Positions 1 to 64,000 of a stretch of 64,000 bases of DNA are shown here, in pieces. The position numbers and the translations under genes are program-made. Source of the stretch: an uncultured Candidatus Saccharibacteria bacterium (GTDB lineage: Bacteria; Patescibacteriota; Minisyncoccia; UBA6257; 2-01-FULL-56-20); the NCBI GenBank assembly GCA_964365185.1, contig CAYIOP010000001.1, positions 180,579 to 244,578 on the forward strand, given 5' to 3'. The notes below the pieces were generated by a model. That model did not search any database. It was not told the origin of the DNA and saw nothing but the letters and a program-made list of their open reading frames with translations. Each line of letters starts with the position of its first letter. The stretch's first letter is position 1.

Positions 1-40
1 CTTCTATTTTAGTGATTAAATCTTTTAATTTGTCGTCCAT
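1..40 (-). CDS. rplL: Start of ribosomal protein L7/L12 (partial; gene runs off window)
   Basis: Reverse complement of 1-40 reads ATG GAC GAC AAA TTA AAA GAT TTA ATC ACT AAA ATA GAA (MDDKLKDLITKIE). It lies 53 nt downstream of the rplJ stop, the canonical rplJ-rplL order. Confidence 0.4.
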   Translation of the reverse strand, partial: MDDKLKDLITKIE

Positions 41-93
41 TTTAATGGCAAATAGCAAATCGTTTGGCGATTCACACTTTACGATTAGCTTTT

Positions 94-618
94 CTAAGTT
101 GCGACCTTTTTGGATTTCTCTTTCATCAGGTAGAGCAGAGAACTTAGAGGGGCTTGGATCATGCCCAAAAGCTGGGCGAGTAGAACTTCTCTTGGAGGCA
201 GATTACCAATCATCACCACGTGGCCGGATTCGATGAACACTTTGTCGTTTATATGATAGCCGCCCAAAATTTTTTCCGCGGCTTTGATTTCTTCTTTTAA
301 GTCGTTGAAAAATTTTACAACCGGGCCGGCGATTTCTTCGATGTGTTTGTTTGAATAGATGGCGCCGATTGAAAGCTTATGGGCTTTAGGATTAAACTCT
401 ATCCCTTTTTCTTTAAGGAGCAAACCCATGAGACGTTTTTTGATGACCATATAGTCGGCGTCTTGCTCGCGTAAGGCTTTGCGGAGCAGTTTTAATTCAT
501 TCACTTTGATTCGACTAAAGTCGGTCAAAATCAAAGTCCGGCTCTTTTCAAGGAGCTTTTTGGCTTTTTCAAGTTCGGTTTGTTTTTGGGATTTGGATTT
601 CATTGAAATATGTACCAA
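94..618 (-). CDS. rplJ: 50S ribosomal protein L10
   Basis: 174-aa ORF with an L10-like sequence, followed by an rplL start. A long untranslated region lies upstream. Confidence 0.8.
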   Translation of the reverse strand: MVHISMKSKSQKQTELEKAKKLLEKSRTLILTDFSRIKVNELKLLRKALREQDADYMVIKKRLMGLLLKEKGIEFNPKAHKLSIGAIYSNKHIEEIAGPVVKFFNDLKEEIKAAEKILGGYHINDKVFIESGHVVMIGNLPPREVLLAQLLGMIQAPLSSLLYLMKEKSKKVAT

Positions 619-800
619 TATACGAATAATACTGATAATGGTAATCCTTCGACTCCGCTCAGGATGTTTTATTCTCCGAGAGAATAAAACAAAAAACGAC
701 CCTACCTAAGGACCGTTTACGAGGACCACTATTGGCTATTCCCTAGTGGCTAATGGCTTCTGCCATACTCCTCGGCGGGGCTTATTCCTTTTCCTTTGGA
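619..800 (-). promoter_or_regulatory. Long 5' leader of rplJ (possible L10-leader autoregulatory region)
   Basis: ~180 nt with no convincing ORF lies upstream of the rplJ start. Imperfect inverted repeats are present (e.g. TTGGCTATTCCCTAGTGGCTAATGG). Assignment rests on position only. Confidence 0.25.
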
Positions 801-975
801 TGCCCGTTGTCTTAGGATTGGTTTTAGTATAGCAGGTGGAGAGGGGGTGTCAAGAGTTATTTTTTCTTGTAAAAATTCAACAAAACTGGTAGTTTTATGC
901 ATCAGGCTAGGAGTATTTCTGACCTTGAAATGTCTTGCACTTCGACAATTGAATATGAAAGGAGATAGAAATTCC

Positions 976-1713
976 ATGAAAAATGGATTGTTAAATCTTG
1001 CTATTTGCATATCTGGAGGCGGGACAACAATGCGGGAAATCATGCGAGCGTGCAGAGACCACCGCTTGCTCCATGTCAATCCTGCTCTCGTAATTTCAAG
1101 TAGACCAGATGCCGGTGGAATTGAAAAGGCAAAAGGAGAAGGCATTCTAGAAAAAGATATTGTAGTTCTTGTTCGAAAACAGTTTGAGAACTCCGATGCT
1201 TTTAGTGAAGCTATTCTTAAAGAATGTCGATTTCGCGAAGTGGATTTAATCGCTCAATGCGGTTTTCTTCCACTTATGCCTTCAAATGTGATCGCTACAT
1301 ATCGCTCAAAAATTTTTAATCAACACCCAGGACCTCTTGATCAAAATCGTCTTGGTTTCGGCGGTAAAGGTATGTATGGACAGAGAGTTCATCATGCCGT
1401 AGTTTATTTCTCTAAACGAGTTGGTCGTCCATTCCGAACAGAGGCAACTGTCCATAGGGTGACTGATGAGGTGGATGGCGGCGCTATTCTTGGTATTCGA
1501 CCGGTTGAGATAACGGACGGAGATAACGCCCAAAAACTCGCGGCGCGAGTTTTGCCATACGAACATGGTCTTGTTATTGAGACGATATTACAATTCTCGG
1601 AGTTTGGTGGGCCTCACGAAATACACCGTGAGAGTCCGCTTATTAAGGAGGGCGAAGAGTCCTTGCTAAATGAAGCAAAAAAATCTGGAATCGAAACTTT
1701 TCCGAATGGATGA
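976..1713 (+). CDS. purN: Phosphoribosylglycinamide formyltransferase (PurN-like formyltransferase)
   Basis: ISGGGT N-terminus, HPGPLD (the 'HPSLLP'-type motif) and GxTVHxVxxxxDxGxIL are present. An SD AAAGGAGA lies 10 nt upstream of ATG 976. An in-frame ATG at 955 is an alternative start (ORF track 796..1713). Confidence 0.75.
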   Translation: MKNGLLNLAICISGGGTTMREIMRACRDHRLLHVNPALVISSRPDAGGIEKAKGEGILEKDIVVLVRKQFENSDAFSEAILKECRFREVDLIAQCGFLPLMPSNVIATYRSKIFNQHPGPLDQNRLGFGGKGMYGQRVHHAVVYFSKRVGRPFRTEATVHRVTDEVDGGAILGIRPVEITDGDNAQKLAARVLPYEHGLVIETILQFSEFGGPHEIHRESPLIKEGEESLLNEAKKSGIETFPNG

Positions 1714-1743
1714 ATCATGAAAGCGAATCCGCGTTATTTTTTA

Positions 1744-1790
1744 AAAAAATCGGCCCCACATCCTCTATGGATGGGGGCCTTTTTGTTGTT
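1744..1790. terminator. Bidirectional intrinsic terminator between convergent purN and purL
   Basis: Hairpin GGCCCC-a-CATCC/tctat/GGATG-GGGGCC is flanked by an A-run on the 5' side and TTTTTGTTGTT on the 3' side. Confidence 0.65.
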
Positions 1791-1798
1791 GAATTTAA

Positions 1799-4700
1799 CT
1801 AATGTTCCAGGCACCACTTTTTGGCGTTTTGGAACATTCGTAACCAAGGAGAAACAGTGAGATTCTTTCTAAAATCTTCTGGCATCCATGGCCACTGCCA
1901 CAAAAGAAAGCAACGTTCGGGATGAGGCATCATTGCAAGATGGCGACCGTCTGGAGAGCAAAGAGCAGTTAATCCAAGCTGCGAACCATTAGGATTATAT
2001 GGATACTCTTCAGTGGGAACTCCTTCGGGATCGACATACATAAGGGGAGCAAGCGACTCGCGTTTAATTATTTCGACTAGCGAAGGATCTGGAAAGAATA
2101 ATCTCCCCTCGCCGTGAGCAACCCAAATCCCAAGCACTGAACCCTTCATGCCGCTGAAAAATATCGATGGGCTTTCAGTAACTTGTACTTCTGCCCAGCG
2201 AGATTCAAAGCGACACGAAAAATTACGAACGAAACGGGGCTGCTTAATCTCAGAGAGGCCTCGCCACGGTACCCAACCCAAAAGTGCCATCAGTTGACAT
2301 CCATTACAGACGCCGAGTGAAAAAGTGTCTAATCGATTATAAAATCGATCGAACATCTCTTGGAGTTCTGGATTAAACCGAATTACACCACCCCAACCCT
2401 TACCGCTGTCGAAGACATCCATAAATGAGAATCCTCCGGGAAAAACTAGACCCCGAAATTCATCTAGAGTTGATCTTTTAGAAAGAAGATCGCTCATAGT
2501 GATATCCCAGGGCTCAAAACCAGCAGTAAAAAATGCCACCGCCATTTCTCTATCGCCGTTTGTGCCTTCTTCGCGAAGAATCGCCACGCGGGGGCGAATC
2601 GACGAGAAAGAAACATTCGGCGTATCCGTTGATGGATAAAATGATAAATGGTACTTTGGATTTTTGAGTTGGTTGTGCGTTTTAACCTCGGATTCCGTTG
2701 TTGAAGTACTTGTTTGGAGAAGTTCTAGTCGAGAACTGGTTTCTTCCCACCATGATCTAAGCTGTTTGAGTGGTTTTGAGAAAAAGATTCCTTCTTGCGC
2801 TCTCCATCGCACAACGAATGACTGGACAGTCATAGTGGTTCCGAGACACTGAAATGGAACATGGTAAAGACTAAGGATAGCATTTATCACGGCTTCTTTT
2901 TCCGGCAAATATTCAAACACAAAACCAAGTTCTTCAGAGAAGAGTTCGGCAAAGACATCTGAATTTTTGCTAATGGAGATGTTGGCTCCGCAATTAGCGG
3001 CTAAACACATCTCGATTACGCTAGTGATAAGTCCACCATCGCTGCGGTCATGAAGCGCGGTAATATAATTGCCATCAATTAGTTCTTGAACTGCTCTAAA
3101 AGCACTTCCAAGAAAGGAGGGATTGTCCACATCAGGAGATTCATTTCCAACTTGACCGTATGCTTGGGCTAGACTTGAACCACCGAGACGATTCTTACCG
3201 CTACCAAGATCAATGAAACCAATTAAGCTGTCGCCGGCTCGTTTGAAATCCGGGGTCATGACTTTTGTGATATTCGGCACAGGAGCGTACCCCAAAATTA
3301 CAAGTTCGCCAGGAGATTTTACAATCGTTCCATTTACGGTTGCTGCCATAGAAAGGCTGTCTTTTCCTCCATCGGCGGCAATACCGAGCGCGATCATAAA
3401 ATCACGCAGAGCAGTGGCGGCGTCGTAGAGTAAAGCGCCTTCTCCAGATAACTTTGCTGGCCACATCCAGTTCACTCGGCAACGAACATCTTTGAGTTCA
3501 CTAATTTTGGCTGACGCTAAATTAGTAAGCATTTCGCCGACTGCCATACGAGCACCGGCTGCTGGATTTAAAAGCATTTTAATTGGTTGTTCACCAATTG
3601 CCGTTGCTGCTCCGGTTGTGCCGAAATAACCGTCGGCAGTAACTGAAACATCGGCCACTGGTATCTGCGCTGGTCCGCAGCACTGCTGACGAGCAACAAG
3701 ACCAGTAACACTTCGATCAACTTTGTGAACAAGAAATCCCTTTGAGCCAACCTGTGGAAGACGGAATACGTTGCGAAGCGCATCTTCGATTTTCAGATCT
3801 GGTGGTAATGAGAGCGAACTAAATTGTCGTGACTGTCGCTCTAACTCAAAAGTTTTTTGAGGTATCCCTGTTAGGATATCCTCAAGATTAAGGCAGACAG
3901 GAGTTGCTCCGTCTTGTGAGTCGATGACGGTGATGTGTCCGTCGCCAGTGATATCACCTACGACTTCGCAATTCACGCGTTCGCGCTCACAGATTGTTTT
4001 AAACTCTTCAAGCCGTGTTGGTTGAATGAGAAGACCATACCCTTCTTGATATTCAGCGCTCCAAATTTCAAGAACAGACAAAGTTCTGTCGCCAAGGATG
4101 ATTTTGCGAATATCAATCCTTCCACCGGCTGGTTCTAGTAATTCCGTGAGGACATTACTTGGACCTCCGGCGCCTTGATCGTGAATACTTTCAATTGGAT
4201 TTTTATCTCCCCTTTCGATGCATGCTCGGATAACACGGTTAGCTCGATTTTCCATTTCGGCATTGCCTCTTTGAACCGAATTGAAATCAAGATCTGCGGT
4301 GTTTTCGCCTTGCATCATACTTGAAGCACTGCCACCCCCAATTCCAATTCTATAAGCTGGCCCGCCGATACGGATAATAAGCATTCCTGTTTCCGGTCGA
4401 TTCTTTTCAGAATGAATCGCTTGGATGCGACCCACGCCGCCAGTGTAGAGAACTGGTTTACGGAATTCTCGCCGTTCGCCGTTTACAACTTGACCGAAGG
4501 TTCGTGTAAAACCGCCAATGAGCGGTTCGCCGAATCGGTTGCCGTAGTCGGAGATTCCATTACTCCCTTCTATAAGAATCTGGGCTGGTGACGCGTATTG
4601 CTGCGTCTCTTCGCCGCCGATATTCTCACCCGGGATTTGATAATCAGGAAAAAACAGATTACCAACACAGTAACCGGCTAATCCAGCGAATGGCAGAGCA

Positions 4701-5614
4701 CCACGACCTGGAGCAGAATTATCTCTAATTCTTCCTCCAGAACCAGTTTCTGCGCCAGGATAAGGAGCAACTAATGTTGGATGATTGTGCGTTTCAGCTG
4801 TACAGGCGATGTGCCAAAATCCTTTCTGTTGAATAAGTCGGGCGGGATAACCGGGACTTTCCGCTATAAAAGCGGTGATGTTATGTCCACGAATTACTCC
4901 GGCGTTATCGCGAAAGGCAAGTACGCTGTTTGAATCGTTAAGAACTTTAAGAGGTGTTCTAACAATATCAAAAAGCGAGTGCGGCATTTCTGACCCATCG
5001 ATGACAAGTTTGCCTTTGAAAAACCAGTGTCGACTATGTTCGCTGTTGGCATTGCCAATTTGGAAAATCTCAACGTCAGTGGGATTTTTCTTTCGACGAA
5101 GAAAAATGCGGGTGTAGTGATCAATATCCCAGCTATCCATTCCTAAACCAAGATCAATGTTGAGATCTCGAAGCGCATCTGCGCCACGCTCGAGTATTGG
5201 AATGACTCGCATTGATTTAGGTGTAATGGTTTGAGTAAATGTTGAAATTGACTCTAAATAAACAACTTGAGTCATTCGATCTAAGTGAGAAGCAATAATA
5301 ATTTCTTCAGTTATCAAATTTGATAACTGATAGCGCAGCGACCGTTCAATTCTTGTGACCTTGGTAAGTCCCATAGATTGACAGATCGCAACAGCATTAG
5401 ATGAAAAAGGAGTTTCAACACTTAGTCGTGGTCCAATCTCCAGAATGCGGCCTTTCTCAAAGAATGGCTTGAACCTAGTTTTTTCTGGCTCAAATGTTTC
5501 GGCTATCAGCCATCTGATGCGTTCTGTTTCTTGTTCGGTGAGTGGCGCCGAGGTTTCGATATAGAGACATTGCTCGATTGCGCTATCCACCTCTCGGTAG
5601 ATTTTTATAAGCAT
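1799..5614 (-). CDS. purL: Phosphoribosylformylglycinamidine synthase, large single-chain form (FGAM synthetase with a C-terminal glutamine amidotransferase)
   Basis: 1271 aa. The AIR-synthase-related repeat domains and a C-terminal GATase with GVCNGCQ are present. An SD AAGGAAGG lies 6 nt upstream of the ATG. Confidence 0.9.
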   Translation of the reverse strand: MLIKIYREVDSAIEQCLYIETSAPLTEQETERIRWLIAETFEPEKTRFKPFFEKGRILEIGPRLSVETPFSSNAVAICQSMGLTKVTRIERSLRYQLSNLITEEIIIASHLDRMTQVVYLESISTFTQTITPKSMRVIPILERGADALRDLNIDLGLGMDSWDIDHYTRIFLRRKKNPTDVEIFQIGNANSEHSRHWFFKGKLVIDGSEMPHSLFDIVRTPLKVLNDSNSVLAFRDNAGVIRGHNITAFIAESPGYPARLIQQKGFWHIACTAETHNHPTLVAPYPGAETGSGGRIRDNSAPGRGALPFAGLAGYCVGNLFFPDYQIPGENIGGEETQQYASPAQILIEGSNGISDYGNRFGEPLIGGFTRTFGQVVNGERREFRKPVLYTGGVGRIQAIHSEKNRPETGMLIIRIGGPAYRIGIGGGSASSMMQGENTADLDFNSVQRGNAEMENRANRVIRACIERGDKNPIESIHDQGAGGPSNVLTELLEPAGGRIDIRKIILGDRTLSVLEIWSAEYQEGYGLLIQPTRLEEFKTICERERVNCEVVGDITGDGHITVIDSQDGATPVCLNLEDILTGIPQKTFELERQSRQFSSLSLPPDLKIEDALRNVFRLPQVGSKGFLVHKVDRSVTGLVARQQCCGPAQIPVADVSVTADGYFGTTGAATAIGEQPIKMLLNPAAGARMAVGEMLTNLASAKISELKDVRCRVNWMWPAKLSGEGALLYDAATALRDFMIALGIAADGGKDSLSMAATVNGTIVKSPGELVILGYAPVPNITKVMTPDFKRAGDSLIGFIDLGSGKNRLGGSSLAQAYGQVGNESPDVDNPSFLGSAFRAVQELIDGNYITALHDRSDGGLITSVIEMCLAANCGANISISKNSDVFAELFSEELGFVFEYLPEKEAVINAILSLYHVPFQCLGTTMTVQSFVVRWRAQEGIFFSKPLKQLRSWWEETSSRLELLQTSTSTTESEVKTHNQLKNPKYHLSFYPSTDTPNVSFSSIRPRVAILREEGTNGDREMAVAFFTAGFEPWDITMSDLLSKRSTLDEFRGLVFPGGFSFMDVFDSGKGWGGVIRFNPELQEMFDRFYNRLDTFSLGVCNGCQLMALLGWVPWRGLSEIKQPRFVRNFSCRFESRWAEVQVTESPSIFFSGMKGSVLGIWVAHGEGRLFFPDPSLVEIIKRESLAPLMYVDPEGVPTEEYPYNPNGSQLGLTALCSPDGRHLAMMPHPERCFLLWQWPWMPEDFRKNLTVSPWLRMFQNAKKWCLEH

Positions 5615-5796
5615 AACGGCCTTCCTTTCGTCCGTTTATTTATTGTTTTCAAGTTACATAATAACAAAGAGCTAAAGTTCTAGGTGCATCCTATCAATAA
5701 AGGCAGAAGATGTAAAATTAGGGTTCTTGAAGAAAGATTCTTTTTTGATTCGATATAAAAAAACAGAGTGGCACTAATTTTTAGCGCTCACTCTGC

Positions 5797-6321
5797 TTAT
5801 GGGTTGGATAATACGAGAAAGATGGACAGGCATATGGCCGCGTAGACGCCAGCAATGAAATCGTCCAGCAAAACTCCGTGGGCGTTTTTCATTCTATCAA
5901 AGAAACGTGTTGGGGGAATTTTGATAATATCAAAGAAGCGAAACAGAACGAAGATGAGCGGTATAACTTTCCAGTTATAATCTACCTTAAAGATGATTAG
6001 TGGAAGACAGGATACTAGCATGCCCAACACTTCGTCGATGACAATTTGGTTTTGATCTTTTGTTTTGGCTTGACCTCGCCAATCAATTCTTGTCCCTAGT
6101 TCTTTCTCTGTTATTGGTATACTCCAAAGCCCTATAAGGTAGATCAAAATCAGAATGACAAAAAAATAGAGGATGCTGCTGTGGGAGAAAAATAACGCAA
6201 GAAGACAAAACGGAATGCTGAAAAAACTTCCGTAGGTTCCTGCCATGCTTTGTAGTCCAATAGGCCGTATTAAACCAGAGTAAAACCAGGTCGCGATTAA
6301 AACTGCTGTTCTATTTTTCAA
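5797..6321 (-). CDS. pgpA: Phosphatidylglycerophosphatase A
   Basis: PgpA-family motifs match: ATWFYSGLIRP..AGTYGSFFSIPF, IVIDEVLGML, FRFFDIIKIPPTRFFD and HGVLLDDFIAGV. Confidence 0.75.
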   Translation of the reverse strand: MKNRTAVLIATWFYSGLIRPIGLQSMAGTYGSFFSIPFCLLALFFSHSSILYFFVILILIYLIGLWSIPITEKELGTRIDWRGQAKTKDQNQIVIDEVLGMLVSCLPLIIFKVDYNWKVIPLIFVLFRFFDIIKIPPTRFFDRMKNAHGVLLDDFIAGVYAAICLSIFLVLSNP

Positions 6322-6393
6322 AGAGCACCTCCAAAGTTATTAAGAACTGCTAGTAAGGTATCTTAGGAAATTTGAAATGTCAAAGAAGAGGGT

Positions 6394-6469
6394 TGGGCGG
6401 GTCCGGCAGGAGTCGAACCTGCAGTTCTGGTTTTGGAGACCAGTGGTTTGCCATTAACCGACGGACCCG
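6394..6469 (-). tRNA. tRNA-Trp (anticodon CCA)
   Basis: Hand-folded cloverleaf with acceptor CGGGTCC/GGACCCG, anticodon loop CU-CCA-AA, T-loop GGTTCGACTCC and an encoded CCA. Confidence 0.85.
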
Positions 6470-6514
6470 TTTTGGAGACCCGCCATAGGCGGGCAGGCCT
6501 CGCTAATTATCACT

Positions 6515-6546
6515 TTCCTCCGGAGGAGGATCCGCCTTTGGCGGAA
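6515..6546 (+). repeat. Dispersed triple-palindrome repeat, copy A (TCCTCCGGAGGAGGATCCGCCTTTGGCGGAA)
   Basis: One of 5 near-identical copies in this window (see findings). Confidence 0.7.
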
Positions 6547-6609
6547 ACTAAGCTCCCCTATCCATGCGCATGTAACATGTATCACGCAACATGTAACAAG
6601 AGAATTTTA

Positions 6610-6651
6610 CTATTTTCTGCTCTCCTTATGTAGGGTGTGTTTTCTACACCC
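6610..6651 (-). other. Degenerate tandem duplicate of the rpmG 3' end (encodes ...[13 protein letters not shown])
   Basis: Reverse-complement translation matches the last 12 codons of rpmG, with many synonymous differences. It lies ~65 nt downstream of the real stop. Confidence 0.5.
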
Positions 6652-6713
6652 CCTCGACTCATTTCATTCGCTCGGGGCAAGCAATAGTTTACCCAGAGAT
6701 TGAAGTTGTATTT

Positions 6714-6881
6714 CTACTTTTTACTTTCCTTATGTAGGGTATGCTTGCGGCACCAGCTACAATACTTTTTGAGTTCTATTTTTTTCTCAACTTTCTTTTT
6801 GTTTTTATCGGCATAAATAGCCCGTTTGCACGTGGCGCATCTTAAACGTATTAATCTTTCGGCGCGTTTGATTTTGGCCAT
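6714..6881 (-). CDS. rpmG: 50S ribosomal protein L33 (zinc-ribbon form)
   Basis: Hand translation gives [55 protein letters not shown], with CxxC...CxxC. It is missing from the ORF track (55 aa). It sits upstream of tRNA-Trp, as in many bacteria. Confidence 0.8.
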
Positions 6882-6979
6882 GGTAAATCATGAAACATGT
6901 AGCATGTAACATGTAGCCAATATAGTAATCCAAAAATCGAAAGGAGTCAATTTGGGGGTTAAATTCTGTGTTTCTTTAT

Positions 6980-7008
6980 TTGCCTCTGCTGTCTAAATAC
7001 TGTAAATT
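6980..7008 (+). promoter_or_regulatory. Candidate sigma70-type promoter for tRNA-Thr(GGU)
   Basis: TTGCCT-17 nt-TGnTAAATT (extended -10), ~15 nt upstream of the tRNA 5' end. Confidence 0.3.
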
Positions 7009-7023
7009 GAATATTGCCCAAAA

Positions 7024-7095
7024 GCCGTTGTAGTTCAGTGGCAGAACGTTTTCTTGGTAAGAAAAAGGTCGGGAGTTCGATTCTCCCCAACGGCT
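7024..7095 (+). tRNA. tRNA-Thr (anticodon GGU)
   Basis: GCCGTTG acceptor, D-arm AGTTCAGTGGCAGAAC, anticodon loop TT-GGT-AA, T-arm GGTTCGATTCC. CCA is not encoded. Confidence 0.8.
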
Positions 7096-7107
7096 CAAAA
7101 GTGCTTG

Positions 7108-7150
7108 CAAATAAAAACCCCGGCACCTTGGTTGGTGACGGGGGTTGGGG
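7108..7150. terminator. Hairpin between tRNA-Thr and purB (possible bidirectional terminator)
   Basis: CCCCGGCACC/ttggtt/GGTGACGGGGG with flanking A/T runs. Confidence 0.35.
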
Positions 7151-7151
7151 T

Positions 7152-8513
7152 TTAACTGTTTGAATCCGCAGGTTTGGCAGAATTCTTAAAGATATATTCG
7201 ATTCCTTCTTTGATGTAGGTAATGGGATCGAAACATTTTTTTAAGGCATCCGCGCCAAGAATATCGAGGGCAGTTGCGGATTTTGTTTCGGAAATTGATT
7301 CACTGCAAAGTGAGCGGAAGAGATCGCCGTCATTGTTCTCGCTAACTTTAAATGAAAGGCGTTGGAGATAGATGTAGGCATCGTCGTAACTTATTCCGGC
7401 ACCCATCAGGGCGTTACGAACTTTCTGACTAGCCCAGGTGCCGTGAGTGGCTCCCAGGTTTTGTTTCATCCTTTCTGGAAAAACCTCGAGATTCTGAACT
7501 AGCCACTTCATTTTGTTTGCCATGTAGTGGACTAGGCCAGTGGCAGTCGGAAACCCTTCTCTTTCAACGTTGGATTGGGAAATGTCTCGGCATTCTGGAG
7601 TAGCAATGTTTTCGAAGGCAGCACCAGTATGACCTCTTACTTCTATCGCCATACCCATCAGCCGTTCAGTTAAAATAGGATTACGTTTGTGGGCCATAGC
7701 AGAAGAGCCGCGCTGTCTTGGACTTCTGGGCTCTCTGAGTTCGCCGACATCGCTTCTCATCATTTCCCAAAAAGTTCTGGCAATTTGTTCAATACTGGCG
7801 GCAGCAATGGCTAACACGCTCATTAAAGCGGCGTGTCGATCGCGCTGAAGGATCTGGGTTTCGGCGGGAGCTTGTTTAAGTCCAAGGATTGCCAAAGCGT
7901 CATCCCCTATGCGGGGATCCATACCGGCGAAATTACCGACGGCTCCGGAGATTTTAGCTTCGCCTAACTCTTCGATCATGATCCGATCTACTCGATTTAT
8001 ACTCCTTTTAATAGATTCAGAGAAAACAAGCAGGAGATGACCGAAGGTGTCGGGTTCGGCGAACTGGCCGTGGGTGCGAGCAATCATCAAGGTCCATTGA
8101 TGTTCGACGGCTTTTTGTCGCAGAGCTTGATAGAGTTCGAATAAACTCTGACGAATTAAAGCCATAGCTTCGCGGAGCATGAGCACAAGGGCCGGATCTT
8201 CGATATCAAAGGAAGTAAGATATCTATGAAATTCTTCTTTGCAGTGACCCCATCCATTCGCCACTAGATATTCTTGAACCGAAACAACGAAGGCAATGAA
8301 GTCGTGATTATATTCGGCCTCAAGCTCATCGATCCGATCGGGATTGATGACTATGCCGGAACTGATGATATCTTGATAAATACCTCTATCAAGATTGCCG
8401 GCTTTAAAACGCGCTTCGAGATAGGCCTTTTCAACTTCAAGCCAATACTCGAATTTAGTTTTGAGATCCAGCCAGAGCTTTTTCATATCTGGCAGAGTGT
8501 AACGTTTCAGCAT
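7152..8513 (-). CDS. purB: Adenylosuccinate lyase
   Basis: 453 aa with the fumarate-lyase signature GSSAMAHKRNP. Confidence 0.9.
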   Translation of the reverse strand: MLKRYTLPDMKKLWLDLKTKFEYWLEVEKAYLEARFKAGNLDRGIYQDIISSGIVINPDRIDELEAEYNHDFIAFVVSVQEYLVANGWGHCKEEFHRYLTSFDIEDPALVLMLREAMALIRQSLFELYQALRQKAVEHQWTLMIARTHGQFAEPDTFGHLLLVFSESIKRSINRVDRIMIEELGEAKISGAVGNFAGMDPRIGDDALAILGLKQAPAETQILQRDRHAALMSVLAIAAASIEQIARTFWEMMRSDVGELREPRSPRQRGSSAMAHKRNPILTERLMGMAIEVRGHTGAAFENIATPECRDISQSNVEREGFPTATGLVHYMANKMKWLVQNLEVFPERMKQNLGATHGTWASQKVRNALMGAGISYDDAYIYLQRLSFKVSENNDGDLFRSLCSESISETKSATALDILGADALKKCFDPITYIKEGIEYIFKNSAKPADSNS

Positions 8514-8614
8514 AAAATACCTCCTGCTGAAGTTAGGGTTGCATTTCGTTTATGGTTTACAAGTTACCGAGAGATATAGTAATCCTGTGAATAATTTTTG
8601 TCCAGTTTCTAATG

Positions 8615-8686
8615 AGCCAGCGGTCGGATTTGAACCGACGACCTACTGTTTACAAAACAGTTGCTCTGCCACTGAGCTACGCTGGC
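8615..8686 (-). tRNA. tRNA-Thr (anticodon UGU)
   Basis: Reverse complement is GCCAGCGTAGCTCAGTGGCAGAGC...ACTGT-TTTGTAA-ACAGT...GGTTCAAATCC...CGCTGGC. Confidence 0.8.
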
Positions 8687-8790
8687 GATAAACGACTATA
8701 TTAATGAGATTAGCGAAAAAATGTAAATAAATCAAAAGCCCGTCTTATTACGACGAGCTTTGAAAATGTTTTCGGATGACAAGATGACAA

Positions 8791-9168
8791 TTAGTTGAAA
8801 GTAATTTCTGGGCAAATTTTTTTCCAGAATGCGACGATCGCCTTTCCTAGGAATCTGGGGATGTCGGATTTGATGATGCGGCGCATGACAAAAAATAGAA
8901 TAATCCCGAATAGGAGAATTAATAACCACTCTCCCAGGTCATTCCGAACAATATGAACTGCATTATCAGAACCGGGAATGATAATATGTTTAACCAGCCC
9001 ATAAATCAGTAGAGATACCGCAGCAAATATGAGTGCGATAAATAACCCGGTTATGACGATTTCGTGATATCTTTCACTCCAAATTTTGAAAGGCCAGCAA
9101 AATTGCTCTTGGCCAAATCGATCTACCTTCGCAAATTGAAGCGATGGCCGTCCGCCGAAAATAAGCAC
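8791..9168 (-). CDS. Hypothetical small membrane protein (two predicted TM helices)
   Basis: ORF with hydrophobic segments. An overlapping out-of-frame ORF (9074..9400) suggests a possible frameshift or a spurious call. Confidence 0.3.
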   Translation of the reverse strand: MLIFGGRPSLQFAKVDRFGQEQFCWPFKIWSERYHEIVITGLFIALIFAAVSLLIYGLVKHIIIPGSDNAVHIVRNDLGEWLLILLFGIILFFVMRRIIKSDIPRFLGKAIVAFWKKICPEITFN

Positions 9169-9403
9169 CAGCCAACCAAGGATTAGCCAGGCCAGAAATA
9201 TTCCAGGTCAAACAATGAAAAAAGCGAAGATGAATCTTGGCAGCAATCCACAGAGATGGAATTTCTGTTGGTAAAAGGGAAGGTTTGAATAACGAAAGCA
9301 AATTTTCGCAACCCACCCGTCTTTCCTGAGTGTCATAAAACCTCCGATAAATTGTTAAGTTGCTTGGGGTAAAAATAGCAGTTTTAGCTAATAAAATCAA
9401 GGG

Positions 9404-9432
9404 TTTTGAGGCGCTAAAATATAGGTTATAAT
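9404..9432 (+). promoter_or_regulatory. Candidate dnaE promoter (near-leaderless)
   Basis: TATAAT at 9427-9432 lies 12 nt before the ATG. A weak -35 (tTTGAg) is present. No SD is visible. Confidence 0.3.
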
Positions 9433-9443
9433 AGACCTATCTT

Positions 9444-12400
9444 ATGGGAAAATTTGTCCACTTACATACACATTCTCATTATTCCCTGCTCGATGGGCTC
9501 GCGAAAATTGATGACTTGATTTTACGCACTAAGGAATTAGGGATGGATTCTTTGGCGATTACGGACCACGGGGTTTTATACGGCGCAATTGAGTTTTACA
9601 AAAAAGCCAAGAAGGCCGGCATCAAGCCGATTTTAGGAGTGGAGGCGTATATCGCTCAAGGCAGTCGGCATAAAAAAGAGGCGGGAGAGAAATACTATCA
9701 TTTGATTTTACTTTGCGAGAATCTGACTGGTTGGAAAAATCTGGTGAAACTGATATCAATCGCGCATTTAGAGGGTTTTTATTATAAGCCGAGAATTGAT
9801 AAGGAACTTTTAAGAGAATATCACGAGGGGTTGATTGGCCTTTCAGCTTGTTTGACCGGCGAGGTAAATAAATTATTAGTCAATGATAAATTTGAAGAAG
9901 CCAAACAAGCGGCAAAAGAATACGAAGAAATTTTAGGCAAAGAAAATTTCTTTTTAGAAATTGGCGATCACCCGAATATTCCGGAAGCGACAAAACTCCG
10001 AGAACGAGTTATTAAACTTTCGAAGGAAGTGGAAATAGGAATGGTGGGCACGCAAGACATCCATTACGCGAAACCAGAGGATGCGGAATACCACGACATA
10101 CTAGTCGCGGTTCAGACCGGCAGCCGGCTGTCAGACGACGACCGATTAACGCTTAAGGCCGATGATTTTTCTATGACCTCGCCTGAGGTAATGATAGAGA
10201 AATTTAAAGATGTGCCGGAGGCGATTATAAATACCGTAAAAATCGCGGAGCGATGCCAGGTTGAGCTTGAGTTGGGAAAAATTATTCTGCCAAATTTTCC
10301 GAAACCGGACGGCAAAGCCGCGAATGAATATCTAGAAGAACTAATTCAAGAAAGAATTAACAAAAGATTCCCCGGAGAAAAATTAACTCAAGAAATAAGA
10401 GATCGACTTCAAATGGAACTGGGAGTAATCGAGAAAACCGGATTTGCGGATTACTTTTTGATTGTTCAGGACTTTATTCAATGGGCGAAAACGCATGGCA
10501 TTGCCGTTGGTCCGGGCCGGGGTTCGGCCGCCGGCAGTATTGTCTCGTTCATATTGGGCATTACGGATATTGACCCGATTGAATACGGACTGCTATTTGA
10601 AAGATTTTTAAACCCAGACAGAATTCAGATGCCGGATGTGGATGTTGATTTTGCTGACACCGGCCGCGATAGAGTTTTGGCTTATGTTAAAGAAAAATAC
10701 GGAGAAAATCGCGTGGCCCAGATTATTACTTTTGGAACAATGGCGGCCAGAGCCGGAGTGAGAGACGCGGGGCGAGCCATGGGCCTTTCATATAATTTCT
10801 GCGATCAGCTGGCAAAACTGATTCCTTTTAACGCCAAACTAGACGAGGCAATAGAGAAAGTGCCAGAGTTAAAAGAATTTTATGAGACCAATGAAGACGC
10901 CAAACGAGTGCTTGAAGCGGCCAAACACTTAGAAGGCGTGGCGAGGCACGCTTCGGTACATGCTTGCGGAATAGTCATTTCAAAAGAATCGCTAATGGAA
11001 TATTTGCCGCTTCAGCTGGCTCCGCAAGACAAAAACAATATTATTACACAATTTGAGATGCACGCGGTTGAAGACCTGGGACTTTTAAAAATAGATTTTT
11101 TGGGCCTTAAAAATTTAACTATTATCGAGGAAACAACAAAGTTAGTGAAAGAACGACAGGGAATAAATATAAAAATATCGGAGTTACCGCTGAATGACGA
11201 AAAGACATTTAAACTACTAAGAAGAGCGGATACCACGGGAGTTTTTCAATTGGAGGGCGGGGGCATGAGGCGATATTTAAAAGAACTGCAGCCATCGGAA
11301 CTTGAGGATATTATTGCCATGATTTCTCTTTACCGGCCGGGAACGCTCGACGCGGGAATGGTGCCGCATTATATTTCCCGCAAACTGGGCAGAGAGAAAG
11401 TGACCTATCTTCATCCCAAATTGGAGCCAATACTAAAAAAAACATACGGCATTATGGTTTACCAAGAGCAACTAATGGAGGTGGCGAGGGTGCTCGCGGG
11501 ATTTACTTTTTCAGAGGCCGATACCTTAAGAAAAGCGGTGGGGAAAAAAATAAAATCATTACTTAAAGAACAGGAGGAAAAACTTATCTCCGGAATGATT
11601 AAAAACGGAATTGACAATAATAAAGCCAAAGAAATTTGGCAGTGGTTTGAACCCTTTGCCAGGTACGGATTTAATCGCTCACACGCGGCGAGCTATGCGC
11701 TTATCGGATATCAAACAGCGTACTTGAAGGCCAACTTTCCTGAAGAATTTACGGCGAGCTTGTTAAATTCAGAATTAGACGATATTGATCGCATCGCATT
11801 TCTGGTTGATGATGCCAAAAAAGCCAATATCTTAATCTTGCCGCCGGATATTAATAAAAGCTTTGTAAATTTCACGCCGGAAGATGGAAAAATCAGATTT
11901 GGACTTTTAGCCATTAAAAATGTAGGTGAACAAATTGCCAATAATATCATCAAAGAGCGAATCCGGGGTGGCGACTTTCAGGATTTGAAGGATTTTTTGG
12001 GCAGAATTCAGCATAAGGACCTAAACAAAAAATCATTGGAGAGTTTAATTAAGGGAGGGGCGTTAGATAATTTAGGCATTGAAAGAAATCAACTAATTCA
12101 AAATATTGATGAAATTTTAAAATTTAGCGCGGTGACCAAAAGAGGTTTAGTTTCAAATCACAACTCTCTTTTTGGAGAAACGATGGTTGGTTTTAGCGCG
12201 TTGAAATTAAAAGAGGCGCCGCCAGCAACTCCAGAAGAAAGATTAATTTGGGAAAAAGAGCTTTTAGGACTATATCTTTCGAACCATCCACTTAAAAGAT
12301 TCGCGGATAAAATGAAGGCCTCACAAGCCAGGCCAATCAATGAAGTCAAGCTCATTAAAAACGAGAATCAGATTTTTCGAATCGCGGGCTTGCTTTCTAA

Positions 12401-12620
12401 AATACAGAGAGTAATTACGAAGACCGGAAAACCAATGATCTTCGCTAAAGTTGAAGACCTATCACCGCAATCGATTGAAGTGATAGTTTTTAACAACACT
12501 TTAAATAAAACCGTGCCGGTGTGGCAAGAAAATAATATAGTGCTTATTCAGGGCAAAATTTCCTGGCGAGACGGAGACCCGAAAGTAATTTGCGACCAAG
12601 CTAAAATTCTTGAGGTCTAA
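9444..12620 (+). CDS. dnaE: DNA polymerase III alpha subunit
   Basis: N-terminal PHP domain (HLHTHSHYSLLDG) with pol IIIalpha palm and fingers motifs. 1058 aa. Confidence 0.9.
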   Translation: MGKFVHLHTHSHYSLLDGLAKIDDLILRTKELGMDSLAITDHGVLYGAIEFYKKAKKAGIKPILGVEAYIAQGSRHKKEAGEKYYHLILLCENLTGWKNLVKLISIAHLEGFYYKPRIDKELLREYHEGLIGLSACLTGEVNKLLVNDKFEEAKQAAKEYEEILGKENFFLEIGDHPNIPEATKLRERVIKLSKEVEIGMVGTQDIHYAKPEDAEYHDILVAVQTGSRLSDDDRLTLKADDFSMTSPEVMIEKFKDVPEAIINTVKIAERCQVELELGKIILPNFPKPDGKAANEYLEELIQERINKRFPGEKLTQEIRDRLQMELGVIEKTGFADYFLIVQDFIQWAKTHGIAVGPGRGSAAGSIVSFILGITDIDPIEYGLLFERFLNPDRIQMPDVDVDFADTGRDRVLAYVKEKYGENRVAQIITFGTMAARAGVRDAGRAMGLSYNFCDQLAKLIPFNAKLDEAIEKVPELKEFYETNEDAKRVLEAAKHLEGVARHASVHACGIVISKESLMEYLPLQLAPQDKNNIITQFEMHAVEDLGLLKIDFLGLKNLTIIEETTKLVKERQGINIKISELPLNDEKTFKLLRRADTTGVFQLEGGGMRRYLKELQPSELEDIIAMISLYRPGTLDAGMVPHYISRKLGREKVTYLHPKLEPILKKTYGIMVYQEQLMEVARVLAGFTFSEADTLRKAVGKKIKSLLKEQEEKLISGMIKNGIDNNKAKEIWQWFEPFARYGFNRSHAASYALIGYQTAYLKANFPEEFTASLLNSELDDIDRIAFLVDDAKKANILILPPDINKSFVNFTPEDGKIRFGLLAIKNVGEQIANNIIKERIRGGDFQDLKDFLGRIQHKDLNKKSLESLIKGGALDNLGIERNQLIQNIDEILKFSAVTKRGLVSNHNSLFGETMVGFSALKLKEAPPATPEERLIWEKELLGLYLSNHPLKRFADKMKASQARPINEVKLIKNENQIFRIAGLLSKIQRVITKTGKPMIFAKVEDLSPQSIEVIVFNNTLNKTVPVWQENNIVLIQGKISWRDGDPKVICDQAKILEV

Positions 12621-12692
12621 TCCATCACCCTTTAGAAAAGGATGAGGGATAAATTTTGCTAAGACAATGACTAGCGCGGAAATATCTAGTTT

Positions 12693-13106
12693 CTAATTCT
12701 TTATTTTACTAGATTTATAGGTTTCGGGTTTAAAAGCAGGAATTTTTTTGATTTGAGGATGAAAAGATTTTTCGGTCTCAAAATAATCTTTTAAACTGTT
12801 TTCAAGATCTTCTTGGTCATAACCTAGGGCAATAATATCGGGCTTGACGCTTTTGAAAATATTCCAGCTGCCGATTTCGCTATCCCCTTTTATAATTTCG
12901 TCGACAAAATTAAACTCTTTTAATTTTTTAATCCGCCCGGATAAATTATCGATTGGTGATTTATTTTTCAGCTTACGGACGACTTCATCTGGAGTGACCG
13001 CCACAATTAAATAATCACCGAACTTTTTGGCTTCGCGCAAAAAAAATTGGTGGCCGGCATGGAGACCATCGAAGACGCCGAAGACGAGTACCTTTTTTTG
13101 TGTCAT
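12693..13106 (-). CDS. Cytidylyltransferase-family nucleotidyltransferase (TagD/RibL-like)
   Basis: GVFDGLHAGH (the GxFDxxHxGH motif) followed by the LGDYLIVAV pattern typical of glycerol-3-phosphate cytidylyltransferase and FAD-synthetase-like enzymes. Confidence 0.55.
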   Translation of the reverse strand: MTQKKVLVFGVFDGLHAGHQFFLREAKKFGDYLIVAVTPDEVVRKLKNKSPIDNLSGRIKKLKEFNFVDEIIKGDSEIGSWNIFKSVKPDIIALGYDQEDLENSLKDYFETEKSFHPQIKKIPAFKPETYKSSKIKN

Positions 13107-13154
13107 GTATCAGGTGTCAGATACCAAGTAAACTCGCAATACCTGAAATTCAAC

Positions 13155-14609
13155 TTACTTAGTTTTTGGAGCGCGCATGAGGGGGAAAATGACGGTTTCG
13201 CGCACGGGCTTATCCAGAATAACCGCGAAGAGACGTTCAGAGACACCAAAGCCAGAAGCTGGAGGCATGCCGTATTCTAGGGCTTCTAAGAAATCCTCGT
13301 CGAGTTGCTGAGCTTCGGTATCCCCGGCTGCTCGAAGTTTCATCTGCTCCTCGAAGCGCTTTCGCTGATCAATAGGATTGTTTAATTCGGAAAATCCCTT
13401 GCCGAGCTCGGTACCAGCGGCCATCATTTGAAATCTTTCGACAACAGCGGGATTTTTATCATGGCGTTTAGCTAAGGGTTCAACTTCAACCGGCGGATTA
13501 ATTAAAAAGCAGGGCTGAATGAATTTAGGCCGAATAGTTTTTTTATAAATAAGATCTATCAATCGTCCTTTCCCGAAATTCCTATCGGGTTTCAAATCAA
13601 GAGCGATGGCTTTTTGAAATAGTTCTTCGCGGCTGGCGGAAGTTGGATTTAAGTGATTAGCTTTTTCAAATTCTTTGACATAGTCCACTTGAGGCCATTT
13701 TTTGGCCCAATTGATTTTTTGACCTTGATAAGTTGTGGTTAAAGAGCCAACGGTTTTTTTGATGACGGTTTTATAAAGTTTCTCGATGAATTTCATTAAT
13801 TCTTCATAATCGCTGTAGGCCCAATAAAATTCGAGCTGGGTGTAGTCCTGAAGATGTTCGCGATCGATGCCCTCATTTCTGAAAACTCGGCCGATTTCAA
13901 AAACCTTTTCAAAACCGCCAACGAGGAGTTTTTTAAGCGGGAGCTCTAATGAAATTCTTAAATAGAAATCGGCGTCTAATGCATTGTGATGAGTTTTAAA
14001 TGGTTCGGCCTCGGCGCCACCGGGAATTGATTCTAAGACAGGGGTCTCAACTTCAAGAAAACCAGAATTTTTCATTTCATCCCTAAAAGTATCCCAAAAG
14101 ACAGATTTTTGATAGAAAATTTTCTTGGCCTCTGGATTTAACAAAAGATCCAAATAGCGTTTGCGAAGGCGAAGTTCTATGTCTTCCAGTCCAAAATGAT
14201 CACTCGGCAAAGGATGAAGGCCCTTGGAAAGCAACATAGAGGATTTTACTTCTAAACTTTCTTCGCCTTTTTTGGTTTTAAAAGGAATACCGAGAGCCCA
14301 ATAAAAGTCGCCCCGATCAAGAGTACTTTTTATAAAATTAAAATTCTTTAAAATATCTTTCTTAAAGACCAATTGAATTTGAGAATTTTCGTCCTTTAAG
14401 TCGGCGAACAAGACCCCGCCCTGGTCTCTAAAAGAGACGATGCGACCAGAGACAGCAACCCTGACTCGGCGCCTGGCTAAAGCAACAAATTTTTTTCTAA
14501 CTTCACCAATCGAAACTCTTTTTTTGGTCTTGACGGGATAGGGATTTAAGCCAGATTTTTTGATGGCTTCCAGTTTTTTGAAACGTTCCTCAATGAGGTC
14601 GTGAAGCAT
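13155..14609 (-). CDS. lysS: Lysyl-tRNA synthetase (class II)
   Basis: FRNEGIDREHLQDYTQLEFYWAY and class II motifs are present. 484 aa. Confidence 0.9.
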   Translation of the reverse strand: MLHDLIEERFKKLEAIKKSGLNPYPVKTKKRVSIGEVRKKFVALARRRVRVAVSGRIVSFRDQGGVLFADLKDENSQIQLVFKKDILKNFNFIKSTLDRGDFYWALGIPFKTKKGEESLEVKSSMLLSKGLHPLPSDHFGLEDIELRLRKRYLDLLLNPEAKKIFYQKSVFWDTFRDEMKNSGFLEVETPVLESIPGGAEAEPFKTHHNALDADFYLRISLELPLKKLLVGGFEKVFEIGRVFRNEGIDREHLQDYTQLEFYWAYSDYEELMKFIEKLYKTVIKKTVGSLTTTYQGQKINWAKKWPQVDYVKEFEKANHLNPTSASREELFQKAIALDLKPDRNFGKGRLIDLIYKKTIRPKFIQPCFLINPPVEVEPLAKRHDKNPAVVERFQMMAAGTELGKGFSELNNPIDQRKRFEEQMKLRAAGDTEAQQLDEDFLEALEYGMPPASGFGVSERLFAVILDKPVRETVIFPLMRAPKTK

Positions 14610-14618
14610 GAATAACTA

Positions 14619-15077
14619 CTACTCGATCATCGTGATCAAGTAACTTAACTCGCCGTTTGGGGTTTGAACCGAAACTTTATCGCCTATTTTGTGCCCTAGA
14701 ATAGCTTGACCGAGCGGCGACTCGTTAGAAATTCGGCCTTCTTCCGGCTTAGTTTCGTTAGAACCAACAATGGAATATTTTATAGTGGTAGTATTTTTTT
14801 TCAGAGTAACCACGGAGCCAACTCTAACTTTATCAACCGAACCGCTTTTTTCGATGATGACAACTTGTTTTAGAATTCCTTCAAGTTCATTGATGCGAGT
14901 TTCGACTTTAGCTTGTTCTTCTCTGGCTTCGGAATATTCCGAGTTTTCGGAAAGGTCGCCGTATTCTTTGGCGGTTTTTAATCGCTCGGCGATTTCACGT
15001 CTTTTTTCTATTTTTAGCGACTCAAGCTCTTTTTTGAGCTCACTTAGACGTTCTTCAGTGAGATAACTTTTGTTCAT
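14619..15077 (-). CDS. greA: Transcription elongation factor GreA
   Basis: N-terminal coiled-coil plus C-terminal FKBP-like domain. The typical GreA sequence includes YGDLSENSEY. Confidence 0.85.
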   Translation of the reverse strand: MNKSYLTEERLSELKKELESLKIEKRREIAERLKTAKEYGDLSENSEYSEAREEQAKVETRINELEGILKQVVIIEKSGSVDKVRVGSVVTLKKNTTTIKYSIVGSNETKPEEGRISNESPLGQAILGHKIGDKVSVQTPNGELSYLITMIE

Positions 15078-15170
15078 AGTGATGATAAATATTTAGCTTA
15101 AGTTTACATAAAATTCTTCACAAACGCAAACAAAACCTCATTATTTAAAGCAGAAAATGCAGAAACTGAT

Positions 15171-15815
15171 CTAAACCAAATAAGACGGAAAGGTGATAGA
15201 AACCGGAACCTCCTGAATTCTAAGATTGCTTTTTTGGGCTAACTTAATCGTCTCAATTAAAAAATTTCGGTTTTTGGATTTTGATAAGCTAAAAATTTTC
15301 TCGGCGGAATCAGCAGTAAAACCGCGGAAGCTTGAAGTGGGATCTTTGAGTAAATTCTTAAAAAAGGCTTTTCTGAAAAAGAAATTAATTGGCTGAGGAA
15401 GAAACCATTTAAAAAATAAAGCGGGGTTGGTTTTTTGAATTAAATGACGGTGGCCGATAACAATATCCGCTCCGGCTTTAAATAAAGGCAACATGTTTTT
15501 GATATTTTGGGCAGAGATAAAATTATTGGAATCGATAATTAACCTGATCTCTCCGCTTGCAAGAAGCATGCCTTGCCGAATGGCATCACCAATGCCCGAA
15601 TTTTCTGAAGCATTAACGAACTTTAGATTGTTTACGGCTTCAGACATTTTTTTAACAATCTCGCCAACATTATTTTTATTGCCGAAACTAACAACAATCA
15701 ATTCAGTAGGAACTTTAAGATTCTCGAGATGCTGATCGACGTCGCTTATAATTAGTGGCAGATTTTCAATCTCTTTTGAGACCGGAAGGATGGCGGATAG
15801 AAAAGGTTTGGACAT
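15171..15815 (-). CDS. Family 2 glycosyltransferase (dolichyl-phosphate sugar synthase-like)
   Basis: GT2-like N-terminal domain (ILPVSKE..., DxD-type region). Confidence 0.55.
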   Translation of the reverse strand: MSKPFLSAILPVSKEIENLPLIISDVDQHLENLKVPTELIVVSFGNKNNVGEIVKKMSEAVNNLKFVNASENSGIGDAIRQGMLLASGEIRLIIDSNNFISAQNIKNMLPLFKAGADIVIGHRHLIQKTNPALFFKWFLPQPINFFFRKAFFKNLLKDPTSSFRGFTADSAEKIFSLSKSKNRNFLIETIKLAQKSNLRIQEVPVSITFPSYLV

Positions 15816-15950
15816 TTAAATAGAAAGTAGAATTTAGAAAATAGAAAATAGGATTTAGAAAAGAAAAAGTAGAAAATAAAAAATAGGATTTAGAAAATAG
15901 TAAGTAGGAAGTATTGGGTATTGGGTATTAGGATTATTATAGCATTACTT
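15816..15950. repeat. AT-rich low-complexity spacer of TAGAAAATAG/GGATTTAG motifs
   Basis: Tandem, imperfect TAGAAAATAGGATTTAGAAAA units. The same motif family recurs in many intergenic spacers in this window. Confidence 0.5.
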
Positions 15951-16724
15951 TTAGGTTCGGGTTAGAACGCAGGGGCCTTGGGCGGTTAAAGCAATGGTAT
16001 GTTCAAAATGAGCAGAGAGATCGTGATTTTTAGTTATAAAACTGCCGTCGGATAATTCTTTGATTTGACTCCCCTCGGGTGGAGACCCGGATGAAACCAT
16101 GGGCTCAATAGCCAATACGGTGCCAATTTCAAGTTCCTCGCCTGATTTAGGCCGACCAAAATTTAAAACATTAGGATCTTCGTGGAGTTTGCGGCCAATG
16201 CCATGGCCAGTTAACCTCTCGACAATAGAAAAATTCTCTTTAGTCACTCGTTTTTCGATGGCTGAACCAATATCACCTAAAGTATTGCCAACTTTGACTT
16301 CTTTAATAGCCAAATCAAGAGCTTCTTTAGTTGCTAAGATAAGACGCTCCCCAATTTTGGGAATATTGCCAACGCCAACTGTAATCGCCGAATCGAGATA
16401 AAATCCTTGATAGATTAGACCTAAATCTAATTTAACGAGATCGCCATCTTGAATAACGTAACTCGAGGGAAGGCCATGTACAATGGTTTCATTTATGGAA
16501 GCACATAAAGTTTTAGGATAAGGTTTTTGGCCTCTATGAGAACGGTAGCCCAAAAAAGCGGGCTTAGCTCCGTAGTTTTTTATAAGTTTAGAAGCCAGTT
16601 CATCCAAAAAATCAGTAGTTATGCCGGGTAATACTTCTTTTTTTAACGCCTCAATGACAGCGGCTAAAATTTGGCCGCCTTCGGCCATAATCTCAATTTC
16701 TTCGGGATTTTTTAAGATGGCCAT
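15951..16724 (-). CDS. map: Methionine aminopeptidase type I
   Basis: MAP fold motifs are present. The first ATG (16724) overlaps the adk 3' end by 32 nt; an internal ATG at ~16688 is an alternative start. Confidence 0.9.
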   Translation of the reverse strand: MAILKNPEEIEIMAEGGQILAAVIEALKKEVLPGITTDFLDELASKLIKNYGAKPAFLGYRSHRGQKPYPKTLCASINETIVHGLPSSYVIQDGDLVKLDLGLIYQGFYLDSAITVGVGNIPKIGERLILATKEALDLAIKEVKVGNTLGDIGSAIEKRVTKENFSIVERLTGHGIGRKLHEDPNVLNFGRPKSGEELEIGTVLAIEPMVSSGSPPEGSQIKELSDGSFITKNHDLSAHFEHTIALTAQGPCVLTRT

Positions 16725-17379
16725 AAATTTGATTGAAAACTTTGTAGGGCGCCGGTTCGGCGCTAATTTTGTAAATTTTGTACTTTCTGGCGGCCAATAT
16801 TTCTATAATCGGTTCGGTTCTTTTTCGATATTCCCCTAATCGTACTTTGATAGTTTCGACTGTGTCTAAAGTCCGGCGATAAAACGGCCCGGCGCAAACC
16901 GGACAATGTTTTGGATTTCTAGATGGATAGTAGGTGGTTAAAAGTGGAGATTTACAGACCGAACAAAGAATGCGGCGACTGTTTCTTTTTATAGAAAGTT
17001 CTTCGCTCATTTTTAAAACAAGAACATAAATATTTTTTCGGCCATAGAGACGATCCAAAATCGGCAGAACTTTTTCGGATTCATAGATAGTTCTTGGCGA
17101 GCCGCTAAAAACTATGCCGTGGCCGGTTTTAGCTATAGTTCGAATATGTTGGATGATTTCTCGCGCCACAAAACTAGGAGTCATTAGCTTACCGGAATCA
17201 AAAAGTTTTCTTTCTCGAGAAATAACTTTATTTTTTTTGCCCGTTCCGCCATGAACCAGCGACTCCAAAAAGCGGCCGGTGTCAAAATGCATTAAATCAA
17301 GCTTCCCCGCCAAAAGATTGGCTTGAGTGCCTTTACCGCTGCCTGGAGGCCCGTACATAATAACCGCGATTTTAGCCAT
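16693..17379 (-). CDS. adk: Adenylate kinase (with Zn lid CxxC...CxxC)
   Basis: P-loop GPPGSGKGTQ and lid CSVCKSP...CPVCAG. Confidence 0.9.
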   Translation of the reverse strand: MAKIAVIMYGPPGSGKGTQANLLAGKLDLMHFDTGRFLESLVHGGTGKKNKVISRERKLFDSGKLMTPSFVAREIIQHIRTIAKTGHGIVFSGSPRTIYESEKVLPILDRLYGRKNIYVLVLKMSEELSIKRNSRRILCSVCKSPLLTTYYPSRNPKHCPVCAGPFYRRTLDTVETIKVRLGEYRKRTEPIIEILAARKYKIYKISAEPAPYKVFNQIYGHLKKSRRN

Positions 17380-17387
17380 ATTTTTTT

Positions 17388-18659
17388 CTATTCAAGCCCA
17401 TCGTATTCGCGAACCGTGAGTTGAGAGTTGACTTGCCGCATGGTTTCAAGAGCAACAGAGACAACAATTAGAAGAGCGGTGCCACTAATGGTTAAAACGC
17501 CAATACCGGTTAAATTTTGAATAATAATCGGGGAGACGGCAATTAACCCTAAAAAAAGCGCGCCAAAAAGAGTGAGTCGCTTAATGGTGTGGGAGAAATA
17601 TTTCCCAGTGCTCTCTCCGGGACGGATACCGGGCACAAAGCCGCCGCTCCGCTGGAGATTTTTCGACATCTCTTCAGGATTAAAAGTGATGGCAGTGTAA
17701 AAGTAGGTAAAAGCAAAAACTAGGCCAAAATAGAAAATGCCGTAGAAAAGCTGGTTGTTTAAAACACTCGTGACTAAACTATTTAATTTGACAGAGAAAT
17801 CGGGAGAAATAATCGAAGAAATTTGGGCCAGAAATTGAGGGAAGAGTAAAACCGAAATAGCGAAGATAAGAGGAATCATTCCGGCTTGATTGACTTTAAG
17901 GGGCAAATAACTAGAGGAACCGCCGTAAATCTTATTACCCCTTACCCGACGGGCGTAAGCGATAGGCACTTTGCGTTCACCTTCATTTAAATAAACGACG
18001 CCAACAATCAAAAGAAAAGCTATAACAATGAAACCGATAAAAATGGGAAGTTGGCTAGAGGTATAGGAAGCAACAACCAAACGAAGGGTTTGGGGCAAAC
18101 TGGCTAATATACCAGCCACGATGATTAAAGAGATGCCGTTTCCGATTTTCTTTTCACTAATTATTTCTCCTAACCAAAGAGCCAACATGGAGCCACCGGT
18201 AATAACAAAAACATTGGTAATCATATTAATAAAATCTGGCCGGTCAATAACTCCTTGGCTAATTAATAAACTTAAGAAACCATAGGATTGAAGAGCAGCC
18301 AAAGGAACGGTCAAAAGCCGAGAATACTGATTAAATTTAGCCCTACCCTGCTCCCCTTCTTCGTAATAAAGAGCCTTGAACTTGGGAAAAATCATGGTTA
18401 AAAGCTGCATAATAATGGTAGCGGTGATGTAGGGACCAACACCAAGCATGACAACTGAAAGATTGTCTAACCCGCCACCAGAGAAAATATTTAAGAACCC
18501 TAGGAGTTGATTAGAAGAAAAATAAGCGGCCAAACGTTCGGCATCTATGCCAGGAATAGGCACAGCGCCTAAAAGCCGGTAAGCAACCAAAAGACCGGCC
18601 ACAATCAAAATTTTGTTGCGGATGTCTTTAATTTTAAAAATTTGAAGGAAACGGTTCAT
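17388..18659 (-). CDS. secY: Preprotein translocase subunit SecY
   Basis: 423-aa polytopic membrane protein in the conserved position after rplO. Confidence 0.9.
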   Translation of the reverse strand: MNRFLQIFKIKDIRNKILIVAGLLVAYRLLGAVPIPGIDAERLAAYFSSNQLLGFLNIFSGGGLDNLSVVMLGVGPYITATIIMQLLTMIFPKFKALYYEEGEQGRAKFNQYSRLLTVPLAALQSYGFLSLLISQGVIDRPDFINMITNVFVITGGSMLALWLGEIISEKKIGNGISLIIVAGILASLPQTLRLVVASYTSSQLPIFIGFIVIAFLLIVGVVYLNEGERKVPIAYARRVRGNKIYGGSSSYLPLKVNQAGMIPLIFAISVLLFPQFLAQISSIISPDFSVKLNSLVTSVLNNQLFYGIFYFGLVFAFTYFYTAITFNPEEMSKNLQRSGGFVPGIRPGESTGKYFSHTIKRLTLFGALFLGLIAVSPIIIQNLTGIGVLTISGTALLIVVSVALETMRQVNSQLTVREYDGLE

Positions 18660-18714
18660 AAGTTGACTTATAATTAATAACTAATGACTGACGACAATAA
18701 AAGGGAAGGTAGAT

Positions 18715-19158
18715 TTAACTAGTTGAGCCACCGGCTTTCTCAATTTTTATTTTAACACTTTTTGAGAATTTCAAGCCCTTCAAAGCAACGGCAATTTTAA
18801 TGTCATGATTGCCCAAAATTTTGATATCGCCTTTGTACTTTTTAGGAATAAGGCCCGCTTGACTCAAAAGATTTCGGTCGATGATGGCCGGTTTTTCTTT
18901 CTTAGGAATAGGATTGAGCTTGGCGATTACGGTTTTTAGATTCAAGACCAAAGATTTGGGACTGGTTGGCTTATTTTTGAAACCGCGTTTTTTAGGAAGA
19001 CGAATGATAAGATCTCTTTCGGCCTGCCGAATGCGGCGGCCGGCCCGAGATTTTTGGCCTTTAATGCCCCGACCGGAATACGTTCCTCTTTTACCACCAC
19101 GACCGACTCTTTTTTTACTTTTTCTTTTTTCGATTGAAATAAGATTGTGAAGCTGCAT
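18715..19158 (-). CDS. rplO: 50S ribosomal protein L15
   Basis: GRGGKRGTYSGRGIKGQKSRAG motif. Confidence 0.9.
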   Translation of the reverse strand: MQLHNLISIEKRKSKKRVGRGGKRGTYSGRGIKGQKSRAGRRIRQAERDLIIRLPKKRGFKNKPTSPKSLVLNLKTVIAKLNPIPKKEKPAIIDRNLLSQAGLIPKKYKGDIKILGNHDIKIAVALKGLKFSKSVKIKIEKAGGSTS

Positions 19159-19162
19159 AAAT

Positions 19163-19624
19163 TTATTTTTTCAACTTTTGAAGCGCTCGAATAGTCGCCA
19201 TGGCGTTGGTTAATTTATTAGTTGTCCGTCCAAGATTTTTAGCAGAAGCATCTTTGACGCCGGCTAAACTCAAAACAAAGCGCGCGGCGCCACCGGCTTT
19301 TAGGCCGTGTCCGGCTGCGGAGGGTTTAATCAAAATCTTCGCGGCGCTGTATTTTGCCATAACTTCGTGAGTAATAGTCCGACCGTCTTTAAGATTCACA
19401 AACAAAAGGGCTTTTTTGGCTTTTTCCTTAGCTTTACCAACAGCAGATTGAACATCGAGGCCTTTGGCGACACCGATGCCAACCCTGCCTTTTTCATCGC
19501 CGATAGCAACCGTGGCTCTAAACCGAAACCGCTTGCCGCCAGCGACGACCCGAGTGACCCGCCTTAAATCAAGGACTTTTTCTTTAAATTCGCTTTTTAC
19601 CATTTTCGGAATAAAATTACGCAT
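19163..19624 (-). CDS. rpsE: 30S ribosomal protein S5
   Basis: Typical S5 sequence. It is followed directly (4 nt) by rplO, with no L30 gene between. Confidence 0.9.
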   Translation of the reverse strand: MRNFIPKMVKSEFKEKVLDLRRVTRVVAGGKRFRFRATVAIGDEKGRVGIGVAKGLDVQSAVGKAKEKAKKALLFVNLKDGRTITHEVMAKYSAAKILIKPSAAGHGLKAGGAARFVLSLAGVKDASAKNLGRTTNKLTNAMATIRALQKLKK

Positions 19625-19629
19625 AATAT

Positions 19630-19992
19630 TTAGATTTTAATACCGCTTTTTCTAATACCTTCGGCAATGGCCGCGACCCGACCATGGTAGAGGTAGTGGC
19701 GCTTATCAAACACAAATTGACTAAGCCCCAACTCAATCGCTTTTTTGCCCAACATTTCTCCCACTAAATAGGCCTGCTCTTTTTTGGTTTTCTTTAAATC
19801 CGTCGGTTTTAAATTTTTAGATGAAGCCGAAAGAAGAGTGTTTCCTTTTTCGTCGTCAATAACTTGGCAATAAATAAAACGATTACTTCTTGAAACAGCT
19901 AAACGGGGCTTTTTTGGGCTCCCAAAAATTTTAGCTCGAGTTCGATTAACTCTTTTTAGTTTTTTTTGATTTAAGCTTTTTTTAGAATTCAT
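19630..19992 (-). CDS. rplR: 50S ribosomal protein L18
   Basis: L18 family sequence (RLAVSRSNRFIYCQVIDD...). Confidence 0.85.
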   Translation of the reverse strand: MNSKKSLNQKKLKRVNRTRAKIFGSPKKPRLAVSRSNRFIYCQVIDDEKGNTLLSASSKNLKPTDLKKTKKEQAYLVGEMLGKKAIELGLSQFVFDKRHYLYHGRVAAIAEGIRKSGIKI

Positions 19993-20007
19993 GTTGGTTT
20001 TTAAAAA

Positions 20008-20550
20008 TTAAGTCGTTGCGGTAGCTTTTTTGCCGGTTTTGCGGCGAACAACTTCGCCTTGATAACGAATACCTTTGCCTTTATATGGTTCGGGTTTTTT
20101 GAAGGCGCGAATTTTAGCGGCAGCTTGTCCGACTTTTTCTTTATCAATGCCGGTAATTGTAATCTGGTTTTTTTCCACTTTAATATCGATACCTTCGGGA
20201 GTTTCAAAATTTACCGGATGAGAAAAACCGAGCGAAAGGACAAGTTTTTTACCCTCAAGATTAGCTTTAAAGCCAATGCCTTCTATTTCCAGTACTTTTT
20301 TAAATCCGCGACTCACACCTTCCAAGGCATTTCTCACTAAAGACCACGTGGTACCTATATCGGCCCGGGCTTGTTTAGAGCTATTAGTAGTTTGAACACT
20401 GATTAAATTGTCCTGAATTTTAATTTCGACATTGGGGGAAATTTTTAATTTTCTTTCTCCATGAGATCCTTTAATTAAAATAACACCCGCATCAAGGACA
20501 GCAGTATTTCCTTTTTCAATTAAAATTGGTTTTTTAGCTAAGCGGCTCAT
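20008..20550 (-). CDS. rplF: 50S ribosomal protein L6
   Basis: Two-domain L6 sequence. Confidence 0.9.
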   Translation of the reverse strand: MSRLAKKPILIEKGNTAVLDAGVILIKGSHGERKLKISPNVEIKIQDNLISVQTTNSSKQARADIGTTWSLVRNALEGVSRGFKKVLEIEGIGFKANLEGKKLVLSLGFSHPVNFETPEGIDIKVEKNQITITGIDKEKVGQAAAKIRAFKKPEPYKGKGIRYQGEVVRRKTGKKATATT

Positions 20551-20605
20551 AAATTTAGATAGAATTTAGAAAATAGAAAGTAGAAAATGGGTTGGGTTAA
20601 TAAAT

Positions 20606-20986
20606 TTACCAGATTTCAAAAAGATATTCTCCTCCGATTTTATTTTTTCTGGCCTTACGATTATCCATAATGCCCTTGGAGGTAGATAAAATACCCAGGC
20701 CATAACCATTTTTGACTTGTTTTAACTCAAAAGAACTGACGTAGAACCTGCGCCCCGGCCGACTGAAAATTTTAAAACTACCCAGAACAGGTTTATTGTC
20801 ATGAAAAGCCAATTTCATTTCAAGAAAATTCCTGCGATTGATGACTTTTTTTTCAACATCTTTAAGATATCCTGACTTGGTTAGAACCTTGGCAATTTCA
20901 AAATCCATTTTGGAAAGGGGAAAAGTGATTGAAGTTTTTCCAGCTTGGCCGGCGTTTTTAATTTTGGACAATAAATCGTAGTACAT
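20606..20986 (-). CDS. rpsH: 30S ribosomal protein S8
   Basis: S8 family sequence (...GGEYLFEIW C-terminus). Confidence 0.9.
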   Translation of the reverse strand: MYYDLLSKIKNAGQAGKTSITFPLSKMDFEIAKVLTKSGYLKDVEKKVINRRNFLEMKLAFHDNKPVLGSFKIFSRPGRRFYVSSFELKQVKNGYGLGILSTSKGIMDNRKARKNKIGGEYLFEIW

Positions 20987-21036
20987 AAAATTTAGAAGTT
21001 AGAAAGTAGAAAATAGAAAATAAGAATTGATAATGA

Positions 21037-21222
21037 TTACCAGGAAGATTTTCTGACCCCTGGAATTTCGCCCTTTGAAGCCATTTCCCTAAAACAAATA
21101 CGGCAAATCCCGAAAGTCCTCATATAGGCTCTTTTTCGACCACACCTAAAACATCGCCGCACAATGCGAGTGCTGAACTTAGGTTTCTTTTTACTTCTTG
21201 CAACAACTGAGGTTTTAGCCAT
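21037..21222 (-). CDS. rpsN: 30S ribosomal protein S14 type Z (zinc-binding)
   Basis: 61 aa with CFRCGRK...CRIC. Confidence 0.85.
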
Positions 21223-21228
21223 AATTTA

Positions 21229-21747
21229 TTATTTTTTTAAAGGGACGCCGAGTTTACGGTAGGCCTCCAAAGCAAAAGCTCTGTCTTTAATTTTGGGCAC
21301 GATATTTATTCCAAGAGAAAATGAAATCGGAGAATGCTCGGGGTTGACCTCGGGAAAAACCAGTTGTTCTTTTAGGCCGATATTTAAAATCCCATGCTGA
21401 TCGACTGATTTAGGGTCTAAACCGTGAAAATCCCTAACTCTAGGCAAAACTATTTTAATTAAACGCTCAAAAAAATCAAACATTTTTTTTCGGCGCAAAG
21501 TCACCTGAACGCCCACGATTTGACCTTCGCGGGTTTTAAAACTGGCAATTGATTTTTTGGCCGACCTTGGCGCAGGTTTTTGGCCAGTGATGGAACTTAA
21601 GTCCTTATTAATTTGAAGCAAAGTTTTGTCCTCAAAATTTGGTTGAGTGCTTAAGCGGCCGACTCCGGCGTTAACGACAATTTTGTCAAAAACAATCCTG
21701 GGATTTAAAGATTGCTTCTCAATAAAAGAAATGGTTTTTTTATTCAT
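21229..21747 (-). CDS. rplE: 50S ribosomal protein L5
   Basis: L5 family sequence. Confidence 0.9.
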   Translation of the reverse strand: MNKKTISFIEKQSLNPRIVFDKIVVNAGVGRLSTQPNFEDKTLLQINKDLSSITGQKPAPRSAKKSIASFKTREGQIVGVQVTLRRKKMFDFFERLIKIVLPRVRDFHGLDPKSVDQHGILNIGLKEQLVFPEVNPEHSPISFSLGINIVPKIKDRAFALEAYRKLGVPLKK

Positions 21748-21750
21748 GAT

Positions 21751-22077
21751 TTAAGTTGAAATATTGCATTTTTTGCAGAATCGAACTTTATCCTGGCCTT
21801 CATGGCGGTAACCGACTCGAGTCGGTTTTTTGCAGTTTTTACAAATTAACATAACATTTGAAACCGAAAGCGGCCGAGGAACCAAAACAATTTCTCCTTT
21901 TTCGCCTTGTTTTTTGGGCCGACTTCTTTTTTTATACAGATTTAAACCGTCAATGACCACCTTGTCGTCTTTAGGGAAAACCCGAAGAACCACTCCGGTC
22001 TTCAAGCGGTCTTTACCAGAAATTATTTTAATTTGATCACCTTTTTTTATTTTCATAGTTAAAAATAAATTAGACAA
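21751..22077 (-). CDS. rplX: 50S ribosomal protein L24 (with C-terminal CxxC...CxxC zinc-ribbon-like segment)
   Basis: KOW motif KIKKGDQIKIISGKD. The C-terminal CKNCKKPTRVGYRHEGQDKVRFCKKCN aligns to the non-Cys C-terminus of E. coli L24. Confidence 0.85.
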   Translation of the reverse strand: MSNLFLTMKIKKGDQIKIISGKDRLKTGVVLRVFPKDDKVVIDGLNLYKKRSRPKKQGEKGEIVLVPRPLSVSNVMLICKNCKKPTRVGYRHEGQDKVRFCKKCNIST

Positions 22078-22438
22078 CTTCTTCGGCCATACTTATTAAT
22101 TTCTCAAAACCTTTGGCTTTAAGTTCCTTAGGTAGGGGTCCAAAAATTCTGGTGGCAACAGGTTCTTTTTTATTATCAACCACAATAACCGCATTTTCAT
22201 CAAAACGAATATAGGAACCGTCGGAACGCCTTAAGGGTTTGCGCTGTCTCACTATTAAAACTTTAACAATATCTTTCTTTTTGATATTCTTCCGAGGTTC
22301 GGCCACCTGAACAGAGGCAATGATAATATCGCCGACTTGGGCATAACGACGCCGGGTAGCGCCCAAAATTCTAAAACACCGGACTATTTTGGCACCGGAG
22401 TTATCAGCTACTTTTAAAATTGATCTTTCTTGAATCAT
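22070..22438 (-). CDS. rplN: 50S ribosomal protein L14
   Basis: L14 family sequence. Confidence 0.9.
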   Translation of the reverse strand: MIQERSILKVADNSGAKIVRCFRILGATRRRYAQVGDIIIASVQVAEPRKNIKKKDIVKVLIVRQRKPLRRSDGSYIRFDENAVIVVDNKKEPVATRIFGPLPKELKAKGFEKLISMAEEVV

Positions 22439-22450
22439 GAATTTTTAAAA

Positions 22451-22699
22451 TTAAACTTTGGCGACTATTTTCCAATGTTTTTCTTTTGACATTGGGCGAG
22501 TTTCTTCGATGACGACTTTATCTCCGGATTTATATTCGTTGTTTTCGTCGTGAGCCTTAAATTTGGCGGTGACTTTGTAATATCTTAAATATTTCGGATG
22601 TTTTTTAAAACGATAAACAGCCACCACTCTGGTTTTAGTCATTTTGTCGCTTAAAACAACGCCAATGAGTTTTCTTTTTTTATCGGTCTTGGTATTCAT
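22451..22699 (-). CDS. rpsQ: 30S ribosomal protein S17
   Basis: S17 family sequence. Confidence 0.85.
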
Positions 22700-22702
22700 A
22701 AT

Positions 22703-22894
22703 TTATTTTTGGTTGGAAAAAGTAAGAATTCTGGCAATTAATTTTTTAATTTTCCTAAGTTCCGTAACATTTTTAACTTTACCGGCCGCTAAATCGAATT
22801 TTAGACTTCTTAGTTTATCGCGATTTTCTTGAAGAAGTTTAAAAAGTTCGCCTTCGGATTTATTTTTTAATTCTTTAATTTCTGAATTTTTCAT
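22703..22894 (-). CDS. rpmC: 50S ribosomal protein L29
   Basis: 63-aa helical L29-like protein. Confidence 0.8.
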   Translation of the reverse strand: MKNSEIKELKNKSEGELFKLLQENRDKLRSLKFDLAAGKVKNVTELRKIKKLIARILTFSNQK

Positions 22895-22905
22895 AAAACT
22901 ATTTA

Positions 22906-23316
22906 TTATTTTGAGATGACTCGGGTCTTAAAAGGCATTTTATAACCGGCCAATTTTAAGGCCTCGTGGGCTATTTCTCGACTGACGCCATCTAGTTCAA
23001 AAATAATTCGACCGGGCCTAACCGGAAAAACATAGTGGTCAACCGTGCCTTTGCCGCCGCCTAAGGTTGACTCAGGCGGACGCTTAGTAATGGGCTTATC
23101 GGGAAAAACTCTAACCCAAAGCCGACCTTGGCGTTTAATAAAATTAGTAATCACTCGGCGACCAGATTCAATCTGACGCGAATTAAGCCAAGCCGAACCA
23201 AGCGCCTTTAGACCGTACTGACCATAATTTAAAACCAGACCGCGAGTTTCAACCTGGCGCGATTTTGATCTGCCTTTTTGCCATTTTCTATGTTTTACTT
23301 TTTTAGGAATTAACAT
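22906..23316 (-). CDS. rplP: 50S ribosomal protein L16
   Basis: L16 family sequence. Confidence 0.9.
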   Translation of the reverse strand: MLIPKKVKHRKWQKGRSKSRQVETRGLVLNYGQYGLKALGSAWLNSRQIESGRRVITNFIKRQGRLWVRVFPDKPITKRPPESTLGGGKGTVDHYVFPVRPGRIIFELDGVSREIAHEALKLAGYKMPFKTRVISK

Positions 23317-23318
23317 GG

Positions 23319-24020
23319 CTATTTATTTTCTGGGCTATTTATCTTCTTGTTTTTATTCGAGGCCTTTTCATTGAAAATTTCACCTTTATAAATCCAAACC
23401 TTAATGCCAATGGTGCCATAAGTGGTAAAGGCGGTGGCCCCACCATAATCAATATCAGCTCGCAGAGTTTGAAGAGGAAGCATGCCCCTTTTTAACCATT
23501 CCCGTCTGGCGATTTCAGCTCCGCCCAATCGGCCTGAGAGAAGAATTTTTGCGCCTTTCGCATCTCGATTTTGCATTACTTGATCTAAATATTTTTTAAT
23601 AGCCCGGCGGAATGGCAATCTTTTTTCTAAATCCCAACCAACTTGCTGAGCAATATAAACAGCGGAAATTTCACTTCTCTTAAGCTCTTCAACGTTGACG
23701 CTTAAACTAATTCGATTTTTATCTTGGCGAAGTTTAGAAAGAGCCAATTCTATTTCTTTAGTTAAGTCCTCAATCCCCTTTCCTCCTCGGCCGATGACCA
23801 ACCCGGGTCTCGCCGCTTTAATAGTGACACGAAGATTATTGCTGGTTCGCTCTATCTCAATCGCCACGATACCAGCTAAACTAATCTTTTTTTTGATAAT
23901 CCGGCGAATAGTTTCATCCTCTTCTAAGTATTTTTTATAGGCGCTTTTAATAAACCAACGGCTCATCCAGCCTTGAGTTATGCCTAACCTAAATGATTGA
24001 GGATTAATTTTTTGACCCAT
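23319..24020 (-). CDS. rpsC: 30S ribosomal protein S3
   Basis: KH domain and S3 C-terminal domain. Confidence 0.9.
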   Translation of the reverse strand: MGQKINPQSFRLGITQGWMSRWFIKSAYKKYLEEDETIRRIIKKKISLAGIVAIEIERTSNNLRVTIKAARPGLVIGRGGKGIEDLTKEIELALSKLRQDKNRISLSVNVEELKRSEISAVYIAQQVGWDLEKRLPFRRAIKKYLDQVMQNRDAKGAKILLSGRLGGAEIARREWLKRGMLPLQTLRADIDYGGATAFTTYGTIGIKVWIYKGEIFNEKASNKNKKINSPENK

Positions 24021-24028
24021 ATTATTTC

Positions 24029-24553
24029 TTATTGACCGGGATTAGCTTTACGCCGGAAAATTCTTTGAAGGACGCTTGATTTTTTATGAGGCGCGACTTT
24101 TTTGGTTTCAACAACTTCCTTTTCTTTGGATTTTGTTTTTTGTGGTTTCTTGGTGCCGCCCTCGGGAAGTTTAATTTTCTTTTTGACTTCGATTTTGAAA
24201 CGGGGCAACCTAATTTTTTCGCTCTCGGAAAGAATCAGAGTGATATGACTCATCTTTTTTTGAATTGGGGTGGCCATGCCTCTGGCTCTGGGTAGATATC
24301 GCTTTAACATCGGACCCTGATCAACTCGAATTTCTTTAATGACCAGCTTGTCGGGATTTAAATGTTTGTTATTTTTAGCATTGGCTACACCTGAATGCAA
24401 TAGTTTTAAAATAGCTCGAGCCGCGCGACGCCTTTCAACTAAAAGCTGGGCAATGGCATCGTTGACCGATAGATTCTTAATAAGACCGGCAATTAACCGA
24501 ACCTTTCGGGGCGCTATTTTTAAATAATTTAATTTTGTGATTTGGTCGGCCAT
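24029..24553 (-). CDS. rplV: 50S ribosomal protein L22 (with a Lys-rich C-terminal extension)
   Basis: L22 family core followed by a ~60-aa basic tail. Confidence 0.85.
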   Translation of the reverse strand: MADQITKLNYLKIAPRKVRLIAGLIKNLSVNDAIAQLLVERRRAARAILKLLHSGVANAKNNKHLNPDKLVIKEIRVDQGPMLKRYLPRARGMATPIQKKMSHITLILSESEKIRLPRFKIEVKKKIKLPEGGTKKPQKTKSKEKEVVETKKVAPHKKSSVLQRIFRRKANPGQ

Positions 24554-24565
24554 AAATTTATATTT

Positions 24566-24898
24566 TTATTTTTTAGCTTTAGTCGAAGCATTAGGAGCGG
24601 GCTTCGCCGGAGTGGTGGATTTTTGTTCCAGTTCTTTTTGTATTTTACCGCCATGCCTCAAAAATTTTTTCGTGGGCGAAAATTCGCCTAAACGATGACC
24701 AACCATATCTTCGCTAATTTTTACAGAAATAAAAGTTTTTCCGTTGTGCACAGCAAAAGTATAACCCACCATTTCCGGCGATATTTCAGATGACCGAGAC
24801 CAAGTTTTAATAACCGCATCGGCTTCCGGTTTTATTTTAGAAATTTTCTTTAAAAGATTTGGATCCACAAAAGGACCTTTTTTAATTGAGCGGCTCAT
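24566..24898 (-). CDS. rpsS: 30S ribosomal protein S19
   Basis: S19 family sequence with a short basic C-terminal extension. Confidence 0.9.
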
Positions 24899-24943
24899 AT
24901 TTAAATAGAATTTAGGATTTAGGATATAAAATCGATTTGGGAA

Positions 24944-25780
24944 TTATTTTCGGGTTTTCTTGGGTCTACGGGAAAGAATTAATTTATTCGACCATTTTTT
25001 CGGATTCCTGGTTTTATGGCCACCAGTTATCTTACCCCATAAAGTTTTGGGTCGCCGTAATCCTCGCTTGCTCCTGCCTTCACCGCCGCCATAGGGATGA
25101 TCAACAGGATTCATAGCTGAACCGCGAACAGTGGGACGAATACCGAGCCAGCGAGAACGTCCGGCTTTACCGATAGTAATCAAATTATATTCGGGATTAG
25201 AAACCTGGCCTAAAGAAGCATACCCTTCCCAAGGAACACGGCGAACCTCTCCAGAAGATAGTTTTAAATCGGTATAGCCGCCAGATTGAGCAAGAATTTC
25301 AACAGAAGAACCAGCGGAACGGGCCAATTTAGCTCCGCTTTGGGGTTTTAGCTCAACGTTAAAAATCTGATAGCCAACAGGAATATTCTTAAGCTTAAGA
25401 CGGTTACCTTTTTTTAATGGAGCTTGCTCAGCAGAAATTAAAGTGTCCCCAATTTTAATTCCATCCCAAGCTAAAACATAAGATTCTTTTCCATCTTGAT
25501 AAGTTATAAGGGCAATAAAAGCGGTTCGGTAGGGATCATATTCAAGAGTTTTGACCGTGGCCGGAACATCTAAGTGTGTTTGTTTAAAGTCAATTAGGCG
25601 ATAAAGTTTTTTGTGCCCTCCGCCTTGATGCCGAACAGTAATCCGACCTTGAGAATTTCTGCCGGCGTGGCTTTTAAGGCGCACCAAAAGCGACTTCTTA
25701 GGCTCAACTTTAGAAAGATGAGAGTAGGTTACAGAAGTCATATGCCTTCTTGATGGTGTTGTGGGATTATATTTTTTCAT
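24944..25780 (-). CDS. rplB: 50S ribosomal protein L2
   Basis: L2 family sequence. Confidence 0.9.
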   Translation of the reverse strand: MKKYNPTTPSRRHMTSVTYSHLSKVEPKKSLLVRLKSHAGRNSQGRITVRHQGGGHKKLYRLIDFKQTHLDVPATVKTLEYDPYRTAFIALITYQDGKESYVLAWDGIKIGDTLISAEQAPLKKGNRLKLKNIPVGYQIFNVELKPQSGAKLARSAGSSVEILAQSGGYTDLKLSSGEVRRVPWEGYASLGQVSNPEYNLITIGKAGRSRWLGIRPTVRGSAMNPVDHPYGGGEGRSKRGLRRPKTLWGKITGGHKTRNPKKWSNKLILSRRPKKTRK

Positions 25781-25781
25781 A

Positions 25782-26057
25782 TTACTTAACTAAATCAATT
25801 TTCTGACCCTTTTTTACCGTGACGATGGCTTTTTTAAAACCAGAACTCTCGCTTTTTATATTTCGGAATTTCTTGGGTTTAGAACTTTGATTGATAATAT
25901 TAACTTGGACCGCATCAACTTTATAGAGAGCTTTAATAGCTTTTTTAACTTCGTTTTTAGTTGAATTTTTATCAACCATAAAAACATACTTTCCGCTTTC
26001 AGAAAGAATTCCTGATTTTTCAGTGAAAAAAGGTTTTTTAATTAAATCTGAATTCAT
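25782..26057 (-). CDS. rplW: 50S ribosomal protein L23
   Basis: L23 family sequence. Confidence 0.85.
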   Translation of the reverse strand: MNSDLIKKPFFTEKSGILSESGKYVFMVDKNSTKNEVKKAIKALYKVDAVQVNIINQSSKPKKFRNIKSESSGFKKAIVTVKKGQKIDLVK

Positions 26058-26701
26058 GATTTTTGATACTGGCGAGTAATAATTTCCACAGCAGGTTGTT
26101 CAATAAAAATTTGATGATAATTTAAAAGGTCGTAGGTATTTAAAGAATTGGATCCTAAAACTTTAATTTTGGGCAGATTACGCGCAATTCGGCCTAAATT
26201 TTTATTTTCTGGAGATGGGATAATAAGCAGATCAAATTTTTTGGAATTTTTGTTTAGACCTAAAATGAATTTTAGTGTTTGAGCGACGATTTTAGTTTTT
26301 TTGGGTTCAAAATCAAAATTATTAAATATTTTTATTTGGTTATCTTTTAATTTTTTGGAAAGAACGGTTTTGACCGCTAAGCTTTTCATTTTCTTGTTAA
26401 CTTTCTGCTCATAATTTCTTTCTTTACTTGGGCCATGAGCTTTGCCGCCGCCAATCCAAATTGGAGAACGAATAGAGCCGTGTCTGGCCCTACCAGTGCC
26501 TTTTTGACGCCACGGCTTGCGGCCACCACCTCTCACTTCACCTCTGCCTTTAGCGTGGGCAATCGGCGTGCGACGGTTGGCAAGTTGAGCAACTAAAATC
26601 TGGTGAATTAAACTGGCATTCCACTTAACTTTAAAAATGGAATCGTTAAGTTCAATGGATTGAACTTTTTCGTTTTTTAAATTATAGACATCAGCGTTCA
26701 T
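26054..26701 (-). CDS. rplD: 50S ribosomal protein L4
   Basis: L4 family sequence. It overlaps rplW by 4 nt. Confidence 0.85.
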   Translation of the reverse strand: MNADVYNLKNEKVQSIELNDSIFKVKWNASLIHQILVAQLANRRTPIAHAKGRGEVRGGGRKPWRQKGTGRARHGSIRSPIWIGGGKAHGPSKERNYEQKVNKKMKSLAVKTVLSKKLKDNQIKIFNNFDFEPKKTKIVAQTLKFILGLNKNSKKFDLLIIPSPENKNLGRIARNLPKIKVLGSNSLNTYDLLNYHQIFIEQPAVEIITRQYQKS

Positions 26702-26748
26702 GTTTTTAGGATATAGAATAGAGGATTTAGAATATAGGATTATTAGAT

Positions 26749-27303
26749 TTAGGATTTTTTCATTTTGGAAATTTCGAGCAAGTTGCCTTTTGAGCCAGGA
26801 ACAGCGCCTCTTACGAAAAGAAGATTATTTTCTTTATCAATTTTAGCCACTTTTAAATTAATCACCGTAACCCGATCGGTTCCCATGTGGCCGGCCATTT
26901 TTCTTCCGGGAACAACTCTTTGGAAAGCAGTGCTACCAATAGAGCCGGGGGCGCGATGACGATTTTTCTGGCCATGAGTTTTAGGCCCGCCTCCAAAACC
27001 GTGACGCTTCACGACTCCTTGAAATCCCCTGCCTTTTGATATGCCGCTCACTCTTACTAAATCGCCTTCGGAAAAAGCGGAAACATTGATTGAATCCTGA
27101 AATTTTAAGTCCAAATTCATCCTTTCAGTTCTGAATTCTTTTTTGTTTTTGCCCAAAGACAACTGAACGGCTTCGTAATTATGTTTATCTTTGGTTTTAA
27201 TTATGGAGACAAGATTGGGCTCGGCTTTAATAACCGTAACCGGAGTCACTTTGTCGCCTTCCCAGATTTGATCCATTTTTATTTTTTTGCCGAGAATAAA
27301 CAT
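26749..27303 (-). CDS. rplC: 50S ribosomal protein L3
   Basis: L3 family sequence. Repeat copy B lies 20 nt upstream of its ATG. Confidence 0.9.
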   Translation of the reverse strand: MFILGKKIKMDQIWEGDKVTPVTVIKAEPNLVSIIKTKDKHNYEAVQLSLGKNKKEFRTERMNLDLKFQDSINVSAFSEGDLVRVSGISKGRGFQGVVKRHGFGGGPKTHGQKNRHRAPGSIGSTAFQRVVPGRKMAGHMGTDRVTVINLKVAKIDKENNLLFVRGAVPGSKGNLLEISKMKKS

Positions 27304-27321
27304 ATTGATAAAATTTCAATT

Positions 27322-27355
27322 ATTCCGCCGGAGGCGGATCCGCTTTTGGCGGACA
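27322..27355 (+). repeat. Dispersed triple-palindrome repeat, copy B
   Basis: ATTCCGCCGGAGGCGGATCCGCTTTTGGCGGACA. Confidence 0.7.
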
Positions 27356-27371
27356 ATTTAGGAATTGCGAT

Positions 27372-27401
27372 TTAAAAAAACCGAGGTTAAATCTGGCCTC
27401 G
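27372..27401 (-). terminator. Intrinsic terminator in the rpsJ-rplC spacer
   Basis: On the minus strand, CCGAGGCCAGATTTAACCTCGG is followed by TTTTTTT. Confidence 0.55.
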
Positions 27402-27589
27402 GCAATTTACCTTATTTGAGAAATCAAAATGGAATCAGATTGGCCGGGTGAAATTTTTTTTGAGTTGCTTCATAAAAAAATAAGGCCCTCCCTAATCAAC
27501 ATTCCCCCTAAGGTAAATCGCAAAACCTATGGGGGTTATTCTACATTATAGAAATAAGGTTGTCCAGAGGAGAAAGGGAGATTTAGATG

Positions 27590-27634
27590 CCACTAAAAAA
27601 CCCAGATTTTACGGGGTTTTTTAGTGGTTTTAAG
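27590..27634 (-). terminator. Terminator-like hairpin immediately after the rpsJ stop
   Basis: On the minus strand, CCACTAAAAAACCC-cgtaaaatct-GGGTTTTTTAGTGG forms a 14-bp A/U-rich stem. Confidence 0.45.
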
Positions 27635-27644
27635 TCTACCGACT

Positions 27645-27977
27645 TTACATCATTTTAATTTCAATGTCCACGCCGGCTGGCAGATTTAAATTACTTAACG
27701 ATTCAATGATTTTTTGGCTGGGATTCAAGATATCAATCATCCGCTTGTGAATCCGAAGCTCAAACTGCTCTCTTGAGTCCTTATGGACAAAAGTTGAGCG
27801 ATTGACGGTATATTTCTTGATTTCTGTTGGCAAGGGAATAGGACCGATCATCTTGGCATCTTGGCGAGAAGCGGTGTCGATAATTTGTTTTAAGGAATTA
27901 TCGACTAATTTATGATCATAGCCGCGGATCCTGAGCCGCAGCTTCTGAGCTATTTCGATTTCTTTCTTTTTGGCCAT
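27645..27977 (-). CDS. rpsJ: 30S ribosomal protein S10
   Basis: S10 family sequence. Confidence 0.9.
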   Translation of the reverse strand: MAKKKEIEIAQKLRLRIRGYDHKLVDNSLKQIIDTASRQDAKMIGPIPLPTEIKKYTVNRSTFVHKDSREQFELRIHKRMIDILNPSQKIIESLSNLNLPAGVDIEIKMM

Positions 27978-28077
27978 TGGGATTAGGTTTTAGGTTATAG
28001 ATGTTAAGTTATAGAGAAATGAATCTAAAAATAGAATTTAAAAGAACCAATCACTTCTAAAACCTGAAACCTATCTC

Positions 28078-29274
28078 CTATTTCAAGATTTTGGTCACCA
28101 CGCCAGCTCCAACTGTTTTACCTCCCTCTCTAATTGCAAATCGCTGCTTTTCCTCAAGAGCAACTGGAGCAATAAGTTTAACGACTAACTTGATAGTGTC
28201 TCCAGGCATCACCATTTCAGTGCCTTCGGGCAAAGTGACTTCTCCGGTGACATCAGTGGTGCGAATATAAAACTGGGGCTTATATCCTTTAAAGAAAGGA
28301 GTGTGACGCCCACCTTCTTCTTTGCTTAAAATGTAAACTTCGGCATCAAATTCAGTATGAGGATTGACGGCTCCAGGTTTAGTAATAACCTGACCTCTCT
28401 CTACATCTTCTTTCTTTAATCCCCTAAGCAGAATACCGACGTTGTCACCAGCTAAACCTTCGTCAAGAAGTTTATTGAACATTTCAATGCCCGTAACCAC
28501 GGTTTTTTGAGTAGGCCTTAAACCAACAATTTCAATTTCTTCATTGACTTTAACCCGACCTCTTTCAGCTCGGCCCGTAACTACCGTGCCTCTTCCCTCA
28601 ATCGAGAAAATATCTTCAATCGGCATCAAAAATGGCTTATCTAATTCTCGGACTGGTTCTGGAATGTATTCATCAAGAGCTTTGATAAGCTCCACGATTG
28701 GTTTGGCAGCCTCATCATCAGCAGACGTAGCTTCCAAGGCCTTAAGAGCTGAACCGCGAATAATCGGGGTGGTGTCGCCAGGAAATTCATACTTTTTCAA
28801 AAGCTCCCTAATTTCTGATTCGACAAGATCAATTAATTCTGGGTCATCAACCTGATCGATTTTATTAATAAAAACAACGATCGCCGGAACACCCACCTGT
28901 CTGGCTAAAAGAATGTGTTCCCTAGTTTGAGGCATAGGGCCGTCGGTCGCGGCAACCACCAGAATCGCGCCGTCCATCTGAGCAGCGCCAGTAATCATAT
29001 TTTTAATATAGTCAGCATGCCCCGGAGCATCAATGTGGGCGTAGTGTCTTTTTTCGGATTCATATTCCGAATGATGAAGAGCAATCGTAATTCCACGAGC
29101 TTTTTCTTCTGGGGCGTTATCAATTTGATCGACTGTTTCAACTCGGCTTTTAAAACCCTTAAGGTTTAAAACTTTGGTGATAGCGGCAGTTAAAGTGGTT
29201 TTGCCGTGGTCAACGTGACCAATAGTGCCGACATTGACGTGGGGTTTAGAACGCTCAAAAACTTCTTTAGCCAT
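28078..29274 (-). CDS. tuf: Elongation factor Tu
   Basis: GHVDHGKTT and the other G-motifs. 398 aa. Confidence 0.95.
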
Positions 29275-29281
29275 TTAATTA

Positions 29282-29316
29282 GGTGTTAGGTTATAGGTGT
29301 TAGGTTATAGGATGAT
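29282..29316. repeat. Tandem 14-mer AGGTGTTAGGTTAT x ~2.3
   Basis: AGGTGTTAGGTTATAGGTGTTAGGTTATAGG immediately upstream of the tuf start. Confidence 0.6.
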
Positions 29317-29414
29317 TTGTCGATTTTGCTAATTAATTTTCTAAAAACTATAAACTATTACCTGCAACCTGTTTTTCTTTTTCGACTATTTTTTTAATAA
29401 TTTTATAACAAGAT

Positions 29415-29442
29415 TAAGTATAGCTGGACTTAAATAATTGTC
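29415..29442 (-). promoter_or_regulatory. Candidate sigma70 promoter for tuf
   Basis: On the minus strand: TTGACA-16 nt-TATACT, ~140 nt upstream of the tuf ATG. Confidence 0.4.
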
Positions 29443-29460
29443 AACTAGCGATAGTATTTT

Positions 29461-29509
29461 TCTAAAAATACAGATAGAAACTACATTAAAATGTTGTTTC
29501 TATCTGTAT
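29461..29509 (-). terminator. Intrinsic terminator after the small Cys-rich ORF
   Basis: Perfect 14-bp stem ATACAGATAGAAAC/GTTTCTATCTGTAT with a 14-nt loop, followed on the minus strand by TTTTTAGA. Confidence 0.6.
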
Positions 29510-29526
29510 GCCGCAAAGAAAAATGT

Positions 29527-29691
29527 TAAGTGTATTCTTTGACGTATATAACACAATCATCTTTGCAGTTATCTCCACAGCAAGGAAGAGTGTAAGTTTC
29601 TCTTCTCCCTGCTCTTGAGATATGGATTGTTGTTGTCTTCGATGTTTTACGCCAACAACCTAAACATTTTTGAGAACGTTTTTTGGACATC
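29527..29691 (-). CDS. Small basic Cys-rich protein (54 aa), unknown function
   Basis: Hand translation gives MSKKRSQKCLGCWRKTSKTTTIHISRAGRRETYTLPCCGDNCKDDCVIYVKEYT*. A strong SD GGAGGT lies 5 nt upstream. It has its own terminator. It was not in the ORF track. Confidence 0.5.
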
Positions 29692-29816
29692 GAACCTCCA
29701 CTAATTTCCTAAATCAATTATTATCGAAGCAGAAATTTATTGCAAGTCCACTTTTATTTCTTTTTGCCTTCGACCCTTCAAATATTTCAGGGTCTATGGG
29801 AAAGTTTATTATTATT

Positions 29817-31922
29817 CTATTTGCGCTTCCCTTCGACAATTAATTGCTCAATGTTTTTAGGAACTGACTCATAATGGTCGAATTCCATAGTGAAAGAGCC
29901 GCGGCCTTGAGTCATGGAACGAAGTTCGGTGGCATAGCCAAACATCTCAGAGAGAGGCACTTGAGCGTCAATAACCTTAACAGTGGCCCGATCACCCAAA
30001 CTTTCAACTTTACCTCGGCGAGCGTTTAAGTTGCCGGTAACATCACCCAAAAATTGGGCTGGCACCAAAACTTGGGTTTTCATAATCGGCTCTAAAATAA
30101 CCGGCTTGGCTAATTTGGCGCCTTCTTGAAAAGCAATTGAGCCAGCAATTTTGAAAGCCGCTTCAGAAGAATCAACATCATGGAATGAGCCGTCAAAAAG
30201 AGTAACTTCGACATCAATCATTGGATAATGAGCTACCACGCCTTTATCAACAGCTTCTTTAACGCCCTTTTCAACCGCTGGGATAAATTCTTTGGGAATA
30301 TCACCGCCTTTAATCGCGTCAACAAAAACAAAACCTTCGCCTCTCAAAAGGGGTTTTAACGTAAGCCAAACATGGCCATATTGACCCCGACCGCCGGACT
30401 GACGAATATATTTGCCTTCGGCTTCGGATTCGGCGGTGATGGTTTCTTTATAAGCTACCTGCGGCCGGCCGACATTGGCCTCAACGCTAAATTCTCTTTT
30501 CATTCGATCAACAATGATTTCAAGGTGAAGCTCTCCCATACCAGAGATAATAGTCTCGCCGGTTTCAAGATCGCCGCTCACTCTAAAAGTCGGGTCTTCT
30601 TCCGCCAGACGCCTTAAAGCCATGCCCATTTTTTCTTGGTCGATTTTGGTCTTCGGATCAATCCGAATGCCAATAACCGGTTCGGGGAAAATTATGCGTT
30701 CCAGAATTAAAGGATTGTCCGGAGAACAAAGGGTGTCTCCAGTAGTGGTATTTTTGAGCCCAACAATCGCGGCGATTTCACCGGCGTAGACCTCGTCCAC
30801 TTCTTCTCTTTGGTTAGCATGCATTCTTACAATCCGACCGACTCTTTCTTGTTCGCCTTTATTGGCGTTTAAAATATAACTGCCTCGTTTAATAGTGCCG
30901 GAATAATTTCTAAAATAAGTTAGGGTCCCCACGTAAGGATCAGCGGCTACTTTAAAAGCCAAAGCAGATAACGGCTCTTCATCTTTAGGATAACGCAGGA
31001 CTTCTTCCGAGGTCTTAGGGTGAAGGCCTTTGGTTGCGGACAGGTCTAAAGGAGACGGCAGATAATCAATAACCGCATCTAGAACGAACTGGACGCCTTT
31101 ATTTTTAAGAGCTGAGCCGCAAAAAACCGGCACTAACTTATTTTCAATTGTAGCTTTCCGAAGAATTCTTTTTAAATCCTCGGTTTTAATTTCTTTGCCC
31201 TCAAGATATTCGCTCATTAACGCGTCGTCGTTTTCGACAATTTTTTCAATCAGGTGATGCCTAGCTTTTTTAACGGCGTCTTCAAGATTTTGAGGAATCG
31301 GAATTTCAACAATTTTTTCTCCGTGATCGCCTTGAAATTCAAAGGCCTGATTTTTCAGAAGATCGATGACGCCACTAAAATTAGCTTCACTGCCGATTGG
31401 AAGTTCAAGCGGCACAGCATTCGGAGTTAACCGCTCGTGAATAGAGAGCAAACTTTTTTCGAAATTCGCGCCCATCCGGTCGAGTTTATTGATAAAACAA
31501 ATTCTAGGCACCTTGTATTCATCGGCGTAGTGCCAGTTTGTTTCTGATTGCGGCTCAACGCCAGCCACGCCATCAAAAACAACCACCGCGCCATCTAGAA
31601 CTCGAAGAGAACGCTTAACTTCAACAGTAAAATCAATATGGCCGGGGGTATCAATAATATTTATTCGGTGTTCAAAATTTTTATCGCCTTTTTGATAAGT
31701 CGGTGTCCAAAAAGCGGTGGTAGCGGCTGAAGTAATAGTAATACCACGCTCGCGTTCCTGTTCCATCCAATCCATCACAGTGGTGCCTTCGTGAACTTCG
31801 CCAATTTTGTGAGAAATACCGGTATAAAAAAGGACCCTCTCAGTAACGGTGGTTTTGCCGGCATCAATGTGGGCAATAATGCCAATATTTCTTATTTTTT
31901 CGATGGGGTAGGTACGAGGCAC
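29817..31922 (-). CDS. fusA: Elongation factor G
   Basis: [10 protein letters not shown]-domain and EF-G domains II-V. 701 aa. Confidence 0.95.
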
Positions 31923-32012
31923 GTTAAAAATTTAAAATTTAAATATCAAAATTGAAAATGACAATGAAAAATTCAAAATAGCGAATGAATTAGACCACAT
32001 TCTAGTAACTCG

Positions 32013-32492
32013 TTATCTATTGGGACGATTGGCGAAGTGAGCAAAAGCGCGGTTGGCTTCGGCCATTCTGTGCGTGTCGAGTTTTTTCTTAATGGCCGCC
32101 CCTTCGTTTTTAGAGGCCGCAATAATTTCATTGGCTAGTTTATCTATCATGGAGATGCCTTTTTTAGACCTAGCGGACTGAATCAACCAGCGGCAAGCCA
32201 GAATAAATTTTCTCTCTGGAGCCACTTCTTGAGGAACTTGATAATTGGCGCCTCCCACTCTTTTTGAAACTACCTCTAGTAAGGGCGAAGTGTTAGCGAG
32301 GGCTTTTTCAAAAATCGTAAGCGGATCTACTTTGGTTTCTTTTTCTATTTTTTCTAAAGCCGAGTAAAAAACTTTGGCAGCGGTGCTTTTTTTGCCGTTC
32401 CAAGTTAAATAATTAATAAATCTTCCCAAATCAACGCGGTGGTATTTGAAATCGGGTTTATAGTGTTTTTTGTAAATTCTTTTTTTACGCAT
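32013..32492 (-). CDS. rpsG: 30S ribosomal protein S7
   Basis: S7 family sequence. Confidence 0.9.
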   Translation of the reverse strand: MRKKRIYKKHYKPDFKYHRVDLGRFINYLTWNGKKSTAAKVFYSALEKIEKETKVDPLTIFEKALANTSPLLEVVSKRVGGANYQVPQEVAPERKFILACRWLIQSARSKKGISMIDKLANEIIAASKNEGAAIKKKLDTHRMAEANRAFAHFANRPNR

Positions 32493-32581
32493 GTTCAGTA
32501 TTAAGTATCAAATATCATGTATCATGTATCATGTATCAAATTAGTTTTTAATTCTTGACACCTGATACCTGACACGTGACA

Positions 32582-32998
32582 CTATTTGGCTTTGGGGCGC
32601 TTAGCTCCGTACTTAGATCGTTGTTGTTTCCGGCCTTCGACACCACCGGTATCTAAAATTCCTCGCACAACGTGGTAACGCACACCTGGCAAGTCCTTAA
32701 CTCTGCCGCCTCGAATTAAAACCATCGAATGTTCTTGAAGATTGTGGCCTTCGCCGGGGATGTAAGCGGTTACTTCTGAACCGTTAGTTAAACGAATCCG
32801 GCAAACTTTTCTTAAAGCCGAATTTGGTTTTTTAGGAGTCGTGGTAAAAACCTTAAGACAAACTCCCCTTTTAAATGGAGAGGAGGAATCAAGGGGTCGA
32901 TTTTTTAAGGTATTAAAATAGAAAGACAAAGCCGGCGATTTGCTTTTAAACTTAATGGATTTTCTTCCTTTTTTAATTAATTGGTGAGTGGTGGGCAT
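32582..32998 (-). CDS. rpsL: 30S ribosomal protein S12
   Basis: S12 family sequence ([11 protein letters not shown]...). Repeat copy C lies 14 nt upstream of its ATG. Confidence 0.95.
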
Positions 32999-33011
32999 AC
33001 GAATTAGGTTT

Positions 33012-33045
33012 ATCCGCCGGAGGCGGATCCGCCTTTGGTGGAAGG
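33012..33045 (+). repeat. Dispersed triple-palindrome repeat, copy C
   Basis: ATCCGCCGGAGGCGGATCCGCCTTTGGTGGAAGG. Confidence 0.7.
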
Positions 33046-33399
33046 CGTAAGGTTGTAAAATGAAACAGAAGCCTGAATGTTAAAAAAATGAACTGCCCCG
33101 TGACAGTTCAAAAAGATAAGCTTTTTTACTGTTTAGGACATTGAAGATATGTTAGGAAAAATATGGATAAGTGTCAACTGGCGCTCGTATTTTCCTCTTG
33201 GAGAGCCGGCCTCGATTTTTTTCCAGCGAAAAATCGGGCCTGCATCTCGTCCCTATGGGTCCCGCCAGGGCGGGACACCAAGCCCATCTGGGACTCCGAT
33301 AGCCTCTCCAAAAGGAAAATATTCGCGCTGGTTTATTGATTATAAAAAATGCCGCGGTTCTATTTCTAGAATCACGGCAGAAAGTTATTTTTTTAAAAT

Positions 33400-33846
33400 T
33401 TACTGGCCAATATCCTCTACGAAAGCTTTGATGTGACCGTCAAAATCAAGCACCCACCCATCTCTAAATAGACCGTCCTCTGGTTTCGGATAAGCTAAGA
33501 TTGCATAAGCTCGATAACTCGTTTCATTTCCTTCGATGGAATATTGATACTTGGCGTCCGGCGGAATCAAGACGCCAATTTTAAGGAAAGCGCCAATGTT
33601 CTTTTTATCAGCGATTCTATCTTCGCTCTCAGGAATCCAGTAAGCGCCGGCAGGATTATTCTTCTTGAATTCTTCCTCAGCTAAGTATACTTGAGTTAGA
33701 ATTTTTTTGGCCTCCGCCTGGATTGTACGCTTCGGGTTATTAACAACCCTAGGAATTACCAGGGCCGCGAGAATACCAATAATGATTATAAAAATCAATA
33801 CATTGGAAACGTAAGGAGCCCTATGAATTTCGATTTCTGAAGACAC
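33400..33846 (-). CDS. Pilin/pseudopilin-like small secreted protein (GTG start)
   Basis: The N-terminal hydrophobic helix IFIIIIGILAALVIP is followed by a pilin-like segment (AEAKKILTQVYLAEEEF). An SD AGGAGG precedes the GTG. There is no canonical G|FTLIE cleavage motif. Confidence 0.4.
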   Translation of the reverse strand: MSSEIEIHRAPYVSNVLIFIIIIGILAALVIPRVVNNPKRTIQAEAKKILTQVYLAEEEFKKNNPAGAYWIPESEDRIADKKNIGAFLKIGVLIPPDAKYQYSIEGNETSYRAYAILAYPKPEDGLFRDGWVLDFDGHIKAFVEDIGQ

Positions 33847-33980
33847 ATTTCCTCCTTCTCGTGTCTGGCGAGAAAAAAATGGTTAGAGATGGCTGATTTT
33901 TTTTCAATTTTCAAGGTCGGTATTCTTTCCCGACTGTCCTTTTTTAATTTATCATATACAGAAACTTGTGTCAAATATTT

Positions 33981-34628
33981 TTAGCCACTAAAAAAGTTGG
34001 CCATGGTTAAGAAAACTTCGGGGCCGGAAATGAAAATAAAAAGATAAGTGGCGATTTTCCAGATTATTCCGGAGAAAAGAAAGAGAAATAGAAAAACTAA
34101 GAGAATTCCGAACATACCCAGTTTTTCTATATGCACGCCGACCTTAGGAAAAATAAGCGGCAAGATTTTTGAACCGTCTAATGGCGGAATCGGCACCAAA
34201 TTAAAAATAGCCAAGATGGCGTTTAGATAAGCGATAAAGCCAAAAAGAGCGATTAAATTAGGACTTAAAAAAGCAAAGCCAAATCGAGCGATGAGACCTA
34301 AAATTAGAAGGATAAGAAGATTAGAAATGGGTCCGGCGAGCGCAACTTTTAGGGGGCCGTATTTAAAATCCTTGTGCAGGTTATAAGGGTTATAAGGAAC
34401 GGGTTTGGCCCAACCTAAAACAACCGGTGAGTGAGTGATAAATAAAATAAGAGGTAGTAAAATCGAGCCGAAGGGGTCGATGTGTTTTAAAGGATTTAAA
34501 GTTAACCGGCCTGCCATTCTGGCAGTAGAGTCACCTAATTTTTCCGCAACAAAGCCGTGCGAGATTTCGTGAATCATGACTGAAAAAATCAAAACGACAA
34601 ATTGAAAAATAATGAGGGGTAAGTCCAT
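33981..34628 (-). CDS. Site-2 protease family (peptidase M50) intramembrane metalloprotease
   Basis: HEISHG (HExxH) lies in a TM segment of a polytopic membrane protein. Confidence 0.6.
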   Translation of the reverse strand: MDLPLIIFQFVVLIFSVMIHEISHGFVAEKLGDSTARMAGRLTLNPLKHIDPFGSILLPLILFITHSPVVLGWAKPVPYNPYNLHKDFKYGPLKVALAGPISNLLILLILGLIARFGFAFLSPNLIALFGFIAYLNAILAIFNLVPIPPLDGSKILPLIFPKVGVHIEKLGMFGILLVFLFLFLFSGIIWKIATYLFIFISGPEVFLTMANFFSG

Positions 34629-34711
34629 TAGCTCAATTTTAACCCATAGAACATTTTTTGGAAAAAAACGAGGAAATGTTGTAATGTTGTAATGTTCTAA
34701 AGACTATTTTT

Positions 34712-34785
34712 GCGCCCATAGCTCAATTGGATAGAGTATCTGCCTTCGAAGCAGAGGGTTCCAGGTTCGAGTCCTGGTGGGCGCA
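34712..34785 (+). tRNA. tRNA-Arg (anticodon UCG)
   Basis: GCGCCCA acceptor, anticodon loop CT-TCG-AA, T-arm GGTTCGAGTCC. Confidence 0.8.
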
Positions 34786-34839
34786 CAAATGAAAATCTTT
34801 CCGCCATAAAGCTATAGATAGTATGTTATAATTAGTTTT

Positions 34840-35679
34840 ATGCTCAAAAAGATTCTCATTATATTTGGAATAGTAATAGTAATTTTTATAATTCGTTTCT
34901 TGATTTGGCAAAGCGGCCTGCTTATTAAAATAGCACCGACATCCGACATGGCTTCTGATGTTTCCGGATATTCTTCAAAAGTAAATACAGAAAATGTCAT
35001 ACAACAATTTTTTACCCTTAATGATGGCAGTTTTTTAATAACAAGATACGTGCATCAATATAAAATGGCAGAGGGTTTTCGAGCCTTTCCAGATGGTGGA
35101 ATTCCTTATGAACTTTTAAAAATGCACGATTTAATTAGAGTCTCAAATAAAGGAGAAATCTTGTGGCAGAAATTATTTATAGAAAATGAAGCTCCTAATT
35201 ATGACTATTCAGCTTTTTTAATAAAAAATTCTAAAAAAAGCAGAGAGGGATTTCCGAGCATTTTGAGCCTTCCGTACGCCAGCATTAATACAATTAGAGA
35301 ATGCTCACCTTCTATTATTCAACTCTCAAGAAGAAAAGAGCAAAAGATTCCGGGGCAGAGTGGATATTACGAAAAAGATTATGTATTTCTTGAATCCTTT
35401 GAACCTCAGAATGGAATTAATTTAAATATAGAAAATGGAGATATAAATTCAATTACAGATCCAAAAGATCTTTGCATAAAAGACATTCGAGAAGAAATAA
35501 CAGCTTTGAAAAGTTGTAGCCCAGAATTTAGTGACCTTAATGGAATTTCTTCTAGAAAATTTGGACTTTCCATCGCTGGTTATGACTTTAGAAGATATGG
35601 ACAATATTTGAATGAGTGTATATCCCCATTACTTAATGAAGTATCTTCACCTAGGAATATTACCTTTAGAGGAAAGTAA
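34840..35679 (+). CDS. Hypothetical membrane-anchored protein
   Basis: N-terminal TM helix. No recognisable domains. AT-rich. Confidence 0.4.
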   Translation: MLKKILIIFGIVIVIFIIRFLIWQSGLLIKIAPTSDMASDVSGYSSKVNTENVIQQFFTLNDGSFLITRYVHQYKMAEGFRAFPDGGIPYELLKMHDLIRVSNKGEILWQKLFIENEAPNYDYSAFLIKNSKKSREGFPSILSLPYASINTIRECSPSIIQLSRRKEQKIPGQSGYYEKDYVFLESFEPQNGINLNIENGDINSITDPKDLCIKDIREEITALKSCSPEFSDLNGISSRKFGLSIAGYDFRRYGQYLNECISPLLNEVSSPRNITFRGK

Positions 35680-35791
35680 TAAATTGATTTTACAGAGATC
35701 AAAAATAATCCTAATTCTCATATCTTCTAAGAAGTGCGGAATGGCTGAAATTCTTTCTGATTGAGTTCTCTAAAAAAGACCTAATAAGAAA

Positions 35792-37723
35792 CTACTTTAA
35801 AAAAATATTGACGAATGGATTTAGAATAATTCCTAAAAGAGAGGGGCTATCCAGACCGCCTTCGGTAGACGGGGGCAGAGGTATAGTTTGGAATTGGCCG
35901 TCATTGGGATAAGGAATTCCTTGTGGAGGCATGGGAAAACTGTTGGGGTCGAAATTATTTCTGTCGAAACCTGGCGGAGGAACAGATTTTTCTCCTGAAT
36001 TTTGAAGATGGGGCATTCCAGAAAATTCAGTAAAACATTTTCGAATAATTTCTTGGATTGGACCAGAGGGCTGATCACCACGGAGAAGTTTTTGAACCTC
36101 TTCTTCTTTTAAATTGCTCTTGAGACAAGCGGCCACTGGCTCGGGAAATATTCCAGTTCGGAGCATTGGCATATTTCTGCCCTGATTAGTCGGCGAATTT
36201 TGGAACATCTTTTCTTTTCTTTCTGGAGGCATAAAACCAGGACTAGATTCTCCGTAATTTCCACCTTCGTGGGGTCGAGGAGTAAACGATTCAAAACATG
36301 GCCTAATTTTGGATTCTATATCTAGTCCAGGCATCAATTCTCCGGACTTAATTTTTTCAAAATCAGCGCCTAAGTTATTACTGAAACATTCTTTAACTTC
36401 AGCCGGGGCGGTTTTAAGAAAGTCGCCAAAACCGGGGGGTGGACCGTCGAAATTCCTCTCGGAATTGTTTTGCCCTTGCCCGCCAAATTGAAAACGCGAG
36501 GCCTCAAAACAAACTCGGAAAGTATCACCCATCTCAGGTGTAAATTCTCCTGTTCCGGATTTGATTTTTTCAACATCAATCCCTTTTTCAGTTAGGCATG
36601 ACAAAACTTCCAGTGGCGCATCTTTAAACATTTCATGGGGTCTAAAACCGACACCGGATTTTTCAAAACAGGTCTTCACTTTCTCCCCTATTTCCTGGCC
36701 AGGAACGAGATTACCGCTTTCAATATTTTGAATGATATTAGAACCTAAATTTTCTTTAAGACAGGCGCGCACTTCTTCAGGCGCGTTCTTGAGGCCGGCG
36801 CGCATTCTTGAAAAACCCTCCTTGGTTTTTTGGATTTCTTCGGGTTTAATTAATCCATTTTCTTCGGCAAATTTAAAACAAGCTTGCTGATTAGCTGGAT
36901 TATTACAGTAGGTCTCGCAGGCCTGTTTACCAATACAACCGCCGGGGCCTTTGCCGCCGGTTTTTTTAATCCGGGTGGCTTCTTCTTGATTCATAAAACC
37001 AGCTTCTTCTGCAAAGGCAAGGCACGCTTCAAAATTATTTTGGTCACCGCAGAAAACATCACATTCTTTTTTTGACTTACAGCCGCCGGGGGTCTTGCCA
37101 GCTTTCATTAATTCCAGAACTTTTTTAGGCGGCACGCCATCTTTTTCACCCTTTATATCCAAACCGGCTTTTTCGGCAAAAGCGATGCATTCTTCGGCGT
37201 GATCAAAATTACCGCAGTAATTTTCACACGATTCTTTAGAGATACAGCCGCCAGGCATTTGGCCACCGGAACGAATAAACGTCTGAATTTTTTTGGCTTC
37301 TTTAAAATGGCTGTCGGTAATTTGGTTTTGTTCAGCCCAAGTGAGACAAACTTCCAAATTTTCCACCGAACTGCAAAACACTTTACAACTCTTCGGATCC
37401 GTGCAGCCGCCGGGACCGGCTTGAGTTTTCAAACTTTTGGAAAAGCGCCCGGCCCGAGCGGCCTCTGCTTCGTCCATTAAGCCGTTCTTTTTAGCAAAGA
37501 CAATGCAGGCCTCGATATTTTCTTTTTTATCACAAAAGTTTTTACACTCGGTTTTACTCGCGCAATTACCGAGCTCGGGAATTGGAAAAGTAATTTTACT
37601 TAAAATCGCCGATTCATTAATTGCATTAATATTATCTTCGGTTTGAGCTAAAGCAGAATAAAAAACAGAAAAGCCAATCAAGATAATTGAGATTGACAAC
37701 GAAACCCAGATAATTTTTTTCAT
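35792..37723 (-). CDS. Secreted Cys-rich modular repeat protein (5 x 4-Cys modules + 4 x 2-Cys modules)
   Basis: Signal peptide, then repeated PGGCxxxxxCxxFCxxxxNxExCxxFAxxxG units, then repeated APxEVxxC(L/F)...CFE units. 643 aa. Confidence 0.6.
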   Translation of the reverse strand: MKKIIWVSLSISIILIGFSVFYSALAQTEDNINAINESAILSKITFPIPELGNCASKTECKNFCDKKENIEACIVFAKKNGLMDEAEAARAGRFSKSLKTQAGPGGCTDPKSCKVFCSSVENLEVCLTWAEQNQITDSHFKEAKKIQTFIRSGGQMPGGCISKESCENYCGNFDHAEECIAFAEKAGLDIKGEKDGVPPKKVLELMKAGKTPGGCKSKKECDVFCGDQNNFEACLAFAEEAGFMNQEEATRIKKTGGKGPGGCIGKQACETYCNNPANQQACFKFAEENGLIKPEEIQKTKEGFSRMRAGLKNAPEEVRACLKENLGSNIIQNIESGNLVPGQEIGEKVKTCFEKSGVGFRPHEMFKDAPLEVLSCLTEKGIDVEKIKSGTGEFTPEMGDTFRVCFEASRFQFGGQGQNNSERNFDGPPPGFGDFLKTAPAEVKECFSNNLGADFEKIKSGELMPGLDIESKIRPCFESFTPRPHEGGNYGESSPGFMPPERKEKMFQNSPTNQGRNMPMLRTGIFPEPVAACLKSNLKEEEVQKLLRGDQPSGPIQEIIRKCFTEFSGMPHLQNSGEKSVPPPGFDRNNFDPNSFPMPPQGIPYPNDGQFQTIPLPPSTEGGLDSPSLLGIILNPFVNIFLK

Positions 37724-37734
37724 ATAATAAATAA

Positions 37735-37995
37735 TTAATCTTGGAAGGGATTTTGATAAGCGCCTTCCAGAGGATTTACGCTAGCCATATTGCCGGTTGC
37801 GGGAAGGTTTTCTCCTAAAGGGTTTTGGATTTTGGCCGAGATTTCACTGCCCAACCCGCCGGGTTGATTTGAGTTTTCAGTTTGGGCTTGAATTGGTTTT
37901 TCGGTGGTTATATTTTTATTGGAAATAAACCACCACAAAAAAATAGCGATTAAAGCGACCAGAAAAATAGAGACGACAATAACTGGTTTGTTCAT
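37735..37995 (-). CDS. Small membrane-anchored/secreted protein, co-oriented upstream partner of the Cys-rich protein
   Basis: 86 aa with an N-terminal TM helix. It lies 12 nt upstream of the 643-aa ORF. Confidence 0.4.
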   Translation of the reverse strand: MNKPVIVVSIFLVALIAIFLWWFISNKNITTEKPIQAQTENSNQPGGLGSEISAKIQNPLGENLPATGNMASVNPLEGAYQNPFQD

Positions 37996-38093
37996 AGTTT
38001 TTATTAATTTAATTTTACAGGATTTAAAAATCTAAGCATAAACTAAATTATCCCCAATTTAGAATTATCGCTTTATGGTATATAATATTTGGT

Positions 38094-38816
38094 ATGATTA
38101 AATATACTATGAAAAAGAAGATGGAAGCTAAAGAACTAAGGAAGCGGGGTATGAGCTATCGCGAGATTTCGAGTTATTTGGATATAGCTAAAAGCACAGC
38201 TAAACTCTGGTGTAAAGATGTAGAGTTGAATCAAGAGCAAAGAAAAATTTTATACAAAAAGCAAATAGAGCTAATGGCGAGAGGGCCGAATAGTAGTCGC
38301 GCAAGACGAAACAGGGAGATTGAAAAAATTCTTTCCAGCGCAGAAAAAGAGCTTAAATTACCGATTGATTCTGAAACTTACCGACTACTCGGAGCAATGA
38401 TATATTGGGGAGAAGGAGATAAAACACAGCATTTCGGTATTGCTAACTCAGATCCTTTTTTAATAAAATTCATGATTAAATGGTTAGAAGATATATTGGG
38501 TATTATGCCAAACCGCATAAAAGCTTATTTGAATATTCATTCTCAGCAGAATGATATAGAAATTAAAAAATTTTGGTCAGAATTAACTGAAATTCCCATT
38601 CAAAATTTTGGAAAGACTTTTATAAAACCGACAAATAAAAATTTTAAGAAAAATAATCTTTATTATGGAACGATTCGTATAATAATTTCGAAAGGAACTG
38701 ATTTACGCTATCGTGTTATGGGTTGGATTTCAGCTCTTCTCGCTAGTCAAAATCTTGAGGTTGAAAAAATTCAAAACAAGTGGCATAAATTAAGGGAAGA
38801 ATATAGCCGCCCATAG
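38094..38816 (+). CDS. HTH-domain protein with a LAGLIDADG-like motif (possible homing-endonuclease-like or DNA-binding mobile-element protein)
   Basis: N-terminal HTH (SYREISSYLDIAKSTAKLW). LLGAMIYWGEGDKT resembles a LAGLIDADG motif. A TATAAT lies 8 nt upstream of the ATG (leaderless). The stop codon lies inside tRNA-Lys. Confidence 0.4.
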   Translation: MIKYTMKKKMEAKELRKRGMSYREISSYLDIAKSTAKLWCKDVELNQEQRKILYKKQIELMARGPNSSRARRNREIEKILSSAEKELKLPIDSETYRLLGAMIYWGEGDKTQHFGIANSDPFLIKFMIKWLEDILGIMPNRIKAYLNIHSQQNDIEIKKFWSELTEIPIQNFGKTFIKPTNKNFKKNNLYYGTIRIIISKGTDLRYRVMGWISALLASQNLEVEKIQNKWHKLREEYSRP

Positions 38817-38880
38817 CTCAGTCTGGTAGAGCTGCTCGCTCTTAACGAGAAGGTCCCAGGTTCAAATCCTGGTGGGCGGA
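38807..38880 (+). tRNA. tRNA-Lys (anticodon CUU)
   Basis: CCGCCCA/TGGGCGG acceptor, GCTCAGTCTGGTAGAGC D-arm, anticodon loop CT-CTT-AA, T-arm GGTTCAAATCC. Confidence 0.75.
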
Positions 38881-39043
38881 CGATTAAAAAATCTTTGCTC
38901 CGTACTCGAGCTTAGATTTTTTTACCTGCCTTGCCAAAGATTCATCGAAGGCAGGAGTCCCGAGCGAGGTCGCCTTAGCGACTGACGAGGGGCTACCTAA
39001 TTATTCTGATTTCAAAAAATACCCATAAAGGTATAATTAGGGC

Positions 39044-40027
39044 ATGGATGTAAGTTGGATGTATGCCAAGCGAAGGGCGGCTCCCGAGGCGCCCAAAAAA
39101 TCTAAAACTTATCTTTATGTTTTGGTGGGCGTGATTTCCGTGTTTTTGGTCGGAGGAATAGGCGGGTATTTATTTTACGAATCAAAATCGCAAACAGCCC
39201 AAGAAATTGAAGACCCTAACAAAGAGTGCGAACGAATTTTAATGGCGGTTAAAAAAGATCAAACCAGCATCAGCATCTGCGTTAAAAGTGATGGCAGCTT
39301 GAGATTGCTCTGGGAAAAATTGCCAGTCGGAGCTAATAAAATTGATATTTATTTTAAGGATGATAACGGAGATCGAAAATTATGGACCACGGTTTTTGTA
39401 ACTTCGGAATCAGGATACCTAGATTTATCTAAAACCGACCAAGGCGGCGCGGGTTATGAATTTGAAATTTATGATGGTTCGGGAAAGATTTTAATGAAAA
39501 GCGAGGGGTCGAGTCCGGCCCCAAGCGCCAGTCCCCCACCCAATACCGGCTCTCCGCAAAATCCGCCGCCCTCAAATCAACCAAACGAAAATCCGCCGGC
39601 GCCGACTCCGCCAAACCAACCCCAGCCAAATCTGCCGCCAGATAGCGGAACTCCGCCTGCCAACCCAACGCCAACTTCTTCGCCTTCGACCGACACTTCA
39701 ACTCAAACATATTACACGCCAACCGGCGAGGTTTCGGGAACCAGCACTGTGCCCACGGAAAATTTTTGGGTTTTACATGTACACAACAAAATTGAAATCG
39801 GCTGGCAAAATATTCCTTCAAGCACCAACCAAATTATTATTTATCGCTCGAAAACCGAAACCGGCGGTTATCAAAAACTTTTAGAACAACAGAATCCCAA
39901 AACAACTTATGACTTTCTAAGAATTGACGACCATACGCTTCCCGAGGCCTATTACTACAAAATGGAAACCAAGATGAATTCGACGATTCTAGAAACCTAC
40001 GGACCGGAATTTCTTCCGAGTTTATAA
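39044..40027 (+). CDS. Membrane-anchored protein with Pro/Thr/Ser-rich linker (surface or secreted)
   Basis: N-terminal TM. A ~70-aa low-complexity P/N/T/S-rich tract is followed by a C-terminal globular domain. TATAAT lies 8 nt upstream (leaderless). Confidence 0.5.
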   Translation: MDVSWMYAKRRAAPEAPKKSKTYLYVLVGVISVFLVGGIGGYLFYESKSQTAQEIEDPNKECERILMAVKKDQTSISICVKSDGSLRLLWEKLPVGANKIDIYFKDDNGDRKLWTTVFVTSESGYLDLSKTDQGGAGYEFEIYDGSGKILMKSEGSSPAPSASPPPNTGSPQNPPPSNQPNENPPAPTPPNQPQPNLPPDSGTPPANPTPTSSPSTDTSTQTYYTPTGEVSGTSTVPTENFWVLHVHNKIEIGWQNIPSSTNQIIIYRSKTETGGYQKLLEQQNPKTTYDFLRIDDHTLPEAYYYKMETKMNSTILETYGPEFLPSL

Positions 40028-40117
40028 GTTTGGAGGATTTAAAATTTCATTCGCAATTTGTTGATTCGCCCGCCTGACTTCGAGTTTGACGAAGTCAAAG
40101 TCGGGCAGACATAAAAT

Positions 40118-40146
40118 TTGTAGATTAGCATCATAATTTGTATAAT
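40118..40146 (+). promoter_or_regulatory. Candidate recG promoter (extended -10, leaderless GTG start)
   Basis: TTGTAG-17 nt-TGtTATAAT. The GTG lies 8 nt downstream. Confidence 0.35.
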
Positions 40147-40153
40147 GTAGGCG

Positions 40154-42313
40154 GTGATCAGGACTCAAACTCCGCTTTCTAAATTAACTCACATTAGTCC
40201 TAAATTTTTAAAGGGATTAGAAAGGTTGGGACTTAAAACAGTTGCCGATTTAATCTGGCACTTTCCCAGCCGTTATGAAGATTTTTCTCAAATTTATAAA
40301 ATCTCGGATTTAGAGCCGGGCCAGCAAGCCACTATCCAAGGCCTCATTAAAAAAATAGATACCCGAAGAAGCTTTAGGCGGCGAATGACGATTGTGGAAG
40401 CGCTCATACAAGATGAAACCGGCTCAATCCGCGCGGTTTGGTTTAACCAGCCCTATCTTAAAAATACCCTTCATCCTCAGAGATTAATGAATTTCTCGGG
40501 AAAAGTATCGATTTCCGAAAATGATCTCTATTTATCTCATCCTGATTATGAACTTTCAAATAGTGCCCAGGGGCAAGATACGCGACACACCGGAAGATTA
40601 GTGCCGATTTATCCGGAGACCAAAGGGCTCACTTCGCGGGCTCTACGTTTTATCATTCAACCCGTGCTTCGAGATTTGGAAAAAATGCCGGAGTTTATGC
40701 CGGAGGAAATACTCAATCGGGAAAATTTTCCGGAGATAAATCAAGCCATTCAAAAAATTCATTTTCCGGAAACAACCGAAGAATCGGAAAAAAATAAAGA
40801 ACGTTTCTCTTTTCAAAATTTATTCTTGCTTCAACTTTTTAATTTGGAGCAAAAACTAAAATTAGCCGGCCAAAGAGCGCCATCAATTATCTCCCAGATT
40901 CCATATATCAAAGAAATTATAGAAACCCTGCCTTTTGAGCTTACGGACTCTCAAAAAAAATCTCTGTGGGAAATTATTCAGGATATGGAACGTTCCTCTC
41001 CAATGAACCGCCTGCTTCAGGGTGATGTGGGCTCGGGAAAAACCGTGGTGGCGGCGATCGCGGCGCTTACCGCGGCTAAAGCCGGTTTTCAGGCGGTTTT
41101 TTTGGCGCCGACCGAGGTTCTCGCTTCTCAGCATTTTAAGACGATGAAAAGCTTATTTAACGGAATCAAACAGAAAAATAAAAATGAGACGCTTCCAACT
41201 TTAGGAATTTTAACATCCTCTCAATCAAAAATTTTCTGGCCGGATCTGGAAAATGAAAGTGAATGGAAAAAAACAGAATTTCGGAAAAAAATTTCAACCG
41301 CTGAGATAAAAATTATCATTGGCACTCACGCCTTAATTCAAAAAATAGTCAAATTTAAAAATTTAGGACTCACGATTGTCGATGAACAGCACCGCTTTGG
41401 CGTCAGGCAAAGAGCTCTACTTGCTCACGGACAGACGCAAGCAATAAGGCAGGCGGTACCGCATTTTTTAAGCATGTCGGCCACTCCAATTCCGCGAACA
41501 CTGATGCTCACGGTTTTTGGGGACTTAGATTTGTCGATTATTGACGAATTACCGAGTGGCCGAAAAAATATCATCACCAAAGTGGTGGCACCAGAAAATC
41601 GTCTCAAGGCCTATGGCTTTATTCGCGAACAAGTTAGAAGAGGTCGGCAAGCGTTTGTTATTTGTCCACGCATTGAACCCTCGACTAACGACCAAAAACT
41701 AACTAGCCGCGAAAAGAAATTATGGGAGGTAAAGTCGGTTAAAGAAGAGTATGAAAAACTATCCAAGAAAATTTTTACTGAATTTAAAGTAGAAATGCTC
41801 CACGGACAAATTAAGTCTAAAGAAAAGGAGAAAATAATGAGCGATTTTAAAGACAACAAAATTCAGATTCTGGTTTCCACTTCCGTGGTTGAAGTTGGAG
41901 TAGACGTGCCGAACGCGGTTATCATGATGATTGAAGGCAGTGACCGATTTGGCCTCTCTCAACTCTACCAATTTCGCGGGCGAGTGGGGCGAGGCGAACA
42001 CCAATCATTTTGTTTTTTATTTACCGAATCACAGAGCAGAACCACTGAGGCGCGGCTAAACGCCTTAATTAAGGCCAAAAACGGCTTTGAGCTGGCGGAG
42101 TTGGATTTGAAATTCCGCGGCCCGGGAGAGTTTTTGGGGGCTGGCCAGAGCGGAATACCGGATATTGCCATGAGGGGACTGCAAGATATGAATTTGGTTA
42201 AAACCAGTCGTGAGGCGGCGCTAAAAATTATGGGGGCTTCCCAAGGACTTAAAAAATATCCCCTGCTTAAGGAGAAACTAGATGAGTTTGAAAGACGGTT
42301 GCATAAGGAGTGA
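40154..42313 (+). CDS. recG: ATP-dependent DNA helicase RecG
   Basis: Wedge domain, SF2 helicase motifs (GDVGSGKT, DEQHRFG) and RecG N-terminal pattern HFPSRYEDF. Confidence 0.9.
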   Translation: MIRTQTPLSKLTHISPKFLKGLERLGLKTVADLIWHFPSRYEDFSQIYKISDLEPGQQATIQGLIKKIDTRRSFRRRMTIVEALIQDETGSIRAVWFNQPYLKNTLHPQRLMNFSGKVSISENDLYLSHPDYELSNSAQGQDTRHTGRLVPIYPETKGLTSRALRFIIQPVLRDLEKMPEFMPEEILNRENFPEINQAIQKIHFPETTEESEKNKERFSFQNLFLLQLFNLEQKLKLAGQRAPSIISQIPYIKEIIETLPFELTDSQKKSLWEIIQDMERSSPMNRLLQGDVGSGKTVVAAIAALTAAKAGFQAVFLAPTEVLASQHFKTMKSLFNGIKQKNKNETLPTLGILTSSQSKIFWPDLENESEWKKTEFRKKISTAEIKIIIGTHALIQKIVKFKNLGLTIVDEQHRFGVRQRALLAHGQTQAIRQAVPHFLSMSATPIPRTLMLTVFGDLDLSIIDELPSGRKNIITKVVAPENRLKAYGFIREQVRRGRQAFVICPRIEPSTNDQKLTSREKKLWEVKSVKEEYEKLSKKIFTEFKVEMLHGQIKSKEKEKIMSDFKDNKIQILVSTSVVEVGVDVPNAVIMMIEGSDRFGLSQLYQFRGRVGRGEHQSFCFLFTESQSRTTEARLNALIKAKNGFELAELDLKFRGPGEFLGAGQSGIPDIAMRGLQDMNLVKTSREAALKIMGASQGLKKYPLLKEKLDEFERRLHKE

Positions 42314-42339
42314 AAGATTAAATTATAGGTGTTAGGTTT

Positions 42340-42373
42340 TTCCTCCGGAAGAGGATCCTCCTTTGGCGGAAGG
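42340..42373 (+). repeat. Dispersed triple-palindrome repeat, copy D
   Basis: TTCCTCCGGAAGAGGATCCTCCTTTGGCGGAAGG. Confidence 0.7.
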
Positions 42374-42432
42374 TGAGAGGTGATAGAAGAGAGAAGATAG
42401 AATATTGAGATACTAATGAAATTAAAAAAATA

Positions 42433-43911
42433 TTACCATTTAGCTAGACACAAAAACCTAATACCCGCCGACCCACTAGCGCCGCAACCAACGTTACCTC
42501 CTGCTGAATTAAGACCGTATAAACAAATCGCAGTAACTCCGATAGCATTAGTACAAGATGTTGCACCACTCGATGGGGCGTTCGCTACAACAGAATAAAG
42601 ATAAAGTCCACCGCTTAAACCACTAGAACTTCTAAGTAGCGTCGCGGAGACACCGGATGCGGGAGCGATATCTAATTTTGCTCCTGGCGAGGCGACTCCA
42701 ACTCCCACGTTTGTTCCATCATCATAAATAACACTGTTTGTTAAAGTGGCTCCGCCTGCAGCCCATTTCGATATATAATTTTGTGAGCCGCTGCCGGGAT
42801 TGGCGGCGGTGGTTTGGCGAGTGCCGTCTGGGAAAACAATAGCCGTACCGGATTGTGATAACCTAATATCATTTTGATGAGTGGACGTTGCGGTAAATCT
42901 AGAAGTGCCGGAAACATCAAGTTTATAAGTCGGATTACTTTGGCCAATGCCGACATTGCCTTTGACTGCGGCGAGGGTAGTGGTGGCAGAAGTGTAGAAA
43001 GTGACATCAGGTAATCCGGCGCTACCGACTGAAAGAGAGCCGGTGAAAAAAGAATTTAAACCGACCTCAAATGACGCTAACTGGGATGGATTTAGCACTC
43101 CAATTCCTATTGCTCCGTTATTTTTGAGAATCAAGTTATATTTGCTTGGTATAGCACCGTTATTAAAAATTAGATCGCCGTTCGCCATTTTAACTGAAAA
43201 TTGAGAAGTTCCGGTTGAGCTTTTAAAATCAATTAAATCAAATCCGGTTGCTCCTCCTTGAAGAATAGTAAGAGGATGGGTTAATGGAGTAGAAGTAGCG
43301 TTGACGCCTAATTTACCTGGAAAATAATAGTTGCCGTTGCCAGTTAAAGAACCAAAAGTACCAGCGGAAACATTGCCGGCATTAATAGTAATGGAAGCGC
43401 CATTCGCAACAATAGTGCCAGAGGCATAGATGTTTTGGGCTCGAATGGTATTAGCTAAAAGACGGCCGCGAACATAAATTCGGGGGGTGTCTTGATCGAT
43501 TCCAGAATCATAAAAACCTGTTAAATCCGTCACATCATCTGGATGAAGAAGACTGCCAATACTGATACCTACGCGATCACCGAATGGAGGAGTAGCAGTA
43601 CTATTACGGATAGCAACAAAAGTATTATAAGAAGTTGGTAAACTTGCGCCAAAACGACCATCAGTGATTTTAAAAAGATAATTCTCGCCACCAAAAAGAG
43701 GAGTAGTAATAGTAAATTTGGTATCAGAAGGAACGGTTGAAGAACCGATAATTAAATTACTGCCGTTGGTATTTAAGATACCACTTCCGCCGGGCGGAGG
43801 ATCTGTTGGCCCGACAAAGGCCCGCGCTACCCAAATCCCGAGCGGCATTACCAAAACAACCACGAAAACAGTAATAAAGATTTTGATAAGGTTGATATTT
43901 TTAGCTTTCAT
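42433..43911 (-). CDS. Secreted Gly/Ser/Thr/Asn-rich repeat protein (predicted beta-rich surface protein)
   Basis: N-terminal hydrophobic anchor, 492 aa, compositionally biased (G, S, T, N, A). It is the last gene of a 5-gene minus-strand cluster. Confidence 0.45.
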   Translation of the reverse strand: MKAKNINLIKIFITVFVVVLVMPLGIWVARAFVGPTDPPPGGSGILNTNGSNLIIGSSTVPSDTKFTITTPLFGGENYLFKITDGRFGASLPTSYNTFVAIRNSTATPPFGDRVGISIGSLLHPDDVTDLTGFYDSGIDQDTPRIYVRGRLLANTIRAQNIYASGTIVANGASITINAGNVSAGTFGSLTGNGNYYFPGKLGVNATSTPLTHPLTILQGGATGFDLIDFKSSTGTSQFSVKMANGDLIFNNGAIPSKYNLILKNNGAIGIGVLNPSQLASFEVGLNSFFTGSLSVGSAGLPDVTFYTSATTTLAAVKGNVGIGQSNPTYKLDVSGTSRFTATSTHQNDIRLSQSGTAIVFPDGTRQTTAANPGSGSQNYISKWAAGGATLTNSVIYDDGTNVGVGVASPGAKLDIAPASGVSATLLRSSSGLSGGLYLYSVVANAPSSGATSCTNAIGVTAICLYGLNSAGGNVGCGASGSAGIRFLCLAKW

Positions 43912-43918
43912 TTTTTTG

Positions 43919-44365
43919 TTAATTAGGATTTTGGTTTTGGGCGCCGGAGCCAGAAAGGTCTGGAATTTGATTTAGAGATTCAAGAGTGGGGTTTTTAAGC
44001 TGGTCATCGATTAATCTGGCCACTTGACTGTCCCCTTTTAGCTTGGTCCAAAAAATTATTTCTTTGGAATTTAAACGAATTTCGTTTTTTGGGCCCCAAA
44101 AAATATCCTGGAAGGTCTGCAAACTGAATTCAAAATTGCTGCCGGTCTCGTTTCTTTGGATAAAGAAAACATTTTTTAGTTTGGGGTATGGAAACCAGCT
44201 TAGCTTGCCAAAATAAACTTCGCCGTTTGAGAGGTAAACTGCGGAATAGGGCGAGTCCTTGACGCCAGAGCTTCCTTGATTGGTTTTGGTAATAAGCCAG
44301 ATAATTGCGCCTAAAAGCACGGCTAAAATAACGATTAAGATAGTGATGATAATTTTGGTCTTCAT
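43919..44365 (-). CDS. Hypothetical membrane-anchored protein
   Basis: N-terminal TM helix. 8-nt gap to the neighbouring genes. Confidence 0.4.
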   Translation of the reverse strand: MKTKIIITILIVILAVLLGAIIWLITKTNQGSSGVKDSPYSAVYLSNGEVYFGKLSWFPYPKLKNVFFIQRNETGSNFEFSLQTFQDIFWGPKNEIRLNSKEIIFWTKLKGDSQVARLIDDQLKNPTLESLNQIPDLSGSGAQNQNPN

Positions 44366-44373
44366 TTAAATTT

Positions 44374-44913
44374 TTATTTGATAACTAAATATCCAACTGG
44401 GCCTTTATCTGGCCCACCGCAGGAGGGACAGAAAAATTTAAACTTACCAGAGGCGGAGGCCTGAAGAGAAATTAATCCCGAGCCGCCTTTTTTAATGGAT
44501 TTAGAAAAACCGAAATCCGGCTGGGAAATATCGTAATTTTTGTCAATAGCCGAAAATTGTAGATTAAGAACGTCGCCGGAGTTTACAATCACTGTGTCGG
44601 GAATAAATTTATTTTTATCAATCTTGATTTCAAATATTCTTAATTTAGAATCAGAGCCGGGCGCGGCGGGAACGACATTTTCCGGTCGAGCAACATTAGC
44701 CGGAAGGTTTTTTGAATCTTGGTTAGGGACAATAATATTATTAACAGAGGCATCTAAGGGAATGCGGGTGGTACTAGGCGGTGTTTCGTTTTGAGAGTTA
44801 TTAGCTGATTTCGAATCTGAATTCCCTACTCCTGATTTATTAGAAAATCCATAAATTATCATGCCGACCCCAAGCACAACTACCGCGGAGATAATGATAG
44901 TATTTTTATTCAT
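44374..44913 (-). CDS. Membrane-anchored beta-rich protein with C-terminal FCPSCGG motif (possible metal-binding, cupredoxin-like)
   Basis: N-terminal TM helix. The C-terminal ...KFKFFCPSCGGPDKGPVGYLVIK pattern is reminiscent of cupredoxin/CuA-type C-termini but lacks His and Met. Confidence 0.35.
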   Translation of the reverse strand: MNKNTIIISAVVVLGVGMIIYGFSNKSGVGNSDSKSANNSQNETPPSTTRIPLDASVNNIIVPNQDSKNLPANVARPENVVPAAPGSDSKLRIFEIKIDKNKFIPDTVIVNSGDVLNLQFSAIDKNYDISQPDFGFSKSIKKGGSGLISLQASASGKFKFFCPSCGGPDKGPVGYLVIK

Positions 44914-44921
44914 GGAAATTA

Positions 44922-45989
44922 CTAATAAGGAGCTGAAGTGGTAGCCATTAAATTATACCACGTAAAGATGCCGCCCACCTTAACACAGATTTGAAAAAGG
45001 TCATCTCCTCCTGATTTTTCAAACCAAATACTACCGCGGGTGCTATCGTCGCAAGTGTCTTTTGCGAAGCCGCCAGCAGGAATCAAGCGCATGCCACCCA
45101 CAATAGTCAATTCTTGGTCAGTCGAAGTGGCGGTGGTGGTGCCGATGCCTAACCGAACCAATCCTCCTCCGCCAGCTACCACATAAACCGGACTGGTTAA
45201 ACGAGAAGGAGCACTCAGAACGTCAAAGCCATATGAAGAGTCGGGCGCGGCGCCAATGCCAACATTACTATTACCAAAATAAATAACTCCATTAACTGAC
45301 CCCCATTTTCTACCGGGTACGCCAAGTTGAAGAGCTGAAGGATTAGCGGTGGAGCTAGGAACGATATCAGAATCAAAAGTAGCGGCGTTAATTCTGGCAA
45401 CACCAGTTTGAATAAGTTGAGAAAATCTTTTTTGGATGTTGGTAGCATTGTAGTGAATACCGATCGTAACATCGACAGAATCTAAAGCATCGGGATAAAT
45501 TCTTTTCACAAACTCCAATCTATCAATCACCACGCGATCTGAAGTTAGGGCTTGAGGAATGCCGTTCTCTCCTTCTTTTAAATAGGCCTTGCCTTGGTCT
45601 AGGTAGATGTAGTTTTTGGCCACGGGCAAAAACTGTTCGGGCGGACCAGCAATGTAGTCAGTGCTTGAAGTCACTCGAAAAGTAAGAGTGCTAGTGGGAA
45701 CAGCCACTAGCCGGCCACCAACATCAGTTACTTCATTTTCGGTTTCGATTAAACTTGATTCTTCAACAAAACGCTGAATGACATTTAATAAAAATTGGCT
45801 CTGCCGATTAACTTCGGCTCTGGATGACTCTCTATTTTGAACTTGAAGAACTGTTAGAAGAATGGAAACAAAAGCAATGGAAATAACGCTAAAGATAGCG
45901 ATAAAAACTAGAATCTCGATAAGAGTCAGGCCTTGCTTTTTTCGCGTGAGATAAATAAATTTTTTAAGCAGGTTTATCATTAATTTCAT
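44922..45989 (-). CDS. Type IV pilin/pseudopilin-like protein (prepilin-type N-terminal cleavage/methylation motif)
   Basis: KKQG|LTLIEILVFIAIFSVI has Gly(-1), Glu(+5) and a hydrophobic helix. 355 aa. Confidence 0.6.
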   Translation of the reverse strand: MKLMINLLKKFIYLTRKKQGLTLIEILVFIAIFSVISIAFVSILLTVLQVQNRESSRAEVNRQSQFLLNVIQRFVEESSLIETENEVTDVGGRLVAVPTSTLTFRVTSSTDYIAGPPEQFLPVAKNYIYLDQGKAYLKEGENGIPQALTSDRVVIDRLEFVKRIYPDALDSVDVTIGIHYNATNIQKRFSQLIQTGVARINAATFDSDIVPSSTANPSALQLGVPGRKWGSVNGVIYFGNSNVGIGAAPDSSYGFDVLSAPSRLTSPVYVVAGGGGLVRLGIGTTTATSTDQELTIVGGMRLIPAGGFAKDTCDDSTRGSIWFEKSGGDDLFQICVKVGGIFTWYNLMATTSAPY

Positions 45990-46014
45990 TAATCATCTTG
46001 CTTGCTAGAATTTT

Positions 46015-46422
46015 TTACAATAAACCAAACCAACTAAAAAGATTAAAAATATTAATATCAGTTTCAACAGTTAGAGCCACTAAAGCCGCGCCCAAAATTA
46101 GAAGATCAAATTCAAAACCATTGACTAGAGGTTTTTTGGTCGCGATTTTCCAGATATTTATTATTAAAAATTGAATAATAAGTAGGATGGAAATCGGCTG
46201 AACTAAAATTCCAACAATTAAAAGCAGACCGCCCACAAATTCGACAATCGCCACAACAGGCGCCCAAAAATTCCCGGGTTTAAAACCAACGCTCGATAAC
46301 CATTCGGCGGTGCTTTTTAGATTTTTTAATTTCGGCCAACCGTGAGCAACTAAAATCACGCCCAAGATAATTCTTAAAAAGAAGATGGCCCAATTGCTAA
46401 ATATCCAAAAGAAAGGAAACAT
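46015..46422 (-). CDS. DoxX-family membrane protein
   Basis: Four-TM small membrane protein with a DoxX-like pattern (LRIILGVILVAHGWPKL...). Confidence 0.6.
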   Translation of the reverse strand: MFPFFWIFSNWAIFFLRIILGVILVAHGWPKLKNLKSTAEWLSSVGFKPGNFWAPVVAIVEFVGGLLLIVGILVQPISILLIIQFLIINIWKIATKKPLVNGFEFDLLILGAALVALTVETDINIFNLFSWFGLL

Positions 46423-46506
46423 TAATATTTATTATAACATATTCAAAATAGCAAGATATAATTAACTTGATAACTTATGGCTTATAATTTATAAATTAAA
46501 GGTAAT

Positions 46507-46578
46507 GGCCCTATCGTCTAATGGTTAGGACATCGGCTTTTCAAGCCGGTAACCGGGGTTCGACTCCCCGTAGGGCTG
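46507..46578 (+). tRNA. tRNA-Glu (anticodon UUC)
   Basis: GGCCCTA acceptor with G1-U72, anticodon loop TT-TTC-AA, T-arm GGTTCGACTCC. Confidence 0.75.
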
Positions 46579-46596
46579 CGAATTAAATTTTTAAGA

Positions 46597-47784
46597 ATGG
46601 AAATCCTGGCCATCGAGACGAGTTGCGATGAAACAGCCTTGGCTTTAGTTCAGGCCGAAGGCGGCATTGCAAATCCGCGTTTTGAGGTTTTGAAAAGCGT
46701 GGTGGCTTCGCAGATTGCCGTACACCGGCCATTTGGGGGAGTTGTGCCTAACCTAGCTAAAAGAGAACACCTTAAAAATTTGCCAATATTGTTCGAGCAA
46801 ATTTTTAAAAATTATCAATTACCAATTTCCGATTTTTCAAAGAAATCTCAAAAAGATAAAAAGATGCGTGCTGTAGGATACGGGTTACAGGATGTAGATT
46901 TGATTGCGGTTACAGTGGGACCAGGGCTTGAGCCGGCGCTTTGGACGGGAATTAATTTTGCCAAAGAAATTGGCAAAGTTGGCAAATCGCCCTCCTTCGC
47001 CAAGGCTGCGGCGGGCAAGCAAATGGTAAATCGCAAAATTGTTGGAGCTAACCATCTGGAGGGCCACCTATATTCCTTTCTTTTGCCGAATCGATCTATA
47101 ACCTATAACCTAAAACCTAAAACCTTATTTCCGGCTGTTGCTTTGATTGTGAGTGGTGGACATACGGTTTTGTTGAAAATGGATAGTTTAGTGAAATGGG
47201 AAAAAATCGGAGAAACAAGAGATGACGCAGTGGGCGAGGCATTTGATAAGGTAGCGCGGCTTTTAGGACTCCCCTATCCGGGCGGACCGGAGATTGAAAA
47301 AATTGCCCAAAAAGGAAGCTCGACGTCTATAAATTTTCCAAGACCGATGATTTATGAGAAAAATTTTGATTTCAGTTTTTCGGGCCTGAAGACGGCGGTG
47401 CTTTATCACTTGCGTGATTTAGGATATAGCCATCAGCCACTAGCCACTGGGGTAAAAAAATTACTAAACCCTATACCCAAAACCCTAGTGGCTAATATAG
47501 CGGCGTCTTTTCAGGCGGCGGCAATTGAAGTTTTGGTTAAAAAAACAATGCGGGCGGCGCAAGAATTTGGCGCTAGGTCGGTTTTGCTCTCCGGTGGAGT
47601 GGCGGCCAACGCTTTTTTGCGAAATAGTTTAAAAAAATCGGCGAGTAAGGCCGGAGTTCAATTTTTAGTGGCGGATAAAAAATATAATACTGACAATGCG
47701 GTGATGATCGCGGCCGCCGGGTATATGACGTATTTACGCAAGAAAAAATACCCGTTTAAAGCAAACGGCAACCTTGAAATTTAA
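46597..47784 (+). CDS. tsaD: tRNA N6-adenosine threonylcarbamoyltransferase TsaD (Kae1/Gcp family)
   Basis: N-terminal ILAIETSCDETALAL and an ASKHA-fold sequence. Confidence 0.9.
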   Translation: MEILAIETSCDETALALVQAEGGIANPRFEVLKSVVASQIAVHRPFGGVVPNLAKREHLKNLPILFEQIFKNYQLPISDFSKKSQKDKKMRAVGYGLQDVDLIAVTVGPGLEPALWTGINFAKEIGKVGKSPSFAKAAAGKQMVNRKIVGANHLEGHLYSFLLPNRSITYNLKPKTLFPAVALIVSGGHTVLLKMDSLVKWEKIGETRDDAVGEAFDKVARLLGLPYPGGPEIEKIAQKGSSTSINFPRPMIYEKNFDFSFSGLKTAVLYHLRDLGYSHQPLATGVKKLLNPIPKTLVANIAASFQAAAIEVLVKKTMRAAQEFGARSVLLSGGVAANAFLRNSLKKSASKAGVQFLVADKKYNTDNAVMIAAAGYMTYLRKKKYPFKANGNLEI

Positions 47785-48264
47785 TCATTCCACTATAGAA
47801 GAATATTCATTTATAATGGAATAGAAAAAAGGTATGCTTTGGGCGAATGGGAATCTTTCTATTTAGAATTAAGAATTAGGAATAATGAATTAGGAGATAA
47901 TCTTATTGAAATTTCTGACTGGATTTTGTAGAATAATTTTGAAATCTTTCACTAGATTTCTCTGACTCCGTAGTGAGCGAAGTGCTACTTGCCTCTGTTC
48001 ATCTTACCCAGTTCCAAGTAGGTGTCTTACCAAATAATCCACCACTTTGCCATGACCTACGGGGTCTTTTTTTATTTCGATTAAATAGGTTGATTTTTAA
48101 AGATTGTTTCCTATAATGATTATGCTCCTTCTATGACAATAGTGGGAGTAAATTGTTTCTAGCACCCGGTGGGATGAAGTACAGATAGTCAACACTTCAT
48201 AACACCGGTGCTTTTTTATTTGATTGATTGGAAAACTTAAGAAAATTAAGTAAAATCATTAGAT

Positions 48265-51041
48265 ATGAGTGAACTTGGACCGAGATACGATCACAAAGAA
48301 ATTGAAGATAAGATTTATAAACTCTGGGAGAAATCCGGGTATTTCTCCGCCGAAGGCGGATCCGCCTCTGGCGGAAATCCTGATAAGCGCAAACCCTATT
48401 CAATAATTATGCCGCCGAATAATGCGAACGGCTCGCTGCATTTGGGGCACGCGGTAGGACTGACTTTGCAGGATATTTTAATTCGATACTGGCGGATGCA
48501 AGGTCGAAAAACGCTTTGGCTGCCGGGGGCGGATCACGCGGGATTTGAAACCCAGGTGGTGTATGACAAAAAACTGGATAAGGAAGGACGGAATAGATTT
48601 ACCATTCCCCGCGAGGAACTTTGGAGAGAAATTTGGGATTTTACACAGACCAACAAAAAATTGATGCAGGAGCAGACCAAGAAACTCGGAGCTTCTTGTG
48701 ATTGGTCGCGCGAGCGATTTACGCTGGACCCGGAAATTATAAAAGTCGTTTATGAGACCTTTGAACAGTTATATAAAGACGGCTTGGCTTACCGCGATTT
48801 AAAAGTGGTGAACTGGTGCCCTAAACATCGCACCGCGCTTTCGGATTTGGAAGTAAAATTTGTGGAGCAAGAAGACCCGCTTTATTTTATAAAATACGGA
48901 CCGCTTACGGTGGCGACAGTGCGTCCAGAGACGAAATTTGGCGACACAGGGCTCGCGGTTAATCCTAAAGACGCGCGATATAAAAAATATATAGGTAAGG
49001 AAATAGAGGCAACCGGAGTTTTGGGACCGCTTAAATTTAAAGTGATTGCGGATGAGGCGGTGGACCTAAAATTTGGCACGGGAGTGGTTAAAGTGACACC
49101 AGCACATGACCAGACGGACTTTGAAATTTGGCAAAGGCATAAAGATGAAATCCCGGGACCAAAGCAGATTATTGATGAGTTGGGGCGACTGATGACTAGT
49201 AGCGGACTCGGCGAGTACGGAGGGTTGAAAGTTATGGAAGCGCGGGAAAAGGTGGTGGAAGCAATGAAGCAAATTGGAATTTTAGAAAAAGTAGACCCGA
49301 ACTATAAACACCAAATCGCGACTTGTTATAAGTGTGGCAACACGCTTGAGCCATTGCCTAAGATGCAGTGGTTTATTCGTATGACTACTCAAGCTAAAAG
49401 CGAAAAGCTAAAAGCGAAAAGTAATGGAAAGTCGCTTAGGGATTTGGCGGTGGAGGCGGTTAAAAGCGGAAGGGTAAAATTTACGCCGAAGCGGGCGGAG
49501 AAAGTTTTCATGCACTGGATGAAAAATATTCGGGATTGGAACATATCGCGGCAGATTGTTTGGGGAATTCGGATTCCGGCGTGGTTTTGCGTTAGTTGTG
49601 GGAAAGAGAAAATTAATCCTCTTATAAAATCCAAGTGGTTTTTGGTGCGACACGGAGAAACGGATTGGAATGTTGAGGGAAGGGCAAATGGTCATACGGA
49701 TATACCGCTGAATAAAATAGGATTTCAACAAGCTAATATGGCCGCTGAAAAATTAAAAGGTGAAAATATTGATTTGGTTCTATGCTCAGATCTTAAACGA
49801 GCTTCTCAAACCGCAGAGATTATAGCTAAAAGATTAGGTGTTGAATTAATAATAGATAAAGATCTGAGAGAAAGAAACATGGGCGTTGTTGAAGGAATGT
49901 TAAGAGAGGAATGGAAACAAAAACATCCAAATATGTCAGAAAGTTTAGAAAGTAGGCCGCTAGACGGAGAAAGCTTAGGTGAATTACAAGATAGAATATT
50001 TAAAACTTTTAATAAGCACAAATCACAGCATAAACATAAAAATATTGTCCTAGTAACTCATGGCGGCTCAATTAGATCATTGTTAGGCAAACTCAGAAAT
50101 ATGAAATTTGAGGATTGGGCTCATTTACAGTCAAAAAATACCGAAATTTTTAAATTTGATATTAGCGAAGATTGTGGAAAATGTGGTTTAGATTTATACG
50201 AGCAAGACCCGGATGTTTTTGATACTTGGTTTTCGTCGGGGCAGTGGCCGTTCGCGACTCTAATGAGTCGTGAAAGTTCAAAGTTAAAAGCGAAAAGCGA
50301 AAAGTTGGGAAAGGACGATTTCAAAAATTTCTATCCGACGGATGTGATGGAAACGGGCTATGACATTTTGTTTTTCTGGGTGGCGAGGATGATTATGCTG
50401 GGGATTTACCGAACCGGCAAAGTGCCTTTTAAAAACGTCTACTTGCACGGACTAGTGCGCGACAAAGACCGGCAGAAGATGTCTAATCCAAAGGCAATGT
50501 GATTGACCCGCTGGGCGTAGCCGAGACCTACGGCACGGACGCGGTTAGAATGGCGCTCGTTGTTGGCAATACGCCCGGCAATGACATTGTGATTTCAGAG
50601 GACAAAATCCGCGGGTATCGAAATTTCGCCACGAAAATTTGGAACGTAGCCAGATTTGTGATGATGAACTCGCCCTCCAAAATTTTGCGGAGCAAAACTT
50701 GGGAGGGTAAACCTTCTTTCACTACGCAAGATAAAAAAGATTTAGCGGCGCTTAAGAAAATAAAAACACAAGTGGCTAACCATATTGAAAAATTCGAATT
50801 TCATTTGGCGAGTGAAAAAGCGTACCACTATTTCTGGCATACTTTGGCTGATAAAATAATCGAAGAGACCAAGCCTAGATTGAACAGGAAGGATTCGAAA
50901 GATGCGGCAGTGGCTTATTTTAAACTCGAGACCGTTTTGCTTGAGTCGTTAAAGATACTGCACCCTTTTATGCCGTATGTGACTGAAGAGATTTGGCAGA
51001 AATTTAGGCCGGGAACAATATTGATGATAGAAAAATACTAA
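48265..51041 (+). CDS. valS: Valyl-tRNA synthetase carrying a nested histidine-phosphatase domain and a -1 frameshift in the KMSKS codons
   Basis: Colinear with E. coli ValS: PPNNANGSLHLGHA, TLWLPGADHAGFETQVV, CP1 TVRPETKFGDTGLAVNP / GTGVVKVTPAHDQTDFEIWQRH, VFDTWFSSGQWPF, QKMSNP|KGNVIDPL, GYRNFATKIWNVARFVMMN. Reading frame 1 ends at 50502; the frame continues as 50488..51041. Confidence 0.85.
48344..48377 (+). repeat. Dispersed triple-palindrome repeat, copy E (in-frame inside valS, encoding AEGGSASGGN)
   Basis: TCTCCGCCGAAGGCGGATCCGCCTCTGGCGGAAAT. Confidence 0.65.
49642..50169 (+). other. Histidine phosphatase (phosphoglycerate-mutase-like, RHG motif) domain inserted in the ValS zinc knuckle
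   Basis: LVRHGETDWN...LVLCSDLKRASQTAEII...LVTHGGSIRSLL, ~176 aa. It is flanked by CVSCG (upstream) and CGKCG (downstream). Confidence 0.7.
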
Positions 51042-51048
51042 AAATACT

Positions 51049-51780
51049 ATGCTTATTTTAGCAATTATTTTAGGACTACTACCGGGATTTGCTTGGCTCA
51101 TTTTTTATTTTAAGGAAGATTTGCATCCAGAGCCCAAAAAATTAGTGGCGTTGGTTTTTATCGCGGGCGCGGGAATAACTTTATTGGCCTATATCTTTCA
51201 ATGCATTTCGTTTAAGGGATTTTTCCCAAGCGAGGGTTGCGGGCTGGGACTGGATGCGGCCATAGCCAACTCCCCTGTTTTAAAAGGGATACTTTTGATT
51301 CTTGTTCTTGCAGTAATTGAAGAAGTTTTGAAATTCGGAGCCGCATATTTAGTGGTCAATAAAAGCGCTAATTTTGACGAACCAGTGGACGCAATGATTT
51401 ATCCGGTGGTGGCGGCCTTGGGTTTTGCCACAGTCGAGAATTTCGCGGTAGCTTATCAACTATTACATACTGGAGGTTTAAATGGAGAAATAACATCGAT
51501 AGTTGGCGCGTTTAGAGCAATTTCTCTTAGATTTACCGGAGCTACCCTACTACATGCTTTAACTTCAGGAATAGTGGGTTATTTTTGGGCTAAATCCATA
51601 AGAAATTTTGAGAAAAAACGGATGATTTTTACCGGGTTAATACTGGCCACCGTGTTGCACGCGATTTTTAATTACCTTATAATTGAATTTGACGATCGAA
51701 TTTATACAGCTTTATTTCTGATTATTATTGGATTTTTTGTTATAGCTGATTTTGAAAAATTAAAGCGGCGAAAAATATAA
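51049..51780 (+). CDS. PrsW-family intramembrane protease-like protein
   Basis: Polytopic membrane protein with EEVLKFGAAY, FATVENF and LHAxxN-type motifs characteristic of the PrsW/CPBP-like family. Confidence 0.55.
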   Translation: MLILAIILGLLPGFAWLIFYFKEDLHPEPKKLVALVFIAGAGITLLAYIFQCISFKGFFPSEGCGLGLDAAIANSPVLKGILLILVLAVIEEVLKFGAAYLVVNKSANFDEPVDAMIYPVVAALGFATVENFAVAYQLLHTGGLNGEITSIVGAFRAISLRFTGATLLHALTSGIVGYFWAKSIRNFEKKRMIFTGLILATVLHAIFNYLIIEFDDRIYTALFLIIIGFFVIADFEKLKRRKI

Positions 51781-51781
51781 A

Positions 51782-52252
51782 ATGAATAACTCCGAAGAAA
51801 AATTTTTTGAGGAATATGCGGAACACAACGCCAACGAAGGAGAGGCGGAATTAGTGGGCGCCAATACCCTAAATAGCAAAATGAAAGTGAATTCTAAAAA
51901 AGCCGAATTAGAAATCGATTCCGAACCAGAAGGCCAGCTCACAATTGACGTCTATCAAACGCCAACGGAAATAGTGGTTGAGTCGGCGGTGGCTGGAGTG
52001 AGCCCTGATGACTTAGACATTAATGTGACCGCGGATTCGGTATCGATTGTGGGCCGAAGAAAAAGAGAAAAACAAGTGAGCGAAGAAAATTATATTTACC
52101 AAGAATGTTACTGGGGCAAATTTTCGCGATCAATAATTCTCCCCCAGGAAGTTGATCCGGATGAAGCATCGGTTGATTTTAAAAATGGAATTCTTTCTAT
52201 CCACTTGCCAAAACTTAACCGTAAAAAAGCTAAGAAATTAAAGGTAGGGTAA
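51782..52252 (+). CDS. Hsp20/alpha-crystallin family small heat-shock protein
   Basis: Alpha-crystallin domain (…GILSIHLPK) ~90 aa from the C-terminus. Confidence 0.85.
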   Translation: MNNSEEKFFEEYAEHNANEGEAELVGANTLNSKMKVNSKKAELEIDSEPEGQLTIDVYQTPTEIVVESAVAGVSPDDLDINVTADSVSIVGRRKREKQVSEENYIYQECYWGKFSRSIILPQEVDPDEASVDFKNGILSIHLPKLNRKKAKKLKVG

Positions 52253-52298
52253 ACTTAGAAGTTAGAAATTAGGAGTTAGAATGATTAGAAATGAGTTG

Positions 52299-52337
52299 AC
52301 CCCTGTACTAATTTTATTAGTTCAGGGGTTGATTTTT
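52299..52337 (+). terminator. Intrinsic terminator after hsp20
   Basis: ACCCCTG-17 nt loop-CAGGGGT followed by TGATTTTT. Confidence 0.5.
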
Positions 52338-52364
52338 ACTCTGTAATAAGATAAGATTAGCCCC

Positions 52365-52553
52365 ATGCGAAAGTGTGAAATTTGCGGCCGGGGTTCAGTG
52401 ATGCAAGGCAAGAGAAAACTGCTTCGTGGCCACTATAATCCAGTCAATTATTTAAGAAAATATCCCAATCTCCAAAAAACTAAACTTCCGGACGGAAAGG
52501 GGGTTTTGGCGTGTACGCGATGTATGAGGACGCTTCAAAAAACTCCTAGATAA
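52365..52553 (+). CDS. rpmB: 50S ribosomal protein L28 (zinc-ribbon form)
   Basis: MRKCEICGRG...NLQKTKL..ACTRCMR. The L28 pattern includes CxxC...CxxC. Confidence 0.7.
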   Translation: MRKCEICGRGSVMQGKRKLLRGHYNPVNYLRKYPNLQKTKLPDGKGVLACTRCMRTLQKTPR

Positions 52554-52591
52554 GGTAGGTTTTTTAAATTTTTTCGGTAGTTAAATTTCTA

Positions 52592-52662
52592 CGGGCTGTA
52601 GTATAACGGCAGTATACACCCTTGGGGTGGGTGCGACCCGGGTTCAATTCCCGGCAGCCCGA
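52592..52662 (+). tRNA. tRNA-Pro (anticodon GGG)
   Basis: CGGGCTG/CAGCCCG acceptor, anticodon arm CACCC-TTGGGGT-GGGTG, T-arm CCGGGTTCAATTCCCGG. Confidence 0.7.
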
Positions 52663-52744
52663 CACTAGATTTTGTTGACGAACTTAAGAGTTTACAAAAT
52701 CTTGTGTCCCGTCTTAGGCGGGGCAACAATAAATTCAAGAAAAA

Positions 52745-53401
52745 ATGTTCGATCTTACAGCGTTAATTCAGGCGGTTGGCTATGTGGGGATATTTGGAAT
52801 TGTTTTTGCTGAATCAGGTATTTTCTTGGGTCTTTTTTTGCCGGGCGATTCCTTGCTTTTTACCAGCGGTCTTTTGGTTTATAAAGGAATTCTTAACTTC
52901 GAAATACTCGCAATCGTAACTTTTTTAGCGGCGATTTTGGGTGATAGTTTTGGATATGCTTTTGGCCGGCGAGTGGGCCCGGCAATATTTAAGAAAGAGG
53001 ATTCGATTTTATTTCATAAAGACCATCTGGAAAGAGCTAAGAAATTTTATGAAAAGCACGGCGGCAAAGCTATTATTTTGGCCCGCTTTATGCCGATTAT
53101 AAGAACTTTTGCTCCAATTTTGGCTGGAGTCGGCGGAATGAAATACTCAAGATTTATTTTTTTTAACGTTGTCGGCGCTTTCTTGTGGAGTTTAGGACTT
53201 ATCACTCTAGGTTACTATCTAGGAGCTTTAATACCTAATATCGAATATTTTATATTACCGATTATAGCGTTAATTATTTTGGCATCGATTTCACCGACTA
53301 TAATTGCCTTAATCAAAAATGAAAATTATCGAAGAGAGGGATGGAAACAAATCAAAGATTTTTATTTAAAAGTAAGAAATCGCAAAAAAAACAACCAATA
53401 G
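52745..53401 (+). CDS. DedA-family (SNARE-associated) membrane protein
   Basis: The typical DedA sequence includes GDSLLFTSG and IIRTFAPILAG. Confidence 0.7.
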   Translation: MFDLTALIQAVGYVGIFGIVFAESGIFLGLFLPGDSLLFTSGLLVYKGILNFEILAIVTFLAAILGDSFGYAFGRRVGPAIFKKEDSILFHKDHLERAKKFYEKHGGKAIILARFMPIIRTFAPILAGVGGMKYSRFIFFNVVGAFLWSLGLITLGYYLGALIPNIEYFILPIIALIILASISPTIIALIKNENYRREGWKQIKDFYLKVRNRKKNNQ

Positions 53402-53653
53402 AAATCCCGCCCAGATATCCGGCCTTTCGCCAGTCCTAAATTAAAAACTTAGGTTGGGAACTCACTTTTAGCGAGCTGGATAACCAACAAGCCAGAAGTC
53501 AAGTTATCCCCTAATTAATTATTTGATCCGGAATCTTAGGCGGGATTCCTAATTCTATTATAGCACTAATTTTTTAAAAATTTGGAAAACTCTGTGGAAA
53601 AAAAACCGAGCAACTAGCTTTAATTTAAGGAGGGGGTTCTTATCCTCTCTGGC

Positions 53654-54085
53654 CTAACTAACTGATTTTGAATCAAGCTTACGCTTCAAGTAAATTAAAC
53701 CTAAAGAAGCTGCGGTGACGCTGCCTAAAAGATCTAAGAAAAGATCGAAAAGAGTATCAGGAAGAACCAGTGGGTTTGGCGCGAAATTTAGGGGGTGTCT
53801 TTTTAATAGATAGACATCGGCTAAATATTCGTAGAATTCCCAAAGCACGCCCACTAAAGCAACGAACCCTAAAATAATAATCAATTTTGTGAAAAAATGG
53901 GTGTTGTCTCCAAAAATATGATTTTTAACAAAGGCAAAGTAAATAAAAAAAAGAGCTACCCAAACACCCCCCGAAAAATGCAGGAGATCGTCGAGATACC
54001 AGATAGAATCATACCAATCGAAATATCCGGCAATAATATGAACAACTGCTATTACAAAGAACAAGATCAAAATCAGTCGTTTCAT
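53654..54085 (-). CDS. Hypothetical polytopic membrane protein
   Basis: 143 aa with 4 hydrophobic helices. No recognisable motif. Confidence 0.4.
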   Translation of the reverse strand: MKRLILILFFVIAVVHIIAGYFDWYDSIWYLDDLLHFSGGVWVALFFIYFAFVKNHIFGDNTHFFTKLIIILGFVALVGVLWEFYEYLADVYLLKRHPLNFAPNPLVLPDTLFDLFLDLLGSVTAASLGLIYLKRKLDSKSVS

Positions 54086-54107
54086 GAGTAAATTGTGGAG
54101 AAAAAAA

Positions 54108-54192
54108 CTACCGCTTCTTCCATTGTGGGTCGTCCGCTAGGACTCCTTCAAAACCCTCGGTTTTGAATAATTTCCTACTCGGGAAACCGACG
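54108..54192 (-). other. Degenerate tandem duplicate of the rpsI 3' end (encodes ...VGFPSRKLFKTEGFEGVLADDPQWKKR*)
   Basis: Aligns with the rpsI C-terminus SGFPSGRKKKYGLKKARRAPQWKKR* at ~60-65% nucleotide identity. It lies ~30 nt downstream of the real stop. Confidence 0.5.
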
Positions 54193-54226
54193 TTTTCCCG
54201 ACCCCTTTCCTCCGCAATGCGAAAAA

Positions 54227-54703
54227 CTAACGTTTTTTCCATTGCGGTGCCCGCCTGGCCTTTTTCAAACCGTATTTTTTTCTTTCTACCGCTCGGGAAT
54301 CCCGAGTAAGAAATCCTAGCCCTCGTAATCTTTTTTTGAAATCAGAATTTAAATTTACCAGAGCTCGAGAGAGACCGTGACGAACAGCTTCAGCTTGAGC
54401 CTTAAGGCCACCTCCATGAATATTCACGGTGATATGAAATTTTTCTTCAAGTTTAAGATTAGCAATGGGAGACAACGCCATTTCCTGTAATTCTCCCGGC
54501 TTGAAGTATTCAGAAATCTTTTTGTCGTTAATGCGGGCATCACCGCGACCGCTCATGATTCTTACTCGAGCGATAGCTGTTTTACGCCGGCCAACCCCTT
54601 CAAAATATCGTCCATCAGAAGAACTGGTTGGTTCTTTTTTTTCGGCTTTATTCTGATCTTCATCAGCAGAAATTTTGCTTTTTCTAATCATATTATTCTT
54701 CAA
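54227..54703 (-). CDS. rpsI: 30S ribosomal protein S9 (with ~35-aa N-terminal extension)
   Basis: C-terminal GRRKTAIARV ... KARRAPQWKKR. Confidence 0.85.
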   Translation of the reverse strand: MKNNMIRKSKISADEDQNKAEKKEPTSSSDGRYFEGVGRRKTAIARVRIMSGRGDARINDKKISEYFKPGELQEMALSPIANLKLEEKFHITVNIHGGGLKAQAEAVRHGLSRALVNLNSDFKKRLRGLGFLTRDSRAVERKKYGLKKARRAPQWKKR

Positions 54704-55034
54704 AAATTAAATGGTGAAGACGCTTTTGGTTTAACAAATTTTTAGGCAACATTCGGCGCACGGTTTCCTGAATGACTTTCTTAGGATTTTTAGTAAAGGC
54801 CTGATCGAAAGTTAACGACTTTAAATGACCGACATAACCGGTATGGCGATGATACACTTTTTCCTTGAATTTACGGCCGGTTAAAACAATATTTTTATAG
54901 TTTTTTAAAATAACCCTGTCAGAACCAATTAAACGAGGATCATAAGCAGGGCTTTGCTTGCCCTGAAGAATAACGGCGATTTCCGAAGCCAGACGGCCAA
55001 GTTTTTTATTTTTAGCATCAATGTGAAAATCCAT
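54693..55034 (-). CDS. rplM: 50S ribosomal protein L13 (short, 113 aa)
   Basis: N-terminal L13 pattern (IDAKNKKLGRLASEIAVILQGK...). The ORF ends ~25 aa before the usual L13 C-terminus and overlaps the rpsI start by 11 nt. Confidence 0.8.
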   Translation of the reverse strand: MDFHIDAKNKKLGRLASEIAVILQGKQSPAYDPRLIGSDRVILKNYKNIVLTGRKFKEKVYHRHTGYVGHLKSLTFDQAFTKNPKKVIQETVRRMLPKNLLNQKRLHHLIFEE

Positions 55035-55039
55035 AATAA

Positions 55040-55399
55040 TTATTCTTGAATAAATTCAATAGTGGCCAAAGGAGCGCCATCTCTTTTTCGGGATTTTCCA
55101 ACTTTAACAATTCTTAAATAGCCACCGGGCCGATTTTGATATCGCGGAGCGATAATATCAAGAAGTTTTTTTACGGTTTTTGGATTTTGAAGTCGGGAAG
55201 AAATGAGTCGGCGACTGGCGAGATTTTGCTTTCTGGCTAAGGTAACCATTTTTTCAACCATTGGTCGGATGGCTTTGGCGCGGGTTTCGGTTGTTTCAAT
55301 TTTGCCTCGTGTAATCAGATTATTAGCCAAATTCCTCAGAAAAGATTTTCGGCGACCTGAAAGTCGCCCGAATTTTTTACCTTTTTTTAAGTGACGCAT
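55040..55399 (-). CDS. rplQ: 50S ribosomal protein L17
   Basis: L17 family sequence. Confidence 0.85.
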   Translation of the reverse strand: MRHLKKGKKFGRLSGRRKSFLRNLANNLITRGKIETTETRAKAIRPMVEKMVTLARKQNLASRRLISSRLQNPKTVKKLLDIIAPRYQNRPGGYLRIVKVGKSRKRDGAPLATIEFIQE

Positions 55400-55407
55400 A
55401 TCGGAAA

Positions 55408-56205
55408 TTATTCAGATTTTTTGCCGGAAGCTTTCTTTTTGGATTTGGTTTTTTCCTCTTTTTCGGCTTTGGTTCCAACTTTAGGAAAACTCAGAAGTTC
55501 AAATTCCTGAACAGCGACTTCGGAAATGGTTTTGAAATGATCGTTTAAAATATTCGATGCTTTCCTTAGCGCCGAAGATGGGCTAATAGTGCCATCGGTT
55601 TCGATTTCTAGTCGCAGACGGTTATAGTTGGTTCTGTCGCCAACGCGCATATCTTCGATTGAATAACTGACATTAGAGACGGGCGAGAAAAAGGCGTCGA
55701 TAGCAATGGTGCCAATCGCCAATTTTTCTTCTTCTTTTCTTGATTCAACAGCTGAATAACCTAATCCCCTTTCAACTTTTATTTCGATATCCAATTCAGC
55801 GTGTTTATCGGTGATGGTAGCGATAGTTTCGCTGGGATTTAAAATGATGATATTGGAATTAATTTTAATATCGGAAGCGGTAACGTCTTTAATCCCTTTC
55901 ACTTTTAAAAGCAAGGTTTGGGGTTCATCAACATTCATATGGAACCTGATTTTTTTGAAGTTCAAGCTTAATTCAACCATATCCTCTTTAATGCCGGGGA
56001 GGGTTGAAAATTCGTGGGAAACTCCTTTAATTTTAATTTGAGTGATAGCCGCGCCAGGCAAAGAAGACAAAAGAACTCTTCTTAAAGTATTGGCGATGGT
56101 TAGGCCATAACCGGCAAAAAGACCCTCAATTTCAAAAACGCCAGATTTCTGATTCTCAGAAACAGTTTTAATAGAAACAGATTTACTTAAATAACTCCAG
56201 TACAT
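55408..56205 (-). CDS. rpoA: DNA-directed RNA polymerase alpha subunit (N-terminal domain only; no alpha-CTD)
   Basis: The alpha-NTD pattern is conserved. It ends after a Lys/Glu-rich tail at 265 aa. Confidence 0.8.
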   Translation of the reverse strand: MYWSYLSKSVSIKTVSENQKSGVFEIEGLFAGYGLTIANTLRRVLLSSLPGAAITQIKIKGVSHEFSTLPGIKEDMVELSLNFKKIRFHMNVDEPQTLLLKVKGIKDVTASDIKINSNIIILNPSETIATITDKHAELDIEIKVERGLGYSAVESRKEEEKLAIGTIAIDAFFSPVSNVSYSIEDMRVGDRTNYNRLRLEIETDGTISPSSALRKASNILNDHFKTISEVAVQEFELLSFPKVGTKAEKEEKTKSKKKASGKKSE

Positions 56206-56211
56206 TTTTTA

Positions 56212-56832
56212 TTATTTAGAAAATGATTCGACTAAAAGATTGATTTCTAGGTGGGGAGAGGCCTCTTCGGGGAATTTAATTATTGTACCTTCTACTTTTT
56301 CTTTATCCAGAGATAACCAAGCGGCTGGTTCATATTTTTTGATGCGGTCCTTCATTTCGTTAAACCACTTTAATTTTTTTGAATCTTCTCTGAAACCGAT
56401 AATATCATGGATTTTGACTTGGTAACCCGGAGACCTTACTCGATGACCATTTATGGTGACGTGGCCGTGAATAATCATTTGTCTTGAGGTGGCACGAGAA
56501 GAAAAAAATCCCAAGCTAAAAATAACATTATCTAACCGACGTTCTAGAAGCTCCATAATTTTGGCGGTGGTAGAACCGGTTTCTTTTTCAGCTTGTTTAA
56601 ACAATCTTAAAAGATTTTTCTCGTTTAAGCCATAGGTTAATTTAAATTTTTGTTTTTCGGCGAGTTGCCGGCCAAATTCAGAAAGAGCGCGGCGCCTTTT
56701 ACTTACTGGACCGTGCATGCCAGGCGGATACGGCTTTCTAACAGCCGCGCATTTAGGAGAATTGCAGCGCTCCCCTTTTAGACCAAGGCGAACTCCTAGG
56801 GCACGTTCTCTTTTTTCTTTTACTTTAGGCAT
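56212..56832 (-). CDS. rpsD: 30S ribosomal protein S4
   Basis: S4 N-terminal Zn-like CNSPKC and an S4 RNA-binding domain. Confidence 0.9.
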   Translation of the reverse strand: MPKVKEKRERALGVRLGLKGERCNSPKCAAVRKPYPPGMHGPVSKRRRALSEFGRQLAEKQKFKLTYGLNEKNLLRLFKQAEKETGSTTAKIMELLERRLDNVIFSLGFFSSRATSRQMIIHGHVTINGHRVRSPGYQVKIHDIIGFREDSKKLKWFNEMKDRIKKYEPAAWLSLDKEKVEGTIIKFPEEASPHLEINLLVESFSK

Positions 56833-56877
56833 AAAAATAGGTTAGAGGTTTTAGGTGATAGGTTAATAGTTAATTGA

Positions 56878-57330
56878 TTAGACGCGTCTAGGTTTAGCCG
56901 GACGGGGGCCATTGTGAGGAATTGGAGTCACGTCTCTGATTGAAGTGACATTAAAGCCGTGATTTACCAAAGAACGAATAGCGGAGTCGCGGCCGCCGCC
57001 AACGCCTCTTACTATAACATCGACATCAGTGGGCCCTGTTATTTTAAGTTTTTCACTTAAAGCCGCAATAATTTTTGACGACGCAAAAGGAGTGGCTTTT
57101 TTAGGACCAGAAAAACCCAAGGATCCAGCCGAAACCCAAGTGATAACATTTCCCGCAGTGTCAGTCACGGTAATCAAAGTATTATTAAATGAGGTTTTGA
57201 TATAGACTCGGCCGTGAGTTATTTTCTTGGTTTTTTTGGAAGCAACAGTTTTGGCCATAGCGGCTTCCCTAACGGCTTTTTCTTTTAAAACCTCTTCTGA
57301 TGTTTGTTTGATGACTTTTTTCTTGCCCAT
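56878..57330 (-). CDS. rpsK: 30S ribosomal protein S11
   Basis: S11 family sequence. Confidence 0.9.
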   Translation of the reverse strand: MGKKKVIKQTSEEVLKEKAVREAAMAKTVASKKTKKITHGRVYIKTSFNNTLITVTDTAGNVITWVSAGSLGFSGPKKATPFASSKIIAALSEKLKITGPTDVDVIVRGVGGGRDSAIRSLVNHGFNVTSIRDVTPIPHNGPRPAKPRRV

Positions 57331-57334
57331 AGTT

Positions 57335-57718
57335 TTATTTCAGATCAACTTTTCTTTTGCCGCTGCCAGCGGTTTTTCGAACATTACCGCGGACGGTTCG
57401 AGAATTAGTTTTGGTGCGTTGACCTCGAGCGGGCAACCTTTTTAAATGCCGCGTACCCCGATAAGCTTGAATATCTTTTAACCGCTGGATATTGCGTTTG
57501 ATAATTTGTTTTAATTCTCCTTCAACTGAATAATTTTTTTCGATAAGACTTTGAATCCGGTTAATTTCTTCGCTGGTTAAATCTTTGGTTCTTTTGGTTA
57601 AATCGATTTTGGCATCGGTTAAAATGCGACGACTGGCGGTTCGCCCAACGCCATAAATATAAGTCAAGGCCACTTCGACAACTTTATTATCAGGAATGTT
57701 GATACCTAAAATACGCAT
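57335..57718 (-). CDS. rpsM: 30S ribosomal protein S13
   Basis: S13 family sequence. Confidence 0.9.
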   Translation of the reverse strand: MRILGINIPDNKVVEVALTYIYGVGRTASRRILTDAKIDLTKRTKDLTSEEINRIQSLIEKNYSVEGELKQIIKRNIQRLKDIQAYRGTRHLKRLPARGQRTKTNSRTVRGNVRKTAGSGKRKVDLK

Positions 57719-57742
57719 GAAAAAAATTTAAAAATAAAGCTC

Positions 57743-57856
57743 TTAGCCTTGTCTTTGTTTGTGCTTGGGATTGTTGCAAATAATGTAAATTCTCCTTTTC
57801 CTTCTTACGACCTTACAATTTTTACAGATTTTTTTAACTGATGTTCTTACTTTCAT
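57743..57856 (-). CDS. rpmJ: 50S ribosomal protein L36
   Basis: Hand translation gives [37 protein letters not shown]. It was missing from the ORF track. Confidence 0.8.
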
Positions 57857-57862
57857 ATTGGT

Positions 57863-58081
57863 TTAAAGCCGCCTTACAATCCGGCCACGACGCCCATCTG
57901 GCCCAACTTCAACTAAAACCTTATCTCCTGGAAGAACACGAATGTGGTGAATTTTAAGCCTACCCGAAAGATAGGCTAAAACTTCTTGATTATCATCAAG
58001 TAAGACCTTAAAAGCTAACGCTGGCAAGGCCTCTTTGACTAAACCCGTGCGGCGATTATCTCGAGAATCAGAAGGAGTCAT
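57863..58081 (-). CDS. infA: Translation initiation factor IF-1
   Basis: S1-like OB fold in a 72-aa protein in the conserved position before rpmJ. Confidence 0.85.
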   Translation of the reverse strand: MTPSDSRDNRRTGLVKEALPALAFKVLLDDNQEVLAYLSGRLKIHHIRVLPGDKVLVEVGPDGRRGRIVRRL

Positions 58082-58149
58082 TGCTAATACTAAAACGGTT
58101 CAAGAATTATAAAGCAAGTGATTTATTTGTCAACCAATTTTTTCGCTAG

Positions 58150-59754
58150 TTAATTAACCTCTATTTTAATACGTTTAGAGCTGTTTGGCAATTTCTTAAA
58201 CAAAGACGGCCAAACCGATACTTTAGCATCCGAAAGCCCTGGAAGCTTCTTAATTATAGAATTAACTTCGTCAACATTATGTCCAATAATTTCTAATTTA
58301 AACTTTTCAATATCAAAATCTTGAGTGAGAGTGCCGTTAGAATTTAATTCAAAATTCAAAAGGCCTTTCTCAAAATTAACCGTTGAAACTTTATACTCCA
58401 GGCCTAAATTTTTAAAAATCGTATTGGGGTTATCTTTGTGGGCTAACTCAAGCAAAACGGATTTCAAGTCAGTTTCCCTGAAACCAACAGCTTCAAAAAG
58501 AGCCTCTCCAAAAACGCTGAAATTCCCCTTGTCGTCGGTCTGAGTATTAACCGAAGTACGCACAATTTTAACTTGGGAAGATTTTTCTAAGAGTTTAAAT
58601 TCGGGCGGCAAAACACTGCCCAAATCTTTATTGAATGATGATTTTAAAACCTCGCCTATTTTTTCTTTGGCTAATTTAATATCTTTGTCACTCGGAAAAG
58701 CTCTCTCGCCAATAAAGCCACCGCTAGCTTTAACTAAAGAACCGTAAAATTTTTCATATTTTGGAGAACCCTTAAAACCAGGAATGGAAAGATGTTCAAT
58801 TGGGCCAGAATTATAATTAACGCCGGCTTTGTCAGCAGTAACATCCGCTTCAATCGCGACGGCAATAATTTGGCCATCTTTAATTTCTGCCCCTGGGACA
58901 ATAATATTTTTGTCTAAACGATAAATTCTTCCGTCAGCGGTTAAAAACCGAGTGGTGGCGACAAGCGCCTGGGGATCGGAACTGTAAGTATTGTAAATTT
59001 TAATCTTGCCGGTGGCTTTTTCGGAAACAGATTTGCGACTAGAGGCGGGATAAAGTTCAGTAAGATTTTTTTCTTGAGTAAAGGTTTCAGCCGGAATTAA
59101 ATTTTTAGAAATGTCGGCTTCTTTAATATTGATGTTGGCTGAAAAATTTCCCTGATATTCAAAGGGAATGGCTTTAAAATTGATAGCAACCGTGGCTTTT
59201 TTAGAAATATTAAGAAATATAAAAATTCCCGCGATGATAACAATAGGAACGGCAATCCAAATAATTTTTTTAAAGGAAAAAGGCGGGCGCGTAGTTTTAG
59301 AGATTTGGTAAGGAGATATAACGTTTCTTAACGGTCTTTGAACTCCTTCATTTTCTTTAGTTTCTTCATCGTCGGATTCAGAGATCAATTCAACTTCTTC
59401 TTCTATTTCTTCTTCGACCTTAGGTTGGCTTTTGTTGCTGCCCTTTAAAACAATATCAGAGGTAGATGAGCTTTTTTTTCTGAAAAGCGGGTGGACAGCA
59501 TCAATGTGGCTGGATTTAGCCAAAGATAAAACCGCTTCATCAACGGACTCGATTATAATTTTTTTACCTGCGGCATCGGCTTCTCTTTTAATTAGACGAA
59601 AATCGCTTAAAGAGTCGCTTAAAATAGTTTCTCGGGGAATTACTAAAATAATTTCTGATTCTGGCTCCGAGATGATTTTTTCAACTACTTCGGCAACGCT
59701 ATCGTTTTTACTGATAAAAACTTTTTTCATATTTGGATCATTGTATTTTAACAT
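58150..59754 (-). CDS. Hypothetical bitopic membrane protein (cytoplasmic N-domain, one TM, large external domain)
   Basis: 534 aa with a TM helix near residue 170. No recognised motifs. Confidence 0.4.
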   Translation of the reverse strand: MLKYNDPNMKKVFISKNDSVAEVVEKIISEPESEIILVIPRETILSDSLSDFRLIKREADAAGKKIIIESVDEAVLSLAKSSHIDAVHPLFRKKSSSTSDIVLKGSNKSQPKVEEEIEEEVELISESDDEETKENEGVQRPLRNVISPYQISKTTRPPFSFKKIIWIAVPIVIIAGIFIFLNISKKATVAINFKAIPFEYQGNFSANINIKEADISKNLIPAETFTQEKNLTELYPASSRKSVSEKATGKIKIYNTYSSDPQALVATTRFLTADGRIYRLDKNIIVPGAEIKDGQIIAVAIEADVTADKAGVNYNSGPIEHLSIPGFKGSPKYEKFYGSLVKASGGFIGERAFPSDKDIKLAKEKIGEVLKSSFNKDLGSVLPPEFKLLEKSSQVKIVRTSVNTQTDDKGNFSVFGEALFEAVGFRETDLKSVLLELAHKDNPNTIFKNLGLEYKVSTVNFEKGLLNFELNSNGTLTQDFDIEKFKLEIIGHNVDEVNSIIKKLPGLSDAKVSVWPSLFKKLPNSSKRIKIEVN

Positions 59755-59770
59755 ACCCCGTAGGAAATAA

Positions 59771-60925
59771 CTATTTTTGAGAACCTAACCAGTGCAGCCG
59801 TCTTCTTAACCAATGATTTATTTCAATATCTTCCTTATTATAATAAAATTCGAAAAATGGGGCTAGGTGTTTTAAGGCCTCTTCATCTTTCCACGGCAAA
59901 TGGCTTCTGATTTTAAATCCTAATTTATTGACCAAATCCTTGAAGGGAAGGGGGTTAAAACTGACTTGGTTGCGCCGCCTAGGGAAAGATAAAGGCAGGG
60001 GCAAAAAAGTATCAATGTAGAGTCCACCTTTGATTTTGAATCGATCGAGCTGTTTTAAAAATTGGTTCAATTCGATTTTAAAAAGAGAGGTAAAATAACG
60101 GGACATTTTAGAGGAAACGGACCCGGCAAGATACAGTGAATATAATTTTCTCGCGACTTTAGGGCTCACGCCCAAACTGGATTCTATTTTTTCCAAGAAA
60201 ATGCCGGGGGACCAATTAATTTTCTTCCGAAAAATGACTTCCCCAATAACAACTTTCTCGAGTTTAAAAATATAGGAAGGAAAATAGGAATTTAGGACTA
60301 AAAGGTGAATGGGAAGAGATTTAGCTTTTTTTAGGGCGAAAAGCTCGGCTTTGGCTGATTCGGTAAAAAAGAAATTCTTGGTTTTGCCGATATTGAAAAA
60401 ATTCTTCCAGTGTTCAAAAATAATCCGGTTAGTTAGTGTAATTTCCAAAATAGCTTCTATTTTTTTGGCCTTAAAATCGACTGGATTTAAAACATGGTGG
60501 CCGTCAACTTTAAAATTAACGACGCGATTGTCTATTAGAATGGCGTCCAGCTCATCAATATTAAGTTCCAAGCTGGCTTCTTCGCGACACTTAGTAAAAA
60601 CCTTGGCAATGGTCTGAGCCAGTAAATTTTCAAGCTCAATGCCCGAAAGCGGAGATTTAACCAGATCGGCATCTCGCTCAAGCTTAATGGGTAAAATTTG
60701 AGTTAACGCTAAAGAGGAATCGGCGGCAACAATAACTTTCCATTTTTCAAGATGACGCCTAAAGCGTCGAGAAATTTGGAACCAATCAAAATCCGGCCAG
60801 ATTTTTTCGACGAAGAGATGTTTTTCAGAATCTAAGCTTAAAAGGAAACCAGTTGTTTTTTCCTTAAAAACTTCTAGAACCAAAAATTTTTCTTTTTTTC
60901 TCCAATGATAAAAATCAATCACCAA
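59771..60925 (-). CDS. Hypothetical protein
   Basis: 384-aa ORF with no recognised motifs. Confidence 0.35.
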   Translation of the reverse strand: MVIDFYHWRKKEKFLVLEVFKEKTTGFLLSLDSEKHLFVEKIWPDFDWFQISRRFRRHLEKWKVIVAADSSLALTQILPIKLERDADLVKSPLSGIELENLLAQTIAKVFTKCREEASLELNIDELDAILIDNRVVNFKVDGHHVLNPVDFKAKKIEAILEITLTNRIIFEHWKNFFNIGKTKNFFFTESAKAELFALKKAKSLPIHLLVLNSYFPSYIFKLEKVVIGEVIFRKKINWSPGIFLEKIESSLGVSPKVARKLYSLYLAGSVSSKMSRYFTSLFKIELNQFLKQLDRFKIKGGLYIDTFLPLPLSFPRRRNQVSFNPLPFKDLVNKLGFKIRSHLPWKDEEALKHLAPFFEFYYNKEDIEINHWLRRRLHWLGSQK

Positions 60926-60956
60926 TTATTATTCTAACACACTATGCTTAAAGTTA

Positions 60957-63188
60957 TTAGACAGATTCAAGCCGAAGAGAAACAATCTTAGAGGTTCCGT
61001 CCGCGTTTAAGGTAACGCCGTAGAGAATATTAGCCACCTCCATAGTGGCGCGATTATGGGTAATGATAATGAATTGGGTTTTTTTGGAGAAATCTTTAAG
61101 CATCGCGGAGAAGCGTCGAGCGTTTCTTTCATCTAGCGCGGCGTCAATTTCATCTAGAACTAAAAATGGAGGGGGGCTCACCGAAATCATCGAAAAAAGC
61201 GCGGCAATGCCAACTAAGCTTCTTTCTCCGCCGGATAAAATTTCCAACGAAGAAAGCCGTTTCTTGGGCAAGCTCAGGTCAATCTCGAGTCCTGGTTCTT
61301 CTTCTTCGGGTTCTATTTCAATTGAATTTTCGTTCGAATCATTTGATTCAATTTCTATTAATTCGGAGGACTCTGATTTTTGACGCTTCAAATTTGCCCT
61401 CGAAGAAGACGATTTTGAAGTTAATTTTAGCTTGGCGTGGCCACCACTGAACATCGACCGGAAAAAATTATTGAATTCCTTATTAATATCATGGAGGGCA
61501 ATGTTAAATTCGGTTTTAATTTTACTCGATAATTCACTGATTAAATCCTTTAGGTCTTCCTTGGCTTTTTCGGTATCAACTAGTTCGGTTTTAAGAAATT
61601 CGTATCGACTTTCTGTTTCTTGCGCCTCTTTAAGAATGGCATGGTCGATTTCGCCAATAACGGCTAAATCACCCCTTAATTTAAAAAGTCTCTGCTCCCA
61701 TTCCCGGAGTTCTGGGCTTTCCAGACCTTGTTTTAACTCTTTTAAAGTGCCAGAATTGATATTATCACCAAATTCCCTCGGATTGCGGCCAATTTGAATG
61801 ATTTGCCTTTTTAAATCCTCTAATCTAATTTCTAGCCGCTCTTTTTCAAAAGCAATTTTTTGATTTTTAAGATCCCACTCCTCGATTTTACTTTTGATAT
61901 TTTCTACAGAAAGCACAGCGGCTTTAAAGGATTCATAAAATTCGCCTTGGCTTTTTTCAAGAGTTTTTTCTTTATCTCTTAGATTTTCGATTTGGGTTTT
62001 AATTTCTTTTAAATCACTCTCAACTTTCGTAAATTGCGATTTTAAATTCGGCGAGAATGAGTTGCTGGACGATGAATCAGGAGCGGCAGAGTATGAATCA
62101 ATTTCTTTAATCAATTCCGAAACGATGACACGCGCATCATCCAGATTATTTTTTAAAATATTTTCAAGGCGAACTCTAATTTTTTTTATGAAGTTAAAGA
62201 GATTTGAGGCAGCCGGCAAAGACGGTTCCATTTTTCTTTCGGTCATCTCGAGCTGGGCTTCAAAACGGCTGATATCTTTCTCAAATTTGATTTGGGTTTG
62301 CAAAAGCTCGTCAATCTGAATTTTTATTTTTTTAAGCTCGGCTCTTTCTTTGGGCTCACCAGCTTCGATTTCTTTTTGGTTTCTTTCAAGTTCAATTTTT
62401 TTGGCTTCGAGAGTTTTATATTCCGTATGGTGAGCGCTGATTTCTTCGGCAACGGTTTTAATTTTGCTTTCAAGCCAGTTAGTTTGGGTGCCAAAGAAAA
62501 GATTCTCCACTTCTCTAAGTTCTGCCTCAAGAATCTCCCGTTTCTCCCAACGACCAGTTTGACGCCGCAGCGAACGCAGATGGGGCAAAATTTCTTCGAT
62601 TAAGGCCCTAACTTTTTCTAAATTAATTTGAGTGTTTTTTAACTGGTTTTCAGCTCGAGTTTTTTTAATTTGAAACTCCCTGAGCCCCAACATCTCCTCA
62701 ATCATCTCCCGCCTTTCTTTGGGCGTGGCCCGAATAAAAACATCACTATTACCTTGACTCACGATCGTTAAGCCCTTAGTGCCAAGTTTGGCTTTGGCAA
62801 AAAAATCAATTAAATCCTTGAGGCGAACCTCGGATTTATTGATAAAATATTGGCTGGTTCCATCTCTAGCGACTTGGCGCAAAATATTAATCTCGGCAGC
62901 GTCAATCGGGAAAAAATCGTTTTTATTTTCAAAGCTTAAGCTGGCTTGAGCTAAACTCATCTTGGGTTTCTCGGGAGTGCCGGCAAAAATAAGGTCTTCG
63001 GCCTTGCTGCCTCTTAAGTTTTTAGCTTCTCTTTCTCCGAGAAGCCAACGGATGGCATCCACAACATTAGATTTGCCAGATCCATTTGGGCCGACAATAG
63101 CAGTAATGCCTTCTGGAAAATCCAAGACCACTTTTTGGGCAAAGGATTTAAAACCGTTTAATTCTAGATTTTTTAGGAGGTGGGGCAT
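60957..63188 (-). CDS. smc: SMC-family chromosome-partition ATPase (short, 743 aa)
   Basis: N-terminal Walker A GPNGSGKSN. C-terminal ABC signature LSGGERSLV and Walker B LVLDEIDAALD. Coiled-coil-like middle region. It lies adjacent to rnc, as in many bacteria. Confidence 0.7.
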   Translation of the reverse strand: MPHLLKNLELNGFKSFAQKVVLDFPEGITAIVGPNGSGKSNVVDAIRWLLGEREAKNLRGSKAEDLIFAGTPEKPKMSLAQASLSFENKNDFFPIDAAEINILRQVARDGTSQYFINKSEVRLKDLIDFFAKAKLGTKGLTIVSQGNSDVFIRATPKERREMIEEMLGLREFQIKKTRAENQLKNTQINLEKVRALIEEILPHLRSLRRQTGRWEKREILEAELREVENLFFGTQTNWLESKIKTVAEEISAHHTEYKTLEAKKIELERNQKEIEAGEPKERAELKKIKIQIDELLQTQIKFEKDISRFEAQLEMTERKMEPSLPAASNLFNFIKKIRVRLENILKNNLDDARVIVSELIKEIDSYSAAPDSSSSNSFSPNLKSQFTKVESDLKEIKTQIENLRDKEKTLEKSQGEFYESFKAAVLSVENIKSKIEEWDLKNQKIAFEKERLEIRLEDLKRQIIQIGRNPREFGDNINSGTLKELKQGLESPELREWEQRLFKLRGDLAVIGEIDHAILKEAQETESRYEFLKTELVDTEKAKEDLKDLISELSSKIKTEFNIALHDINKEFNNFFRSMFSGGHAKLKLTSKSSSSRANLKRQKSESSELIEIESNDSNENSIEIEPEEEEPGLEIDLSLPKKRLSSLEILSGGERSLVGIAALFSMISVSPPPFLVLDEIDAALDERNARRFSAMLKDFSKKTQFIIITHNRATMEVANILYGVTLNADGTSKIVSLRLESV

Positions 63189-63199
63189 TGAAGGGGGCA

Positions 63200-63245
63200 G
63201 GTTATAGGTTATAGGTTATAGGTTATAGGTTATAGGTTATAGGTT
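63200..63245. repeat. Heptanucleotide tandem repeat (GGTTATA) x 6-7
   Basis: AGGTTATAGGTTATAGGTTATAGGTTATAGGTTATAGGTTATAGGTTTC lies between the rnc stop and the smc start. Confidence 0.85.
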
Positions 63246-63944
63246 TCATGATTTAGGGCGGGGCTTCATTTGTTTTAAGGCTTTTTTGGCGGCTTCAACT
63301 TCGGCCTCCTGCTTTGAATGGCCTAAACCATCGGCGATTAAATCATTCCCAAAATAAACCCCGACTCGAAAGGTTTTTTGGTGCGCGGGGCCATCTTCTT
63401 CCAAGACCTGATAAGTGGGCGTGAGTTTTAATTTTTCTTGAATAATTTCCTGAAGCGTGCTTTTAGAGTCCTTATAGCTTTTAGTTTTAATAATCACGTC
63501 GAGGCCATGAAGAATAAATTTATCAATAAAAGACGCCACGGGATTTAATCCTTGGTCAAGATAAATGGCGCCGATTAAGGCCTCAATGGCGTTGGCTAAA
63601 ATCACCTCTCGGGCCTTGCCTTCATCTTTGGCTTCGCCTTTAGAAAGATAAATAAATTTCTCGAGTTTTAATTCAAGCGCCACTTGAGCCATGTTTTGAT
63701 AGTTAACCAAAGCGGCCCGAAGCACGGTGAGCTGGCCTTCGGGATAACTCGGAAATTTTTTATAAAGCGCTTCGGTTGTAACCAGTTCCAAAACAGCATC
63801 GCCTAAATATTCCAACCTTTCGTTATGAGGAAAAGGCCACTTAGGTTTTTCGTTCAAGTAAGAACGGTGAGTGAGGGCTTCATTTAAAATAGCTTGGTCT
63901 TTAAAATGGAAACCAATTTTAGTTTCAAGTTCTTTTAGGTTCAT
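63246..63944 (-). CDS. rnc: Ribonuclease III
   Basis: ERLEYLGDAVLE signature and a C-terminal dsRBD. Confidence 0.9.
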   Translation of the reverse strand: MNLKELETKIGFHFKDQAILNEALTHRSYLNEKPKWPFPHNERLEYLGDAVLELVTTEALYKKFPSYPEGQLTVLRAALVNYQNMAQVALELKLEKFIYLSKGEAKDEGKAREVILANAIEALIGAIYLDQGLNPVASFIDKFILHGLDVIIKTKSYKDSKSTLQEIIQEKLKLTPTYQVLEEDGPAHQKTFRVGVYFGNDLIADGLGHSKQEAEVEAAKKALKQMKPRPKS

Positions 63945-64000
63945 GAGGATAAAAAACGTAAATAACTATTTTTTAGTTTGGCTACTACTCTTCTCTTGGA

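What the first reader, a model, noticed from the sequence alone, without database searches (positions are those of the whole stretch)
50476..50505. -1 frameshift exactly in the KMSKS motif codons of valS
The sequence reads AAG ATG TCT AAT CCA AAG GCA ATG TGA. Inserting a single A (TCT AAA TCC AAA GGC AAT GTG ATT GAC) restores the canonical K-M-S-K-S-K-G-N-V-I-D-P-L. The downstream frame (50488..51041) continues with perfect ValS homology (GNVIDPLGVAETYGTDAVR...). This is either a homopolymer (AAA to AA) sequencing or assembly error, a genuine pseudogenising lesion in the only valS, or a site needing ribosomal +1 frameshifting.
Basis: seen in the sequence. Interest (0 to 1): 0.5.

Follow-up and report, generated by a model that had tools for sequence, protein, structure and literature searches.

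The report
One-base gap breaking valS, probably artefact
The valyl-tRNA synthetase gene in this window is broken by a missing A inside its catalytic KMSKS motif, but four other assemblies of the same groundwater bacterium carry the gene intact, so the break is most likely a local error (or a rare dead allele) in this one assembly, not a recoding signal.

Summary
At 50476-50502 the sequence reads AAG ATG TCT AAT CCA AAG GCA ATG TGA. The valS ORF (48265-50502, 745 aa) stops there, and ValRS homology continues in the -1 frame (50487-51041).

Four independent assemblies of the same Hainich groundwater Paceibacteria population carry an intact 925-aa gene reading TCT AAA TCC AAG GGC: ENA replicates R1, R2 and R3, and Logan run ERR3858116.

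Over 58,257 bases shared with the R1 contigs, the window shows 17 substitutions and one indel. That indel is this one. A G>A change lies 7 nt downstream (50492) and is synonymous in the ValRS frame.

All 37 related genomes keep K-x-[ST]-K-S in frame. The only candidate slip site is A_AAG at 50490-50493. It has no significant downstream structure, and the genome encodes a cognate tRNA-Lys(CUU). The shifted product, KMSNPKG, would lack the invariant second lysine.

Probabilities:
- Local assembly or sequencing artefact: about 0.7.
- Genuine recent null allele: about 0.2.
- Functional recoding or a split enzyme: at most 0.05.

Only raw reads can settle this.

Separately, this valS carries a conserved histidine-phosphatase domain inserted in a zinc knuckle. 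I found no paper describing it.

The parts
48265..50502 (+). valS, N-terminal 745-codon ORF. It contains the HIGH motif, the CP1 editing domain, the inserted His_Phos_1 domain and the first half of the KMSKS loop, and ends ...RQKMSNPKAM*.
   Evidence: ORF list. Pfam tRNA-synt_1 at E 8.7e-118 on the repaired protein. NCBIfam valS 623 bits, below the 704 cut-off as a fragment.
48439..48450 (+). HIGH signature of the class I active site (H-L-G-H, aa 59-62).
   Evidence: Translation. H59, G61 and H62 are invariant in the 28-sequence alignment.
49630..50175 (+). Histidine-phosphatase (His_Phos_1) domain, aa 456-637, inserted between CxxC (C442/C445) and CxxC (C637/C640) of valS. It is not part of the lesion but is part of the gene.
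   Evidence: Pfam PF00300 at E 3.4e-54. Catalytic R462, H463, R512, E569 and H599 are kept in 21 or more of the 22 homologues that have the insert. AlphaFold block-mean pLDDT is mostly 87-97 over the insert.
50485..50492 (+). The lesion. The window reads AA (50485-50486) where four other assemblies read AAA, and A at 50492 where they read G. The G>A change is Lys AAG>AAA, synonymous in the ValRS frame.
   Evidence: Base-by-base blastn comparison with L001, L002, L003, L004 and L005.
50490..50493 (+). A_AAG tetramer in the 0 frame (CCA AAG). It is the only plausible -1 slip site between the -1-frame stop (50484-50486) and the 0-frame stop (50500-50502), and it is created by the G>A change.
   Evidence: Sequence. 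The motif hierarchy, and roughly 0.15% slippage without a stimulator, come from PMC4066793.
50487..51041 (+). valS C-terminal continuation in the -1 frame (SKGNVIDPL... through the anticodon-binding domain). The gene caller's ORF is 50499-51041 (GTG start, 180 aa).
   Evidence: Translation. ORF list. NCBIfam valS profile positions 525-695 at E 1.2e-44. Pfam Anticodon_1.

Best explanation
The break is most likely not a property of the organism. It looks like a local consensus error in the one assembly this window comes from: an NCBI contig of 248,509 bp from a Hainich groundwater Paceibacteria population.

The population's valS is a normal, intact 925-aa valine-tRNA ligase with a canonical KMSKS loop. 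In this assembly one A of the Lys codon AAA (the second K of KMSKS) is missing, and a G 7 nt downstream reads A. The ORF therefore runs into TGA six codons later, and the remaining 185 codons appear as a second ORF in the -1 frame.

What is shown:
- the lesion itself;
- the intact allele in four other assemblies;
- near-identity of the flanking DNA.

What is inferred: that the lesion is technical. Candidate causes are a low-coverage or strain-mixed region, a co-assembly, or a gap fill. The alternative is a real minority allele.
For: 1. Four independent assemblies all read AAG ATG TCT AAA TCC AAG GGC AAT GTG and encode an uninterrupted gene. They are ENA metaSPAdes assemblies of H43 0.1-um replicates R1, R2 and R3, and a Logan assembly of run ERR3858116.

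2. The window and the R1 contigs share 58,257 bases with 17 substitutions and a single indel, which is this one. Apart from the two changes at the KMSKS site, valS is base-for-base identical to the intact R1, R2 and Logan alleles. There is no further decay.

3. The accompanying G>A is a synonymous third-position change in the ValRS frame. So are 14 of the 15 other coding differences between the window and R1, which cluster in conserved genes. The window consensus therefore looks like a mosaic of co-occurring strains, a setting prone to local assembly errors.

4. In every individual Hainich assembly found, the organism has only 2-6x coverage.

5. Base rate: curating a 1.13-Mb CPR genome uncovered 13 local assembly errors, which is about 0.7 per 60 kb (PMC7111523).

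6. KMSKS is in frame in all 37 related genomes, and the second K is invariant in all 28 aligned homologues. A majority allele destroying it in an essential gene is biologically implausible.
Against: No reads were available, so the artefact is inferred and not seen.

The assembly is otherwise clean: there is no other indel in 58 kb and no other split gene. It is therefore not a generally error-prone long-read assembly.

Illumina data rarely drop a base from a 3-base run.

The window also has a private intergenic SNP at 33012, absent from five other assemblies. It may therefore represent a slightly different real genotype, from another sample or time point, in which the allele could be genuine.

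The lesion is two changes within 8 nt, which a single complex mutation could also produce.
Confidence: 0.7

Rival explanations
1. Genuine, very recent loss-of-function allele. A real sub-lineage carries a complex mutation (1-nt deletion plus a nearby transition) that truncates ValRS inside KMSKS. The gene is a fresh pseudogene. It would be tolerated only if another valS exists elsewhere in the genome, or the allele is a transient minority variant picked up by the assembler.
For: The sequence as deposited carries the lesion, and both fragments are in the protein collection from NCBI. The window has at least one other private difference, at 33012, from all other assemblies. Real microdiversity exists in this population. 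HP-less ValRS paralogue-like proteins occur in related Paceibacteria, so a second copy cannot be excluded.
Against: Apart from the lesion, valS is base-for-base identical to the intact R1, R2 and Logan alleles. There is no second tRNA-synt_1 gene in the 64-kb window. Each of the 37 related genomes contributed exactly one valS locus, though that search was not designed to find paralogues. A null allele of an essential single-copy aaRS cannot be the majority genotype. The allele was not found in JGI metagenome contigs.
Confidence: 0.2
2. Translational rescue by -1 ribosomal frameshifting. Ribosomes slip back one base on U_CCA_AAG (50487-50493), with tRNA-Lys re-pairing from AAG to AAA. They continue into GGC AAT GTG and make a full-length ValRS whose loop reads KMSNPKGNV. 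This would be a 'saviour' frameshift compensating for the deletion.
For: The required direction is -1, and the only open overlap (50487-50499) contains A_AAG. That is the most shift-prone tetramer in E. coli (PMC4066793). The G>A change that accompanies the deletion is what creates it. The 0-frame stop lies two codons downstream. Frameshifting that corrects indels is a recognised category (PMC5009743 abstract).
Against: Without a stimulator, tetramers shift at about 0.15%, close to background, and reach at most 5.6% with a strong pseudoknot. The 87 nt downstream fold no better than shuffles (z = -1.26, 22 of 200 shuffles as stable). The heptamer is not X_XXZ_ZZN, and no SD-like sequence lies upstream (read). 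The genome encodes tRNA-Lys(CUU), cognate to AAG, which disfavours slippage (reasoning). No relative has a frameshift here (0 of 42 loci). The product would replace the invariant second Lys and Ser of KMSKS with Asn and Pro (for invariance). From established aaRS enzymology, recalled and not tested here, that lysine stabilises the adenylation transition state.
Confidence: 0.03
3. A functional split ValRS. The 745-aa and 180-aa ORFs are translated separately and assemble into a heterodimeric enzyme, as in naturally split class I synthetases. The GTG start at 50499 overlaps the TGA stop at 50500-50502, a GTGA arrangement that would allow translational coupling.
For: The stop/start overlap GTGA and an AAAGG four nt upstream of the GTG are present. 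Split class Ia enzymes are known (Aquifex aeolicus LeuRS, from memory and not checked here).
Against: The split falls inside the KMSKS loop, so neither piece has an intact motif. The same GTGATTGAC bases encode N-V-I-D in the intact alleles, so the 'start' is incidental. No relative is split. Each fragment scores below the valS cut-offs.
Confidence: 0.01

Closest known systems
Local assembly errors in metagenome-assembled genomes (Chen, Anantharaman, Shaiber, Eren & Banfield 2020, Genome Res; PMC7111523)
   Same: A short stretch of consensus disagrees with other assemblies of the same population and breaks a conserved gene. It occurs in a low-coverage, strain-mixed CPR genome. The density of about one per 60 kb matches the 13 errors per 1.13 Mb reported there.
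   Different: That paper identifies errors by the lack of read support, which I could not test. Here the error status rests on disagreement with four other assemblies.
Programmed -1 frameshift sites using A_AAG (IS3/IS1 transposases, dnaX; Sharma et al. 2014, PMC4066793)
   Same: An A_AAG tetramer lies in the 0 frame immediately before a 0-frame stop, with the continuation in the -1 frame.
   Different: There is no canonical heptamer, no significant downstream hairpin or pseudoknot, no upstream SD-like element and no conservation in relatives. A cognate tRNA-Lys(CUU) is present, and the shifted product would lack a catalytic residue.
Thermus thermophilus valyl-tRNA synthetase (PDB 1GAX) and bacterial valS equivalogs (NF004349, TIGR00422)
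   Same: The repaired or intact protein passes both equivalog cut-offs. Its model matches 1GAX (Foldseek E 1.4e-47, TM 0.69/0.74). HIGH, KMSKS, the CP1 editing domain and the anticodon-binding domain are all present.
   Different: A roughly 180-aa histidine-phosphatase domain is inserted in the second zinc knuckle. The match to the two passing valS models stops at about position 700 of 860, so the C-terminal part of typical ValRS is absent. In the window itself the KMSKS codons are frameshifted.
Naturally split class Ia synthetase (Aquifex aeolicus LeuRS alpha/beta; recalled from memory)
   Same: Two adjacent ORFs together cover one class Ia synthetase, with the break near KMSKS.
   Different: The break is inside the motif, it is not conserved in any relative, and it differs from the intact alleles by a single missing base.

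Membership tests
Valine-tRNA ligase (ValRS, class Ia) | Whole-protein score above the curated valS equivalog cut-offs | tested here: met
   The intact allele P0001 scores 803.3 bits against 704 (NF004349) and 772 against 612.1 (TIGR00422). The window's two fragments alone fall below the cut-offs: 623.4 and 598.5 bits for the 745-aa piece, 152.8 and 146.2 for the 180-aa piece.
Valine-tRNA ligase (ValRS, class Ia) | HIGH and KMSKS signature motifs in one reading frame | tested here: not met
   HIGH (HLGH, aa 59-62) is present. In the window the KMSKS codons read KMSNPKAM*. The motif is intact in the four other assemblies and in all 37 relatives.
Valine-tRNA ligase (ValRS, class Ia) | ValRS fold: Rossmann core, CP1 editing domain, helical anticodon-binding domain | tested here: met
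   AlphaFold model of the intact protein (mean pLDDT 77.9). The best PDB match is 1GAX ValRS at E 1.4e-47. Pfam Anticodon_1 is present.
Programmed -1 ribosomal frameshift site | Slippery motif (X_XXZ_ZZN heptamer or Z_ZZN tetramer) inside the frame-overlap window | tested here: met
   The A_AAG tetramer at 50490-50493 lies within the overlap 50487-50499. The heptamer U_CCA_AAG is not canonical.
Programmed -1 ribosomal frameshift site | Stimulatory element: downstream hairpin or pseudoknot, or upstream SD-like sequence | tested here: not met
   The fold of 50494-50580 has MFE -33.5 kcal/mol against -29.6 +/- 3.1 for shuffles (z = -1.26). No GGAGG-like sequence is seen in the 30 nt upstream. Pseudoknots were not tested.
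Programmed -1 ribosomal frameshift site | The frameshift is conserved in orthologues | tested here: not met
   None of 37 related genomes and none of 5 near-identical loci has a frame break at KMSKS. All 120 listed homologues have uninterrupted architectures.
Programmed -1 ribosomal frameshift site | The trans-frame product is made and is functional | not testable with these tools
   The predicted product KMSNPKGNV would lack the second Lys, which is invariant in 28 of 28 aligned homologues. Proteomics or a reporter assay is needed.
Pseudogene (genuine gene decay) | The frame disruption is supported by the underlying reads or population | not testable with these tools
   No read data were available. 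Four other assemblies of the population lack the disruption.
Pseudogene (genuine gene decay) | Additional degenerative changes or relaxed constraint | tested here: not met
   Outside 50485-50492, valS is identical to the intact R1, R2 and Logan alleles.
Pseudogene (genuine gene decay) | A functional second copy elsewhere in the genome | tested here: inconclusive
   There is no second tRNA-synt_1 ORF in the 64-kb window. The rest of the genome was not available, and the source genome is not among the GTDB representatives scanned.
Assembly or sequencing artefact | Disagreement with independent assemblies of the same population, confined to a few bases | tested here: met
   There is one indel and one adjacent substitution against four assemblies, and the indel is the only one in 58,257 shared bases.
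Assembly or sequencing artefact | The consensus at the site lacks read support | not testable with these tools
   This needs read mapping to 50400-50600.

The most novel reading that the evidence does not exclude
The deletion is real and fixed in a sub-lineage that has no other valS. The linked G>A change, which creates A_AAG, would then let ribosomes shift -1 often enough to make a full-length ValRS with a non-canonical KMSNP loop. That would be a 'saviour' frameshift inside the catalytic signature of an essential aminoacyl-tRNA synthetase in a reduced-genome CPR bacterium.
Probability: 0.03. Interest if true: 0.6.

Novelty: not a real feature. Interest (0 to 1): 0.12.

Why it matters
If it is an artefact, as I think, the value is practical. 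The deposited genome would carry a falsely split or pseudogenised essential gene, which can lower completeness estimates and mislead metabolic inference. The correct 925-aa sequence is available from sister assemblies.

If the allele were real and rescued by -1 frameshifting, it would be a rare case of recoding inside the catalytic motif of an essential synthetase. The evidence here speaks against that.

The more interesting biology in this gene is unrelated to the lesion. A catalytically intact histidine-phosphatase domain is embedded in ValRS across many Paceibacteria.

Tried and rejected
Rejected on frame arithmetic: the downstream frame is -1 or +2.

2. Transcriptional slippage. Rejected because the A runs are only 2-3 bases long. 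Known cases need much longer runs (my own knowledge).

3. Asn-tRNA slippage at AAU>UAA, giving KMSNS. Rejected because re-pairing would be poor and the product would still lack the second Lys.

4. Exact look-ups of the two window fragments (P0121, P0123) to find other contigs with the broken allele. Neither is on record.

5. An exact 43-nt search for the broken allele in JGI metagenome contigs. No hits.

6. Attempts to identify the NCBI source record through neighbouring proteins (PurL, adenylosuccinate lyase, L23). Only ENA and Logan contigs came back. The source genome is also not among the GTDB representatives. The assembly method therefore remains unknown.

7. An Rfam scan for a T-box or other leader upstream of valS. 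Only tRNAs were found.

8. Literature searches for a ValRS-histidine-phosphatase fusion. Nothing relevant was found.

Full report
**Observation**

Window 50476-50502 reads AAG ATG TCT AAT CCA AAG GCA ATG TGA. The valS ORF that starts at 48265 ends at this TGA after 745 codons (...DKDRQKMSNPKAM*). The -1 frame is closed by TAA at 50484-50486 and is open from 50487 to 51041, reading SKGNVIDPLGVAETYGTDAVR....

Inserting one A after 50485 gives a 925-aa protein with KMSKSKGNVIDPL. Its Pfam domains are tRNA-synt_1, His_Phos_1 and Anticodon_1. It scores above both NCBIfam valS equivalog cut-offs (803 bits against 704; 772 against 612), whereas the two window fragments each fall below them. An AlphaFold model of the intact protein matches T. 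thermophilus ValRS 1GAX best (E 1.4e-47). The gene identity and the frame break are therefore not in doubt.

Any ribosomal rescue would need a -1 shift, not +1.

**Related sequences**

The repaired protein has a 925-aa match, listed at 100% identity, in public data (P0001). The cluster look-up shows that the window's 745-aa and 180-aa fragments come from an NCBI contig of 248,509 bp. Two intact 925-aa members come from ENA.

Fetching their contigs gave metaSPAdes assemblies of three replicate 0.1-um filter samples from well H43 of the Hainich groundwater observatory: R1 (56.9 kb, cov 6), R2 (9.0 kb, cov 4) and R3 (3.5 kb, cov 3). A Logan assembly of run ERR3858116 was also recovered.

All four read AAG ATG TCT AAA TCC AAG GGC AAT GTG, that is K-M-S-K-S-K-G-N-V in one frame. 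Relative to them the window lacks one A (AAA>AA at 50485-50486) and has A instead of G at 50492. In the ValRS frame that second change is Lys AAG>AAA, which is synonymous.

**How local the difference is**

By fetching more of the R1 contigs I could compare 58,257 of the window's 64,000 bases (5152-10513 and 11106-64000). There are 17 substitutions and one indel, and the indel is the valS one.

Of the 15 other coding differences, 14 are synonymous third-position changes. They cluster in highly conserved genes: rpsE, tuf, fusA and rpsL. R2 and R3 sometimes agree with the window and sometimes with R1. The population therefore contains closely related strains, and each consensus is a mosaic of them.

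The window-private differences against every other assembly are 33012 (intergenic), the deletion, and 50492. Outside the lesion, valS is identical to the intact R1, R2 and Logan alleles, so there is no sign of decay.

In all individual Hainich assemblies found, the organism has 2-6x coverage. The 248.5-kb contig must therefore come from a co-assembly, a hybrid assembly or another sample. I could not determine which. The published Hainich workflows include per-replicate metaSPAdes (PMC8672522) and, for another well, Illumina-plus-Nanopore hybrid assembly (10.1101/2019.12.18.880807).

**Conservation**

All 37 related genomes recovered from the GTDB representatives have K-[MFLI]-[ST]-K-S in frame. 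In a 28-sequence alignment the KMSKS residues are invariant. No homologue among the best 120 shows a split architecture.

**Could the break be decoded?**

The shift would have to occur between 50487 and 50499. The only slippery element there is A_AAG (CCA AAG, 50490-50493), which the G>A change creates. In E. coli A_AAG is the best tetramer. Even so, tetramers without a stimulator shift at about 0.15% (background 0.11%), and reach at most 5.6% with a strong pseudoknot (PMC4066793).

Several further points count against decoding here:
- The 87 nt downstream do not fold better than shuffles (z = -1.26).
- The heptamer U_CCA_AAG is non-canonical.
- No SD-like element precedes it.
- The window encodes tRNA-Lys(CUU), which reads AAG cognately and should reduce slippage (reasoning).
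- The product would read KMSNPKGNV, replacing the invariant second lysine.

Transcriptional slippage is implausible on runs of 2-3 A (my own knowledge). A functional two-piece enzyme is also implausible. The split lies inside the catalytic loop, and the apparent GTG start is simply the Val codon of N-V-I-D in the intact alleles.

**Verdict**

The most likely explanation is a local consensus error in this one assembly (about 0.7). It fits the following:
- disagreement with four other assemblies;
- confinement to 8 bases;
- the low-coverage, strain-mixed setting;
- the known base rate of local assembly errors in CPR MAGs, 13 in 1.13 Mb (PMC7111523).

A genuine, very recent null allele remains possible (about 0.2). 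The assembly is otherwise clean, Illumina seldom drops a base in a 3-base run, the window has another private SNP, and a second valS elsewhere cannot be excluded. There is none in the window. Functional recoding or a split enzyme together deserve no more than about 0.05. Only read mapping can decide.

**Noticed in passing**

A complete branch-1 histidine-phosphatase domain (aa 456-637; Pfam E 3.4e-54) is inserted between the two CxxC pairs of a zinc knuckle in the catalytic domain.

- Its catalytic Arg/His/Arg/Glu/His residues are conserved in 21 or more of the 22 homologues that carry the insert.
- It is modelled with block-mean pLDDT mostly 87-97.
- Its nearest solved relatives are small PhoE/PspA/CobC-type phosphatases (E 1e-17 to 1e-18).
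- It reaches no NCBIfam phosphatase equivalog cut-off.
- About two-thirds of the 120 best homologues have it (Liptonbacteria, Wolfebacteria, Paceibacterota and others). Sources that name them mostly use 'class I tRNA ligase family protein'. The remaining homologues listed, mostly about 700-860 aa, lack it.
- I found no paper describing it.

This insert deserves its own follow-up, independent of the frameshift.

Noticed in passing
window 49630-50175 (valS aa 456-637): A complete His_Phos_1 histidine-phosphatase domain is inserted between CxxC (C442/C445) and CxxC (C637/C640) inside ValRS. The catalytic R/H/R/E/H residues are conserved in 21 or more of 22 insert-bearing homologues. The architecture occurs in most of the top homologues, which are Paceibacteria-type lineages (Liptonbacteria, Wolfebacteria and others). 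I found no paper describing it.
   Followed up: partly
window 19382-19433, 29020-29110, 30453-30456, 32825: Differences between the window and the R1 assembly form clusters of synonymous third-position changes in rpsE, tuf, fusA and rpsL. R2 and R3 side sometimes with the window and sometimes with R1. The consensus sequences are therefore mosaics of co-occurring strains.
   Followed up: partly
window 33012: An intergenic base just upstream of rpsL differs in the window from all five other assemblies that cover it (R1, R2, R3 and two Logan runs). It is the only window-private difference apart from the valS lesion.
   Followed up: no
window 38807-38881: tRNA-Lys with anticodon CUU. AAG codons therefore have a cognate tRNA, which bears on A_AAG slipperiness.
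   Followed up: partly
window 47785-48264: A 480-nt gap with no ORF of 110 aa or more separates tsaD from valS (a 47-aa ORF at 47973-48116 lies in it). It has no Rfam match at gathering threshold, so no T-box leader was detected.
   Followed up: partly
window 63198 (L046 825-831) and window 17073-17093 (L044 3813-3935): The low-coverage R3 assembly has a 7-bp tandem duplication (CCTATAA) and about 120 extra nucleotides at the 5' end of adk relative to the window. R3 calls a 262-aa gene there with no Pfam hit, where R1 has a 221-aa ADK. These are either strain variants or local assembly errors in that assembly.
   Followed up: no
window 11106-11133: Two R1 contigs (R1_258 and R1_1429) end here and overlap by about 28 bases, while the window's assembly runs straight through. 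This is consistent with the window coming from a deeper or differently built assembly.
   Followed up: no

What the first reader, a model, noticed from the sequence alone, without database searches (positions are those of the whole stretch)
54100..54265. Second case of a diverged tandem duplication of an r-protein gene 3' end (rpsI), with the real stop codon inside a hairpin
About 30 nt downstream of the rpsI stop lies a ~85-nt segment that aligns with the last ~27 codons of rpsI. The copy encodes VGFPSRKLFKTEGFEGVLADDPQWKKR*, against the real SGFPSGRKKKYGLKKARRAPQWKKR*. The real stop is embedded in the hairpin CCGCAATGG-AAAAAACGTTAGTTTTTC-GCATTGCGG. Together with rpmG this makes two independent instances in 64 kb. 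That suggests a recurrent process: slipped-strand or gene-conversion events, or remnants of displaced native alleles. A regulatory structure is an alternative.
Basis: seen in the sequence. Interest (0 to 1): 0.5.

Follow-up and report, generated by a model that had tools for sequence, protein, structure and literature searches.

The report
Structured mobile-like insert behind rpsI
The apparent second copy of the S9 gene's end marks a roughly 120-base non-coding, folded element that belongs to a large unannotated family, seen here in Patescibacteria genomes and in metagenomes, which sits at the ends of tRNA and housekeeping genes and is bracketed by a repeat of the gene end.

Summary
The last 7 codons of rpsI, the stop and a T-run (26 nt, 22/26 identical) recur 119 nt downstream, and the real stop lies in a 16-bp hairpin. 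The rest of the claimed 27-codon "copy" is not S9-derived. It is the conserved core of a structured element.

The same core follows rpsI in a Paceibacteria MAG whose S9 is 52% identical. The three closest rpsI loci (64-77%) lack it. An exact-pattern scan found more than 119 metagenome stretches, and 108 copies match a covariance model.

The anatomy is: gene end (X1), spacer, an arm complementary to the gene end (x'), a four-way-junction core (P2, P3, P4), then a detached gene-end copy (X2). Covariation is strong. There are no Rfam, phage, plasmid or IMG/VR matches.

Of 111 copies, 62% follow tRNA 3' ends. Others sit at rpsI, rplK, typA, and probable ftsZ and hppA termini. In some the element is antisense to the gene.

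Differences between X1 and X2 in coding cases are mostly synonymous (33 vs 9).

Best reading (confidence 0.55): a non-autonomous, horizontally spreading insertion element that brings a replacement gene end and leaves the displaced native end. The mobility mechanism is inferred.

The parts
54227..54703 (-). rpsI (ribosomal protein S9), 158-aa ORF. A 154-aa version is in the protein database as P0002. The stop TAG is at 54227-54229.
   Evidence: PF00380, and all 120 best homologues end in PQW.KR.
54222..54247 (-). X1: the gene-attached copy of the repeat (CCG CAA TGG AAA AAA CGT TAG + TTTTT). Its last 6 nt overlap the x' arm.
   Evidence: (family D1).
54212..54227 (-). x' arm (GTTTTTCGCATTGCGG), complementary to the rpsI end. 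It forms the hairpin that encloses the stop codon, with the loop GTTA at 54228-54231. It can alternatively pair with X2 as helix P1.
   Evidence: (I5).
54129..54210 (-). Conserved core of the element. Parts: J1/2 GGAAAGGGG 54202-54210; P2 hairpin 54179-54201; J2/3 54168-54178; P3 hairpin 54147-54167; P4 hairpin 54132-54143; 3' end GAC 54129-54131.
   Evidence: Covariance model hit of 58.1 bits, E 1.6e-13, the only copy in the window. Alignments A1, A3 and A4. Covariation. Fold.
54103..54128 (-). X2: the detached copy of the gene end (CCA CAA TGG AAG AAG CGG TAG + TTTTT). All 4 differences within the 7 codons are synonymous. This is probably the displaced native rpsI end, directly followed by the native intergenic DNA.
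54108..54242 (-). 44-aa ORF in the -1 frame that runs through the element (P0001 in the database). Judged to be a spurious gene call.
   Evidence: Its only database match is itself. Openness of a reading frame across this purine-rich core is therefore weak evidence for a gene. Substitutions follow base pairing, not codons.
53654..54085 (-). Downstream DUF2238 membrane-protein gene. It is the conserved neighbour of rpsI with or without the element.

Best explanation
Window 54103-54227 is one copy of a widespread, unannotated family of small non-coding structured elements, found here in two Patescibacteria genomes and in groundwater, sediment and soil metagenomes.

Anatomy, read on the element strand:
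- X1, the end of the host gene.
- A short spacer. Here it is only a 4-nt loop. Elsewhere it is often a terminator-like hairpin.
- An 8-22 nt arm (x') complementary to the host gene end.
- A roughly 80-100 nt conserved core that folds into three hairpins around a junction.
- X2, a second, detached copy of the gene end.

Most likely history (inferred): the element entered rpsI at the conserved PQW codons. It brought its own replacement for the last 7 codons and the stop, and pushed the native gene end about 119 nt downstream, where it persists as X2. S9 is therefore unchanged.

Most likely mechanism (inferred, not shown): non-autonomous site-specific integration or homing. The constant folded core would be the module recognised by a trans-acting enzyme. 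The variable arm x', with or without X2, would specify the target by base pairing, as RNA or as folded single-stranded DNA.

Shown: family membership, the insertion status, the structure, and the coding-type divergence of the two copies.
For: 1. The same architecture and core follow rpsI in L008, where S9 is only 52% identical. There the last 23-26 nt of rpsI are repeated almost perfectly.
2. The three closest rpsI loci (S9 77, 73 and 64% identical) have rpsI followed directly by the DUF2238 gene, 0-70 nt away, with no element. Relatives of L008 (66 and 62%) also lack it. This gives a patchy, insertion-like distribution.
Of these, 108 copies match the covariance model at E<=1e-8.
4. Structure is under selection. 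97.7% of cells are paired. All 8 P3 pairs show double changes (208 cells in the whole structure, 0 of 500 shuffles reach this). Slid controls give 32-67% paired. One junction-to-loop pair covaries: C-G 39, U-A 22, other 11.
5. One constant core serves many targets. 69 of 111 copies lie 130 nt or less behind tRNA 3' ends of 17 amino-acid specificities. Others sit at the rpsI stop, the rplK start and the typA start, and at the C-terminal coding ends of two genes I infer to be hppA and ftsZ.
6. The direct repeat runs from a conserved site to the gene terminus in nearly all cases.
7. The arm matches its own host gene end: -21.5 kcal/mol against -12.9 for mismatched partners.
8. In 10 coding cases X1 and X2 differ at 33 positions in synonymous codons and 9 in non-synonymous codons. 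In the window the count is 4 to 0. The detached copy is therefore an orthologous gene end that evolved under selection.
9. In L120 and L098 the element is antisense to the adjacent operon, so its polarity follows the target site and not transcription.
10. Nested and tandem copies exist in L093, L149, L166 and L183.
11. 3' ends of tRNA genes, rpsI and rpmG are documented integration targets of tyrosine integrases (PMC4701971).
Against: - No recombinase, transposase or reverse transcriptase lies in or next to the elements. The only mildly recurrent neighbour is a LAGLIDADG-like protein, in 8 of about 120 loci and not adjacent.
- No excised form, empty and filled alleles within one population, or near-identical copies at different sites of one genome were seen. 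Three same-strain contigs all carry the element.
- Some copies have the core alone, exactly filling a tRNA-tRNA spacer with no arm and no repeat (L105, L124, L134).
- The tertiary covariation looks like a functional RNA fold.
- There are no matches in phage, plasmid or IMG/VR collections.
- Which of X1 and X2 is native cannot be decided from the window.
Confidence: 0.55

Rival explanations
1. A host-serving, cis-acting structured RNA, such as a 3'-UTR or intergenic processing, stability or switch element. The conserved core would be an aptamer- or ribozyme-like four-way junction. Its closing helix P1 (x':X2) would compete with an alternative helix (X1:x') that sequesters the end of the upstream RNA. 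On this view X1 and X2 look alike only because both must pair with x'.
For: - The conserved core has a variable, covarying closing helix, and one tertiary pair covaries.
- The isolated x'-core-X2 RNA folds as a four-way junction at -38.6 kcal/mol. The region has fold z-scores of -4.2 and -4.1 in two hosts.
- No promoter or terminator lies between rpsI and the next gene, so the element is probably co-transcribed.
- In the L119 and L170 variants the closing helix covers the Shine-Dalgarno sequence and start codon of the next gene.
- Core-only copies occur between tRNAs.
Against: - The repeats extend far beyond what pairs with x'. In L008, 23-26 nt are repeated but only 12 pair. Other repeats reach 50-90 nt.
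- The repeats keep coding capacity, with synonymous differences. Pairing alone does not require that.
- In L120 and L098 the core is antisense to the operon it sits in.
- The gene contexts are unrelated to one another.
- The element is absent from the closest relatives, whose gene order is identical.
- G.U pairs make up only about 1% of pairs.
Confidence: 0.22
2. An ordinary relic of a larger integrative element or of a foreign-allele replacement (homology-facilitated illegitimate recombination). The internal genes would have been deleted, leaving attL/attR-like gene-end repeats. The conserved core would be leftover element-end DNA with no role of its own.
For: - rpsI, rpmG and tRNA 3' ends are classic integrase targets.
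- The differences between the copies are mostly synonymous.
- The differences cluster at the core-proximal edge of X2, as in an attR hybrid.
Against: - More than 100 independent copies keep the same roughly 100-nt unit with compensatory changes in its helices. Decaying scars would not do that.
- One core accompanies 17 tRNA amino-acid specificities and several protein genes. That would require many different integrases to share one arm sequence.
- No copy with internal genes was found. The L096 interval holds only two uncharacterised ORFs.
Confidence: 0.12
3. A local tandem duplication of the rpsI 3' end by replication slippage or gene conversion, followed by divergence.
For: Two direct copies lie 119 nt apart. 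A marginal extended similarity exists in the window only (p about 0.014).
Against: - The intervening sequence is not rpsI-derived. It is shared with elements beside unrelated genes.
- A pseudogene copy diverging neutrally should not differ only at synonymous sites.
Confidence: 0.03
4. A real small gene, or a -1 frameshift extension of S9. The 44-aa ORF starts inside the PQW codons, follows an A6 run and ends in the same PQWKKR*.
For: The ORF is open in the window and in L008 (44 and 46 aa, 39% identity). The sequence GGAAAAAAC precedes the stop.
Against: - There is no homologue among 5.8 billion proteins other than the ORF itself.
- L008 has no slippery run.
- The same core beside tRNAs cannot be coding.
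- Variation is compensatory in helices.
Confidence: 0.02

Closest known systems
Integrative elements (ICE, IME, prophage) whose tyrosine integrases target the 3' end of tRNA genes, rpsI or rpmG, and their gene-less derivatives (CIME-like elements)
   Same: - Insertion into the end of a conserved gene.
- The element supplies a replacement gene end.
- The insert is bracketed by a direct repeat (attL/attR-like) that runs from the crossover site to the gene terminus.
- The same target genes are used, and 5' ends of genes are also used (PMC4701971).
   Different: - There is no integrase or any other gene, and the whole insert is about 100-250 nt.
- One conserved folded core serves many different targets.
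- An internal arm is complementary to the target.
- Helices are maintained by compensatory changes.
CTXphi-type IMEX integration. Two inverted dif-like sites about 90 bp apart fold in the single-stranded genome into a hairpin attP, which is recombined by host XerCD.
   Same: The topology after integration matches: one functional site, then cargo, then an inverted site, then about 90 nt, then a non-functional direct site. These correspond to X1, the spacer, x', the core and X2. No recombinase is encoded by the element (PMC3089051).
   Different: - The targets are not dif, and they vary from copy to copy.
- The cargo is only 4-80 nt.
- The roughly 90-nt segment is conserved and structured here.
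- A single-stranded DNA stage and a role for Xer are untested.
Guide-bearing transposable elements. IS200/IS605 uses internal guide nucleotides next to subterminal hairpins. IS110/IS1111 uses bridge or seek RNAs.
   Same: A constant folded scaffold lies next to short variable segments that match the insertion site. The order 'target, spacer, guide, hairpins' resembles an IS608 left end. This comparison with IS608 rests on my own knowledge.
   Different: - Pairing here is 8-22 nt, against 4-9 nt.
- The repeats here are long gene-end repeats, not 0-2 nt duplications.
- No TnpA or DEDD recombinase is nearby.
- The element does not have two separate target and donor loops.
MITEs and other small bacterial repeats (REP/BIME, Correia, ERIC)
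   Same: Small, non-coding and multi-copy. They lie at gene ends, fold into hairpins, and show nested and tandem copies.
   Different: - The terminal inverted repeats (x'/X2) differ in every copy and match the local target.
- The flanking repeat is 14-92 nt and gene-end-specific, not a fixed short duplication.
Junction-type structured RNAs such as riboswitch aptamers and small ribozymes, and the group I intron logic in which one guide pairs with both exons (P1/P10)
   Same: - A conserved junction core with a variable closing helix, and tertiary covariation.
- One arm can pair with two similar sequences, X1 and X2.
   Different: - No Rfam family matches.
- The core is too small for a group I intron.
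- Placement on either strand relative to the host gene is incompatible with splicing or a single cis-regulatory role.

Membership tests
Integrative element with att duplication (tyrosine-integrase type) | Inserted DNA is flanked by direct repeats that include the end of a conserved target gene, and the gene stays intact. | tested here: met
   X1 and X2 are 22/26 identical. S9 keeps the family C-terminus PQWKKR.
Integrative element with att duplication (tyrosine-integrase type) | An unoccupied site exists in related genomes. | tested here: met
   In L081, L084 and L087, rpsI is followed by the DUF2238 gene with no element. The covariance model finds none in 15 other rpsI loci.
Integrative element with att duplication (tyrosine-integrase type) | An integrase or recombinase gene lies inside the element. 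| tested here: not met
   The insert is about 95-120 nt. Its only ORF is the 44-aa frame, which has no homologues. No enriched recombinase appears in 120 loci.
CTXphi-like IMEX (single-stranded hairpin attP) | Two copies of the target-like site lie in inverted orientation about 90 nt apart, plus a third, functional site after integration. | tested here: met
   x' and X2 are separated by the 82-nt core, and X1 is functional. The family median from core start to X2 is 99 nt.
CTXphi-like IMEX (single-stranded hairpin attP) | The target is the chromosomal dif site and recombination is by XerCD on single-stranded DNA. | not testable with these tools
   The targets here are tRNA and protein-gene ends, not dif. 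The enzyme and the strandedness are unknown.
MITE | Family-wide conserved terminal inverted repeats and a short target-site duplication of fixed length. | tested here: not met
   The arms differ per copy and match the local gene. Flanking repeats span 14-92 nt.
IS200/IS605-derived non-autonomous element | Subterminal hairpins, insertion 3' of a 4-5 nt target without duplication, and a TnpA (Y1) gene in the genome. | tested here: inconclusive
   Hairpins are present. However, long repeats flank the insert and no Y1 transposase was seen in the loci. The rest of each genome could not be searched.
IS110/IS1111 bridge or seek RNA | A non-coding RNA with separate target- and donor-binding loops next to a DEDD recombinase gene, and a 2-nt core duplication. 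| tested here: not met
   There is no adjacent recombinase. The element has a single arm pair and long repeats.
Any Rfam 15 family, including group I/II introns, small ribozymes, riboswitches and r-protein leaders | A covariance-model match at or near the gathering score. | tested here: not met
   The best hit in the window is the ylbH leader at 13 bits against a gathering score of 50. Only tRNAs were found in 18 loci. Nothing was found on the canonical copy in L093.
Cis-regulatory RNA (riboswitch-like) | A constant position and strand relative to a coherent set of regulated genes. | tested here: not met
   Copies lie behind tRNAs, at CDS 3' ends and antisense upstream of rplK and typA.
Protein-coding small ORF | Homologues with a codon-type substitution pattern. 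| tested here: not met
   There are no homologues. Variation is compensatory in helices.

The most novel reading that the evidence does not exclude
The family is a programmable, nucleic-acid-guided miniature mobile element. A constant folded scaffold, as RNA or single-stranded DNA, would be recognised by an as yet unidentified trans-acting recombinase or would itself be catalytic. An exchangeable 8-22 nt arm would direct insertion into the ends of conserved genes, with the element carrying a replacement gene end. That would be a new guided-integration system native to the reduced genomes of Patescibacteria.
Probability: 0.25. Interest if true: 0.9.

Novelty: new variant of a known kind. Interest (0 to 1): 0.65.

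Why it matters
- It changes the interpretation of a local oddity. The duplicated gene tail is one copy of a large structured family that current annotation does not record. There is no Rfam family, and the element is instead called as a 44-aa hypothetical protein.
- The family links three things that are usually separate: gene-end-restoring integration, a conserved folded core maintained by compensatory changes, and a copy-specific arm complementary to the target.
- If the arm specifies the target, this would be a compact guided-insertion system. It would also help explain how small elements persist in highly reduced genomes.
- If the core is a host RNA instead, it is a widespread new RNA fold associated with tRNA operons.
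- In either case, partial tRNA and gene-end copies in these genomes should be read as footprints of this element.

Tried and rejected
- **Slippage or tandem duplication.** Rejected. The spacer is a foreign conserved core.
- **The 27-codon alignment.** Only 7 codons are a true repeat.
- **Small protein or -1 frameshift.** Rejected. There are no homologues, and L008 has no slippery site.
- **Known RNA families.** None matched.
- **Group I intron or splicing.** Rejected. There is no model match, the core is too small, and the element occurs on either strand relative to the host gene. The Patescibacteria tRNA-intron paper concerns anticodon-loop introns.
- **Diversity-generating retroelement.** Rejected by reading the sequence. 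The mismatches between the copies are not adenine-specific, and S9 is not a variable protein.
- **TIGR-Tas, IS110 and tmRNA resemblances.** Considered from memory and from paper titles, and not supported by the anatomy. ARAGORN found no tmRNA.
- **Associated protein.** Clustering 861 ORFs from 120 loci gave no adjacent enriched family.
- **Phage, plasmid and IMG/VR origin.** No hits.
- **Strand of function from wobble pairs.** Inconclusive: 12 G:T against 8 A:C in the X1:x' duplexes, and about 1% G.U in the core.
- **rpmG spacer as a full family member.** The covariance model does not hit it and it does not fold significantly (z -1.2). Only a 16-22 nt P4-like piece is shared.

Full report
**What is at the coordinates**

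rpsI lies on the minus strand at 54227-54703 and ends ...ERKKYGLKKARRAPQWKKR*. All 120 best S9 homologues end in PQW.KR.

The last 7 codons, the stop and five T's (X1, 54222-54247) recur at 54103-54128 (X2). They are 22/26 identical with start-to-start spacing of 119 nt.

The stop codon lies in a hairpin. The 5' arm is the PQWKK codons. The 3' arm (x', 54212-54227) follows a 4-nt loop (I5). The hairpin energy is -17.8 kcal/mol.

Its 27-codon alignment is not:
- Its 'real' peptide is read out of frame.
- Similarity upstream of the 26-nt repeat is marginal (p about 0.014).
- That similarity vanishes in cross-comparisons (p 0.17-0.96).
- In a blind scan of 262 ORFs against their own downstream DNA, rpsI is only about 10th. 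rpmG is first.

**The comparative result that changes the picture**

Among 15 Patescibacteria rpsI loci from species-representative genomes, one (L008, a Paceibacteria MAG) repeats its rpsI end about 100 nt downstream, near-perfectly over 23-26 nt.

The DNA between the copies aligns with the window's spacer at 78% column identity. It shares GGAAAGGGGTCGGG(G)AAACG...TTTCCC...GGAAAT...AAAACCGA.GGGT. The S9 proteins of the two genomes are only 52% identical.

The three closest S9 relatives found in 5.8 billion proteins are 77, 73 and 64% identical. They have the same gene order (rplQ-rplM-rpsI-DUF2238-VTT) but no element. The gap from the rpsI stop to the next gene is 0-70 nt, against 141 nt in the window.

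Closer relatives of L008 (66 and 62%) also lack it. Three contigs of the same strain from Hainich groundwater carry an identical copy.

The segment is therefore an insertion with a patchy distribution.

**A large family**

A covariance model was built from 65 cores. It finds 108 copies at E<=1e-8 in 100 sources. It finds exactly one in the window, at 54137-54210, 58 bits.

Nothing matches in Rfam 15, in phage or plasmid collections or in IMG/VR.

Host loci span 27-58% GC, while the core stays near 55%.

**Anatomy**

Reading on the element strand:
- Gene body.
- X1.
- A spacer of 0-115 nt, often a terminator-like hairpin. In the window it is only the loop.
- x', 8-22 nt, complementary to the start of X1.
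- The core: GGAAAGGGG; the P2 hairpin; G-Y-GGAAG; the P3 hairpin; GGAG; the P4 hairpin, which varies from a GCGAAGC mini-hairpin to about 30 nt; then GACG.
- X2.
- Native flank.

The direct repeat has a median of 19 nt and a range of 14-92 nt.

The arm x' pairs specifically with its own host's X1 (-21.5 against -12.9 kcal/mol for mismatched partners) and less well with X2 (-15.2 against -10.3).

The isolated x'-core-X2 of the window folds as a four-way junction at -38.6 kcal/mol. The whole region has fold z-scores of -4.2 in the window and -4.1 in L008.

On 108 copies:
- 97.7% of cells are paired.
- All 8 P3 pairs show changes on both sides (208 double-change cells over the whole structure, 0 of 500 shuffles reach this).
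- Slid controls are 32-67% paired.
- G.U pairs make up only about 1%.

One junction nucleotide covaries with the fourth P3-loop nucleotide: C-G 39, U-A 22, other 11. These sequences are related to one another, so that count is suggestive rather than a probability.

**Targets**

Of 111 evaluable copies:
- 69 lie 130 nt or less behind a tRNA 3' end on the same strand. These tRNAs cover 17 amino-acid specificities.
- 5 lie directly 5' of a tRNA.
- 37 lie elsewhere.

In the tRNA cases the repeat starts in the T-loop and runs to the tRNA end. In some it continues through the terminator.

The others include:
- The rpsI stop (window, L008, L132, L189; L162 carries the core after rpsI but has no detectable detached copy).
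- The rplK start (L110, L120, L206).
- The typA start at the AHVD motif (L098, L178).
- A pyrophosphatase stop (L121).
- An FtsZ-like C-terminus (L146), where x' itself encodes a substitute tail.

The protein names for L098, L120, L121 and L146 are my inference from their sequences.

In L120 the element is antisense between nusG and rplK. In L098 it is antisense upstream of typA. Its polarity therefore follows the target site and gene body, not transcription. That is hard to reconcile with a purely cis-acting RNA or with splicing.

Tandem and nested copies occur in L149, L166, L183 and L093. Core-only copies fill tRNA-tRNA spacers in L105, L124 and L134.

**The two gene-end copies are orthologous-type sequences**

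In 10 coding cases, X1 and X2 differ at 33 positions in synonymous codons and 9 in non-synonymous codons. The counts include window rpsI 4:0, window rpmG 4:1, L121 4:0, L206 8:4 and L178 8:1.

The non-synonymous differences cluster at the core-proximal edge of X2.

A pseudogene copy drifting after a local duplication would not look like this. It fits one copy having come from another lineage's gene, either as an element-borne replacement end or, equivalently, with the other copy being a displaced native allele.

**Interpretation**

Shown:
- The window feature is a member of a conserved structured family.
- It is an insertion relative to close relatives.
- Its repeat is a gene-end footprint that preserves S9.

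Inferred:
- The element spreads horizontally into conserved sites and carries a replacement gene end. This parallels integrase-driven elements, which are documented to use tRNA, rpsI and rpmG 3' ends and some gene 5' ends (PMC4701971).
- It encodes nothing, yet one constant core accompanies many targets with a copy-specific complementary arm. The most economical mechanism is therefore recognition of the folded core by a trans factor, with target choice made by base pairing.
- The final topology is a functional site, then cargo, then an inverted site, then about 90 nt, then a non-functional site. It matches what CTXphi leaves after its single-stranded hairpin attP is recombined by host XerCD (PMC3089051). 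Nothing here tests single-strandedness or Xer.

**Weaknesses**

- No enzyme is known. Only LAGLIDADG-like proteins recur, in 8 of about 120 loci and not adjacent.
- There is no evidence of current movement.
- Core-only copies and the tertiary covariation fit a functional RNA.
- I therefore keep a host-RNA reading at about 0.2.

**rpmG**

The last 30 nt recur about 100 nt downstream, start to start, and it scores top of the scan.

Its spacer is not a full family member. The covariance model gives no hit there and the fold z-score is -1.2.

It does contain GAGCGAATGAAATGAG(T)CGAG just before the detached copy. That matches the P4 region of two family members (L102, L144) and occurs nowhere else in 210 loci.

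A 5'-truncated relic is plausible but unproven.

**Literature**

Five full-text searches found no description of this family. Absence from that library does not prove that it is unpublished.

Noticed in passing
window 6611-6743 (minus strand), downstream of rpmG (6714-6881): The last 30 nt of rpmG (CATACCCTACATAAGGAAAGTAAAAAGTAG) recur about 100 nt downstream (start to start; roughly 73 nt after the stop) with 5 differences, 4 of them synonymous. The spacer carries a 16-mer (GAGCGAATGAAATGAG, 6658-6673) identical to the P4 region of two family members. The covariance model does not hit it and it does not fold significantly. It may be a truncated relic of the same element family.
   Followed up: partly
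window about 6560-6600 and about 6890-6915 (minus strand): TGTTACATG / ACATGTTACATG-type short repeats flank the rpmG unit on both sides, upstream of its start and downstream of the detached copy. Their meaning is unknown.
   Followed up: no
window about 6475-6560 (minus strand), between the rpmG repeat and tRNA-Trp (6394-6469): A cluster of short GC-rich palindromes (CCGCCAAAGGCGG, CCTCCGGAGG, CCCGCCTATGGCGGG). Similar mini-hairpins (for example CCTGCCGGCAGG types) are inserted into loops of family members in L096, L101, L116 and L174. This suggests a second family of tiny mobile hairpins.
   Followed up: no
window 53404-53552, convergent intergenic region between the VTT-domain gene and the DUF2238 gene: A roughly 150-nt region closed by GAATCCCGCC/GGCGGGATTC folds far better than shuffles (minus strand -56.7 kcal/mol, z -4.9; plus strand z -3.4). 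It has no Rfam match. Relatives keep a roughly 230-250 nt gap at the same place. It may be an unannotated RNA.
   Followed up: partly
window 54108-54242 (minus strand): The 44-aa ORF through the element is deposited as a predicted protein (P0001; NCBI and ENA). It has no homologue other than itself and is probably a false gene call caused by the element.
   Followed up: yes
L146:1230-1420: The element sits inside the 3' end of an FtsZ-like CDS (...WDIPTFL). The arm complementary to the target, together with the loop, encodes a new tail RRRKK* in place of the native RRKKK*, which survives after the detached copy.
   Followed up: partly
L119:640-830 and L170 (minus strand, core at about 1361-1416): A variant of the core lies in 5' leaders, before a secE-like gene and a response-regulator gene. 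Its closing helix covers GAGGAGATTCAT-ATG, that is, the ribosome-binding site and start codon.
   Followed up: no
L093:1100-1300; L149:1196-1656; L166; L183: Nested copies (one core inside the P3 region of another) and tandem copies (three units in L149) of the element occur behind tRNA genes.
   Followed up: partly
L091/L204, L094, L095, L152, L163, L185, L195: Proteins of 144-270 aa with an N-terminal helix-turn-helix and LY(L/W)(G/A)EG...NSDP motifs (LAGLIDADG-like, by eye) recur near tRNA arrays that carry the element. They are not adjacent to it.
   Followed up: partly
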